The notes under the pieces were generated by a model that was not told where the DNA came from, ran no database searches, and worked only from the letters and a program-made list of their open reading frames with translations. A stretch of 64,000 nucleotides of DNA from Macrostomum lignano (lineage: Eukaryota). Numbering within the stretch: the stretch's first letter is position 1; every line of letters begins with the position of its first letter. Made by a program: the position numbers and the translations under genes. The stretch is from positions 27,886 to 91,885 of the forward strand of contig NIVC01001631.1 of assembly GCA_002269645.1 (NCBI GenBank). Direction: 5' to 3'. Positions 1 to 64,000 of the stretch are shown in pieces.

Positions 1-178
1 TAGTCTGTTAGGTTATAGGGGTTCTGTCAACATGGAGGTCGCAGTCTCCAGGCTCAGGTGAAACAGCTTTAAGGAATTTAAAAGATTTCAGATAAAAAAC
101 CTCGATGGTTGTGTATGCAAATGTTTTGTACTGGGACTGCTGATCTCTTATTGTCAGGAGATTGAGCAAGCTAATTCG

Positions 179-668
179 TCATGATGATTATTCTGATGAT
201 GATGATGACTGATCATGATGATTATTCTGATGATGATGATGACTGATGATGATGATTATTCTGATGATGATGATGATGATTATCATGATGATGAGTATGA
301 TGTGAGATCATGATGATTATTCTAATGATGATGATGTGGTAAATCTCAGTTTTGATCCAAAAGAAATCCTACGCTCGTACATTGCCCTCGAAGTCCCAAA
401 TTGATCCCGAACAAGAGATCATGATGATTATTTTTGATGATGATGATGATGTGAAATCATGATGATTTTTTATGATGATGATGGTGCGAGATCATTATGA
501 TTATTCTGATGATGATGTGAGATCATGATGATTATCATGATGATGATCATGATGATGATGCTTAATGGTTATGATGATGATTAATCATGATTATTATGAT
601 GATGACGATGTTTAACATTAGGAAGATCGATAGGGAGGGAGATCAAGCATTCTGAATGATTTTTATGA
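179..668. repeat. Degenerate (GAT)n with TCATGATGATTATT higher-order units
   Basis: Direct reading. Confidence 0.9.
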
Positions 669-909
669 TAATGTTAACTCGGCATGGTCACCTAAATTTC
701 ACAAACACTGGGCTTTACAAGATTAAAATTCCGAATACATTGATCTCCCAATCGATATATTTAATGTTTTACTCAACTCAAGTTTACCATTTGTAATGAA
801 AACTCCCCGACCAGAAAAAGTGAGCGCAGATGTACATGTACACCCTGTAAGAGCGCGCCTGCCTGCCGCCCCACTATATACTAACTGAACCTTTTCCGCC
901 TGTCCGCAG

Positions 910-2293
910 CTCTTGCTGTCCTCAGTTCACTTTCTGGCTGCCGTACAGCTGCACCGCAATATTTTCCTGGTTCAAGCGGCCCACCCAACAGCACCACTGC
1001 CGGCAGCTCGGAGCCAATGTGCGCCTGGCAACTGCAGTTGGCTTATTCGCTAGCATTAACTGTCTGCAGTTCGGCTTGGCCCTGACCTGCCAGGGCTGCC
1101 TGCTTTGTTCTGTCGGCAAATGACCCGCGCGGGCTACCTCAGCGTGGCCGCTGCTGCCTGCGCTATGCCAGGCTGCCATTCTATACCTGCGCCTGCTGTG
1201 AGTAGCTGGTGCAGCTCATCTGTATTGAAGGCTGCCTTCTGATTCTAGGAAAATTGTGTACATGCTGAGAGTGTACATGCCTGAGAGTGTACATGCCTGA
1301 GAGTGTACATGCCTGAGAGTGTACATGCCTGAGAGTGTACATGCCTGAGAGTGTACATGCCTGAGAGTGTACATGCCTGAGAGTGTACATGCCTGAGAGT
1401 GTACATGCCTGAGAGTGTACATGCCTGAGAGTGTACATTACCTGAGAGTGTACATACCTGAGAGTGTACATACCTGAGAGTGTACATGCCTGAGAGTGTA
1501 CATGCCTGAGAGTGTACATTACCTGAGAGTGTACATGCCTGAGAGTGTACATGCCTGAGAGTGTACATGCCTGAGAGTGTACATGCCTGAGAGTGTACAT
1601 GCCTGAGTGTACATGCCTGAGAGTGTACATGCCTGAGAGTGTACATGCCTGAGTGTGTACATGCCTGAGTGTACACGCCATTTCATCTACAGAGGGCGTT
1701 AAAATTTGACAAGTGACAGGCGGTCCATTCCCACTCCCCGCTGAGATTCCCGCAGTCACAGCCGGCCTCTCCGCTATGCTCAGCTTCTCCGCGTCGCTTT
1801 GCCCCGTCGGCGGCGGCGACAGCTCGACCGGATCTGCCTGCCTGGGCCCGCTCTACCCGCAGCATCTGGTCATGCTGGTGGTGGCCTGCGAGTCTCTGGT
1901 CTACTCCTGCCTGCTGCTGTGGCTGCTGCGCCGTCTGCGGCAGTCGGTGGCCGCATCGCCTCAGCCTGACGCCTACTCGGAGGGTCATCAGCAGCCGGCT
2001 GATGCCGCCGAGACAGAACCTGACGATCCATTCGGCTCCTCACCACATCCACCGGTGGCAAGCTGTCAGTTGCTGACGTTGGCTTGTCATCTTCTTCAAG
2101 TAGTACAGTTCTGAATCGTCAGCATTCTCAGCAGCAGCCGCATCCCATGGACGAGCTCCTGGCTAGGCAGGCCTCCCTAATTGGCTACCTGCGATTGCGC
2201 AATAATCGTCTAACTAGGCGGGTTTATCGAGTAGAACAAGAACTGATGCACAGGCAGCGAGAGCTGCTGGATCAGCAGAGTCCTCTGGCCTGA
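910..2293 (+). CDS. TMEM192: TMEM192-like lysosomal membrane protein, 5' partial; exons ~910-1197 and 1756-2293, with several 1-nt frameshifts
   Basis: Acceptor ccgcag|910, donor ct|gtgagt at 1198, acceptor cgcag|1756, phases compatible. Segments RQMTRAGYLSV, LRYARLPFY, LVMLVVACESLVYSCLLLWLLRRLRQSVAASPQPD and MDELLARQASLIGYLRLRNNRLTRRV match, in order, recalled TMEM192 motifs (RNRGY; LILAILALE...KPEPD; [26 protein letters not shown]). The segments lie in different frames. Confidence 0.75.
1256..1676. repeat. 16-bp minisatellite CTGAGAGTGTACATGC in the TMEM192 intron
   Basis: Direct reading; explains ORFs 1181-1759. Confidence 0.95.
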
Positions 2294-3144
2294 CCGAGTT
2301 TGTTGAGCTGTACTTTTTTAATTCCAATATTGTCAATCGTGTACCGATTTTTTATTACTATGAGTAGCAGAAGACTGCAGGTGCACAGAGTGCACATGCT
2401 GACGATTAGAAAGTCAGGGCTGCTGTAAAATTTAAACCTATGCGCGAATATTGCTACTCAGAAGTAATATGCCAGTATTTTAATTTTTCATTTTAACATA
2501 CTTAAATATCAAGTGTATAAGGCAGTGTTAATCCAGGCTTCACTCGTCTCCACTAACGCAACAGTTGATCGCAAAATATTCACTGTGTTATATAAATCAC
2601 TTGTTTCTTGAAGTTGTTCTAAACTTGATTTTATAAGCTGTCTTAATATTAATAATCAACTTAGCTAAATTACTTGCTTCATGAACTATGTCATTTCTAT
2701 GATTTCAACCTCTGATTCCCGGTCGCTTTGTGTAAGTTTTTTATTATTATCGATATTCCTGCTTTGCTACAGACATCTTAATAAGCAGACTCTTCCAGTG
2801 AAAGTAATCTAGCTAAAGCTATGTGCCACAAGTAATTGATCATTAATATAGATTAATTGTGCAATTTATTGTTAATCTCGTGATAAATCATATGTTTGAT
2901 TTTTTGGCTCATTTTAAAGCTGGCAATTGGTCAATTAATTGTCTAAAATTAATTGAGAGCTTAATCTTAATGGTTTTGTTAAGTCGAATTAAGTAATTTT
3001 TGACTTATGACATAGCTGGATCTTTTGAGTAAACTATCTATAATATATTCAGTTTTTTACGAGTATATTTACCCAAGCATATCATTGAAGAAATTCCAGT
3101 TATTTGTTTTTTGTCTTTTCTGAGTTTTGTCAGGCCTGAGTCAC

Positions 3145-3290
3145 GTGGGACTTGGGTCAGGTGGGACTTGGGTCAGGTGGGACTTGAGTCAGGTGGGACT
3201 TAGGTCAGGTGGGACTTGGGTCAGGTGGGACTTGGGTCAGGTGGGACTTGGGTCAGGTTGGACTTGGGTCAGGTAGGGCTTGGGTCAGGT
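3145..3290. repeat. 16-bp minisatellite GTGGGACTTGGGTCAG
   Basis: Direct reading, ~9 units. Confidence 0.9.
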
Positions 3291-3401
3291 GAGGTCAGGG
3301 TCAAGCCTTACTCAGATGCGATCACCAGGGTCAGGGAAGGGTCATACAAGGCCCAACCAGGTAACGTTAAGGTGCGAGCCGCTGGTTAACCGCCAGAGTG
3401 G

Positions 3402-6400
3402 GTGAAACCCGGCACCTTGCAGCATCACCGCAGAGCAGTGGCAGTCGCGGTCACGGCGGCAGCGGCAGCGGCAGCGGCCAGCTACTCAAACTCGGACCCC
3501 GTTGCTGGCCAAGGTGTCCGAGGCGTCCTCAGATTTGGTCGGGCCGGCCTCATCGTCGCCCGGGTCGCCGCCGACTACAAATGGAGCCTGTCCGGCCTAG
3601 TCCCGGACAGTCCGGAATACGCGGCCGTCATCGCCGAGGTGCACGAGCGCTCGGCCAACCGGCTGCACCGGCTGTGCTGCGTCAACCGCGGCTGCTTCGT
3701 CAAAGTCGGGCAGCACCTGGCCGCACTTAATTACCTGCTGCCGGAGCCCTACACCCGGGTGCTGGGCCGCCTGCACAGCGACGCGCCGGCCTCCAATATT
3801 GAAGAGGTTCGCCAGGTCATCGAGGAGGACTTTGGCCGGCCGGTGAGAGGGGGGGCGTTTATTGCTTCTGTTCTATCACCACTTCACGTCTGTGACTCTG
3901 ACTTACCAATCCCCACAGGATCCCATCTATCTGTTCCCTTCAGCCCCATTGTCTGATCCCCTCAGCCCCATTCCCTGATCCCCTCAGCCCCATTCCCTGA
4001 TCCCCTCAGCCCCAATCCCTGATCCCCTCAGCCCATTCCCTGATCCCCTCAGCCCATTCCTTGATCCCCTCAGCCCATTCCCTGATCCCCTCAGCCCCAA
4101 TCCCTGATCCCCTCAGCCCCATTCCCTGATCCCCTCAGCCCCATTCCCTGATCCCCTCAGCCCATTCCCTGATCCCCTCAGCCCATTCCCTGATCCCCTC
4201 AGCCCATTCCCTGATCCCCTCAGCCCCATTCCCTGATCCCCAGGCGCACAGCATATTCCGCAGCATCGACCCGTCACCGTGCGGCGCCGCCAGCCTGGCG
4301 CAGGTGCACCGGGCGGAGCTGCTGGACGGCACGCCGGTGGCGGTGAAGGTGCAGCACCCGGACGTGCTGGCCAGGTCCGCGCCGACATGGCCACCATGGA
4401 CTGGCTGGTGGGCCTGGTGTCCCGCCTATTCGTCGACTTTCACTTTCAATGGCTGGTCGACGAGACCCGACGGAATTTGCCGCGCGAGCTGGACTTCGCC
4501 GCCGAGGCCGAGAACATGCGACTGGCCCGGCGGCTGTACTGCGGCCGCTTCCCCTGGCTGGAGGTTCCGGGCGCGGTGGCCGGCCTGGTCAGCAAGCGGG
4601 TGCTGGTCATGGAGCTGTGCCGGGGCGGCCAGATTGACGACCTGGCGTACATCAGCTCCAACCGGCTGGACAGGCGCCAGATTGTGAAGCAGGTGAACCA
4701 GCTGTACAGCTGCATGATGTTCGACTGCGGCTTCGTGCACAGCGACCCTCATCCCGGCAATCTCCTGGTGCGGCCCGACCCTGCACTGCCTTCCGGTTAG
4801 TGCTCGGCTGCTGCTGCTACTGATACTACTGCTGATGATACTACTGCTAATACTTTGATAATACTACTAAAGATACTTCTGATATTACTACTGATAATAC
4901 TACTGATAATACTACTGGTGATACTACTGATGATACTACTGGTGATACTACTGATGATACTACTGATGATACTACTGATGATACTACTGATGATACTACT
5001 GATGATACTACTGATGATACTACTGATGATACTACTGATGATACTACTGATGATACTACTGATGATACTACTGATGATACTACTGATGATACTACTGATA
5101 ATGCTACTGAGATGACACTACTGCTAATACTACTGATAATGCTACTGATAATACTACTGACGATACTACTGACGATACTACTGACGATACTACTGATACC
5201 AATGCTTACACTACCATTCTAACTCAACCATTCGCAGGAGTCCGCATAGTGCTGTTAGACCACGGCCTCTACAACCAGCTGACGCCGGACTTCCGACTCA
5301 GCTACTGCCGGCTGTGGCGCGCCATCATAGACGGCGACTTGGCCGGCATCCGGGCCAGCGCTGACAGCCTGGGCTGCGGCCATCTCTACGGCCTGTTCGC
5401 CTGCATGGTCAGCGGCCGCTCCTGGCGGGCCGTCTCTGCCGGAGTCAGCCGGAGCGAGTTCTCCACTGAGGAGGAGCTGGTAGGCGGACTGAGCTTGAAA
5501 TATTCCCTGTAACATATTTCAGAACTGCCCCATCCCACACCTTAGCATCGCTCCCTATCCCACACCTGACAGCCTCCTCTATCTCACACCTGAGAGCCGC
5601 CCCATCCCACACCTGAGAGCCGCCCCATCCCACACCTAAGAGCCGCCCCATCCCACACCTGAGAGCCGCCCCATCCCACACCTGAGAGCCGCCCCATCCC
5701 ACACCTGAGAGCCGCCCCATCCCACACCTGAGAACCGCCCCATCCCACACCTAAGAGCCGCCCCATCCCACACCTGAGAGCCGCCCTATCCCACACCTGA
5801 GAGCCGCCCCATCCCACACCTAAGAGCCGCCCCATCCCACACCTGAGAGCCGCCCCATCCCACACCTGAGAGCCGCCCCATCCCACACCTGAGAGCCGCC
5901 CCATCCCACACCTGAGAGCCGCCCCATCCCACACCTGAGAACCGCCCCATCCCACACCTAAGAGCCGCCCCATCCCACACCTGAGAGCCGCCCTATCCCA
6001 CACCTGAGAACCGCCCCATCCCACACCTGAGAACCGCCCCATCCCACACCTGAGAGCCGCCCTATCCCACACCTGAGAGCCGCCCCATCCCACACCTGAG
6101 AGCCGCCCCATCCCACACCTGAGAGCCGCCCCATCCCACACCTGAGAGCCGCCCCATCCCACACCTGAGAGCCGCCCCATCCCACACCTGAGAGCCGCCC
6201 CATCCCACACCTAAGAGCCGCCCCATCCCACACCTGAGAGTCGTCCCATCCCACACCTAGAGAGCCGCCCCATCCCACCCAGTCCATTCAGTCGGAGGCC
6301 GGTCGCCTCCTGCCGCAGATGACGCAGGTGCTGGAGTCGGTGCCCCGGCAGATGCTGCTGCTATTCAAAGCCAACGACCTGCTCAGAGGCATCGAGCACC

Positions 6401-6606
6401 GCCTGACGGGCCGGCAGAGGTTCGGGCCCGGCCTGTCTTTCACCCTGCTGACGGACGCCTGCCTGCGCACCCTGGCCGAGGCCAGCTGGGCAGCCGCCGA
6501 CTGGCGCGACTGGCTCCGCCTGCGCTGCCGGCTCTGCCTGATCCGTGCGCTGCTCATCGTCCGGGACCTCTGGGCCGCAGCGGCTGCTTCCGTTGAAAGC
6601 GCTTGA
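3402..6606 (+). CDS. ADCK1: AarF/ABC1 atypical kinase ADCK1; exons ~3402-3842, 4244-4795, 5238-5479, 6283-6606; start codon uncertain; 1-nt frameshift near 4380
   Basis: Motifs NRGCFVKVGQHL, ASLAQVHRA, VAVKVQHP, LPRELDF, FVHSDPHPGN, LLDHGLY and VPRQMLLLFKANDLLRGIE. All three introns are GT-AG with matching phases (0, 1, 0). Confidence 0.9.
3940..4243. repeat. 21/22-bp minisatellite CC(C)ATTCCCTGATCCCCTCAG in ADCK1 intron 1
   Basis: Direct reading; ends at the splice acceptor. Confidence 0.95.
4815..5200. repeat. 12-bp repeat GATGATACTACT in ADCK1 intron 2
   Basis: Direct reading. Confidence 0.95.
5528..6282. repeat. 23-bp minisatellite CACACCTGAGAGCCGCCCCATCC in ADCK1 intron 3
   Basis: Direct reading. 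Confidence 0.95.
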
Positions 6607-7990
6607 GTTGCATTTTTACTGTCTTTTGACTACTTGTGATGAGTAGTATTGATTGCGCATACTTTTATCCAGTAGCTAATTTGAAATCTGTTTTGATTGT
6701 TAATTTAGAATTAATTAAAATAGTGATATTTTCCTAACTGTCTACTGCAATTGGTCTTGGTAATAGCAGTAGTGCGATTAGGATGCAGGACTTGATAAAA
6801 ATAGATTTTTCTGTTGACTGTGAAGAGACCTGAGATGCAGAGTTGAGCAGCCTATATTCATCCTTAAGTTGCCGGTGCTGACGGTGAATTCTCTGATGAT
6901 AACTGGCCATTGATCACGAATAAAAGCTGACATTTTTGTGATTATAAATCTGATTAATAAATTTGTCTTCAACCTGTAAACTGTATCACGTTGTATTTAT
7001 GTTTAATTGTTTTTTATGATATAGACTTGCATAATGAGCTTCGTATGCAGAATCGGCTTCTTGAAATGGAATAACTTCAATCCGTGTATATTGTTTATCA
7101 TATACAATATTTATAGCTATGTACTCAATGGATTGGCGCGGCTGAGAAGTTTACTATAGTTTAACGTGTCATATGGTAAAAAATTACATGTAGCCATATA
7201 AAATATGCACTAGCAAAGCAATAAAGAGAATGATTAGGCTGATTGACAGTTGTGACAGGTAACAACAGGTTTGAATGAGGCGCAGATTCGTGTGTGGACA
7301 GATCTGGCCCGAGTTTAGGCCATGGGAAGCGCTCTGTGGCAGTGGGGATAATTCGGTGTGCGCATTGGGATTATCAGAGCTGCAAATTGAACTATTCATT
7401 ACACTAATATCGGTACCTGGGTTTAATTAGGCTGAGGCGGTCTTCAACTTGGCCTATTCAATATTAAAACAGTCTGTGTACACACAGATCACGTGGTTTA
7501 TCAAATAAAAAACCTTCCCTGCCGACTACCGTCACGTGATGTTTGCACTTATCACCATTGTACATTCAACGTAGGGTCTGAGACACTATTTTTAGACACT
7601 TAGCCTTCTACCCCCACCCCAACCACGCGACTGGCTCCTGATGTGGCCTGTGATAGGGGTTGAATTAGCGTCTCTTAACTTGCAGTCACGCAGTGTCTCT
7701 AATTCAATCTATTCGTTATTTTAAGCGATCAGTGTAGTGTACACACGACATCACGTGATCATCACTGTACCCTGTCGTCACGTGATGTTTGCGCTATCAT
7801 TATTGTACATTCAACGTAGAGTTTGAGGCTTGCTATTTTTAGACACTGGCCGCTCTAACCCCCCCCCAGTTAAATAAATTAACTGGAATCAATACACCAT
7901 TTTAATTTATGCAGGCCCAGACGCCAATGCGCCTCATCTACATCTAAGTACCGTGCAAGTTACATGTAGGTTAGCTTGTTAGATGTCATT

Positions 7991-10900
7991 TCACACCTGC
8001 GACGAGGCGATGGAATAGGAGCTGTGCAGCTGCCTATCGCAGGTGCACAAGTCCGGCCTGCCGCTATCCAGCAGCAGCGCCTGCGCCGCCCCGGCCGACT
8101 GCAGCAGCCTCTGGTGCTGCTGCTGATGCAGCTGCTGCTGCCTGCCCTGCCGCCTGTTGCTGCCGCCGTTCCGGTCCAGAGTCATAGAGACCGGGCCGCC
8201 AACGATGCCACCGTCGGGCGGCTCGCCGACAAACCGGCACACGGGTGAGTGGGACGCCAACATGGAGCCGGACACGGTCGAATAGGCGGCCAGGCGGGCC
8301 AGCTGCTGCCTGCTGGGCGGCGAGCCCGGGTAATCCACAATCGTCTTCGCCGCCGCCCCAGCCGCGTCGCCTCCCCGATGCTGCGGCGTTCCTACGACGT
8401 CTTCGTCTAGATCGTCCAAATCGTTGTCCTCCTCGCTGCCGCCAATGACGCCGCCGATGGCACCGCCGCCTCGGCAAGCTGCTGAAGCTGCGATCGCTGC
8501 CGAGGAGCTCGGGCCGCCGTCCTGGGAGCTGCTGACTCGGCGAAGACGTCGCTGAGCCGAGATGAGCAGCCGGCGCCGGTAGACCACGATGACCAGGCCG
8601 CTGACCAGGGCCAGCAGCACCAGCAGGATGAGAATGATCACGATCACCTGTCTGGTGCTCAGGCACATGCTGGCCTGGCAGCTCGACTCTGCAGGTTCGG
8701 ATGAGATGCCACTATTAACCTTTTTTGTAGGTTTGTAGGTTTCCTCTCTCTACCTTCCCCACTCTCCAATCTCCCTCTGCCCTTCCCCATACTCCCTCTG
8801 CCCTTCCCCATACTCCCTCTGCCCTTCCCCATGCTCCCTCTGCCCTTCCCCATACTCCCTCTGCCCTTCCCCATGCTCCGTCTGCCTTTCCCCATACTCC
8901 CTCTGCCCTTCCCCATACTCCCTCTGCCCTTCCCCATACTCCCTCTGCCCTTCCCCATGCTCCCTCTGTCCTTCCCCATACTCCCTCTGCCCTTCCCCAT
9001 ACTCCCTCTGCCCTTCCCATGCTCCCTCTGTCCTTCCCCATACTCCCTCTGCCCTTCCCCATACTCCCTCTGCCCTTCCCCATGCTCCCTCTGTCCTTCC
9101 CCATGCTCCCTCTGCCCTTCCCCATACTCCCTCTGCCCTTCCCCATGCTCCGTCTGCCCTTCCCCATACTCCCTCTGCCCTTCCCCATACTCCCTCTGCC
9201 CTTCCCCATACTCCCTCTGCCCTTCCCCATGCTCCCTCTGTCCTTCCCCATACTCCCTCTGCCCTTCCCCATACTCCCTCTGCCCTTCCCCATGCTCCCT
9301 CTGTCCTTCCCCATACTCCCTCTGCCCTTCCCCATGCTCCCTCTGCCCTTCCCCATACTCCCTCTGCCCTTCCCCATGCTCCGTCTGCCCTTCCCCATAC
9401 TCCCTCTGCCCTTCCCCATACTCCCTCTGCCCTTCCCCATACTCCCTCTGCCCTTCCCCATGCTCCCTCTGTCCTTCCCCATACTCCCTCTGCCCTTCCC
9501 CATACTCCCTCTGCCCTTCCCCATGCTCCCTCTGTCCTTCCCCATACTCCCTCTGCCCTTCCCCATACTCCCTCTGCCCTTCCCCATGCTCCCTCTGTCC
9601 TTCCCCATGCTCCCTCTGTCCTTCCCCATACTCCCTCTGCCCTTCCCCATACGCCCTCTGCTCCGTCTGCCCTGCCCCAGCCGCAGCAACTCACGCGGCT
9701 GCGCCCATTTCTGGTCCCGCTTGAGCGCCACCACCACATGGGACTCCGTCTCGATATCCCAGACACTGCTGTCCGGGCTCCGCTTGGCCATCTTGTCCGA
9801 CGCGCAGCTGGTCGGTTCGCACAGCTTCTCGTCCGAATGCCGGCACACCCGGACAGTGCACCGGAAGTAGAGATTGGGCGAATTGCCCAACCGGAAGGCC
9901 GGGAACCCGCCGGTCTGCATGTGCAGGCCGCCCTTTGGCCGGGTGCTGCGGAAGTCGGCAGTGAAGCCCGAGTCCAGGACTCGATCGCTGCAATCGGGCG
10001 GCGACCGCTAGGGTTAGTTTGTTATTAAAGAACCAAGGACGTCTTGCGTAAGTGGACTGGCCGTCTAAACTGCTAATATTTTTACTGTAAGTAGAGCAGT
10101 TTGCATCTTGTCGGTAAAAATAACTGCTATGAAAAGTCGTATCCATTCATTCCTTACCCGCCGCAGCCGATGATCAGTTTGTCGCTGCGGCCGTTGGCGC
10201 CTCGGCGGGAAGGCCGGCCGTCATCAGCCGATGCCGCCGACTTGTTGGCGGCGAAGCACTGGCGGATTAGAAGGCCTGTGTACTCGCGATCGCCTTTGGC
10301 ACCTGCGGGGGTTGTTGGATATGCGGCTTGGTAGAGCGTAGAGATACAGTAATAACAGTAGTTAGAATGACAGGTTGTATACCAGGAGTGACAGACCTAT
10401 CGCACTGTAGCAGGAAAGTAACAGACAAACAGTAGGGAGAGTGACAGGCAGTAGTGAGAGAGTGACAGACAGTAGCGAGAGTGACAGGCAGTAGTGAGAG
10501 AGTGACAGACAGTAGTGGGAGAGTGACAGGCAGTAGTGAGAGAATGACAGACAGTAGTGGGAGAGTGACAGGCAGTAGTGAGAGAGTGACAGACAGTAGT
10601 GGGAGAGTGACAGGCAGTAGTGAGAGAGTGACAGGCAGTAGTGAGAGAGTGACAGGCAGTAGTGAGAGAGTGACAGACAGTAGTGAGAGAGTGACAGACA
10701 GTAGTGGGAGAGTGACAGGCAGTAGTGAGAGAGTGACAGACAGTAGTGGGAGAGTGACAGACAGTAGTGGGAGAGTGACAGGCAGTAGTGGGAGAGTGAC
10801 AGGCAGTAGTGAGAGAGTGACAAACAGTAGCGAGAGTGACAGGCAGTAGTGAGAGAGTGACAGACAGTAGTGGGAGAGTGACAGGCAGTAGTGAGAGAGT

Positions 10901-13900
10901 GACAGACAGTAGTGGGAGAGTGACAGGCAGTAGTGAGAGAGTGACAGACAGTAGTGGAGAGTGACAGGCAGTAGTGAGAGAGTGACAGGCAGTAGTGAGA
11001 GAGTGACAGGCAGTAGTGAGAGAGTGACAGACAGTAGTGAGAGAGTGACAGACAGTAGTGGGAGAGTGACAGGCAGTAGTGAGAGAGTGACAGACAGTAG
11101 TGGGAGAGTGACAGACAGTAGTGGGAGAGTGACAGGCAGTAGTGGGAGAGTGACAGGCAGTAGTGAGAGAGTGACAGACAGTAGTGGGAGAGTGACAGGC
11201 AGTAGTGGGAGAGTGACAGGCAGTAGTGGGAAAATGATAGACACTACCGCTTCACAGAATCACAGAATCACAGTACTGGAGCTGGAGAGCGACAGACAGA
11301 CAGACAGAAAGACAGCAGAGAGTGACAAAGGACAGAATCACAGAACTGGAGCTGGAGAGTGACAGACAGACAGACAGACAGCAGAGAGTGACAAAGGACA
11401 GAATCACAGAACTGGAGCTGGAGAGCGACAGACAGGCAGACAGCAGAGAGTGACAAAGGACAGAATCACAGAACTGGAGCTGGAGAGCGACAGACAGGCA
11501 GACAGCAGAGAGTGACAAAGGACAGAATCACAGAACTGGAGCTGGAGAGCGACAGACAGGCAGACAGCAGAGAGTGACAAAGGACAGAATCACAGAACTG
11601 GAGCTGGAGAGTGACAGACAGGCAGACAGCAGAGAGTGACAAAGGACAGAATCACAGAACTGGAGCTGGAGAGCGACAGACAGGCAGACAGCAGAGAGTG
11701 ACAAAGGACAGAATCACAGAACTGGAGCTGGAGAGCGACAGACAGGCAGACAGCAGAGAGTGACAAAGGACAGAATCACAGAACTGGAGCTGGAGAGCGA
11801 CAGACAGGCAGACAGCAGAGAGTGACAAAGGACAGAATCACAGAACTGGAGCTGGAGAGTGACAGACAGGCAGACAGCAGAGAGTGACAAAGGACAGAAT
11901 CACAAAACTGCAGCAGCCCGGAAGGAATGCCAGGCAAACGCAGCGGAGGAAGCCGGCAATTTGCTGGGATGAAAAGGAAGCTGGGGCCTCAGCTTGCGCA
12001 CCGGACCGGATGAGCAAACGACGAGCATGGCAGGAACTTGGAGATAATTATTTCCAGCACTCCTTTGCACCCTGTTATTATCCCCCGTCTCGAGAGGTCA
12101 CCTGAGCAGTCTGGAGCTGCAGCACTCGCTGGTAATAAGTTTCCACCCAGACAGGCGAACTCACCAGTTCGGTCATGCAGCAGGATGTCCAGCTTAATAA
12201 TTTCGTTCTCGTCCGCCTCTCCGATCATCCGGTTCCACTCGTTCAGCACCCTCAGGTCCAGCGACAGGCCGGAGAGCGGGCCCCGGGACAGCAGCGGGCT
12301 GTCCTCGGACTTCCTGAGGGTGCAGAAGCAAATCGAGCTCGCTTGGATGTGAAGTTCGGTATCAGGTACCTGCTGACCTGTCTGAGGTACCTGCTGACCT
12401 GTCTGAGGTACCTGCTGATCTGTCTAAGGTACCTGTTGACCCGTCTGAGGTACCTGCTGACCTGTCTGAGGTACCTGCTGACCCGTCTGAGGTACCTGCT
12501 GACCCGTCTGAGGTACCTGCTGACCTGTCTGAGGTACCTGCTGACCCGTCTGAGGTACCTGCTGACCTGTCTGAGGTACCTGCTGACCTGTCTGAGGTAC
12601 CTGCTGACCTGTCTGAGGTACCTGCTGACCTGTCTGAGGTACCTGCTGATCTGTCTAAGGTACCTGTTGACCCGTCTGAGGTACCTGCTGACCTGTCTGA
12701 GGTACCTGCTGACCCGTCTGAGGTACCTGCTGACCTGTCTGAGGTACCTGCTGACCTGTCTGAGGTACCTGCTGACCTGTCTGAGGTACCTGCTGACCTG
12801 TCTGAGGTACCTGCTGACCTGTCTGAGGTACCTGCTGACCTGTCTGAGGTACCTGCTGACCTGTCTGAGGTACCTGTTGACCCGTCTGAGGTACCTGCTG
12901 ACCTGTCTGAGGTACCTGCTGACCCGTCTGAGGTACCTGCTGACCTGTCTGAGGTACCTGCTGACCTGTCTGAGGTACCTGCTGACCTGTCTGAGGTACC
13001 TGCTGACCTGTCTGAGCGCCAATACGACCCCCTAGACACGGCTCTCACCCGGTGTGAAACTGGCCATCGGGTCGCCCACCGGCAGGCCGACCTCCGAGCC
13101 GGCACCGCTCTCGGGCACCCGGCATTCGATGTCGACGATAATGTCCGGGTAGGTGTGAAAGTTGCGGTCCCACATGACCTTCAGAGTGGCTTCCAGCACC
13201 TGATATGTCTGGAATTCGGGCACAGGAAATGCTTTGTTAGCGACAGGACTGCTTACCCAACTGCCTACCCAACTGTCTACCCGACTGTCCACCCGACTGT
13301 CTACCCAACTGTCTACCCAACTGCCTACCCGACTGTCTACCCAACTGTCTACCCCACTGTCTAACCAACTGTCTACCCAACTGTCTACCCCACTGTCTAC
13401 ACAACTGTCTACCTATTTACCCAACCTTTCACTTCTTACCCGACCCTGATGCCTACCTATCGCCTACACGATTGGCTACCAGACTGTCTACCAAAATTGC
13501 CTACTGAACTGCGACTATTTAACTGTCTACGAGACGGTCTACCTAACTGTCTAATGATTGCCCACTCATTGTATATTAAACGTCTACCTAACTGTCCACC
13601 TGTCTACACAAAATTCTAGGCAAAACTCTACTAAACTGTCCACTAAATCGTGTACTATACTGTCTACCAAATCGTCTACTAAACTTTCCACCAAATCGTC
13701 TACTAAACTGTCCACAAAATCGTCTACTAAACTGTCCACCAAATCGTCTACTAAACTGTCCACCAAATCGTGTACTAAACTGTCCACCAAATCGTCTACT
13801 AAACTGTCCACCAAATCGTCTACTAAACTGTCCACCAAATCGTCTACTAAACTGTCTACCAAATCGTCTACTATACTGTCTACCAAATCGTCTACTAAAC

Positions 13901-16900
13901 TGTCCACCAAATCGTCTACTAAACTGTCTACCAAATCGTCTACTAAACTGTCCACCAAACCGTCTACTAAACTGTCTACCAAATCGTCTACTAAACTGTC
14001 CACCAAATCGTCTACTAAACTGTCTACCAAATCGTCTACTATACTGTCTACCAAATCGTCTACTAAACTGTCCACCAAATCGTCTACTAAACTGTCTACC
14101 AAATCGTCTACTAAACTGTCCACCAAATCGTCTACTAAACTGTCTACCGAACCGTCTACTAAACTGTCCACCAAATCGTCTACTAAACTGTCTACCAAAC
14201 CGTCTACTAAACTGTCCACCAAACCGTCTACTAAACTGTCTACCAAACCGTCTACTAAACTGTCCACCAAATCGTCTACTAAACTGTCCACCAAACCGTC
14301 TACTAAACTGTCCACCAAACCGTCTACTAAACTGTCCACCAAACCGTCTACTAAACTGTCCACCAAACCGTCTACTAAACTGTCCACCAAATCGTCTACT
14401 AAACTGTCCACCAAACCGTCTACTAAACTGTCCACCAAACCGTCTACTAAACTGTCCACCAAACCGTCTACTAAACTGTCCACCAAACCGTCTACTAAAC
14501 TGTCTACCAAACCGTCTACTAAACTGTCTAGATTTACGAGCCCGTAAAAAATTCGTAGAAACAGTTTGCTCAGTAAACTACTCAATTGCCTACCTAACTG
14601 TCTACCCGGCTGTCTACCCAAATGCCTACCCAACAGCCGGACCCCACATTACCGGGTAGCGAGTCCGCTGAACTATCCCCCTGCCGCAGGCGCTGTTCGA
14701 GTCCAGCGCCAGGATGGCCGTGTAAACTCCATCTGGGGTCGGGTGCAGCCGGCACACCTGCTGCTGCTGCTGCAGGCTGCCGTAGCTCCCGATGAAGGCT
14801 GTGGAATTCTTGCTGGTCAACCTTTCTCTTAGCTGGTCATAGGGAGGGTTGTCGTAGTTGGGGTCGAACTTTACCACCATCTTTTTGGAGTGACAGCTCA
14901 CGGACACTGATGAGGAGACAGAGGATTTGGGATGCTGGTGTTCGCTGAGCTCATTGATTTAGTAAAATGCTGTTAGAATACCGTTAGAGCCTGAAATAAC
15001 TCGTGCTGTAAATGACTGTCTCTGATTCTGTAAATGACTGTCTGATTCTGTAAATAGCTGTCTCTGATTCTGTAAATGACTGTCTGATTCTGTAAATAGC
15101 TGTCTCTAATTCTGAAAATGACTGTCTCTGATTCTGTAAATAACTGTCTAATTCTGTAAATTTCTTTCAGATTCTGTAAATGACTGTCTGATTCTGTAAG
15201 TGCCTGTCTGATTCTGTAAATGTCTGTTTTAGGCCTGTAGGGTGTTCCTTGAGACTATAAGATACCGTAAACTACCTTCTGAACCTGTAAAATACTGTAA
15301 TTGAGAATTTCGCTAATCCTTGAACAGTCTGTATTCGAAAGTAACTATACTGAAGCCGTGACAGCTTACAGTCAGGACACGTGCATCGCACACGCCATCG
15401 GGCTGGCACATCTTGACGCGGTAGTGTAAAACGCCCACCCCCACCCCCCGAGGCCAGGCAGGAGTGAAAAATCCAATTCTATATTGCATTCTCTCCTTAG
15501 CCCGCTGGCCGTCCGGCGGCACCCCCTGCTGCGCCGTCGGCGCTTGTCAAGTCTCCGCGCCAGTGTCTGGGCTGCAGATGCTTATCTTTGAGAGCTGTCC
15601 GGCCGACTGGGCCACCCCCCCCCCCTGAGGCTAATCAGCACCCCCAGAGAGTTAATTCTCGTGGCTGTACAATCGCGGCTGCGTTTGCCGAAACATTTTT
15701 GTTTCAAACTGCCTGCTCTCTGATTGATGACTGGCCAGCTCTGTGGATTCTTAGTGCCGGGATAGCACTGTGGAGTCCGTGTATTCAGGTGTGTGTGTGT
15801 CAGGTGTTTTGGGTCAAAGGTGTTATTAGAATTGGTCAGGTGTGTGTGTGTGTGTCAGGTGTTTTGGGTCAAAGGTGTTATTAGATTTGGTCAGGTGTGT
15901 GTGTGTGTGTGTCAGGTGTTTTGGGTCAAAGGTGTTATTAGAATTGGTCAGGTGTGTGTGTGTGTGTCAGGTGTTTTGGGCCAAAGGTGTTATTAGATTT
16001 GGGTCAGGTGTGTGTGTGTGTGTGTGTCAGGTGTTTTGGGTCAAAGGTGTTATTAGATTTGGTCAGGTGTGTGTGTGTGTGTGTCAGGTGTTTTGGGTCA
16101 AAGGGGTTATTAGAATTGGTCAGGTGTGTGTGTGTCAGGTGTTTTGGGCCAAAGGTGTTATTAGATTTGGGTCAGGTGTGTGTGTGTGTGTGTCAGGTGT
16201 TTTGGGTCAAAGGTGTTATTAGAATTGGTCAGGTGTGTGTGTGTGTGTGTCAGGTGTTTTGGGTCAAAGGTGTTATTAGAATTGGTCAGGTGTGTGTGTG
16301 TGTGTCAGGTGTTTTGGGTCAAAGGTGTTATTAGAATTGGTCAGGTGTGTGTGTGTGTGTGTGTCAGGTGTTTTGGGTCAAAGGGGTTATTAGAATTGGT
16401 CAGGTGTGTGTGTGTGTGTGTCAGGTGTTTTGGGTCAAAGGGGTTATTAGAATTGGTCAGGTGTGTGTGTGTCAGGTGTTTTGGGCCAAAGGTGTTATTA
16501 GATTTGGTCAGGTGTGTGTGTGTGTGTGTGTGTGTCAGGTGTTTTGGGCCAAAGGTGTTATCAGAATTGGTCAGGTGTGTGGTGTGTGTGTGTGTGTGTG
16601 TGTGTGTGTCAGGTGTTTTGGGCCAAAGGTGTTATTAGAATTGGTCAGGTCAAGGGTCGGGTCAAAGTGTAACACATATTAAACATGCATTTAGAACAGC
16701 CCACACGCCTAAACCGAAAGCTCACCGTGCTGTTTTGAGCAGTACTGCTTGACAGTGGCGCCCTCCACATTCGGGGTGGACAGCCGCTTCGGACACAGAC
16801 AGCCGGTCTCGGTGGAGTTGGTGGCGGCGTAGCACTGGCCGTACTGCTTGGCGGCCTTGCATTCTCTGCAGTGCTCAGAGTCCAAGTCCAGAGTCTTGAC

Positions 16901-19900
16901 TGAGTTGGAGCAGTGGGGGTGAATTTGGTCGTTAAGATTTACCTTTATTACCATAGATACTCAAATCCAAGCGATACTCAAATCCAAGAGATACTCTAAT
17001 CCCAGAGACACTCAAATCCAAGTGATACTCAAATCCCAGAGACACTCAAATCCAATTGATACTCAAATCCAAGAGATACTCAAATCCTAGAGATACTCTA
17101 ATCCCAGGGATACTCAAATCCAAGAGATACTCAAATCCAAGAGATACTCTAATCCCAGAGACACTCAAATCCAAGTGATACTCAAATCCCAGAGACACTC
17201 AAATCCAATTGATACTCAAATCCAAGAGATACTCAAATCCTAGAGATACTCTAATCCCAGGGATACTCAAATCCCAAAGATACTCAAATCCCTGAGATAC
17301 TCAAATCCAAGGGATACTCAAATCCCAGAGATACTCAAATCCCAAAGATACTCAAATCCCAGAGATACTCAAATCCCAGAGATACTTCAATCCCAGAGAT
17401 ACTCAAATCCCAGAGATACTCAAATCCCACGGATACTCAAATCCCAAAGATACTCAAATCCCACAGACACTCAAATCCCAAAGATACTCAAATCCCTGAG
17501 ATACTCAAATCCCAGAGATACTCAAATCCCACAGATACTCAAATCCCACAGATACTCAAATCCCAGAGATACTCAAATCCCAGGGATACTCAAATCCCAA
17601 AGATACTCAAATCCCACGGATACTCACATCCCAGAGATACTCAAATCCCACAAATACTCAAATCCCACGGATACTCAAATCTCAGAGATACTCAAATCCC
17701 ACAGATACTCAAATCCCAGAGATACTCAAATCCCAGAGATACTCAAATCCCACAGATACTAAAATCCCTGAGATACTCAAGGTCCCCAAATATTCAAAGT
17801 TCACAATATCCCAGCATAACAGAACAAAGAACCCAATCCTTCACTACAAGATGCTTGCATTTGCACAGACAAGTCAGATTCTCCCGAACAAAAGCGATTC
17901 AAAACAGCCAGTCTCGCGAAAAAAGCTTCGAAATTAAAATATCGGAGGTCACCCGAGTCCACCGCAGGGTGATTAATGAGTAGCAAATAGTTTAATTGCT
18001 CAGGAGATCCCGCGAAACCGAGCGCCTTTGCTGCCAATTAAAATTGGCTCGTAGAAAGCAAAAATTAGCATTTTACCGTTCAGCCCCAGCTCTCACTTTC
18101 CCTTTCCGCGCTCTTCTCTCCAGAACTGACTGACATAAATCAATTTCGCGCGCCTCATGAATAATTAATGAGCTGAACTATAGCATAGTTGATGCTGACA
18201 AGAGGTGAGAAATTTCTACACTTTGCTGGCACTGCTCAGATGAGTCAGATTTACAACTCCCTGAGACTTTGCCAGCTCAATGACCAGCCTTGCTCAAGTG
18301 TTGTTCAACTGTCGCCCCACCTATTTAACCTGTCAATCAAGTGCTCAGTTGTTTTAAATAAGCTGAGACTTCTCATTATAACTCTGATTTTATGGTTGGG
18401 GGTTATGTGCGATGTCTGTAGTGTTGTCACGGTGTCTGTAGTGTTCTCACGGTGTCTGTAGTGTTTCTACGGTGTCTGTAGTGTTCTCACGGTGTCTGTA
18501 GTGTTCTCACGGTGTCTGTAGTGTTCTCACTGTGTCTGTAGTGTTCTCACTGTGTCTGTAGTGTTCTTACGGTGTCTGTAGTGTTCTCACTGTGTCTGTA
18601 GTGTTGTCACGGTGTCTGTAGTGTTCTCACGGTGTCTGTGGTGTTTTCACTGTGTCTGTAGTGTTCTCACGGTGTCTGTAGTGTTCTCACGGTGTCTGTA
18701 GTGTTCTCACAGTGTCTGTAGTGTTCTTACGGTGTCTGTAGTGTTCTCACAGTGTCTGTAGTGTTCTTACGGTGTCTGTAGTGTTCTCACTGTGTCTGTA
18801 GTGTTGTCACGGTGTCTGTAGTGTTCTCACGGTGTCTGTGGTGTTTTCACTGTGTCTGTAGTGTTCTCACGGTGTCTGTAGTGTTCTCACGGTGTCTGTA
18901 GTGTTCTCACTGTGTCTGTAGTGTTCTCACGGTGTCTGTAGTGTTCTCACTGTGTCTGTATTGTTCTCACTGTGTCTGTATTGTTCTCATGGTGTCTGTA
19001 GTGTTCTCACGGTGTCTGTAGTGTTCTCACGGTGTCTGTAGTGTTCTCACTGTGTCTGTAGTGTTCTCACGGTGTCTGTAGTGTTCTCACTGTGTCTGTA
19101 GTGTTCTCATGGTGTCTGTAGTGTTCTCACTGTGTCTGTAGTGTTCTCACTGTGTCTGTAGTGTTCTCACTATGTCTGTAGTGTTCTCATGGTGTCTGTA
19201 GTGTTCTCACTGTGTCTGTATTGTTCTCACTGTGTCTGTAGTGTTCTCACTGTGTCTGTAGTGTTCTCACTATGTCTGTAGTGTTCTCATGGTGTCTGTA
19301 GTGTTCTCACTGTGTCTGTATTGTTCTCACTGTGTCTGTATTGTTCTCATGGTGTCTGTAGTGTTCTCACGGTGTCTGTAGTGTTCTCACGGTGTCTGTA
19401 GTGTTCTCACTGTGTCTGTAGTGTTCTCACTGTGTCTGTAGTGTTCTCACGGTGTCTGTAGTGTTCTCACTGTGTCTGTAGTGTTCTCACTGTGTCTGTA
19501 GTGTTCTCACTATGTCTGTAGTGTTCTCATGGTGTCTGTAGTGTTCTCACTGTGTCTGTAATTTTCTCACTGTGTCTGCAGTGTTCTCACTGTGTCTGCA
19601 GTGTTCTCACGGTGTCTGTAGTGTTCTCACTGTGTCTGTAGTGTTCTTACGGTGTCTGTAGTGTTCTCACTGTGTCTGTAGTGTTCTCGCGGTGTCTGTA
19701 GTGTTCTCACTGTGTCTGTAGTGTTCTCACGGTGTCTGTAGTGTTCTCACTGTGTCTGTAGTGTTCTCACTGTGTCTGTAGTGTTCTCACGGTGTCTGTA
19801 GTGTTCTCACTGTGTCTGTAGTGTTCTCACTGTGTCTGTAGTGTTCTCACTATGTCTGTAGTGTTCTCATGGTGTCTGTAGTGTTCTCACTGTGTCTGTA

Positions 19901-22900
19901 ATTTTCTCACTGTGTCTGCAGTGTTCTCACTGTGTCTGCAGTGTTCTCACGGTGTCTGTAGTGTTCTCACTGTGTCTGTAGTGTTCTTACGGTGTCTGTA
20001 GTGTTCTCACTGTGTCTGTAGTGTTCTCGCGGTGTCTGTAGTGTTCTCACTGTGTCTGTAGTGTTCTCACGGTGTCTGTAGTGTTCTCACTGTGTCTGTA
20101 GTGTTCTCAAGGTGTCTGTAGTGTTCTTATGGACAGTGTCTGTACAAAATGTGCAAGACTAGCCAAGCTATTAAGTACATTTTTTCTTTTTTTAGCAAAT
20201 TACCTCTAAAAATTCTAGCAAAACGCGCAGCCTACTCACAGCACTCATAGTAGTGCAGCCACTGCTGGTACACGGCCACGTATCTGTCCGGGCAGCGGCA
20301 CTTTCTAATGTCGGTCTCGGTGTCTCTGGGCTTGCCGCAGATGGCCCGCTTGCTCCGGCAGAGCAACTGGCTGTCGTCGCACGGGTCGCCGATGTCGCCT
20401 TGTAAGAAGTTAAAACAAAGGAAAGAAAATTGTCTTGAGAAAAGTTTTGGAATATTTTATTCGGAAGTTTTATGTCGAAAATTCCAACTCGAAAAGTCTC
20501 CAGGCCAAAGATTCTCAAATCCCAGAGATACTCAAATCTCAGTGATACTCAAATCCCAGAGATACTCAAATCTCAGTGATACTCAAATCCCAGAGATACT
20601 CAAATCCCACAGATACTCAGATCTCAATGATACTATAATCCCAGAGATATTTAAATCCCAGAGATATTTAAATCCCAGAGATACTCATGAAAATCCCAGA
20701 GATACTCATGAAAATCCCAGAGATACTCATGAAAATCCCAGAGATACTCATGAAAATCCCAGAGATACTCATGAAAATCCCAGAGATACTCATGAAAATC
20801 CTAGAGATACTCATGAAAATCCCAGAGATACTCAAATCCCAGAGATACTCATGAAAATCCCAGAGATACTCAAATCTCAGAGATAATCAAATCTCAGAGA
20901 TACTCATGAAAATCCCAGAGATACTCAAATCTCAGAGATACTCAAATCTCAGAGATAATCAAATCTCAGAGATACTCAAATCTCAGAGATACTCGAATCC
21001 CAGAAATACTCAAATCCCAGAAATACTCAAATCCCACAGATACTCAAATCCCAGAGATACTCATGAAATCTCAGAGATACTCAAATCTCAGAGATACTCA
21101 AATCCCAGAAATACTCAAATCCCAGAGATACTCAAATCCCAGAAATACTCAAATCCCAGAGATACTCAAATCCCAGAGATACTCATGAAATCTCAGAGAT
21201 ACTCAAATCTCAGAGATACTCAAATCTCAGAGATACTCAAATCCCATAAATACTCAAATCCCAGAAATACTCTAATCCCAGAGATACTCAAATCCCAGAG
21301 ATACTCATGAAATCTCAGAGATACTCAAATCCCAGAAATACTCAAATCCCAGAGATACTCAAATCCCAGAAATACTCAAATCCCAGAAATACTCAAATCC
21401 CAGAAATACTCAAATCCCAGAGATACTCAAATCCCAGAGATACTCATGAAATCTCAGAGATACTCAAATCCCAGAAATACTCATGAAAATCTCAGAAATA
21501 CTCAAATCCTGTCTACAAACAGAGATCGCAATGAAATTAGCCTGCTCAAGCTGTTGCCTCACGGCTGCCCGAAGCCAAGCTGTCCGAGAGCGGATATGCG
21601 GGAACGAGTCCCGGCCGGGGATCGATGAAGTTGCGTGCAGAACTGATTAGAATCGGATGCTGGCAATTCCCCCACCCCCTCGATTTCTGGCGACCCCGCC
21701 CGGCAGCATTCGCTGCTCGCTCATGAGTTTGACTTGAAGCAAAGGAAGCGTAAGAAGGAGCGCGACTTGAACTCACGGAGTCTTGTTGAGCAGATCGGCT
21801 CAACCCAGGTGTCCACCTTGCCAATTCGGGCGGTGCCGCGGTTTCCGGGACAGGCGCAGCCGAGACGGAAGGTCAAGCCGCCCTCGGTCAGCACGGGCCC
21901 GGAGCTCCTGCGAGTGGGCGGGGAGGCGAGAGGGCGGTTGCTGCAGCTGTCGGGTGCGAAATCTGACGAAATTGGAGGGGAATCGAAAATACAGGGAAGA
22001 GAGGCGAGCAGAGAGGGGAAGAGAGGGGGGCATGGAGGGAAAGAGAGGCGAGCAGAGAGGGGAAGACAGGCGGGCAGAGAGGGGAAGACAGGCGGGCATG
22101 GAGCGGAAGAGAGGCGGACAGAGAGGGGAAGAGAGGCGGGCAGAGAGGGGAAGAGAGGCGGGCATGGAGCGGAAGAGAGGCGGACAGAGAGGGGAAGAGA
22201 GGCGAGCAGAGAGGGGAAGAGAGGCGGGCATGGAGCGGAAGAGAGGCGGACAGAGAGGGGAAGAGAGGCGGGCAGAGAGGGGAAGAGAGGCGAGCAGAGA
22301 GGGGAAGAGAGGCGGGCAGAGAGGGGAAGAGAGGCGGGCATGGAGCGGAAGAGAGGCGGACAGAGAGGGGAAGAGAGGCGGGCAGAGAGGGGAAGACAGG
22401 CGGGCATGGAGCGGAAGAGAGGCGGACAGAGAGGGGAAGATAGGCGGGCAGAGAGGGGAAGAGAGGCGGGCAGAGAGAGGAAAAGAGGCGGGCAGAGAGG
22501 GGAAAAGAGGTGGGCAGAGAGGGGAAGAGAGGCGGGCAGAGAGGGGAAGAGAGGCGGGCAGAGAGGGGAAAAGAGGCGGGCAGAGAGAGGAAAAGAGGCG
22601 GGCAGAGAGGGGAAGATAGGCGGGCAGAGAGGGGAAAAGAGGCGGGCAGAGAGGGGAAGAGAGTCGGGCAGAGAGGGGAAGAGAGGCGGGCAGAGAGAGG
22701 AAGATAGGCGGGCAGAGAGGGGAAGAGAGGCGGGCAGAGAGGGGAAAAGAGGCGAGCAGAGAGGGGAAAAGAGGCGGGCAGAGAGGGGAAGAGAGGCGAG
22801 CAGAGAGGGGAAGACAGGCGGGCATGGAGGGAAAGAGAGGCGAGCAGAGAGGGGAAGACAGGCGGGCATGGAGCGGAAGAGAGGCGGACAGAGAGGGGAA

Positions 22901-25900
22901 GATAGGCGGGCAGAGAGGGGAAGATAGGCGGGCAGAGAGAGGAAGATAGGCGGGCAGAGAGGGGAAAAGAGGCGGGCAGAGAGGGGAAGAGAGGCGAGCA
23001 GAGAGGGGAAGAGAGGCGGGCAGAGAGGGGAAGAGAGGGGGGCATGGAGGGAAAGAGAGGCGGGCAGAGAGGGGAAGAGAGGGGGCATGGAGGGAAAGAG
23101 AGGCGAGCAGAGAGGGGAAGAGAGGCGGGCATGGAGCGGAAGAGAGGCGGACAGAGAGGGGAAGATAGGCGGGCAGAGAGGGGAAGACAGGCGGGCAGAG
23201 AGAGGAAAAGAGGCGGGCAGAGAGAGGAAAAGAGGCGGGCAGAGAGGGGAAAAGAGGTGGGCAGAGAGGGGAAGAGAGGCGGGCAGAGAGGGGAAGAGAG
23301 GCGGGCAGAGAGGGAAAAAGAGGCGGGCAGAGAGAGGAAAAGAGGCGGGCAGAGAGGGGAAGATAGGCGGGCAGAGAGGGGAAAAGAGGCGGGCAGAGAG
23401 GGGAAGAGAGTCGGGCAGAGAGGGGAAGAGAGGCGGGCAGAGAGAGGAAGATAGGCGGGCAGAGAGGGGAAAAGAGGCGGGCAGAGAGGGGAAAAGAGGC
23501 GAGCAGAGAGGGGAAGAGAGGCGGGCAGAGAGGGGAAGAGAGGGGGGCATGGAGGGGAAAAGAGGCGGGCAGAGAGGGGCAAAGAGGCGGGCAGAGAGGG
23601 GAGCAAAAAACGCAGTGTTTCTGCCTTCAGTAACTTTTCTGTGCAACGCACGGCAGGCCAGCTCCGCAGTCTACAGCCAGTCCATCACAGACAGCAATAC
23701 ATTATCTAAAGGCTGGGCCGGAGCATCAGTTCTAAAAGATGATTTACAGGCGCCATCAGATGGAATTAGGCGGCTATAAAACATGCCACTCATCTGCAGC
23801 AGCATCCCAGGCTCCATCAAGCCGCCACAAAACTTCACCAGATTTTGCGTGCCATCCAAAGTTTGAGAAACTGCCGATGGTTCAAGGATGCAGAAGAGGA
23901 GGAGGCTGCTAATTAACTGACCCGCTTGCTGCCGGGGCGGTTTCGGATGTAGGGGATATTTCTCCTGCCTTGGCTCCCTTCTCTCCTAGAAGAAGAAGAA
24001 GCTGAGCAGAAAGCGCGGAGAGGAAGGAGAGCAGGCTCTTCCAGGGACAGAGGCTAGCGGTTAGCCGATGGGGAACTTTAATTCAGACTGCCCAAATTGG
24101 ATCCGAATGAATTTTCCCCCAGGGGGATCAATGACTCCCCGGGGAGATTGGAGGGGGGCATTGGAGAACAGGTGGCTGACGGCTGCTTGCTGCGGCCCTC
24201 GGCAACGGAGCTAAGCGTAGAAGATGGGCCCGGATTTCCCGGAAGCACTCACTCGGCCACCTCGTCCTCCTTGAAGCAGACACCGCCTTCGGATTCGCAG
24301 GACTTGCAGTACTGCGGCTGCGGGCTGTTGGAGTAGCGGTGCTCTGCGGGGGGTGGCAGGCAGCTCAAGCTTTTATTTGAGTCCAGATTTATTGCTCTAA
24401 GGCATGCAGCAGACAATGATACAGGCTCTTACCTAGTACCGTAGACTCTCAAGGTCATTACGGACTGTTTTACAGGCATTGCGGACTTACAAATTCATTA
24501 GACTTACTTACACAGTCATTACAGACATGCTTACACAGTCATTACAGACATGCTTACACAGTCATTACAGACATGCTTACACAGTCATTACAGACATGCT
24601 TACACAGTCATTACAGACATGCTTACACAGTCATTACAGACATGCTTACACAGTCATTACAGACATGATTACAAATTCATTACAGACTTACTTACACAGT
24701 CATTACAGACATGCTTACACAGTCATTACAGACATGCTTACACAGTCATTACAGACATGCTTACACAGTCATTACAGACATGCTTACACAGTCATTACGG
24801 ACATGATTACAAATTCATTACAGACTTACTTACACAGTCATTACAGACATGCTTACACAGTCATTACAGACTTACTTACACAGTCATTACAGACATGCTT
24901 ACACAGTCATTACAGACTTACTTACACAGTCATTACAGACATGATTACAAATTCATTACAGACTTACTTACACAGTCATTACAGACATGCTTACACAGTC
25001 ATTACAGGCTTACTTACACAGTTATTACAGACATGCTTACACAGTCATTACAGACTTACTTATACAGTCATTACAGACATGATTACAAATTCATTACAGA
25101 CATACTTACACAGTCATTACAGACATGCTTACACAGTCATTACATGCTTACACAGTCATTACAGACATGCTTACACAGTCATTACAGACATGATTACACA
25201 GTCATTACAGACATGCTTACACAGTCATTACAGACATGCTTACACAGTCATTACAGACATGCTTACACAGTCATTACAGACATGATTACACAGTCATTAC
25301 AGACATGATTACACAGTCATTACAGACATGCTTACACAGTCATTACAGACTTACTTACACAGTCATTACAGACATGCTTACACAGTCATTACAGACTTAC
25401 TTACACAGTCATTACAGACATGCTTACACAGTCATTACAGACTTACTTACACAGTCATTACAGACATGATTACAAATTCATTACAGACTTACTTACACAG
25501 TCATTACAGACATGCTTACACAGTCATTACAGGCTTACTTACACAGTTATTACAGACATGCTTACACAGTCATTACAGACTTACTTACACAGTCATTACA
25601 GACATGATTACAAATTCATTACAGACATACTTACACAGTCATTACAGACATGCTTACACAGTCATTACAGACATGCTTACACAGTCATTACAGACATGCT
25701 TACACAGTCATTACAGACTTACTTACACAGTCATTACAGACATGCTTACACAGTCATTACAGACATGCTTACACAGTCATTACAGACATGCTTACACAGT
25801 CATTACAGACATGCTTACACAGTCATTACAGACATGCTTACACAGTCATTACAGACATGCTTACACAGTCATTACAGACATGCTTACACAGTCATTACAG

Positions 25901-28900
25901 ACATGCTTACACAGTCATTACAGACATGCTTACACAGTCATTACAGACATGCTTACACAGTCATTACAGACATGCTTACACAGTCATTACGGACATGATT
26001 ACAAATTCATTACAGACTTACTTACACAGTCATTACAGACATGCTTACACAGTCATTACAGACTTACTTACACAGTCATTACAGACATGCTTACACAGTC
26101 ATTACAGACTTACTTACACAGTCATTACAGACATGATTACAAATTCATTACAGACTTACTTACACAGTCATTACAGACATGCTTACACAGTCATTACAGG
26201 CTTACTTACACAGTTATTACAGACATGCTTACACAGTCATTACAGACTTACTTACACAGTCATTACAGACATGATTACAAATTCATTACAGACATACTTA
26301 CACAGTCATTACAGACATGCTTACACAGTCATTACAGACATGCTTACACAGTCATTACAGACATGCTTACACAGTCATTACAGACTTACTTACACAGTCA
26401 TTACAGACATGCTTACACAGTCATTACAGACATGCTTACACAGTCATTACAGACATGATTACACAGTCATTACAGACATGCTTACACAGTCATTACAGAC
26501 ATGCTTACACAGTCATTACAGACATGCTTACACAGTCACTACAGACATGCTTACACAGTCATTACAGACATGCTTACACAGTCATTACAGACATGCTTAC
26601 ACAGTCATTACAGACATGCTTACACAGTCATTACAGACTTACTTACACAGTCATTACAGACATGCTTACACAGTCATTACAGACATGCTTACACAGTCAT
26701 TACAGACATGCTTACACAGTCATTACAGACATGCTTACACAGTCATTACAGACATGCTTACACAGTCATTACAGACATGCTTACACAGTCACTACAGACA
26801 TGCTTACACAGTCATTACAGACATGCTTACACAGTCATTACAGACATGCTTACACAGTCACTACAGGCTCTTACACAGTCGCCAGCATCTAGGCTATGGA
26901 ACATTACAGTCTTACGCAGAAAATTAGCAGTAGATAACGAGGCCACTCACTGCACTGATGCCGATGTGCCGCGTACACTGTGTCTGTCGGACAGACGCAC
27001 CTGGCCTCGTTAGGAGCGCACACGCTGTCCTTCACCTGGGCGCAGGCGTAGTCATTGTCACGCCTGCAGGGCACGTCGAGCAGCTCTGCGGTTCGAGGGG
27101 GAACGGAATCGCCAAGGTGAGACTCTCGGAGGGTGAGACTCTCGGAGGTGAGACTCTCGGAGGCTGAGACTCTCGGAGGGTGTGAGACTCTCGGAGGGTG
27201 AGACTCTCGGAGGTGAGACTCTCGGAGGTGAGACTCTCGGAGGTGAGACTCTCGGAGGTGAGACTCTCGGAGGGTGTGAGACTCTCGGAGGGTGAGACTC
27301 TCGGAGGTGAGACTCTCAGAGGTGAGACTCTCGGAGGGTATGAAACTCTCGGAGGGTGAGACTCTCGGAGGGTATGAGACTCTCGGAGGATGTGAGACTC
27401 TCGGAGGGTGAGACTCACTATTGGAAGGTGAGACTCTCTATTGGAGGGTGAGACTCTCGGAGGGTGAGATTCACGGAGGGTTAGACTCAATGAGGGTTAG
27501 ACTCTCGGAGGGTGAGACTCTCGGAGGGTGTGAGACTCTCGGAGGGTGAGACTCTCGGAGGGTGTAAGACAATCGAAGGGTGAGGCTCTGAATTGGAGGG
27601 TGAGGCTCTGAATTGGAGGGTGAGGCTCTCGATTGGAGGGTGAGGCTCTCGATTGGAGGGTGACGCTCTGGATTGCAGGGTGAGGCTCTTGATCGTGAAT
27701 CGCTCTCGGGCCCAAGTAAGATTGAGTCGAGTTTCCCTTGGCAACAGAGAACAATTATGTTATTACATTTGTTTAATTCTAAATCCATCGGGGCCAACTC
27801 TGAAAAATCTGAGCAAAAATCCGCCACGTCATGCAACAAATATCCTCCCCTCTTCCCAAACTTTGTAGACAGGAGGAGCTTAAGCCATCGCCCATGGGAA
27901 TGGTAGCAGGAGGCATTGAGAGTGTAGGAATTGATTCTGTAGTAAATTTCACTCGAGCAGCTTATCCATGTCTCAGTTTTTCTCGTCAAAACTTCTGCGG
28001 GAGAAAAATATTTACCAGAAACAGTCTCGTTCGCTCAGGGAATTTTCGGGGAAGTTCACCCCGCTGATTGACAGGACAGGTTGAAAGGCAAGCGCTGTAC
28101 CAGCACTTCTCACTGCACTGCAACTCTCTGCATCAGCTGAAGAAATATAGCATGCCTAGAGCAAACAGAAGTTCAGGTGGTTGAGGCAATTATTCTAGGC
28201 AGCGTCTCAAGACTCTCCTCGGCAGCTGCTTATCATGCTCAATGCAGCGAGGCGTGTAGCCTTAGCACTCAGCAGTTCCAGAAGTGATAAGGGAAAAGTT
28301 CTGGAGGATGTTGCAGGTGGAAAACTACAAGCAAGTGTTTCAAAGCAATTAAAGTACATTTTTTACTTATTGAATGGCACATGGGTTAAAGGCGCTGTAA
28401 CTACTGTAACCTGTAATTGAAAGGTTGCAGTGTGCACTAGTGGCAGTACATCTACGAGATAAAATCCTCCCATTCTCCATTTTTATCCCAAGCGCTGCTT
28501 TAATCCCGCCTTCAGTACCCTCCTCCCATTGAAAGCTGCTTTGATATTTCTAAGCGGCGCTGCCGCAGTGTTACCCATTGATCCGCTGGGATGGCTAAAG
28601 GCCAACCAGGGAGTTCCCCATCGCTGCACAGATATCGACTCTCTTCGACATGGAGTTGGAGCAGAAAGTAAAATAGAATCTTCTCCGGGAGACTAGGAGG
28701 AGCAGCGGCAGTGATGGAAGCTGCAGAAAAAGCAGAAAATATAAGAACAGCAAAACTGGTAAGGAGCCCCCGGGGCAGGGAGAGCCGGGCCCACATATTG
28801 CATCGATCTGGGGCTCCCAGTCAGTCACTGCCTGCCATCTGGGTTGGGGCAGCTGGAGCCCACTCTGGATGGATGCTGGGGGCATAACTTCCGCAGGGCC

Positions 28901-31900
28901 AGAGACTCTGAGCTATAACGATTTCTCATCCTGAGTTCTGTTAATCTGACATGCACCACTAAGTACCGAGTCACGAGAGCTTCATCAGATTTGCAAGTTT
29001 TGACAGTTCTCAATTGTCTTTAAAACGGAAATTTTATTGTTTCAAAATTGGTTCCTTTTTGTTAATGTGCATAACTCTTGGTACCGGCAGTTCACACAGC
29101 TTCTGGAATCTCAATCTCTGTATTTCACAAACAGACACCGCAGGTCACACACTGACCCCGCAGTTCACACACAGACCCCTCAGTTCACACACAGACCCCG
29201 CAGGTCACCCACAGACCCCGCAGTTCACACACAGACCCTCAGTTCACACACAGACCCCTCAGTTCACACACAGACCCCTCAGTTCACACACAGACCACGC
29301 AGTTCACACAAAGACCCCGCAGTTCACATACAGACCCCGCAGGTCACACACAGACCCCGCAGTTCACACACAGACCCTCAGTTCACACACAGACCCCTCA
29401 GTTCACACACAGACCCCGCAGTTCACACACAGACCCTCAGTTCACACACAGACCACGCAGTTCACACAAAGACCCCGCAGTTCACATACAGACCCCGCAG
29501 GTCACACACAGACCCCGCAGTTCACACACAGACCCTCAGTTCACACACAGACCCCTCAGTTCACACACAGACCCCGCAGTTCACACACAGACCCTCAGTT
29601 CACACACAGACCACGCAGTTCACCCACAGACCCCGCAGTTCACACACAGACCCCTCAGTTCACACACAGACCCCTCAGTTCACACACAGACCCCTCAGTT
29701 CACACACAGACCCCTCAGTTCACACACAGACCCCTCAGTTCACACACAGACCCCTCAGTTCACACACAGACCACGCAGTTCACACAAAGACCCCGCAGTT
29801 CACATACAGACCCCGCAGGTCACACACAGACCCCGCAGTTCATACAAAGACCCCGCAGTTCACACACAGACCCCTCAGTTCACACACAGACCCCTCAGTT
29901 CACACACAGACCCCTCAGTTCACACACAGACCCCTCAGTTCACACACAGACCCCTCAGTTCACACACAGACCCCTCAGTTCACACACAGACCCCTCAGTT
30001 CACACACAGACCCCTCAGTTCACACACAGACCCCTCAGTTCACACACAGACCCCTCAGTTCACACACAGACCCCTCAGTTCACACACAGACCCCTCAGTT
30101 CACACACAGACCCCTCAGTTCACACACAGACCCCTCAGTTCACACACAGACCCCTCAGTTCACACACAGACCCCTCAGTTCACACACAGACCCCTCAGTT
30201 CACACACAGACCCCGCAAGTCACACACAGACCCCTCAGTTCACACACAGACCCCGCAAGTCACACACAGACCCCGCAAGTCACACACAGACCCCGCAAGT
30301 CACACACAAACCCCGCAAGTCACACACAGACCCCGCAAGTCACACACAGACCCCTCAGTTCACACACAGACCCCTCAGTTCACACACAGACCCCTCAGTT
30401 CACACACAGACCCCTCAGTTCACACACAGACCCCTCAGTTCACACACAGACCCCTCAGTTCACACACAGACCCCTCAGTTCACACACAGACCCCTCAGTT
30501 CACACACAGACCCCTCAGTTCACACACAGACCCCTCAGTTCACACACAGACCCCTCAGTTCACACACAGACCCCGCAAGTCACACACAGACCCCTCAGTT
30601 CACACACAGACCCCGCAAGTCACACACAGACCCCGCAAGTCACACACAGACCCCGCAAGTCACACACAAACCCCGCAAGTCACACACAGACCCCGCAAGT
30701 CACACACAGACCCCGCAAGTCACACACAGACCCCGCAAGTCACACACAGACCCCGCCAGTCACACACAGCCCCCAATTCCACTGAGAGTTGCATTAGCGC
30801 CTAAAACTGTGACGCAGGCGGAACTCCTCAAAGCTCTCACAGCTGCCCAGCTTATTCAATTAAAAACCCAAGCCTGCATGGCCTTTGGCCCACCTTTAGC
30901 GGCAAAATCATTTATTCAGCATCCAGGTTCCACTTCTCCTGCTCCTTGGGCAGTAGCCTCTAGGAGAAACAGGGGCAGTTGCTGCCTCAACCTGCCTAAC
31001 TGCACTCAGAGCAGCAGTTTGGATTCGTATAACATTTCCACCCAATATTTTCTCACGAGCCTATTTCTCGTATTTCTAAATATATGGCCGGGGGCACTGT
31101 GGGTGGCCATTCTGCCCACTTTTTCCATTGGAACGAGAGGCGTTGGAATTTTAACTTAAACTTTTTTTAAATTCCTCATCTCCCTCTACCCTTTTCCTTC
31201 CTCATCTCCCTCTACCCCTCTCCCCCCTCATCTCTCTCTACCTCTTCTCTCTCCTCATCTCCCTCTACTCCTCACTCTCCTCATCTTCCTCTACCCCCTC
31301 TCTCTCCTCATCTCCCTCTACCCCTATCTCTCCTCATCTCCCTCTACCACTCTCTCTCCTCATCTCCCTCTACCCCTATCTCTCCTCATCTCCCTCTACC
31401 CCTCTCTCTCCTCATCTCCCTCTACCCCTCTCTCTCCTCATCTCCCTCTACCCCTATCTCTCCTCATCTCCCTCTACCACTCTCTCTCCTCATCTCCCTC
31501 TACCCCTCTCTCTCCTCATCTCCCTCTACCCCTCTCTCTCCTCATCTCCCTCTACCCCTCTCTCTCCTCATCTCCCTCTACCCCTCTCTCTCCTCATCTC
31601 CCTCTACCTCCCTCTCTTCGCATCTCCCTCTACTCCTCACTCTCCTCATCTCCCTCTACCTCCCTCTCTTCGCATCTCCCTCTACTCCTCACTCTCCTCA
31701 TCTCCCCTATTCCTCCTCCCCCCATCCCTCTTCACCTTCTCCCAGTAAAAAATTAAAATATTGTCAACTGAAAGACCGCAAACTCTAGTCTGCAATTATA
31801 GTCTGCAAAGCTACTTCTATATGCACTGATATGCATATAGCGCTGATATGCACTAACCGCTAATATTGGTCAACTACAGCTGTGCATACACTCTGGCCAT

Positions 31901-33473
31901 ACACTCTATAAGTAAGCAAAGCATTAGTGTCAGGTAACTAACTGATCACATCGATATGAGTCTGAGACGATGATGGATGATCTCCCAAGCCCCTGTGCAG
32001 TTGGACAACAATGCATTCGGAGACTGGATGGCTGCTGTTTATTGATAGCCAGCACTTATTGGCCCACATCAAACCTTTTAACAATGCTAGCACTGAAAAG
32101 TTGAGAACTTGTATTTTGCTTTGAGTAAAGTACAAGTGAGTTTGTATAGATTGAAGTGGACCAGCGGGGATAACTCTCTGATGGGGAATATGGAGGAGGG
32201 GGGAGGGTAGCTAGCCCCGGCTCTCCCTACTCAAGAGCTACTCAAGTCTTCTGCCCTATTGAAAAAATTGAGGATTAAAAAATGTATCTGCGCAATCCGA
32301 GCTCAACCTGATAAGTCAGAATTTGGATTCAAAAATGCATTAAGAAATCTTGAGCGAGCTGCTTAATGCTTTCTTGCGTAATTAAAGATTCAAGCAAATC
32401 CACAATGAATTCCGATCGAGTTGCTCATGGATTTGAATACGCCTGCGGCACTCCATGAGCAGCTGATTTCAGAGAAGCTTTTGTTAAAGTCTGGCTGAGA
32501 AAGGAGAAACTGGAAGACAGAAGCGGAGAATCTGGCGGTCTGGGATGAAGGGGAGGGAGTAGACCGAGCAGCTATTCACATTTGATGAAGTGAAGGGGAA
32601 CCAGGGGAGACGGGAAATGCAAAATTTCATAAAGGAAGGCGCGTAGAGTACGAGGGGAGTGCAGGTTGACGGAGGCGGGCAGCGACAGAGATGGTAGGGA
32701 GAGAGAAGGGAGAGAGCGAAGACAGAGAGTGAAGGGAGAGTTTGGGGAGAGAGTGAAGGGAGAGTGAAGGGAGAGAGATGATAAAGAGTGAAGGGAGAGA
32801 GATGATAAAGAGTGAAGGGAGAATTTGGGGAGAGAGTGAAGGGAGAGTGAAGGGAGAGAGAAGGGAGAGTGAAAGGAGAGAGAAGGGAGAGAGAAAGGAG
32901 AGAGAAGGGAGAGTGAAGGGAGAGTGAAAGGAGAGAGAAGGGAGAGAGAAGGGAGAGTGAAGGGAGAGTGAAAGGAGAGTGAAGGCAGAGTGAAGGCAGA
33001 GTGAAGGCAGAGTGAAGGCAGAGTGAAGACAGAGTGAAGGCAGAGTGAAGGCAGAGTGAAGGCAGAGTGAAGGCAGAGTGAAGGCAGAGTGAAGGCAGAG
33101 TGAAGGCAGAGTGAAGGCAGAGTGACAGCGGTGCTCTCAAATGCCCCGACTTACTTGTCTGGCAGGCCCGGCGGTCCTTATGCCTGACAACGGTGTGCGA
33201 CGAGGGACACTCGCAGATGAGGTTGGAGCCGCTGGCAACGCAGACTCCGCCCTGAGGATCTGAGCAGGTCTCGCCAGGCCGGGTGCAGCGGCCGCTATCT
33301 GTAAAATAGTACAGTTCACCGATTTTGATCACGTGCGGAGGCGAAATGGCCCCCAACTCGGAGGCGACAGGACGAGTGGGGTCTGGGGGGCTTCGCTGAG
33401 CTGCCCGACTGTCTGCTGCTGCAGCTGTGAGCAGCAGCGCCAACAGGACTGGCGATGAAGGCACGAAGACCAT
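7991..33473 (-). CDS. Type I membrane protein of ~900 aa: signal peptide, five 6-Cys EGF/EB-like modules, ZP domain, dibasic cleavage site, TM helix, low-complexity tail. Exons 33473-33155, 27085-26951, 24343-24253, 21907-21777, 20398-20240, 16899-16726, 14906-14653, 13208-13049, 12313-12165, 10302-10158, 9987-9695, 8688-7991
   Basis: All 11 introns are GT-AG, and phases match at every junction except 13049/12313 (off by 1 nt). ZP-N start SVSCHSKKMVVKF; ZP-C motifs LIRQCFA, LIIGC and FPAFRLGNSPNLYFRCTVRVC; AKRS followed by a hydrophobic patch ETESHVVV; TM helix VIVIILILLVLLALVSGLVIVVY. Confidence 0.85.
8772..9660. repeat. 21-bp minisatellite CCCTCTGCCCTTCCCCATACT
   Basis: Direct reading; last intron of the ZP gene. 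Confidence 0.95.
10432..11230. repeat. 21-bp minisatellite GACAGRCAGTAGTGRGAGAGT
   Basis: Direct reading. Confidence 0.95.
11256..11905. repeat. 62-bp tandem repeat CAGAATCACAGAACTGGAGCTGGAGAGCGACAGACAGGCAGACAGCAGAGAGTGACAAAGGA, ~10 units
   Basis: Direct reading. Confidence 0.95.
12362..13016. repeat. 21-bp minisatellite CTGTCTGAGGTACCTGCTGAC, ~31 units
   Basis: Direct reading. Confidence 0.95.
13250..14530. repeat. 12-bp CCAACTGTCTAC array grading into 24-bp CTACTAAACTGTCYACCAAAYCGT array
   Basis: Direct reading. Confidence 0.95.
15010..15225. repeat. ~20-23-bp repeat CTGATTCTGTAAATGACTGT(CT)
   Basis: Direct reading. Confidence 0.85.
15786..16650. repeat. Compound minisatellite: CAGGTGTTTTGGGTCAAAGGTGTTATTAGAATTGGTCAG plus variable (GT)n
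   Basis: Direct reading. Confidence 0.95.
16955..17780. repeat. 17-bp minisatellite GAGATACTCAAATCCCA
   Basis: Direct reading. Confidence 0.95.
18412..20130. repeat. 20-bp minisatellite GTGTTCTCACKGTGTCTGTA, ~86 units
   Basis: Direct reading. Confidence 0.97.
20512..21508. repeat. 17-bp GAGATACTCAAATCCCA family with 21-bp CATGAA-insert variants
   Basis: Direct reading; same family as 16955-17780. Confidence 0.95.
21993..23600. repeat. 22-bp purine-rich minisatellite AGAGAGGCGGGCAGAGAGGGGA
   Basis: Direct reading; explains the 278-641 aa ORFs. Confidence 0.95.
24485..26880. repeat. 23-bp minisatellite ACAGTCATTACAGACATGCTTAC, ~104 units
   Basis: Direct reading. Confidence 0.97.
27115..27690. 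repeat. 16-19-bp minisatellite GGTGAGACTCTCGGAG, drifting to GGTGAGGCTCTGAATTGGAG
   Basis: Direct reading. Confidence 0.92.
29130..30770. repeat. 20-bp minisatellite CACACACAGACCCCTCAGTT
   Basis: Direct reading. Confidence 0.97.
31175..31740. repeat. 26-bp polypyrimidine minisatellite TCTCCTCATCTCCCTCTACCCCTCTC
   Basis: Direct reading. Confidence 0.92.
32690..33124. repeat. 11-bp-based purine repeat GAGTGAAGGSA
   Basis: Direct reading. Confidence 0.9.
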
Positions 33474-34599
33474 CTGCAACGATTTCAGTCACGTGACCTC
33501 CCTCTGTCTGTATCCGTCTATTGTTTCGGCCTCTCTTTCTCTATGACGGCAGAAATTTCACGTCAGCTCAGCAAGAGGCTTGAGCGGCGGAAGGAAAGAA
33601 CGAGCCCGCGGCCTTATGCCAGGGGAGGTTGGGAGGTCCTGAGGAGCTGAAACAGTTGCCGGGAGAATTTTTTCCCATTCACAATTCCTTCGCTTGCAAA
33701 ACATTCACTCCCGGGGAGCAGCCGCCCCACTCCACTTCTGCAGCTACCCTCTCCTCCCCTCTGCTTCAGCTCTCGGAGCGGACTAACAAGGAGGGTCGCC
33801 GCCGCCGCTGCCACCAGCCTGGAGCCCCTTCCAGCAGGAGAGGTGCAGGCTGTCTGCCCCCCTTGCCCCTGCCCCCTGCCCCCTCCCCAATAACCGTGAA
33901 GTTCTGACGCAAAACTGGCCCTTGGTTGGGGTGCCGGGCAGAGTCTTCCCAGGCCGTCTTCAGCTTTCGCCCTCTCGCCCCTAACCGCTTATAGCCAATC
34001 ATCGCTTGGCATTTGCCCCCCCCCCTGACTTGACAAGCGCCGCGTGATGGGGAGCTCGCACGAGACTCTCACAGAGTGGCTCATCAATTCAATGAACTCA
34101 AGCCAATAATTCGTTCGTTTATTTACTTTGTATTAATAATTTCAGACATCGATCAGCTCTGCAGCAGGAAGCAGATGCAGTTACAAAATATTTGAAGATA
34201 GAAATTCATCTAATCAAAAAGCAAACGGCTTCTTTCCCAGCTCTCCCTCTCTACCTCCCTCTCACCTTTCTTCAAGTGCGCAAAGCAGAAACAATGCCAT
34301 TCCTGCTGCTGGAACAATTGGTGGGCCAACTAAAAAACTCTACCTCTGCAAAAAAGCACTTTCAACTGTCTTCCTGTCTTCAAGCGCTTGAATTCAAAGG
34401 CACCTGTCGTACCAGTGCACTCAGCAACGGAATTGGCTGGCGCTTCTGCCCTGCTGCTCTCTGCCTTAATGCGCTTCTTCTAGGAGCAGCTTAAGGACTT
34501 TCTGAGACTGCTTCTCTTTTCCAGGGAAATATTGTACAAGGCTACCCCAAGCTCTCTCAATCAACCACTCTCAACCACATATCATTCTTTCTCTCCCCT

Positions 34600-35262
34600 G
34601 CTCCCCTTCTCACACTGAGATATCTCTCGCCCTTTCTCCCCTTCTCACACTGATATATCTCTCGCCCTTTCTCCCCTTCTCACACTGATATATCTCTCGC
34701 CCTTTCTCCCCTTCTCACACTGATATATCTCTCGCCCTTTCTCCCCTTCTCACACTGATATATCTCTCTCGCCCTTTCTCCCCTTCTCACACTGATATAT
34801 CTCTCGCCCTTTCTCCCCTTCTCACACTGATATATCTCTCTCGCCCTTTCTCCCCTTCTCACACTGATATATCTCTCGCCCTTTCTCCCCTTCTCACACT
34901 GATATATCTCTCTCGCCCTTTCTCCCCTTCTCACACTGATATATCTCTCGCCCTTTCTCCCCTTCTCACACTGATATATCTCTCGCCCTTTCTCCCCTTC
35001 TCACACTGATATATCTCTCGCCCTTTCTCCCCTTCTCACACTGATATATCTCTCGCCCTTTCTCCCCTTCTCACACTGATATATCTCTCGCCCTTTCTCC
35101 CCTTCTCACACTGAGATCTCTCTCCCCTTCTCACACTGAGATCTCTCTCCCCTTCTCACACTGCGATCTCTCCTTCTCACACTGAGATCTCTCTCCCCTT
35201 CTCACACTGAGATCTCTCTCCCCTTCTCACACTGAGATCTCTCTCCCCACTTCTCACACTGC
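34600..35262. repeat. 35-bp minisatellite CACACTGATATATCTCTCGCCCTTTCTCCCCTTCT
   Basis: Direct reading. Confidence 0.95.
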
Positions 35263-35651
35263 ATGAAACCAGTATGAACAATTTACCAGTCACGTCAACC
35301 TTTTAACCAAAAAGTCTCAATTTACCTGCAAGCCAGAATCACAAAAGTAGGCCTTGATTTGTGTGATTATCCCAAATTAACCGTTATATGACTCTGAGCC
35401 CAGTTCCATGGCAACACGAATAACGGGGTTTATTTGAGTCGCAGAAGTCGTAGGAAATCCATTGTTTCTCTGGCTTCCATTCCCACTGCCTGGCGCATGC
35501 CTCTTAATGAGATGGCATTTTATAGCCCAGCGAACTCGGGCTAATTTACGCTCTCGTTGCTGGGATTCGCATTGTCTGAACAGCACTTCGTAGTGCAGAG
35601 CAAGTGCAGAACCCAGGTAAACAGCAATCGCTTGGAAAAGTGCCTATGTAG

Positions 35652-37127
<1,476 letters not shown>

Positions 37128-38547
37128 CTTTCGCCATGATAGATAGATGACCTTTTGTACAAATTGAGCCGGTCATTTTCGCGCGACTGTCTTGGGTCGC
37201 TAACAGTAGCTTATCACGCAAAATGCCATAGAAAAACATTTGCACACTGTGCATGCAGACACAAATGTCACATTAAAAATTAATCAATGCTGGTTAAAAA
37301 CGATTGACATATCAGTGACATCGCCATCAGTGACCCTCGTGCGGAATCATCAATCAATCACTAAACCCTACAGACCTCACACGGCTGGATGTTCCAAACA
37401 CATTCTAGCCTTCTTGTATTGACCCAAGCCGCTGTCATCTGAGAGGCAGCTCAGCAAACAAAGTGCAGCGCCTTGGCAAAGGTGGAAGATGTTTCGCCAA
37501 TGGATAAAATAGACTGACAGACAGCCGCGCACCTTTCTCCTTAGAGAGTTGTCTAGAGTACCCCACTAATGCATCTTGCGTCCTTTGCACACACACGCAC
37601 GCCCTATCTCTCATCACTTCGCTCGAGTAAGTGAGCACTTGCAGGCCTCGCAAAAAAAATATTTTTTTCTGGAGAAAAAACCACCTACTTCGAACAGAAA
37701 AAAAACTTGGCGACTGGCGCAGACTGCGAAAGCAGATCGAAGCCCGCGCGAGCCACACAGATTTTCTGGCCAATCTGCTTGTGTCACACGGGTGCCAGCA
37801 GGCACAGGAACCAGCAGAGATGGACAGATAGAGAGAATTAGACTGCGGGCCATCTTCAAAGACAGACGGACACGGAGGAGGGTCGGCTGAGAAGACCTCC
37901 CCCCTCTCCTAGTTTCAAGGATAAGCGATATACAGGGACGGTCGGGAAATTTGAAGTTTCTTTTGCCAAGAAGAAGCAGCTGGATTGCGTCCCAGGAATT
38001 CGAGGGAAGATGAAAAAAAGCAGAAGCAAGGATTGAGCAGCAGATCCTGCTGGCTAATAGAAATCTGAGCAGGAGGGATGGAAATATTCGGTCAGTTCGT
38101 AGCTTGAGACTCCCGAATCCTAACATAGCAATACACCGCATTATTCATTCATTAATTCGTGCTCAAGAAAAACTGTTGCCATCTGCTTGGTCATTTTTTG
38201 CTCTTGCTGTTTTTTCTATTGAAGCAACATCGCCTGGCGCACCGGCCGATTCGGGAAATCGTTTTCGTGGTGGTTCTTTCGCTTTGATGTGAATCCGGCT
38301 GGGTAATTAACGATTCACGTGGGAAACTGGGATCGGAGTCTAAACAGTTGGGTGGGAGACAGAAGACAGAGACAGAGGCTGCTTCTCGCTGTGGGAAAAC
38401 TCGTTTCAATCAAAAGGGTTTGAAACGAATTGAATTTATCGTTCGAGGCTAATTGATTCAGTCCTGTCGGTGAAGTTCCCAAAGATACGAGATAACGTGG
38501 TGGAAAGCAGAAATGGAAGGTAGGGATGAACTAGAGTGATTTTAAGG

Positions 38548-39016
38548 GGGGGGCGGACGAATGCAAAAGAGCGGATTCCAGGGGCAGAAGAATGAGAAAG
38601 AGCGGATTCTAGGGGCGGAAGAATGAGAAAGAGCGGATTCCAGGGCGGACGAATGAGAAAGAGCGGATTCCAGGGGCGGACGAATGAGAAAGAGCGGATT
38701 CCAGGGGGGGGGGAGAATGGGAAAGAGCGGATTCAGGGGCAGAAGAATGAGAAAGAGCGGATTAAAGTGGAGATATAATGGGGAAGAGCGGATTCCAGGG
38801 GAGGAAGAATGCGAAAGAGCGGAGTCCAGGGGCGGAAGAATGGGAAAGGAGCGGAGTCCAGGGGCGGAAGAATGGGAAATAGCGGATTCCAGGGGCGGAA
38901 GAATGGGAAATAGCGGATTCCAGGGGCGGAAGAATGGGAAAGGAGCGGATTCCAGGGGCGGAAGAATGGGAAATAGCGGATTCCAGGGGCGGAAGAATGG
39001 CAAATAGCGGATTCAG
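38548..39016. repeat. ~31-bp minisatellite AGCGGATTCCAGGGGCGGAAGAATGGGAAAT
   Basis: Direct reading. Confidence 0.92.
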
Positions 39017-39469
39017 GAACTATTCGTCACGAATAGGTTACGACATTGCACCAGATTATTTTGACGCTGGTTATGAAAAATTGTAAATTGCCCACCCGGT
39101 TATAATTTACACGTATTGAAAGGCCGCCCAGGCATCTCAGATCAGTCGATAGGCTCGCTTGTGGGTCATAAATATGTTTTATACCGCCGGCTGAGAGTGA
39201 GCGCGCAGTCGGCACAGCTGCACCCGCTACAGTGCTGAGAGGCCTGTCAAGTCAAGATAATTTCCAGCCGACGTCCCAGGCTCATAAATTATTCATGCAT
39301 TATTCAGGGCATCTAATTCTGGCTCCTCTGTTGCTGCGGCGGGGTCCTCGCGGCAGATTCACGGGCAAACAAAGCAGCTTTACCTTGGATAGAGTTGACA
39401 GAAGGCCACGCACGTAGGTTGGGCCATAGAGAGTTGTTGGGGTTACCAGCGTAGTTTTCTCTATTGAGA

Positions 39470-39765
39470 AATCGAATAATTCCCAACCAAATTTGAAGGT
39501 CGGGGGTTCGATTCCCGATCCCACTAGAACAATTTGTGTCCTTGAGCAAGACACTTAACTCTGCATTGCTTCATTTCACCCAGCTGTAAAATGGGTGCCA
39601 GCATTAGCTGGGGTAATTGAGGGTGCGTGTGGCGACCCTCCAGTCCTTGGACTGAACAGCCGTACGCAGCCTTCAGATGCGCCGCGCAATAGCTGCGGCT
39701 GAGCTGTCGGTTGCACACCTGCCCATTAGGGCAGGTGTAATCAAATATAATTATCTCTAAGCCTT
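39470..39765 (+). mobile_element. tRNA-derived SINE with CORE-like central domain, 5' degenerate
   Basis: Pol III B-box GGTTCGATTCC at ~39505-39515 is followed by TGTGTCCTTGAGCAAGACACTTAAC...CTGTAAAATGGG (39535-39595), which resembles the CORE/V/Meta-SINE central domains. No clear A-box. Confidence 0.6.
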
Positions 39766-42098
39766 CTGTTATCATGACTATCGCTTGAAGCTGGGCATGT
39801 GTTCAGCTTGATGCGGCTTCATCATTTTGTGGACTTAAATTAATGAAAATTATGCTACTGGCGAGTCTGTTAAACGCGCAAAATTTGAGTGAGAAAACCA
39901 CTTTTACCATCTCGCACAAATTGACCCAACGCACTTGCAGATTAACCTACAATGCCTACAATGAAGCCAACTGAAATGATCAAAGTTGCAGTGACTGTAA
40001 CTCACCGTACACAGCGCAGCCGGAGCCGATCAGAACAGCAAGCAGCAGAGCGGTTGAAATCCAGTGGGATGAATTGTCCATGATGTCCGATAGCCGCGCG
40101 ATTCGAAACTTAGAAACTGCTCGTCCCGGGCCCAGCTATTTATGCTGCCGAGCAGTAACCGGATACTTTGGGAGGCCGAAAAACCCGGAAGTTGCTGTGT
40201 TGGCCGAGGACTGAAGGAAAAGAGCAATCTCTGGTTGTTCTTTTAAAAGAGAAGAGGAGAGGCTTCCGGGTTGTGAAAATTGTGGAATTCTCGGAAAGGT
40301 GAGACCCCTCCCTCTTCTGCTCCTTCAGCGAGCCGCTTGGATGGGCAGCGCAAAGTGAAACTGGATCACTCGGTGTCGGGAGCCAAGTTTGATGCAGAAG
40401 GAAGAGTCTGTCGATGTTTGCGAGTGGGGGGGAGACAGAGACAAGATAAGGGGGATCTGCTCTGCTGCTGTTCGCTTCGACGCGGAATCTGGAAGAGGAG
40501 GGGGGTGACGCCTCCTCCTCACTGGCCCGTGGATTAGTCCTCAAACGCGTCCTCCAATTCCCAGTCGCCTTTTCTCTCATCTCTCCGGACCGCCTCTCCC
40601 CAATGGCCGCTGGTTCCCGTTGGTCCCCCGTGTGTTGTTTCTCTCCCTAGCTCACTCTTTCAAACTGAATGCCGGCAAGTCTGGTTTCCCGTTTCCCACT
40701 TGTCACTGGTTTGGGAGGGCCGGTGCTAAGGGTGAGATGGGGTTAGTGGAGAATAGGCCAGGCATATTCCTCATGTGTTTCTAGAAGCTACTGCTCAGTA
40801 GCCCCCCCCGCCACCCAGTGCACCGCGTAGCCACTGCCACAGTCATGTCCAGCACTGGAATTCCCAGTTTAACCAAACTCTCTTGCAGTTTTGGTCTGCG
40901 CGGCGGCATCTGCCTGCCTGGCCGCTGTGCGGTGGTGACTGGCCTGTGACTAAAGATAGCCAACTTCAGGCCTCAGCTTGATCGATCAACTGCATCGTTT
41001 GACGATTTGGTAGAATTTCATTCAAAGGAAGCTTTTATGGGGAGATTGATTAGGCTCTCTGTCTAGCTCGCATAGTTTAAAACTGCTCATCCTAAGTGTG
41101 TTGGCAGGCTTGAGAAAGTGCAACATCCTGATTAATCAGTTTTTACTGACTATTTACAGCAGGATTAGGAAGAATGCTCTTCACTCAGATTGTAAGAAGA
41201 CTCGCGCCTTCAACGCTGCTGCCACTTCGTCCGTACGACAGTCGTTGAAGTGGCAGCAGGGGATGAGATTTTCGGATGAAATTCCTTCCACTTCTTGCAG
41301 TTCTCGCATCCCTCATCTCTCTGTCAGGCCCAGCATCTCTAAATTCTAAATAATTTCTACAGGTGCATCAGTAGAAACTATCTACTCCATTGTCTCCCAG
41401 CCTCTGTATTCCCCATTGTTTCCGGCTGCTTGAACCTGCTTGAAGTCGATATTATCCCGCCAACAGTGGGGCTTCCATAATTAGCCAATTGTTCCAGGGA
41501 TGGGGCCCGGTGCATGAAAAGAAAACACAGAGACAGAGGCGCCATACTTCGTTTCGCATTTGTCTCACTCAAAACTGCCCTTCAAATTAGACGCTGCTCT
41601 CTAAAAAGTCTAAACGACTTCTTTCCTGCCTGTCTTAGCTGCCATCTTTGGGTCTCACGCGCAGAGCGCTGGGTGCATTGCGGCGCCCCTGCCCGCTGCC
41701 AGCCTCTTAGCCAGGAGCAGTGAGCTGCCGCAGCTGCACTGCAAGTTGCTAAGGCAAAGCACAATCACACACGGCGCATTGGGTGGAGCCAGTCAAGCAA
41801 ATGGGGCGAGAATTCTCTTCTCCTTCTAACTCAGACTGCTCGTTTACCTGCAGTGCAGCTTCCAATGTTTTATTGTCTTAGCAAGACTCGAGTAGAATAT
41901 GCGCTAGCTAGTGGGCTTTTGTGGAGACAGCACTGGCCCACCCCCCTATCGCTGTTACGGTCTGTGTGGCCATCTTTGGCGAATACAGAGGCTGAGTGGG
42001 ACAGTGGCTGCTCAAATATAGCACACGAACAGACGCAGCACTGAAGGTTTCGAAAATCCAGCGCAGTTTCAGCAGCAGTCCAAGTTGCAACAAGAGCC

Positions 42099-44450
42099 AT
42101 GGGCTTTGATGTCGACCGATTCGAAGAGGAAGTCAACGAAGGCCTCCTGTGCGCCATCTGCCACGACGTGCTCGAAGACGCCGTCCAGGCCCCGTGTGAG
42201 CACGCCTTCTGCTCGGCCTGCATCCAGGCCTGGCTGCTCGAGGACAACTCCTGCCCGGTTGACCGGCAGATTCTGCTAGCCAGCGAGCTCCGCCAGCTGC
42301 ACCGCTACATGCGGAACGACCTCAACAATCTGCAGATCCGCTGCCAGTACTGGCAGCACGGCTGCCGTGAGAAGGTGCCGCTGGAGACGCTGCACCAGCA
42401 CGAGTCCGCCTGTCCCAGCGAGCCGATGCGCTGCCCAGCCTGCCGGGCGGACACCAGCCGCGGCGAGATGGCCCGCCACCTGCAGATCTGCACCCTGCGC
42501 ACCTCAGCCGTGGTGCCAGCAGCTGACGTTGCCAGACTGTTGGAGGACATGCGATCCGAGCTGGAGGCGGCCAGGCAGGACTTCATGACCAAGCTGGCCG
42601 AGCAGAAGCTCGAGATGGACCTGAGACTCGACGCGCAGCGGCGGCACCTGGTGCAACGGGAGCACTGCCTGCAGGAGCAGCTGGAGGAGATGCGGCGGCT
42701 CTACGCGCGGCTCAGCGAGGTCAGTTTCTCCCTACTGATCTGGTTGGGCATGAGCAACTCGGGCTTTTAGCCTACAGGCCGGCTCTGCGAGGATTACCCG
42801 CCTGACTTGACTGTCTTCTAATCTAAGGGGCGATAAGAACGGGCGGGGCACCAAATACAGAGGGGGCGCCAGCTACAGAGGGGGCGCCAGCTACAGAGGG
42901 GGCACCGGCTACAGAGGGGGCGCCAGCTACAGAGGGGGCACCGGCTACAAAGGGGGCACAGGCTACAGAGGGGGCACAGGCTACAGAGGGGGCACCGGCT
43001 ACAGAGGGGGCACCGGCTACAGAGGAGGCACAGGCTACAGAGGGGGCACAGGCTACAGAGGGGGCACCGGCTACAGAGGGGCACCGGCTACAGAGGGGGC
43101 GCCGGCTACAGAGGGGGCACAGGCTACAGAGGGGGCGCCGGCTACAGAGGGGGCACAGGCTACAGAGGGGGCACAGCCTACAGAGGGGGCACCGGCTACA
43201 GAGGGGGCACAAGCTACAGAGGGGGCACAAGCTACAGAGGGGGCGCCAGAAGTTACAGAGGGGGCGCCGGCTACAGAGGGGGCGCCAAAAGCTACAGAGG
43301 GGGCACAGGGGGCGCCAGCTACAGAGGAGGCACCAAATACAGAGGGGGCACCGGCTACAGAGGGGGCACAAGCTACAGAGGGGAACCGGCTACAGAGGGG
43401 TCGCCAGAAGCTACAGAGGAGGCGCCAGCTACAGAGGGGGCGCCGGCTACAGAGGGGGCACAAGCTACAGAGGGGGCACAGGCTACAGAGGGGGCACAGG
43501 CTACAGAGGGACCGGCTACAGAGGGGGCACAGGCTACAGAGGGGGCACCGGCTACAGAGGGGGCACAGGCTACAGAGGGGGCACCGGCTACAGAGGGGGC
43601 GCCGGCTACAGAGGGGGCACCGGCTACAGAGGGGGCACAAGCTACAGAGGGGGCACAAGCTACAGAGGGGGCACAGGCTACAGAGGGGGCACAGGCTACA
43701 GAGGGACCGGCTACGGAGGGGGCACAGGCTACAGAGGGGGCACCGGCTACAGAGGGGGCACAAGCTACAGAGGGGGCACAGGCTACAGAGGGGGCACCGG
43801 CTACAGAGGGACCGGCTACAGAGGGGGCACAGGCTACAGAGGGGGCACCGGCTACAGAGGGGGCACAGGCTACAGAGGGGGCACCGGCTACAGAGGGGGC
43901 GCCGGCTACAGAGGGGGCACCGGCTACAGAGGGGGCACCGGCTACAGAGGGGGCACCGGCTACAGAGGGGGCGCCGGCTACAGAGGGGGCACCGGCTACA
44001 GAGGGGGCACAGGCTACAGAGGGGGCACCGGCTACAGAGGGGGCGCCAGAAGTTACAGAGGGGGCGCCGGCTACAGAGGGGGCGCCAGAAGCTAGAGAGG
44101 GGGCACAGGGGGCGCCAGCTACAGAGGGGGCGCCAGCCACAGAGGGGGCGCCAGCTACAGAGGGGGCGCCAGCTACAGAGGGGCGCCAGCTACCGAGGGG
44201 GCGCCATGCAGTGTTTCATTTGCAATGACGCCGCATGCAAGACAATCACAAGTAATGACCTGAAAATCTGTGACCGCCTGCATCACCTGTCATCTTACAG
44301 GACATCAAGAAGCTGATTCAGCAGGAGAAAACCAGCCGAACGGAGCTGCAGCGGATGGCGCAGGAGAAGGCGGAGCTTCTCCAAATGCTGCACCAGGCTT
44401 CCCGCTCGCAGGCGGTGCAGAAACTGCCGGAAAAAGTGACAGATTTATGA
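42099..44450 (+). CDS. RNF41(NRDP1)/RNF151-like RING-HC plus TRAF-type zinc finger E3 ligase with C-terminal coiled coil; exons 42099-42719 and 44301-44450, 256 aa
   Basis: MGFDVDRF...CAICHDVLEDAVQAPCEHAFCSACI...CPVDR...YMRNDLNNLQIRC closely follows the RNF41 N-terminus. Phase-0 intron gag|gtcagt...ttacag|gac; stop TGA at 44448-44450. Confidence 0.85.
42860..44205. repeat. 18-bp G-run minisatellite GCTACAGAGGGGGCACCG in the RING gene intron
   Basis: Direct reading. Confidence 0.95.
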
Positions 44451-44589
44451 CGCGGCAACTGCTGAACAGCGAACTTTCATTAGCGAAAGATAATCAATGC
44501 TGCATGTGTACATTTCTGTATAGCTCGATGTTACTGTTTAATAAGCAAAATCTCTGATCCTGAGAATACGCTCACCATTATTATCTGCC

Positions 44590-45660
44590 TATAAACCCTC
44601 AAACCTCACACCTGATAGCTCTCAAATCTCATCTCTCAAATCTCTCAAATCTCACCCCTGATAGCTCTCAAATCTCACCTACAAAATCTCTCAAATCTCA
44701 CCTCCAAAATCTCTTAAATCTCACCTTCAAAATCTCTCAAATCTCCCTTCCAAAATCTCTTAAATCTGACCCCCGATAGCTCTTAAATCTCTTCTCCAAA
44801 ATCTTTCAAATCTTACCCGCAATTGTTCTCAAATCTCACCTTACAAAATCTTTTAAATCTCACCTCTGATAGCTCTCAAATCTCACCCCTGATAGCTCAC
44901 AAATCTCACCCCTGATAGCTCTTGAATCTCACCTCCGAAATCTATCATATCTCACCTCCAAAATCTCTAAATCTCACCCCCGATATCTCTCTTAAATCTC
45001 ACCCCCGATAGCTCTCTTTAATCTCACCCCGATAGCTCTTAAATCTCATCTCCAAAATCTTTCGAATCTCACCCGCGATGGCTCTCAAATCTCACCTACA
45101 AAATCTCTCAATTCTCACCCACAAAATCTATCAAATTTCACCTCTGATAGCTCTCAAATCTCACCTTTAAAATCTATCAAATCTCACCTCCAAAATCTCT
45201 CAAATCTCACCTCCAAAGTCTCTTAAATCTCAACCCCGATAGCTCTCAAATCTCATCTCCAAAATTTTTGGAATCTCTTCCCTGATAGCTCACAAACCTC
45301 TCCTCTGATAGCTCTCAAATGTCACCCCTGATAGCTCTCAAACCTCTCCTCTGATAGCTCTCAAATCTCACCCCTGATAGCTCTCAAATCTCACCCTGAT
45401 AGCTCTCAAATCTCACCCCTGATAGCACTCAAACCTCTCCTCCAATATCTCTCAAATCTAACCCCTGAAATCTGTCAAATATCCCTTTTTAAAATCTCTC
45501 AAGTCTTACCCATAAATTATTTAGAAAACTAAAATCTTAAATCTCTAAAATCTTAACGCAGGAATCTTTTTAAACTTTACCTTTGAAATCTTTTATCCCT
45601 CCCATCAAATCTCTAGAATCTCACCCCTGAAACATCTCGAATCTCATCCTCAAAACTCTA
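44590..45660. repeat. Degenerate ~23-bp repeat CTCTCAAATCTCACCCCTGATAG
   Basis: Direct reading. Confidence 0.85.
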
Positions 45661-46415
45661 ATCTGGACTGGGAGTATCATTTGAGCTATCACGAATCATC
45701 ACTAGCCCGGTTATACCTCAGAAAACTCGGGGAAGGGGTTGGTTTAACATTACATGTAGTCTAAGTTGTGATCCAGCGAAACAGCATGTTGGATTGAAAA
45801 ATTTGCGCAAGGTACGGATGTTTAGCTTACGCCAAACAAAAACTTTTAGTCCCTGTACAGTACTCCATTGCTTAATTCCTATTTTGTTTGTAGTAGCGGT
45901 GCTCAGATTGTTACCTGCCAATGTTAATTACAATATAATATGCAATACGCGCGCGCCCAAGCTCTTCAGCTGAATGTCAAGGTTGTAAAAACTCAGCGGT
46001 GCTCTGTATGCACATTATGGCCATGATTCTGCGTGCGGGGAAGACATTGCACTTTAACCTGCCAATTACCACTGTGCCTATAAACAATATAACAGTATAA
46101 GCATACTTGAGCCGGCGTTCGGTCTTAATCAATTGTCAATTAGCGACTGCCAATCAGTTTGCCAATCAGACTGCTGGGGGGAATGGCTGGCCAACAACAA
46201 TAGGTATCGCAGTAAAAGAAGGTTTGATTTATTACGAATGAGCATCGATCGGCTGGGAAGCATCATGGACGCGTCGCTACACTCGTATTAGCCAGGAAGT
46301 TCTTAAGCCTTAAATCGGTGCAGAATATGGGCATATAGAACCTATATACTCAATTTCGTCAGTAGTCTCTGTAATTACATGCGTCATTCTTAGTTTGATT
46401 GAGCAGCTTTTTATT

Positions 46416-47584
46416 TAATTCATAAGAAAATCTATCAAATTCTCAAAAAATAGCGTCTATGTCCCTAAACTACTGAACTCAAAACTTAAGCAGCCCATGT
46501 CGGCTTTTTGCACAAGTCACAAAAAACAGCGGTCGCACTACCCTGGGAATATAAGATCTATGGATTAGACGAACACATGATGTCATAGAAAACCTAGGTT
46601 ATAGTTTTATATAGCATTTTGCAGTCAAGTTTGAACTGCGGGCATTCAAATTAGACGCTTGACCAGATCTCACTGCTGGCACAAATGCTATCTATGGCCT
46701 AGACAAAATCACACTGGTGGGCACTCAATTTAGACAAGGGGCATTCAAATTAGACAAGTTCTCAGGCGCATTGGCTGGGCAATTCAAGATCGTGTTGCGT
46801 CTGTTGTCAGACAACCATTCTGTGAACCCTGAACTATGAAGATAAGAACAAGTTATAACAAAGTAAGCATGTGTGAACAAACAAAACAGGGTGCTCAGCA
46901 CATCAATGAACAAGAAGCGATTCCCGCATTTGCCCGAGTGTCATCAGAGGGTTGGCATTCAACAAGGCGGCCAGATGGTCCTTCATTGCAGGATTCATTC
47001 GACGGTGCCTGGCTCCTCCCCTTGGTAGCGCGTATCGCTGGCCATCCTGAACAAACTTGTTCCAGATGTTGTACACTGATGATCTCTTGACATCCAACAT
47101 GTTGGCAATTTCAGCCACAGAGTCACCACGTTGGCATGCCCCAATAATGAGGTCACGCTTCTCTCTGGAAATTCTTGCATAGCGACGAATCGGATTGTCC
47201 ATGGTCTTTCTCTCTGGCACACATAGACTTTCCGCTGCTTGTCTAAATTGAGTGCCCGTCAGTGTGTTTCAGTTTGTGCCACAGAGATAAAGTTCTGCTT
47301 GACTTGGGGACGGATTCTGAAATTTGGCTCTTCCCTTCTTGTCTAATTTGAATGCCCGCAGTTCAAACTTGACTGCAAAATGCTATAATAATTTTAGCTG
47401 TCTTGAGCCATAGATCTTTATATCCCCTAGATAGGCCACTTTGTATGGCGGCAATAGGGAAGTGCTACCGCTGCTTTTCGTCACTTGTGCGAAAAAGTCG
47501 ACATGGGTTGCTTTAATTTTGAGTTCAGTAGCTTAGGGACATTGACGCTATTTTTTGAGAATTTGATTTCGCATTCTATGTATT
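46416..47584. mobile_element. Foldback/MITE-like element with long diverged inverted arms (~46416-46565 and ~47408-47584), interrupted by the Tc1-like element
   Basis: AAATTCTCAAAAAATAGCGTC...CACTACCCT on the left is the reverse complement (about 85% by eye) of AGGGAAGTGC...GACGCTATTTTTTGAGAATTT on the right. GATCTATGG/CCATAGATC inner arms also pair. No TSD resolved. Confidence 0.6.
46612..47385 (-). mobile_element. Internally deleted Tc1/IS630-like DNA transposon (774 bp)
   Basis: Perfect 45-bp TIRs (46612-46656 / 47341-47385), TA on both flanks, and internal repeats of GGCAYTCAAWTTAGAC. ORF 46903-47220 encodes an HTH-type N-terminus (ISREKRDLII...SVAEIANMLDVKRSSVYNI...PRGG). No DDE domain. 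Confidence 0.8.
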
Positions 47585-47908
47585 AGCTCAGTATTTGCGA
47601 GATACTGAGATATTTGCGATTTGGTCGCGAGATGCAAAATTTTGGTCGCGAGGCCACATAAGCAGTTGTCCCATGATTTTGCGGGCCGCACGGCCCACGG
47701 AATCGTCAATGTGTGCCCGCGATTTTAGTCTATGGCATTTATTATTAAGCGTAGAAAAAGATAAATTTATCGAAGTAACAGTACATGCTAGCCAGCATAA
47801 CAAAAGTACATTTATAAACAATACGTCAATAGCAGAATAGTTCATCAATGCTTCATCAAAAGCCATGCAGCGTTAAAGATGTAGAAGCTGAGTCTTACAC
47901 CGTCTTTC

Positions 47909-48301
47909 TCAAGCACTGTTTGTCTCCTTTACAAATCGATGGATACTAGCCCGAAAGCCACGAATCGTATCCGGTGCATAGGTCTTCGTTCCAAGCGCAG
48001 GATTAGCTCGCAGACTTACGTACCAGAGGCGCAGATAGCCGTCTAAGTAGCTTTCAATGTCATCAGGCAGGTTTTTCTCTCGAAGAAATTTCTTGAACCG
48101 ATTAATTTGATTCTTAGTGGTTGCTAAGGTGGATGCCGACTTTGACGACTGTTCAAGTCGTTTGATGTCCTCTAGTTCTTGTACATCTAAGTCGCGATAC
48201 GAATCTTCCTGAGTCCGTAGTTCCGCCAAAAACGTTTCCACGTCATTGAGGTTCAGGATTGGCAATCCCGACCACTGATCGACAGACGTCTTCGCGCTCA
48301 T
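47909..48301 (-). mobile_element. Crypton-like (tyrosine recombinase transposon, DUF3504-associated) N-terminal fragment, truncated
   Basis: STLATTKNQINRFKKFL...LDGYLRLWYVSLR...KTYAPDTIRGFRASIHRF fits the recalled pattern preceding DUF3504 in CryptonA and in the KCTD1/QRICH1/ZMYM families. No catalytic region seen. Confidence 0.65.
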
Positions 48302-49929
48302 GGACGCAGTTTGGACATGAATTCCAATTCAGCACTATCCAAGCGGACCAAGCCACTAATATCGCCAGTGGCGATTCTTTGCAAATTGATCATGCCTCGT
48401 GCTCAATAATTTGTGCTCGTGCTTGTTGACTTCCATATATATATTCGCTCTTTTCTTCAGGATTCTACCAGCTGTTGCAAAAATACAGTTTAAAAAGCCT
48501 GAGTATTACCACAGACTAAAGTGGCGGGCAGGAATGAATTCCGTGCCCGCTAGTTTCGTCTATGGTTAATGCTTAGTGGCGCCCTCGAAATGATGAGACA
48601 ACACAGTTCTGTCTATGCATTTTCGGGCAGAAATGAGACGGAATCCTCGTCTGCTTCGCAGACCTCGGATTTCGCTCGTTCCTGCCCTCAAATCCATAGA
48701 CAGAACCATTAGTTAATGAGTGGCCCATCTTGTGTATCTGCGATCTTTGGCTTGAGCATTCCAGTAAAAATGGTGACCTCAGTCCGGAATCTTTGAAGAC
48801 GCCCCTCGTACTGAATATAAACACACAGATGTTGTCCTGCTCTATCGGTGAAATCAACCAGCTGTTTAATGAGCGTTCCAGTCTAATTTTAGCTGCAGAT
48901 TTGTCTATGGTCGGAAAGCAAGAGTCCAGAGGATTAATAGCAATATTGGCTCCCCATGTTAGCTCGTCAATCAATACTCATTGAAGCACTTGCTGCAATG
49001 ATTGTGATTCGAAAGTCTAGAGGGTGAGACATTGTGATAAATCCAAGTGCTGAGAATAAACACTGAAAACTTTCCATCTTGCTAATTGATGCATTTTGCA
49101 GCTAAAACCAGCGCCTCAGCGAAATTGCCACGACTTGCATGATTTTCTACTATCAGTAGCAGTGCAATAACTTAAAAAACAAACAAACAAAAAAACAAGT
49201 CAATTAATCTCTGGCTAAATAGAAATAAATTTGTTATAAACAGTCAAAAAACCAGGGAATTATCAATTGAAAACAAGTCAGAAAAGCATTCCATAGCAAA
49301 TATGGATTATTATACAAGCAAAAGAAACCGCAGCAGCAGCAGCAATAATTGGCGCGCAGCAAACTAAAGAAGCTATAAAAATAAACTGACTGTTCCCAAG
49401 AAAAGCCAGGTGCAAAAAGAACACCAAAAAGAAAATAAAACACACAAACTATTCGAAACACGAGACAGATGGATGGACATTTACAACATCACTCATTTTC
49501 ATACGGAGTTGGAGATCAATATGAGCAGTCCTGATGCGAAAACGATAGTAGAAAATACTAAACCGCTGGAATATACGCTCGTAATTAATAATTCGTGCAT
49601 AAATGAGATTTTATGATTAAAAAATGTAGAAAGCATGATGGCTTATAAAAATAAAACCAATTCTGTTCCATGTCAATCAATACTACACAGTGTAATAACT
49701 AAAGCATGAATTGTGTACAGGACTGGCAGGCAGATTAAGCAAATGGCATTGAAACATTGACAATCCGATGCGGCACAGGAGAAATAAGCGGATATTGTTG
49801 GCAAACCCCCCCCCCCCGATTCTTGACACAACAGTTGTTAAAAATTGACGCAATTTGTCGCAAAATAAAAGGATTGACGATTGTTCTATCAGGACTTGTT
49901 GCCCAACTGGTTTTTAAGTTCTTTTCAAG

Positions 49930-52320
49930 CTTATGAAGATTTGAGCTTATGAATATTCGAACTTATGCAATTTTGAGCTTGTGAAGATTCGAGCTTGTGA
50001 AGATTCGAGCTTGTGAAGATTCGAGCTTGTGAAGATTCGAGCTTGTGAAGATTCGAGCTTGTGAAGATTTGAGCTTGTGAAGAGTCGAGCTTATGAAGAT
50101 TCGAGCTTATGAAGATTCGAGCTTGTGAAGATTCGAGCTTGTGAAGATTCGAGCTTGTGAAGATTCGAGCTTGTGAAGATTCGAGCTTGTGAAGATTCGA
50201 GCTTGTGAAGATTCGAGCTTGTGAAGATTCGAGCTTGTGAAGATGCAAGATTATGAAGATTCAAGCTAGTGAAGATTCGAGATTATGAAGATTCAAGCTT
50301 GTGAAGATTCGAGCTTGGGAAGATTCGAGCTTGTGAAGAGTCGAGCTTGTGAAGATTTGAGCTTGTGAAGATTCGAGCTTGTGAAGATTCGAGCTTGTGA
50401 AGATTCGAGCTTGTGAAGATTCGAGCTTGTGAAGAGTCGAGCTTGTGAAGATTTGAGCTTGTGAAGATTCGAGCTTGTGAAGATTCGAGCTTGTGAAGAT
50501 TCGAGATTATGAAGATTCGAGCTTGTGAAGATTCGAGCTTGTGAAGATTCGAGCTTGTGAAGATTCGAGCTTGTGAAGATGCAAGATTATGAAGATTCAA
50601 GCTAGTGAGATTCGAGATTATAAAGATTCAAGCTAGTGAAGATTCGAGCTTGGGAAGATTCGAGCTTGTGAAGATTCGAGCTTGGGAAGATTCGAGCTTG
50701 TGAAGATTCGAGCTTGTGAAGATTCGAGCTTGTGAAGATGCAAGATTATGAAGATTCAAGCTAGTGAAGATTTGAGCTTGTGAAGAGTCGAGCTTATGAA
50801 GATTCGAGCTTATGAAGACTCGAGCTTGTGAAGATTTGAGCTTGTGAAGAGTCGAGCTTATGAAGATTCGAGCTTATGAAGATTCGAGCTTGTGAAGATT
50901 CGAGCTTGTGAAGATTCGAGCTTGTGAAGATTCGAGCTTGTGAAGATTTGAGCTTGTGAAGAGTCGAGCTTATGAAGATTCGAGCTTATGAAGATTCGAG
51001 CTTGTGAAGATTCGAGCTTGTGAAGATTCGAGCTTGTGAAGATTCGAGCTTGTGAAGATTCGAGCTTGTGAAGATTCGAGCTTGTGAAGATTCGAGCTTG
51101 TGAAGATTCGAGCTTGTGAAGATGCAAGATTATGAAGATTCAAGCTAGTGAAGATTCGAGATTATGAAGATTCAAGCTTGTGAAGATTCGAGCTTGGGAA
51201 GATTCGAGCTTGTGAAGATTCGAGCTTGTGAAGAGTCGAGCTTGTGAAGATTTGAGCTTGTGAAGATTCGAGCTTGTGAAGATTCGAGCTTGTGAAGATT
51301 CGAGCTTGTGAAGATTCGAGCTTGTGAAGAGTCGAGCTTGTGAAGATTTGAGCTTGTGAAGATTCGAGCTTGTGAAGATTCGAGCTTGTGAAGATTCGAG
51401 ATTATGAAGATTCGAGCTTGTGAAGATTCGAGCTTGTGAAGATTCGAGCTTGTGAAGATTCGAGCTTGTGAAGATGCAAGATTATGAAGATTCAAGCTAG
51501 TGAGATTCGAGATTATAAAGATTCAAGCTAGTGAAGATTCGAGCTTGGGAAGATTCGAGCTTGTGAAGATTCGAGCTTGGGAAGATTCGAGCTTGTGAAG
51601 ATTCGAGCTTGTGAAGATTCGAGCTTGTGAAGATGCAAGATTATGAAGATTCAAGCTAGTGAAGATTTGAGCTTGTGAAGAGTCGAGCTTATGAAGATTC
51701 GAGCTTATGAAGACTCGAGCTTGTGAAGATTCGAGCTTGTGAAGATTCGAGCTTGTGAAGATTTGAGCTTGTGAAGAGTCGAGCTTATGAAGATTCGAGC
51801 TTATGAAGATTCGAGCTTGTGAAGATTCGAGCTTGTGAAGATTCGAGCTTGTGAAGATTCGAGCTTGTGAAGATTCGAGCTTGTGAAGATGCAAGATTAT
51901 GAAGATTCGAGCTTGTGAAGATTCGAGCTTGTGAAAATTCGAGCTTGTGAAGATTCGAGCTTGTGAAGATTTGAGCTTGTGAAGAGTCGAGCTTATGAAG
52001 ATTCGAGCTTATGAAGATTCGAGCTTGTGAAGATTCGAGCTTGTGAAGATTCGAGCTTGTGAAGATTCGAGCTTGTGAAGATTCGAGCTTGTGAAGATTC
52101 GAGCTTGTGAAGATTCGAGCTTGGGAAGATTCGAGCTTGTGAAGATTCGAGCTTGGGAAGATTCGAGCTTGTGAAGATTCGAGCTTGGGAAGATTCGAGC
52201 TTGTGAAGATTCGAGCTTGGGAAGATTCGAGCTTGTGAAGATGCGAGATTATGACGTTCAAGCTAGTGAAGATTCAAGCTAGATTGTGAAGTTATGAGCT
52301 TATGAAATTTAGACCTTATA
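49930..52320. repeat. 16-bp satellite GTGAAGATTCGAGCTT with ~0.88-kb higher-order repeat
   Basis: Direct reading; variant blocks recur at 50242/51121 and 50578/51473. Confidence 0.97.
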
Positions 52321-52557
52321 AAATGCCCCAACCTCTCTAACAAAGACTGTCATGTCAGTGAAGCATGAAAATTTTCTGTTAAACTTCTTTGCACACAATA
52401 AAAAAGATTCGCTTAGCAGCAGAAATACCAAACTTTCTTAGAATCATTTTTACGCAGAATATCTCGCTGGGCGACTTGAGTCCTGCTTGAGGAGTCTTGA
52501 TTCTTAAACACACCACTAAGCACCGTTAGTTGGCTGAGCCGGTTTAGTTGGCTCACG

Positions 52558-53235
52558 TCACGAGCAGCAGCCGCTGCCGTCTTCAGTTTCCCCAGTCCCG
52601 TTTGCGGTCAGGCGGACAGCTGCTGCTGACGCAGACGAGTTCACTCCCCGTCCAACCCGGACACCGTCCCAGGCTGGCGACATGCCGGCGTAACGGCCGG
52701 CCATAAGCAGGCAGTAGACCCGCTCGGCCAGGCTGCGGAAACAGGCCTCAACATTGTGACCGCTGATCGCGCTGGTCTCAATATAAGCCAACCCAAGCTG
52801 CTCGGCCAATCCGGACGCTTCGTCCAGGCTAACCGTCCGCTGGCCGGACATGTCCGCCTTCTGGCCAACTAGCAGCAGGCCCGGATCCGGACAAGTCATA
52901 TTCAAACGGGCCTCCTTAAGCCAAGCTGACACGCTACTAAAACTATCCCGATTAGTGACGTCAAAGACAATGAGAGCGGCTACTGCATTGCGATAATAAG
53001 AGCGAGTGATGGACCGGAACTTCTCGTGGCCGGCCGTGTCCCACAGGGTCAGCTTGATCCGGCTGCCGTCCGGCAGTTGAACTAGGCGAGCAAAGAAATC
53101 AACACCGACCGTGGCTTCGCAGGCCGTGTCGGCTGAGCCTTCGACAAAATAGCGAACTAGGGACGACTTGCCAACCATGGTGTCGCCAATGATGATCACC
53201 CTGAACTGGTAATCGAACAGCGGCCCGGGCAGCAT
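52558..53235 (-). CDS. Rab39: Intronless Rab39/Rab42-like small GTPase, 225 aa
   Basis: YQFRVIIIGDTMVGKS, TVGVDFFARLV, WDTAGHEKFRSITRSYYRN, GQKAD, ETSA, the WDGVRVG motif typical of Rab39, and a C-terminal CCS prenylation signal. Confidence 0.85.
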   Translation of the reverse strand: MLPGPLFDYQFRVIIIGDTMVGKSSLVRYFVEGSADTACEATVGVDFFARLVQLPDGSRIKLTLWDTAGHEKFRSITRSYYRNAVAALIVFDVTNRDSFSSVSAWLKEARLNMTCPDPGLLLVGQKADMSGQRTVSLDEASGLAEQLGLAYIETSAISGHNVEACFRSLAERVYCLLMAGRYAGMSPAWDGVRVGRGVNSSASAAAVRLTANGTGETEDGSGCCS

Positions 53236-53384
53236 GACACTGTCCAGTGTGTCTCTCTCCCTTTGTTAACAGTCTTTTAATTCAATATACCAATTGATCG
53301 GCCTCTCTGAAACATTAGAACAACATATCGTTGGAAGTAGCGCTTCCAATGTATGCTTGCAGTTCTGCGATACTTCAGTACAGT

Positions 53385-53880
53385 AAGGACTGGTGGGTGG
53401 CTTAGCCTAGCTGACCGAACTGTACAGTAAGGCCTGGTGGGTGGCTTAGCCCAGCTGACCGAACTGAACAGTAAGGCCTGGTGGGTAGCTTAGCCCAGCT
53501 GACCGAACTGAACAGTAAGGACTGTTGAGTAGCTTAGCCCAGCTTACCGAACTGAACAGTAAGGACTGTTGAGTAGCTTAGCCCAGCTTACCGAACTGAA
53601 CAGTAAGGACTGTTGAGTAGCTTAGCCCAGCTTACCGAACTGAACAGTAAGGACTGTTGAGTAGCTTAGCCCAGCTTACCGAACTGAACAGTAAGGACTG
53701 TTGAGTAGCTTAGCCCAGCTGACCGAACTGAACAGTAAGGACTGTTGAGTAGCTTAGCCCAGCTTACCGAACTGAACAGTAAGGACTGTTGAGTAGCTTA
53801 GCCCAGCTTACCGAACTGAACAGTAAGGACTGTTGAGTAGCTTAGCCCAGCTTACCGAACTGAACAGTAAGGTCTGGTAG
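53385..53880. repeat. 44-bp minisatellite ACTGTTGAGTAGCTTAGCCCAGCTTACCGAACTGAACAGTAAGG upstream of the Rab39-like gene
   Basis: Direct reading, ~11 units. Confidence 0.95.
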
Positions 53881-56028
53881 GTAGGCTACCAGAGAACTAT
53901 ATGATATTAATAAAAGAGCGCCACAAAATAATGACTAACAATTGTAGGTCACTAGACGATAAATAATTGACAAGGTCACACACTAAAATAACACAACGAA
54001 GAAACACAAGCACTTGTTTATTTATTTCACGTGTAAAGGCAGTGTGAACTACGAGCTACATTAGTCAATTAATTAAAAGAAACGCACTTCACTCATTGTA
54101 CACAAGAGCAGCGAAAAGTTGCATATTGGTTTAACAGTAAACCTACAAGAATGCCTTCTGAATGCCAAGAACACACGATAGTCTGTCTAAATAAAATAGT
54201 ATTCAAGCCGTCATCAGAAAGTGCAGTTGAGATAGCACACTATAAAACTAAGGACTGCCCAGCGAAATATAGCCATACAGTAAAAGAGCAACACATCTAC
54301 TCACCGGATTATCACTCTAACCTTTCTATCTCAAACCATATCTTTGCAGCTCGCTATTAGCTTTCAGACACCCCCCGAGGTTATCCCTACGCTAAGAAGC
54401 CGTTGCAGACTTCTTCAAGGTAGGAAAATCGACATTGGAGAGACTACAGCACTTGCGGTCGCGGCGATTGCGATACTCGTAGTGGCGAAGGTGACTGAGG
54501 AGGACGAATGTAACATGAAAGAGCTTGTAGTGCAGAAGACCGGTGATTTGGCACCGGTGGACTTTTGGCGGTCCCGTAAGTCAACACTAGCATCGCCGGT
54601 TGCAGGCTTGACACGAAGCAGCAGGTGAAGACTGCCTTAGCTTAGAGGGAGGTCACGGACCTCATCCCAATGAAAACAGTACCTAGGCCAAGAAGGCAGA
54701 AGCGTCCCTAAAATATAAAATAAGCGACTCTAGACGACGACTCTCAAACGACGAGATGTCACGGTACAAGTCACCAAGGTCGTCAAAGTTGCCCAAGAGT
54801 TAATTTGAGGCGCGACAGAATCGCTGCATGCCTGAATCACCGAATTGCGTCTAAAGTGCATCTTTAACTAACACTACTCTTGTAGTGTCGTACGAGTCGC
54901 GAAGACTTCCAACTCACGTTATGCGCTCGTGACGCAACAGAGTCGTTTCTCATGGTCACCTCTCCATCGATTTACAGTCGTCTGAGTCGTTTAAAAAGTC
55001 TCAAGAGTCGCTAGAGTCACCAGTGAGTTGTATGCAATATCTAAAGATTATTGTCACGGTAACGTTTTTAACGGACATGCCCACCTCAGCCTTTGCTGAG
55101 GCCTCCAACAAGTAGATGACGAGGTGACAGAGATTCAGTGAGAGAACTGAAGACTATGTTGAGATGCAAGAGCGGTTTTGTCGAATTTCGTTGCTCTGTT
55201 TTAGAAATTTAGCATCAGCCCTAGGTTTCGCCGGACAACCCTCGTATACAGGAAAAAATTCAAACTCAGAGTAGTAACAGGGGACCAGTAGCTTAATCCG
55301 CTGGCAACTGAAATGGTTGCCTGTACCTGGGAGAAAATTATGGTGGACACAGCGAAGTCGCAAATGCACGATGCATTGTTAGAGATTATCTAAAAAAAGA
55401 ACACAGAAGAAAAAAAAACAGACAGACAGACAGATTAACTGCTCAACAACAACAACATACACAGAATCATTTCACGGTGCAAAAGAAGCAAGTTTAGTAG
55501 AATTTTACAAATTTATGTTTATTACACACCTGAAAAGACACGGGGAAAGAGGTCAAATGAATGGAGAAGTTCAAAAGCACCAGCTGTAAATATTCGTCAT
55601 AAATTGTTATCGAATACCTCGCTAGTTCGCTATTTTGTCAAAGGCTCAGCCAAAAGCCTCACCTGCAAAGCCATGAGGTTAAAATTGGCTAAAATTTAGC
55701 ATTGCATTGCGACTGCTGGGGGGGGTGAAGGGGAACTGCATGGTCCGAATCGAATGTAAGATTACCTATCATATTAGTCTTACATTGATCCATTTAAGTT
55801 TCAAAATTTATACGCTGATATTTTCACCAAAAGTTGTGACAAACCGACACAAAGATATAGGTAGTGAAACCAAACTTCTACACAGAGAAGCAATGGAAGC
55901 ACCGGTTCTTGTAAATATACGGAAAAAAACACTTGATGTATAGTTTTAAGAAAATAACATCGAGAGAAAGTCAGTATTACATATTCGTCGATCTAAATTG
56001 CACCTGAAAAAATAGCCAACATTTCCCA

Positions 56029-58860
56029 CTACCACAATTTGGGATATTCGTCCGGTAGCAAAGAATAATTCCGACAGGTGGGACACACTGAGCACTCCTG
56101 AAACCAGCGACGAATACAGGCGTCGTGAAACAGGTGATCACAGTCTAGCCGGCGCACCTGTTCCTTCTGCGGGTTCAAGCTGTCCAGACAGACAATGCAG
56201 GTGTCCTCTTCGGCGCTGCCAGAAACAGTTGCTGAAGTTCTGCTGGCATTGCTTCCGTTTAACTTGTAGGCAGCACCGCCATTGGACTGCTGCTGCTGTC
56301 TATGCCGAAGGTGCTGCTGCTTAGCCTGATGCTTATCGATCAGAATATTAATTAATTGTTGCTCAATTTGAGCACCAGGCCTGACGGTCATGCTGGCTAA
56401 GGCCTGACTAACCTGATCAACTGTCACGTACGGCAGTATCTGAAATGAAGCAAATTTTTAAATCGTTCAAAAGTTTTTCAATGTCGAAGCTCTCCGACAC
56501 TAACTATAGTACTCCATCATATCGTAGTAAGATGCTCAAATTTATTATGCCAAATTGAAAATTACCGAGGTTTGGACAGCTGGCATCAGTCAAAAAGTTC
56601 GAAATCAAATAAAATATCTTTAATATCGCTGAGCCTCTCTGCAGCAGAAGCTGCAGAACTCTCCAGACTCCATGTTTACAGGGTGCTCAAATTTGACTAT
56701 TGTTAGAGGTCTTGAATTCTAATAATTAAAAAATTATTGACATTTAAAAAACGTGGCTCAGCCCCAATTTTGAATTTTACTGGCTGTTCCTTGGGTACAC
56801 ATTGTTCCACCACGCTATCAAAGCCTCAATATCATTCCTAGCAATTCTTAGAAACTACAAATTTCATAATGTCACGAATTTCGCTTGCTTGTGAAGCAAT
56901 CCACTAGCATCACCAAGAATTTAACTTTGGGTCTTTACCGCAGATACTAGAATAACTAGATAAGATGGGCCACTCAGCACATTTGCGTGTAGGCTACTTT
57001 CAGTTCAGTAGTAAGTTAACAGAAGCATTTTAATGTATTTTAAAGCCCAGGCTCATTTATTGGCTCTTACATCCCCCTCCCCAAGCTTAAACCCTCTAAC
57101 CGCGGCCTTTCCACGCTACCCCGCCCCACCCCCCAATTTTTATTGCCTTTCTCGGAGTTCCAGCCTAAAGCTGCTATGTACATTTCAGTGAACTGGCTAA
57201 TGTACATTATTGCTGAACCAATTAGCAAGTTGTTTACGCCTAGAAGTTGGGCTTCTAAACTTATCAAAGTCAGCTGCCTTTATTTTTATAAAATAGCTTA
57301 TGTATTCTTCTTTGCTACTGAACTGAAAGTAGAAAGCAATTTTACCAAGTATATATGCCTGAGTGGCATATCTATAGTTATTTTTGTATCTGTGGTCTTA
57401 ACTCACGAAAATATTCTCAAGTTTCAGAGGAAATGCTATAGTGACTGTACAAGGTCAAAACCTAAATTTAGTTCATCCAAAAAATTCTTTCTTTATTTGT
57501 TGCCTCTACAAAGAGGGGGGAAGGCGCAGATTGCTAGCCTCGGTGCTAAATATTTTCCTACCTTTTGCACCACAGGCATGTACTTTAGTGCGCCTCTCTG
57601 CTGCTCGGTCAGATCTCCATGAGCGCTGGCAGTCGTGCCGGCTCGCGGACCAATTGGACCAGGCAGGCTGTTGCAAGGCAAGCTGACGTTAACTGATCTC
57701 GGCCGAGCAGCCGGAGTCGCGGCCTGCGGCGGCTGCAATGAAGGCGGTGGCGGCGGCGGCGGCATCTGCTGCTGCTGCTGTTTAGCAGTTTCCGCCTCGA
57801 GCTTCAGCGCTTTTAGGTCTGGCTTTCGTGGCGAGCGAGGCACCAATTTTTGGAATTGAGTCTTCACGTTGGCCGCCTTGAATTCTTCTTGCGTGTCAAG
57901 TTTGGACCTGGGCGCAAACAGAAAAAGAAGATTTGAAGCTATTTGATATTTCAGTGCACAATCAGAACAACTGCTTTTAATTTGGGAGTATGAAAGTTAA
58001 AGCCATTCTTTATTCACTCATCCCATCCGGTCACTACGTTTTTGCCTATGGGATTGGGCACAAGTTGTGGCTGGATTAATAATGTACAAAGTGTTAAAAA
58101 TGCTCAGATATTTAAGAAAAGTGTATGAGAATAAACAAAGAAAAATAACAACAAAAAAGATAGTATTGAGCAGGATCCTTCGTGCAGTAGTCGTATCTCC
58201 GACACTTCATATCTCCGACAAGCTTAACCCTAACTCCAAGCTTAAGCTTTAACTCTAACGGAGATATGAAGTTTCAGGGACATGAACCCCCTTTATTGGC
58301 ATGGCTGTTACTTAATAGTGCCATCGCTGACGGCATGACTGAGTCAGGTGACTCAGCGAAGTGGTCTTGCTTAATTGATATAGCTTGTACATAAAATAAG
58401 TATTTTCTAAGCGCGAAATAACTCAATACTTAGATTTCTGGGCCAAACACTTACCGGCAGTCGGTGCGCAGCTGTTTTAGCGCGATCCGGCTCTGATCTA
58501 GTTCGGTGCAAAACTCAACCCAGATTTGCTCAGCCGCTGTTAGCGCAGCCGTATGAATAGCTCCAGCCGCCGCCTCATTTAACGATGCTATAACAGCTCT
58601 GGCGTCATTTTCGCGCTCCTTAACCATGCTCATAGCTAGCAGATAGTGCAGATCGACTACCTCGCTTTTAAATTCTTTAGAGGCTTCAGCAGACTCGGCG
58701 CAGGCCAACGAAAACGCATCGCGTTGTTGTCGCAGAGCGTCATTCTCTCGACGCAATGTGGCAACTTGATCGCGCAAACTATCGGTCTCGTTCTTTAATA
58801 GGTTTATAGGGCATCGCGGCGAACAGGGCTGCATTTATTTGGCTTTCGCTGGGAAGGCGG
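56029..58860 (-). CDS. DZIP3/TTC3-type coiled-coil plus C-terminal RING-H2 E3 ligase; exons ~58860-58455, 57907-57562, 56439-56029; 5' end unresolved
   Basis: RING-H2 CIVCLDSL...LDCDHLFHDACIRRWFQECSVCPTCRNYSLLPDEYP resembles the recalled DZIP3 C-terminus (CPTCRLHVLLPEEFP). Junctions cg|gtaagt...ccag|g and aag|gtagga...ttcag|ata are phase-consistent. There is an upstream coiled-coil exon. Confidence 0.7.
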
Positions 58861-60630
58861 CTGAATTCGTGTTGAAGCGAAAAACAATGAGTTTAGCAAT
58901 TAGCTTGTTGTTGTTTGCGTGACCCTTTCTAAATAGAGACCTCTCAAACGATAAAATAATAAAATCAGTTCAGTGTGATCTATCTGAGTGAATAAAGAAT
59001 GTACACTAGCTTCTTCGCCTAAAATAGTAATATGCGTACATCCAATCCAATCTAATCTTATCTAAAGTCAAAACCCTAGCCTGGTCATGCATTCCTTCCC
59101 CTATCGTACACTGTACATGGCGGATAGACTTCTGTTTTATCAGTTAATTTAGTTTACGCCAGTCTAACCAGTCTGAGTGAGTGTTATAAACAAGAGCTGG
59201 TCGTAAAACCACCCACCCCATTCCGCCGCTCCTTTTACTAATCCACCTATACTAAATCTCTAAGATATCTTTTTACTAAATATCAAAAGTACAAGACCAT
59301 GGGATGGACCCAAAGCTTTGATAAAAGCACAAGGAAGTGTTACCCTAGTGGGATCATTAAGGTTAGGGTCAAGTAAGCTTAGGCTTGTCAAGACGTTAAT
59401 GATCAGAGCTCGAAGCTCAAAATGGTTATAAAGTGCAAGCAAGGCTCAAGCTCAAGGGGAGAATGCTGAGATGCCAAAGGATCAAGGATTTAACTGCTTA
59501 ACTTAAAATTGAATCAGCCAACTATTAATTATCTGGATTAGTATAAGCCAATTTTATGACACTAACAACTTACTCAATATTTTAGAGGACAAAATATTCA
59601 TAAATAACTATTCGAAAGCCAAACACAAAAGTCAAATTCACGACACTACAATTATTTCTCATTCTATTTAAAGAAAAACTCGTAGATAAGAAATGAGGAT
59701 ATATATATAACTTACAGGCTAATAATCCCGCAGTTTAGTACACGAGAAGAAAAAGTACCCATACACAAAAAATTATCATATGCACACGCATTATGATATT
59801 CACACAAGTGAGCTGTTTGTTAGCTATATAAACTTTGCTTGCAAAGACTGACAATTAGTTAGTTATGTCCCAGGTAAGAAATTAATAAATATAGAATTAC
59901 GGGTTACGAAGAGACTGCACCAGCAATAAAATAATTAGTAGATAAATAAATTGTACTTTGGCTTGGACTGTGTGACAAAACTGATCGCGCGCGAGGTTAA
60001 GAAAATTGGTTACTGTTGGTACTAAATAATATTATAAGCAATACAAGCCACAGCTGTTTCCATCTACAGAGGCCATGGACTGACAACATTTCCTGGGACG
60101 CTTTTAGTAGAAGAAAAATCCAGAAAAAAGATTATCACAGTACATATATTAGTAATAATAGTAATAATAATAATAGTAATAAATAAAAAATGACGCGAAG
60201 ATGACTTACAGTAGCGAAAAGAGCAACAAAAAATGGGTGTCGAATGCAATGCAGTTATGGGCTGACAGACGATGCACGGAAGTATTTTTGGGTACACAGA
60301 AGCAAAATGAAAGCAACAGTAACACAGTGTCTTTCGTACTGAAATAATTAAAATTAATATTCACGTATGCTACTACATGAGCACGTAAAAGCCATACAAC
60401 ATGAGTTATAGGATAGTTTTAATCCAATATCTGATGAACTCTGACTAATAGCAGTAGTATCCTTTGGACACTATATACATAACTAAATTAATAGCACGAG
60501 ACGGATGGTGTTGCTATTACAGGTAAGGACTCTCTGGTTCACAATATTGCAAGCAAGAAGGGCACAGCTACATCTCCCTTCTCGCACTCCATTGTTACTG
60601 CTTGCTTCTGCTATATTTATTGCCAAGTTA

Positions 60631-63522
60631 TTAACAGTTGCAGCCGTTTGCCTGCTTGTCGCGGCCTTCCTGCAGACGAGTGCCTGCGAACAACAGAATA
60701 AAAGCACAAGAGTTGATTCTAAAACTATGCACACTTGTTTGCATGTGGCTACTATGAGTACTAGATATATGCTGAATCTTGAGTTTGCAATTCACTAGCC
60801 CGATGATGCTAACTAAAACAAAAAACTGTTGGATTTATGCATCAATGTGCACTATATTAGCGTTAGCGCTTATTGGTGTTAGCTAAAAGTACAATTTATG
60901 TTGAATCGTGTCTCAAACTCAAAGTACACAAGCCTATTGATGATATCTAAAAGTGCAAGAGGATTAATTCCATCTAAAAGTACACTAGACTGACGGTGAT
61001 AAGCTAAAAGTGCACGAGAAAATTAAATTCATCTAAAAGTATATAAGCTTGCTGATTATAGCTAAAAGTGCGCGAGAGAATGAACTTCAATCTAAAAGTA
61101 AACTAGCCTGCTGATGATAGCTAAAAGTGCAGATGCTAAACTAAATCTTACTCACCGGCCCCGGCAGCCAAATTAGGATCGCACTCCAGCGATTCGGCCA
61201 TCTTGTCGCAGATGACGTCAACCAGTCGTTCGAATACGGCTTTGACGTTGATATTCTCTTTAGCGGAAGTCTCAAAGAACTCGAGGCCTGCAGATATTTC
61301 AGCAATGATAAAATATACTCACTTTTAATTGAAATGTCGGAATATTTTTACTAGATAGTTTATCAGAAAAACACTGCTGATTAAAAATTTAAGAAATGTT
61401 ATAATATTAATTCACACTAAATAGTTCCGACATTTTAGGCCACATTAGCAGTTACGAGGAGGATCTCAAATATAAGAATTTCAGCATTTACCAATCTCTT
61501 CAGCCAATCGCTGGCCGCTTAATTCGCTAATAACTCGATAGTCAGCTAGATCGCACTTGTTGCCAACCAGAACTATGGTGGCATCGTGCCAAGCGTGGGC
61601 TCTGATCTGAGTACACCTTTAGAATAAGTCAGTAATAAGTATCTTTTAACAACAGATAACATTCCAAGAGAAATAGAAAAATACGCTTAGGGATATTAGA
61701 AAACAAATGCATTAAATTCACTAAGCAATATAGGAAATGCACAGCACTTACTCCTAACTCATTTCATGCATCAGTTGCATAGGAGTGACATTTAATTTTG
61801 CTCCTAGCATATAAATCGACAGAATAAGACTTATTTAACAATGGATTTCAGTGGAACAGAGTTCAAGCGTGGCAGCTCCGAGAGGGAGATCACAGTTGGG
61901 AGAATCCCGGAGGGGGAATCCCTAAAGAGGAATCTCTACAGGAGACTCCCTAAAAGGGGAATCCCGAAAGGGGAATTCTAAAAGGGAATCCCTAAAGTGG
62001 AATCCTTAAAGGGGAATCCCTAAAGTGGAATCCTTAAAGGGGAATCCCTAAAGGGGAATCCCTAAAGGGGAATCCCTAAAGGGGAATCCCTAAAGGGGAA
62101 TCCCTAAAGGGGAATCCCTAAAGGGAATCCCTAAAGGGGAATCCCTAAAGGGGAATCCCTAAAGGGGAATCCCTAAAGGGGAATCCCTAAAGGGGAATCC
62201 CTAAAGGGGAATCCCTAAAGGGGAATCCCTAAAGGGGAATCCCTAAAGGGGAATCCCTAAAGGGGAATCCCTAAAGGGGAATCCCTAAAGGGGAATCCCT
62301 AAAGGGGAATCCCTAAAGGGGAATCCCTAAAGGGGAATCCCTAAAGGCGAATCCCTAAAGGGGAATCCCTATAGGGGAATCCCTAAAGGGGAATCTCTAA
62401 AGGGGAATCCCTAAAGGGGAATCCCTAAAGGGGAATCCCTAAAGGGGAATCGCTAGAGGGACATTTTTAAATCAAAATCAGAAAGGGGGAATCCAAAGGG
62501 GAATCTATAAAGTGGAGTCCTAACTAAAAATCTCTAAGGATTTTCTCCACAGGAATTTCCATATATCCGGATAAGAGACCTTAGCAGGGGAATCGCAAAC
62601 AAAGAACTTTTCAAATGTTTTTCTCGAATCGCCACCGTACAATATATAATAAGAAAACACAAATACGGTATATAAACACTTATCTTGTGTTCAATGCCAT
62701 TTTCCGCAAGAAATTGTATCTTTTACACAAAAGTAGAATAGAAGAAGCACAAAAGATTGAAAAACATTAATCACTAATAAAAAGATGGCAATGAAGCAAG
62801 TGAACTGCGGTACAATACCCAGATCATGTGCCAGCCTAGCACCGCGCTCAATGGAGACAATGCGACTATCCTCTAAATCGCACTTGTTACCAATTAGAGC
62901 AATTTTGGCTGTGGACCAGGAGTGAGTCTGTATTGCCGTCACCCTGGGCATGGTAGCGATGCGTATGAGAGGCACCTTTGTTTTAAATAAAACACATGTA
63001 ATAGAAATAAAATCTAAAACGACGAATCCAGTTTTTTAGAAAAAAGGCAAAAAACCATCAAAGAAATAATCAGTTGAACAGCAGGAATACCAATTTGTAC
63101 TGTTTATACCGACATATACTCAGCAAGTTTCAATTCCTCGGAATTCAAAATGCTATTTAAAGATATTCCAATGGGATGTCTATCAAAATCATCAGCGCGG
63201 AATCCTCACTCAAATCACGCTTTGGTAGTTGGTACTTTCACTCTTAACTGTTGACTATCAAACTTTAATAAAAAGAACAGTCCAAACAAATTCACCGAAC
63301 CGGAATAAAGAAAAAAGTTAATCGAAGAAGAAAAACTACGCTCGTAATTTGAACCAAAAAACACCGGGATTTTTTAGGGCTTAGAAATTCGCACCGAGCT
63401 CATTTGCCAGCTTTTGCGCCGTTTTGGTGTCGACTCGGCGCTGACCTGGCTGGCAGTCGCACTTGTTGCCTACCAATACAACAACGGCGCCTTGCCAGGC
63501 CTGACCGCGCACCAGCGTCACC
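60631..63522 (-). CDS. Rab3: Rab3, 3' portion (N-terminal exons not found in the window): alternative exons 63522-63395 / 62943-62819 / 61616-61492, then 61287-61156 and 60683-60631
   Basis: [33 protein letters not shown] is a Rab3 signature. The last exon ends GCNC* (CxC prenylation motif). All junctions are GT-AG with consistent phases. Confidence 0.9.
60800..61135. repeat. Old degenerate ~30/59-bp repeat with CTAAAAGT core in the last Rab3 intron
   Basis: CTAAAAGT recurs about every 30 bp. Confidence 0.7.
61492..61616 (-). CDS. Rab3: Rab3 alternative exon variant B (125 nt): [41 protein letters not shown]
   Basis: taaag|G...G|gtaaat; phase 2 in, phase 1 out. Confidence 0.85.
61905..62455. 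repeat. 14-bp minisatellite GGGGAATCCCTAAA between Rab3 alternative exons B and A
   Basis: Direct reading, ~35 near-perfect units. Confidence 0.95.
62819..62943 (-). CDS. Rab3: Rab3 alternative exon variant A (125 nt): [41 protein letters not shown]
   Basis: cccag|G...G|gtattg; phase 2 in, phase 1 out; partly visible in ORF 62691-62975. Confidence 0.85.
63395..63522 (-). CDS. Rab3: Rab3 alternative exon variant C (128 nt): [42 protein letters not shown]
   Basis: taaag|G...G|gtgcga; phase 2 in, phase 1 out; this frame is not shown in the ORF track. Confidence 0.8.
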
Positions 63523-63649
63523 CTTTAGTTGTGTGTGCGTGTGCGGTTTTAGAAGACGCAGGTGGTTGGGGTTGAAGTAAACTAATAAACTGTACACTAA
63601 AGCAAACTCTAGCCCCGACTTTATGTGGACCAGCCGGCAATATCTTGTC

Positions 63650-63860
63650 ATAGCAAGATCTGTGTATCCCAGCCCTACCCCCACCCCATATAAAAGGGAA
63701 CGAGATTCTATGTACGCCAGCCCTACCCCCACCCCAAATAAAAGGGGACGAGATTTTATGTACATCAGCCCTACCCTCAAATAAAAGGGGACGAGATTCT
63801 ATGTACGCCAGCCCTGTCCCAGGACGAGAATCTATGTACCGCCAGCCCTCACCCTGGCCC
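63650..63860. repeat. ~48-bp degenerate tandem repeat (AGCCCTACCCCCACCCCAAATAAAAGGGGACGAGATTCTATGTACGCC)
   Basis: Direct reading, ~4 units. Confidence 0.8.
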
Positions 63861-64000
63861 TCAGATAGATAGATACCGTGAAGGGGACAAGATTTCACGT
63901 ACGCTCGTAAATTTTATTAATTTTAGCTAGGGAGAAGACTAAGGGAGAAGAAAGCGAAGAGATAAAGAAATCAGACGCTACGAAGTTAACTCCAGCTAAA

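What the first reader, a model, noticed from the sequence alone, without database searches (positions are those of the whole stretch)
61492..63522. Rab3 with three tandem, phase-matched copies of the effector-loop/NKxD exon: probable mutually exclusive exon cassette
Seen: three homologous exons on the minus strand (63522-63395, 128 nt; 62943-62819, 125 nt; 61616-61492, 125 nt). Each has AG|G...G|GT boundaries, phase 2 in and phase 1 out, no stop codon, and an intact (I/V)GNKCD. Only one downstream FFETSAK exon and one CxC exon follow. Including zero, two (250 or 253 nt) or three (378 nt) copies breaks the frame, so only single inclusion gives Rab3. Established: the alpha3/beta5 loop (TYSWDNA in Rab3A) is part of the RabCDR that contacts rabphilin. 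Here it reads THSWSTA, AHAWHDA or GQAWQGA, keeping only the Trp. Inference: one gene yields three Rab3 isoforms with different effector specificity. I recall mutually exclusive exons for Rab6A/A' but not for Rab3; this is not literature-checked. More copies could lie beyond base 64000.
Basis: partly seen in the sequence, partly recalled or inferred. Interest (0 to 1): 0.88.

Follow-up and report, generated by a model that had tools for sequence, protein, structure and literature searches.

The report
Three alternative exons in flatworm Rab3
The Rab3 gene of the flatworm Macrostomum lignano carries three tandem, interchangeable copies of one exon, an expanded form of a two-exon switch found across several spiralian animal groups; this is a familiar kind of alternative splicing, and use of two of the three copies is still unproven.

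Summary
Three homologous 125/128-nt exons lie on the minus strand, each with ag|G…G|gt borders, one open frame and an intact GNKCD. One LEFFETSAK exon and one …GCNC* exon follow.

The window is Macrostomum lignano Rab3, or a near-identical haplotype. Two M. lignano loci from GCA_002269645.1 show one gene: two shared upstream exons, then A, B, C, then the two downstream exons. The shared upstream exon ends about 284 nt beyond base 64000. There is no fourth copy.

Only single inclusion keeps the frame. Every other combination gives a stop codon 116–377 nt before the last exon junction.

All public M. lignano models use exon C only. I could not test whether A and B are used.

The same exon is duplicated in Rab3 of bdelloid rotifers, bryozoan-like contigs and an unidentified lophotrochozoan. 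A non-canonical "THAW" version occurs in spliced Rab3 models of about a dozen molluscs, Lingula and Watersipora. Rotifer transcripts carry either copy, never both.

This is therefore a three-copy member of an old spiralian Rab3 exon switch. It is visible in automated annotation, but I found no paper describing it. Different effector binding by the isoforms is plausible but untested.

The parts
63395..63522 (-). Alternative exon A (128 nt): [42 protein letters not shown](G). It is the most divergent copy, has one extra codon and is not annotated in M. lignano.
   Evidence: Searches give the sequence. The acceptor is …caactaaag|G and the donor G|gtgcga, which matches 4 of 6 positions of GTRAGT. 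GC is 0.62 and GC3 0.69. The protein is identical in L088 and L089. It shares [10 protein letters not shown] with the bryozoan-like and Lingula variant exons.
62819..62943 (-). Alternative exon B (125 nt): [41 protein letters not shown](G). It is not annotated in M. lignano.
   Evidence: Searches give the sequence. The donor G|gtattg matches 3 of 6 consensus positions. The nucleotides are 100% identical in L088. It is 62% identical to the mollusc 'THAW' variant exon of Batillaria.
61492..61616 (-). Alternative exon C (125 nt): [41 protein letters not shown](G). This is the copy used in all public M. lignano Rab3 models.
   Evidence: Searches give the sequence. The donor G|gtaaat matches 5 of 6 consensus positions. 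P0361 (PAA74454.1) equals window exon C plus the downstream exons exactly.
61156..61287 (-). Shared downstream exon (132 nt): (G)[43 protein letters not shown](G). It holds the G5 SAK motif and helix alpha5.
   Evidence: The donor G|gtgagt matches 6 of 6 consensus positions.
60631..60683 (-). Last coding exon: (G)[16 protein letters not shown] plus the TAA stop. It ends in a CXC prenylation motif.
62944..63394 (-). Intron between exons A and B (451 nt, GC 0.35).
   Evidence: No Rab exon lies inside it.
61617..62818 (-). Intron between exons B and C (1202 nt). It contains the minisatellite (GAATCCCTAAAGGG)x40 at 61902-62460.
61288..61491 (-). Intron between exon C and the LEFFETSAK exon (204 nt, GC 0.28).
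63523..64000 (-). 3' part of the intron between the shared upstream exon (outside the window) and exon A. It contains a 48-nt tandem repeat at 63669-63815.
   Evidence: Window base 64000 aligns to L089 position 9132, and the upstream exon E2 ends at L089 position 8848.

Best explanation
This is the 3' half of the single Rab3 gene of Macrostomum lignano, seen in the public annotation as BOX15_Mlig010871g2 at locus L089 and its near-identical copy BOX15_Mlig029172g2 at locus L088.

Shown:
- One ancestral exon has been multiplied into three tandem copies, A, B and C. It encodes the end of helix alpha3, the alpha3/beta5 loop (RabCDR2/RabSF3), strand beta5, the NKxD guanine-binding motif and helix alpha4.
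- The copies lie between a single upstream exon ending …QDW and a single downstream exon starting LEFFETSAK.
- Each copy is 2 mod 3 in length. Only mRNAs with exactly one copy encode Rab3. Every other combination runs into an early stop that should make the mRNA a target of nonsense-mediated decay.

Inferred:
- C has the strongest donor, lies next to the downstream exon and is the only copy in public models, so it is probably the default.
- A and B have weak donors, like regulated alternative exons. They are probably chosen in particular cells or stages.
- The resulting Rab3 isoforms would share the nucleotide pocket, switch regions and lipid anchor. They would differ on the surface formed by the alpha3/beta5 loop and helix alpha4. 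In mammalian Rab3A that loop is part of the pocket that holds the SGAWFF element of rabphilin.

The cluster is a three-copy derivative of an older two-copy arrangement (a canonical YSWDNAQ exon plus a 'THAW/THSW' exon). That arrangement occurs in rotifers, bryozoan-like contigs, molluscs and a brachiopod. M. lignano has no canonical copy.
For: Anatomy in the window:
- Exon borders, phases and open frames.
- No other Rab3 exon between the copies.
- Premature stops for every combination other than single inclusion.

One gene:
- L088 and L089 (M. lignano GCA_002269645.1) each show E1, E2, A, B, C, D and a last exon, with no fourth copy.
- The window is 96.5-97% identical to them overall. Against L088 the unique introns differ by 0-3%.
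- Synteny is shared: a RING gene and an intronless Rab follow in both.

Long-term constraint on all three copies:
- Synonymous sites among the copies are near or at saturation (pS 0.54-0.83) while core residues and GNKCD are kept.
- All three are exon-like GC islands.

It is Rab3:
- Best solved-structure matches are Rab3C, Drosophila Rab3, Rab3A, Rab3B and Rab3D, with E-values from 1e-35 to 1e-25.
- Pfam Ras scores 4e-62.

The homologous cluster works as mutually exclusive exons elsewhere:
- Rotifer genomic loci L001, L003 and L004 hold two copies.
- Spliced transcripts L002 and L050 carry only the variant copy. Transcript L049 and the spliced sequences P0096 and P0118 carry only the canonical copy.
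- Between two rotifer loci dN/dS is 0.32 for the variant copy and 0.07 for the canonical copy.

Other two-copy loci and variant-only models:
- Two-copy loci with identical phase occur in L067/L075, L071/L072 and L058/L062.
- Spliced variant-only Rab3 models exist for about a dozen molluscs, Lingula and Watersipora, plus one assembled transcript, P0269.

The region matters for effector binding: RabCDR2 corresponds to RabSF3 and contacts rabphilin (PMC9308819, PMC4552854).
Against: - No transcript or protein model with exon A or B was found for M. lignano. All three public models use C.
- The exact look-up of hypothetical isoforms found nothing, but it also missed the exon C control, so it is uninformative.
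- The window and L088 differ by only 0-3% in unique introns, and L089 is equally close overall. Comparing them cannot test selection on A and B: there are 0-2 differences per exon.
- A and B have poor donors and A has a purine/AC-rich acceptor tract. That also fits decaying exons.
- No intron-intron RNA pairing of the docking/selector type stood out.
- In Drosophila, mutations in the Rab3 CDR regions did not disrupt Rab3 function at the neuromuscular junction (PMC4552854). A change in this loop need not change function.
Confidence: 0.6

Rival explanations
1. Exon C is constitutive, and A and B are relics of old tandem duplications that the spliceosome now ignores. The gene then makes a single Rab3 protein.
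For: Every public M. lignano model uses C only. A and B have weak donors, matching 4 of 6 and 3 of 6 consensus positions, against 5-6 of 6 for C and the constitutive exons. No cross-species data exist for A and B.
Against: The copies diverged long ago, with synonymous sites near or at saturation. Both A and B still have an open frame, intact ag/gt borders, the exact length class, GNKCD and the conserved core residues. Both keep exon-like GC in AT-rich introns. An unused exon would be expected to lose these features. The homologous second exon is used in rotifers and is present in spliced models of molluscs, a brachiopod and a bryozoan. One model per gene was deposited for M. lignano, so the absence of A and B isoforms there says little.
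Confidence: 0.25
2. A and B act mainly as 'poison' exons. Including them together with C shifts the frame and sends the mRNA to nonsense-mediated decay, which tunes the Rab3 level rather than making new proteins.
For: A+C, B+C, A+B and A+B+C all give early stops 213-377 nt upstream of the last junction.
Against: A poison exon needs no conserved protein sequence. A and B nevertheless keep a full Rab-compatible reading frame and motifs in the productive frame. In rotifers the second copy is found alone in complete open reading frames.
Confidence: 0.07
3. The three exons belong to three neighbouring Rab genes, each with its own other exons.
For: None found.
Against: There is only one LEFFETSAK exon and one CXC exon in the window. 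There is only one E1 and one E2 upstream in L088 and L089. The spacing between copies is 451 and 1202 nt with no other coding matches.
Confidence: 0.01

Closest known systems
Two-copy alternative exon of Rab3 in other Spiralia. It appears in automated isoform predictions for molluscs, Lingula and Watersipora, in rotifer and bryozoan-like genomic contigs, and in rotifer transcripts. I found no paper describing it.
   Same: It is the same gene and the same exon, with the same intron phases and length (125 nt). It has a single flanking …QDW exon and a single LEFFETSAK exon, and one copy per mRNA. The variant copies share His in place of the canonical Tyr (T-H-A/S-W), as do M. lignano exons B and C.
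   Different: M. lignano has three copies instead of two, and none has the canonical KTYSWDNAQ. The order also differs among lineages. The variant comes first in the bryozoan-like contigs and in the Batillaria and Nucella models. The canonical copy comes first in rotifers. One origin or several cannot be decided from 42 residues.
RAB6A / RAB6A' mutually exclusive exons in mammals (from my own knowledge, not checked here).
   Same: A Rab GTPase gene with a duplicated internal exon, one copy per mRNA. The isoforms differ in a few surface residues and in partner binding.
   Different: A different Rab and a different exon, near the switch II/G3 region. There are two copies differing at three residues, against 50-62% divergence here.
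RAB37 tandem-exon-duplication substitution (PMC8373072).
   Same: A Rab with a pair of homologous alternative exons. That paper traces the event back beyond the human-Drosophila split. It maps the differing residues to a surface patch and proposes that this lets the isoforms bind different proteins.
   Different: A different gene, and the paper passages I read do not say which exon. It has two copies and is documented in vertebrates.
Multi-exon mutually exclusive clusters of Drosophila (Dscam1, 14-3-3zeta, mrp), cited in PMC8373072.
   Same: More than two tandem homologous exons with one chosen per mRNA.
   Different: From my own knowledge, those clusters rely on competing intronic RNA pairings (docking and selector sites). 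I found no such pairing here. The only safeguard visible here is the reading frame.

Membership tests
Rab3 subfamily of small GTPases | Ras/Rab G domain | tested here: met
   P0361 is the M. lignano model that matches the window's exon C, exon D and last exon. It scores Pfam PF00071 Ras at E = 4.4e-62.
Rab3 subfamily of small GTPases | Closest relatives are Rab3 proteins rather than other Rabs | tested here: met
   The window-encoded 102 residues match Rab3C, Drosophila Rab3, Rab3A (1ZBD, 3RAB), Rab3B and Rab3D, with E-values from 1e-35 to 1e-25. Only Rab3 chains passed the 1e-15 cutoff. All of the roughly 340 protein hits I inspected were Rab3-type.
Rab3 subfamily of small GTPases | G4 NKxD and G5 (E)TSAK nucleotide-binding motifs | tested here: met
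   GNKCD is present in each of A, B and C, and ETSAK is present in the shared exon.
Rab3 subfamily of small GTPases | C-terminal CXC double-cysteine prenylation motif | tested here: met
   The protein ends …GCNC*.
Rab3 subfamily of small GTPases | Canonical subfamily motif in the alpha3/beta5 loop (KTYSWDNAQ, RabSF3/RabCDR2) | tested here: not met
   The loop reads [16 protein letters not shown] and GQAWQGAV in B, C and A. Only the Trp is kept. The rest of the protein is orthodox Rab3, so this is a divergent loop, not a different family.
Mutually exclusive exon cluster made by tandem exon duplication | Adjacent homologous exons of the same length class and the same intron phases | tested here: met
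   The exons are 128, 125 and 125 nt, with a phase-2 intron before and a phase-1 intron after each. They are 38-50% identical in protein.
Mutually exclusive exon cluster made by tandem exon duplication | Single constitutive exons on both sides, within one gene | tested here: met
   The downstream exons lie in the window. The upstream exons are seen in M. lignano loci L088 and L089.
Mutually exclusive exon cluster made by tandem exon duplication | Joint inclusion or skipping is non-productive | tested here: met
   All seven other combinations give premature stops more than 50 nt before the last junction.
Mutually exclusive exon cluster made by tandem exon duplication | Mature mRNAs exist for each copy, one copy per mRNA | not testable with these tools
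   For M. lignano only C-containing models exist, and no transcript data could be reached. For the homologous rotifer pair the feature is met.
Mutually exclusive exon cluster made by tandem exon duplication | Each copy conserved between species under purifying selection | tested here: inconclusive
   The only M. lignano comparisons available are loci whose unique introns differ from the window by 0-3%, with 0-2 differences per exon. In rotifers dN/dS of the variant copy is 0.32. The 'THAW' signature recurs across phyla.
Docking-site/selector RNA competition mechanism (Dscam-type) | One intronic docking sequence complementary to a selector next to each variant exon | tested here: inconclusive
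   Only short AT-rich inverted repeats of 75-92% complementarity were found. No duplex energy beat shuffled controls, the best fraction being 0.08. No second species was available to test conservation.

The most novel reading that the evidence does not exclude
Rab3, the core synaptic-vesicle GTPase, carries an ancient isoform switch found across spiralian phyla that the literature has not described. Alternative versions of the exon encoding RabCDR2/RabSF3 and helix alpha4 would direct the same GTPase to different effectors, for example rabphilin or RIM-I versus RIM-II. RIM-II is reported as broadly conserved among Lophotrochozoa, on the evidence of several molluscs and the brachiopod Lingula, and as not identified in flies and nematodes (PMC7456537). 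In Macrostomum the switch would have expanded to three positions and the canonical version would have been lost, so that all three isoforms are expressed in distinct cell types.
Probability: 0.3. Interest if true: 0.65.

Novelty: new member of a known kind. Interest (0 to 1): 0.45.

Why it matters
Rab3 is one of the most conserved proteins of regulated secretion. In animals outside Spiralia that I sampled, the loop KTYSWDNAQ is almost invariant.

A sizeable part of the animal tree keeps a second version of exactly this loop and helix alpha4 as an alternative exon. One flatworm keeps three versions and no canonical one. This suggests that Rab3 effector choice is set by splicing in these animals.

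M. lignano is a transgenic, RNAi-tractable model, so isoform-specific knock-down and tagging are feasible there.

There is also a practical point for annotation. Exons A and B are missing from every public M. lignano model I retrieved. Several public models in other species wrongly string both alternative exons into one protein.

Tried and rejected
- First protein search with exon B plus the downstream exons. It found no close relative. The tool appears to drop targets longer than about 1.75 times the query, so full-length Rab3 proteins were missed. A full-length chimeric profile solved this.
- Exact look-up of the intronless Rab ORF of the window: not on record.
- Exact look-up of hypothetical M-start isoforms A, B and C in two allelic forms. 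None is on record, including the exon C control, so the result is uninformative.
- Look-up of the Lingula isoform locus: not on record.
- Docking/selector RNA pairing: inverted-repeat scans and duplex energies against shuffles (one search timed out). There was no signal.
- Bootstrap tree of the exon peptides. It timed out. I judged 42 residues too few for a tree and used pairwise identities and signature residues instead.
- dN/dS between the window and L088. It has no power, because the unique introns differ by only 0-3%.
- The idea that a canonical fourth copy lies beyond base 64000 is rejected by L088 and L089.
- Schistosoma japonicum, Dimorphilus and Mytilus loci show a single canonical copy in the DNA retrieved. 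For Mytilus and Schistosoma the shared upstream exon was not in the DNA retrieved, so a distant upstream copy cannot be excluded.
- Literature searches for a Rab3 mutually exclusive or duplicated exon found nothing specific.
Full report
**What is in the sequence**

Three homologous exon-like segments lie on the minus strand at exactly the coordinates given. A is 63522-63395 (128 nt), B is 62943-62819 (125 nt) and C is 61616-61492 (125 nt). Each follows an ag and precedes a gt. Each begins with the G that completes a Trp codon and ends with the first G of a Gly codon. Each is open in one frame only.

The peptides are [43 protein letters not shown] (A), [42 protein letters not shown] (B) and [42 protein letters not shown] (C).

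A tblastn scan of the whole window finds these three copies and one LEFFETSAK exon. I place that exon at 61287-61156 (132 nt) and the final coding exon at 60683-60631, ending GCNC-stop. No other Rab3 exon lies between the copies.

**Whose gene it is**

ADCK1-like exons at the other end of the window match a Macrostomum lignano protein at 82% identity. The next best hit is 49%.

A profile of chimeric full-length isoforms then retrieved M. lignano Rab3 models. PAA74454.1 (P0361, BOX15_Mlig010871g2) equals the window's exon C plus both downstream exons, residue for residue.

I fetched the two M. lignano loci, L088 and L089, from assembly GCA_002269645.1. They are 96.5-97% identical to the window over 9 kb. 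Most differences lie in tandem arrays. Against L088 the unique introns differ by 0-3%. The loci also share gene order with the window: a RING gene and an intronless Rab follow Rab3.

The window is therefore M. lignano, or a haplotype, duplicated copy or sibling species.

**Gene structure**

Both loci show the whole gene:
- E1, with the start MGSRDAADQ…
- E2, 119 nt, ending …NAVQDW
- A, B and C
- the LEFFETSAK exon
- the last exon

E2 ends about 284 nt beyond window base 64000. Nothing resembling a fourth copy lies in the E2-A intron. It is one gene with exactly three copies. The 'separate genes' alternative is refuted, and so is the suggestion of more copies outside the window.

**Frame logic**

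I spliced E1 and E2 (taken from L089) to each combination of copies. Only A, B or C alone gives a Rab3 protein, of 211, 210 and 210 residues. Skipping all three, or including A+B, A+C, B+C or A+B+C, gives a stop 116-377 nt upstream of the last exon junction. That is the usual condition for nonsense-mediated decay.

Donor sites grade as follows against GTRAGT:
- constitutive exons: 6 of 6
- C: 5 of 6
- A: 4 of 6
- B: 3 of 6

This pattern fits C as the default exon and A and B as regulated exons. It also fits decay of A and B.

**Are A and B maintained?**

- The copies are 38-50% identical in protein. Synonymous sites among them are near or at saturation (pS 0.54-0.83), so the duplications are old.
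- Despite that age, all three keep the Trp, the beta5 hydrophobic run, GNKCD, the Arg after it, and the L-A…L-G of helix alpha4. These positions are invariant or nearly so across the 33 exon sequences I aligned.
- All three are GC islands (0.62, 0.50 and 0.50) in unique intron sequence of 0.28-0.35 GC. The constitutive neighbour is 0.53.
- These points argue for long-term purifying selection on each copy.
- They cannot exclude recent loss of use. The available M. lignano copies are too similar to test selection, with 0-2 differences per exon.

**Expression in M. lignano**

All three public models use exon C only: PAA74454.1, PAA51520.1 and UniProt A0A1I8HI31. The UniProt model is fused to the neighbouring RING gene. 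One model per gene was deposited, so this says little about A and B.

I could not reach any M. lignano transcript assembly. Exact look-ups of hypothetical isoforms failed, including the exon C control. Use of A and B is therefore not shown.

**The same exon is duplicated in Rab3 elsewhere**

A read-through protein call from a metagenome (P0089) first revealed a compact Rab3 gene with two tandem copies of this exon. It matches Adineta steineri. The Adineta loci L003 and L004 show the same arrangement.

A metagenome scan returned 80 Rab3 loci. Two copies lie between a single …QDW exon and a single LEFFETSAK exon, with identical ag|G…G|gt borders and a length of 125 nt, in three further groups:
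- L067/L075
- L071/L072
- L058/L062

**Transcript evidence**

Spliced transcripts from bdelloid-like organisms carry one copy or the other. L002 and L050 hold only the THSWEK variant. L049 holds only the canonical MYSWDNAQ copy, as do the spliced sequences P0096 and P0118.

These transcripts come from different species or duplicated gene copies, since L049 and L050 are 78% identical. The case rests on genomic loci that always hold both exons together with mRNAs that always hold one.

**Annotated isoforms**

The full-length search showed that a non-canonical 'THAW' version of the exon sits in spliced Rab3 models of many taxa:
- Molluscs: Batillaria, Littorina, Liolophura, two Haliotis species, Pecten, Ylistrum, Mizuhopecten, Gigantopelta, Saccostrea, Babylonia and Patella.
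- The brachiopod Lingula.
- The bryozoan Watersipora. Its exon is of the L067 type, so L067 and L071 are probably bryozoans.
- One assembled transcript, P0269.

Models from Batillaria, Nucella, Didymodactylos and Adineta contain both copies in a row. That shows the genomic order and is an annotation error.

**Taxa with a single copy**

Dimorphilus has a single canonical copy between its flanking exons. The Schistosoma japonicum and Mytilus DNA retrieved also shows only one copy. All arthropod, nematode, tardigrade and deuterostome sequences inspected have only the canonical exon.

**Selection on the variant copies**

Variant copies evolve faster than canonical ones but are constrained. In rotifers dN/dS is 0.32 for the variant and 0.07 for the canonical copy. 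In the bryozoan-like pair pN is 0.30 against 0.06, with synonymous sites saturated.

**Where M. lignano fits**

- None of A, B or C has the canonical KTYSWDNAQ.
- B (THSW) and C (AHAW) carry the His that marks variant exons elsewhere.
- A shares [10 protein letters not shown] with the bryozoan-like and Lingula variants.
- By position, A corresponds to the 'variant first' exon of the bryozoan-like contigs and the mollusc models. C corresponds to the canonical exon next to LEFFETSAK. This is inference. Forty-two residues cannot resolve a tree.
- Whether M. lignano has a second Rab3 gene with a canonical loop is unknown. None appeared among the 120 best hits, but that is not proof of absence.

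**What the exon encodes**

The exon aligns to rat Rab3A residues 117-158. This is my own count on the sequence as I recall it, consistent with the known T36, Q81 and N135 positions. The stretch covers the end of alpha3, the alpha3/beta5 loop, beta5, NKxD and alpha4.

The loop corresponds to RabCDR2/RabSF3. It is one of three regions that form the pocket for the SGAWFF element of rabphilin in structure 1ZBD (PMC9308819; PMC4552854, citing the original structure). Isoform-specific effector binding is therefore plausible.

It is untested here. CDR mutations did not disturb Rab3 function at the fly neuromuscular junction (PMC4552854).

**Mechanism of exclusivity**

I looked for competing intron pairings of the Drosophila type and found none that beats chance. 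The only safeguard visible is the reading frame.

The B-C intron holds a 40-copy 14-nt minisatellite that folds strongly as RNA (-284 kcal/mol, z = -4). Whether this matters for splicing is unknown.

**Known or new**

Mutually exclusive exons made by tandem duplication are a well-known class. Among small GTPases they are described for RAB6A/A' (my own knowledge) and RAB37 (PMC8373072). I found no paper on such exons in Rab3. The two-copy form is nevertheless present in automated annotations.

The M. lignano cluster is a new, three-copy, unannotated member of that kind.

**Verdict**

- Observation: confirmed.
- Interpretation: partly supported.
- Interest: moderate (0.45).
- Confidence that at least two of the three exons are used in mature mRNAs: about 0.6.

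Noticed in passing
window 1-64000: About 42% of the window is minisatellite arrays with periods of 11-62 nt, many of them 0.5-2.4 kb long and lying inside or between genes.
   Followed up: partly
window 61902-62460 (intron between exons B and C): A (GAATCCCTAAAGGG)x40 array. As minus-strand RNA the region folds to -284 kcal/mol (z = -4.0 against 20 shuffles). The same array is present with a different copy number in M. lignano loci L088 and L089. A possible effect on splicing was not tested.
   Followed up: partly
window 52558-53235 (-): An intronless 225-residue Rab-like ORF (Pfam Ras 3.9e-47). It is syntenic with a 225-residue gene at L088 23850-24527. Its subfamily was not determined.
   Followed up: partly
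window ~56032-58834 (-) and protein P0362: Exons of a RING-H2 finger gene lie downstream of Rab3. UniProt A0A1I8HI31 (479 aa) joins Rab3 exons E1 to D with this RING gene, which is probably a wrongly merged gene model.
   Followed up: partly
window 42099-42770 (+): A single 223-residue ORF with a C3HC4 RING finger and weaker TRAF/Sina-type zinc-finger matches.
   Followed up: no
window 3390-6603 (+): Exons of an ADCK1-like ABC1 atypical kinase, 82% identical to M. lignano BOX15_Mlig000296g7. Long tandem arrays lie in its introns.
   Followed up: partly
window 46906-47268 (-) and 47912-48328 (-): The first ORF is a fragment with transposase-type helix-turn-helix domains (weak Sleeping Beauty-type match). 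The second is a 139-residue ORF with no Pfam match.
   Followed up: no
proteins P0246, P0248, P0264, P0273: Public Rab3 models of Batillaria, Nucella, Didymodactylos and Adineta include both alternative copies of the exon in one protein, joined by translated intron. These are likely annotation errors.
   Followed up: partly
L058 1658-2505; L062 1934-2748: An unidentified lophotrochozoan Rab3 locus has two near-canonical copies of the exon (…MYSWDNAQ…CDAED… and …TYSWDNAQ…CDLED…). This is a different flavour of the same duplication.
   Followed up: no
window 63337-63350 and 63900-63913: A 14-nt direct repeat, TACGCTCGTAA(T/A)TT, lies on both sides of exon A. It could be chance or a trace of the duplication unit.
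   Followed up: no
(method): The homologous-protein search returned no target longer than about 1.75 times the query length. Short queries therefore miss full-length relatives.
   Followed up: yes
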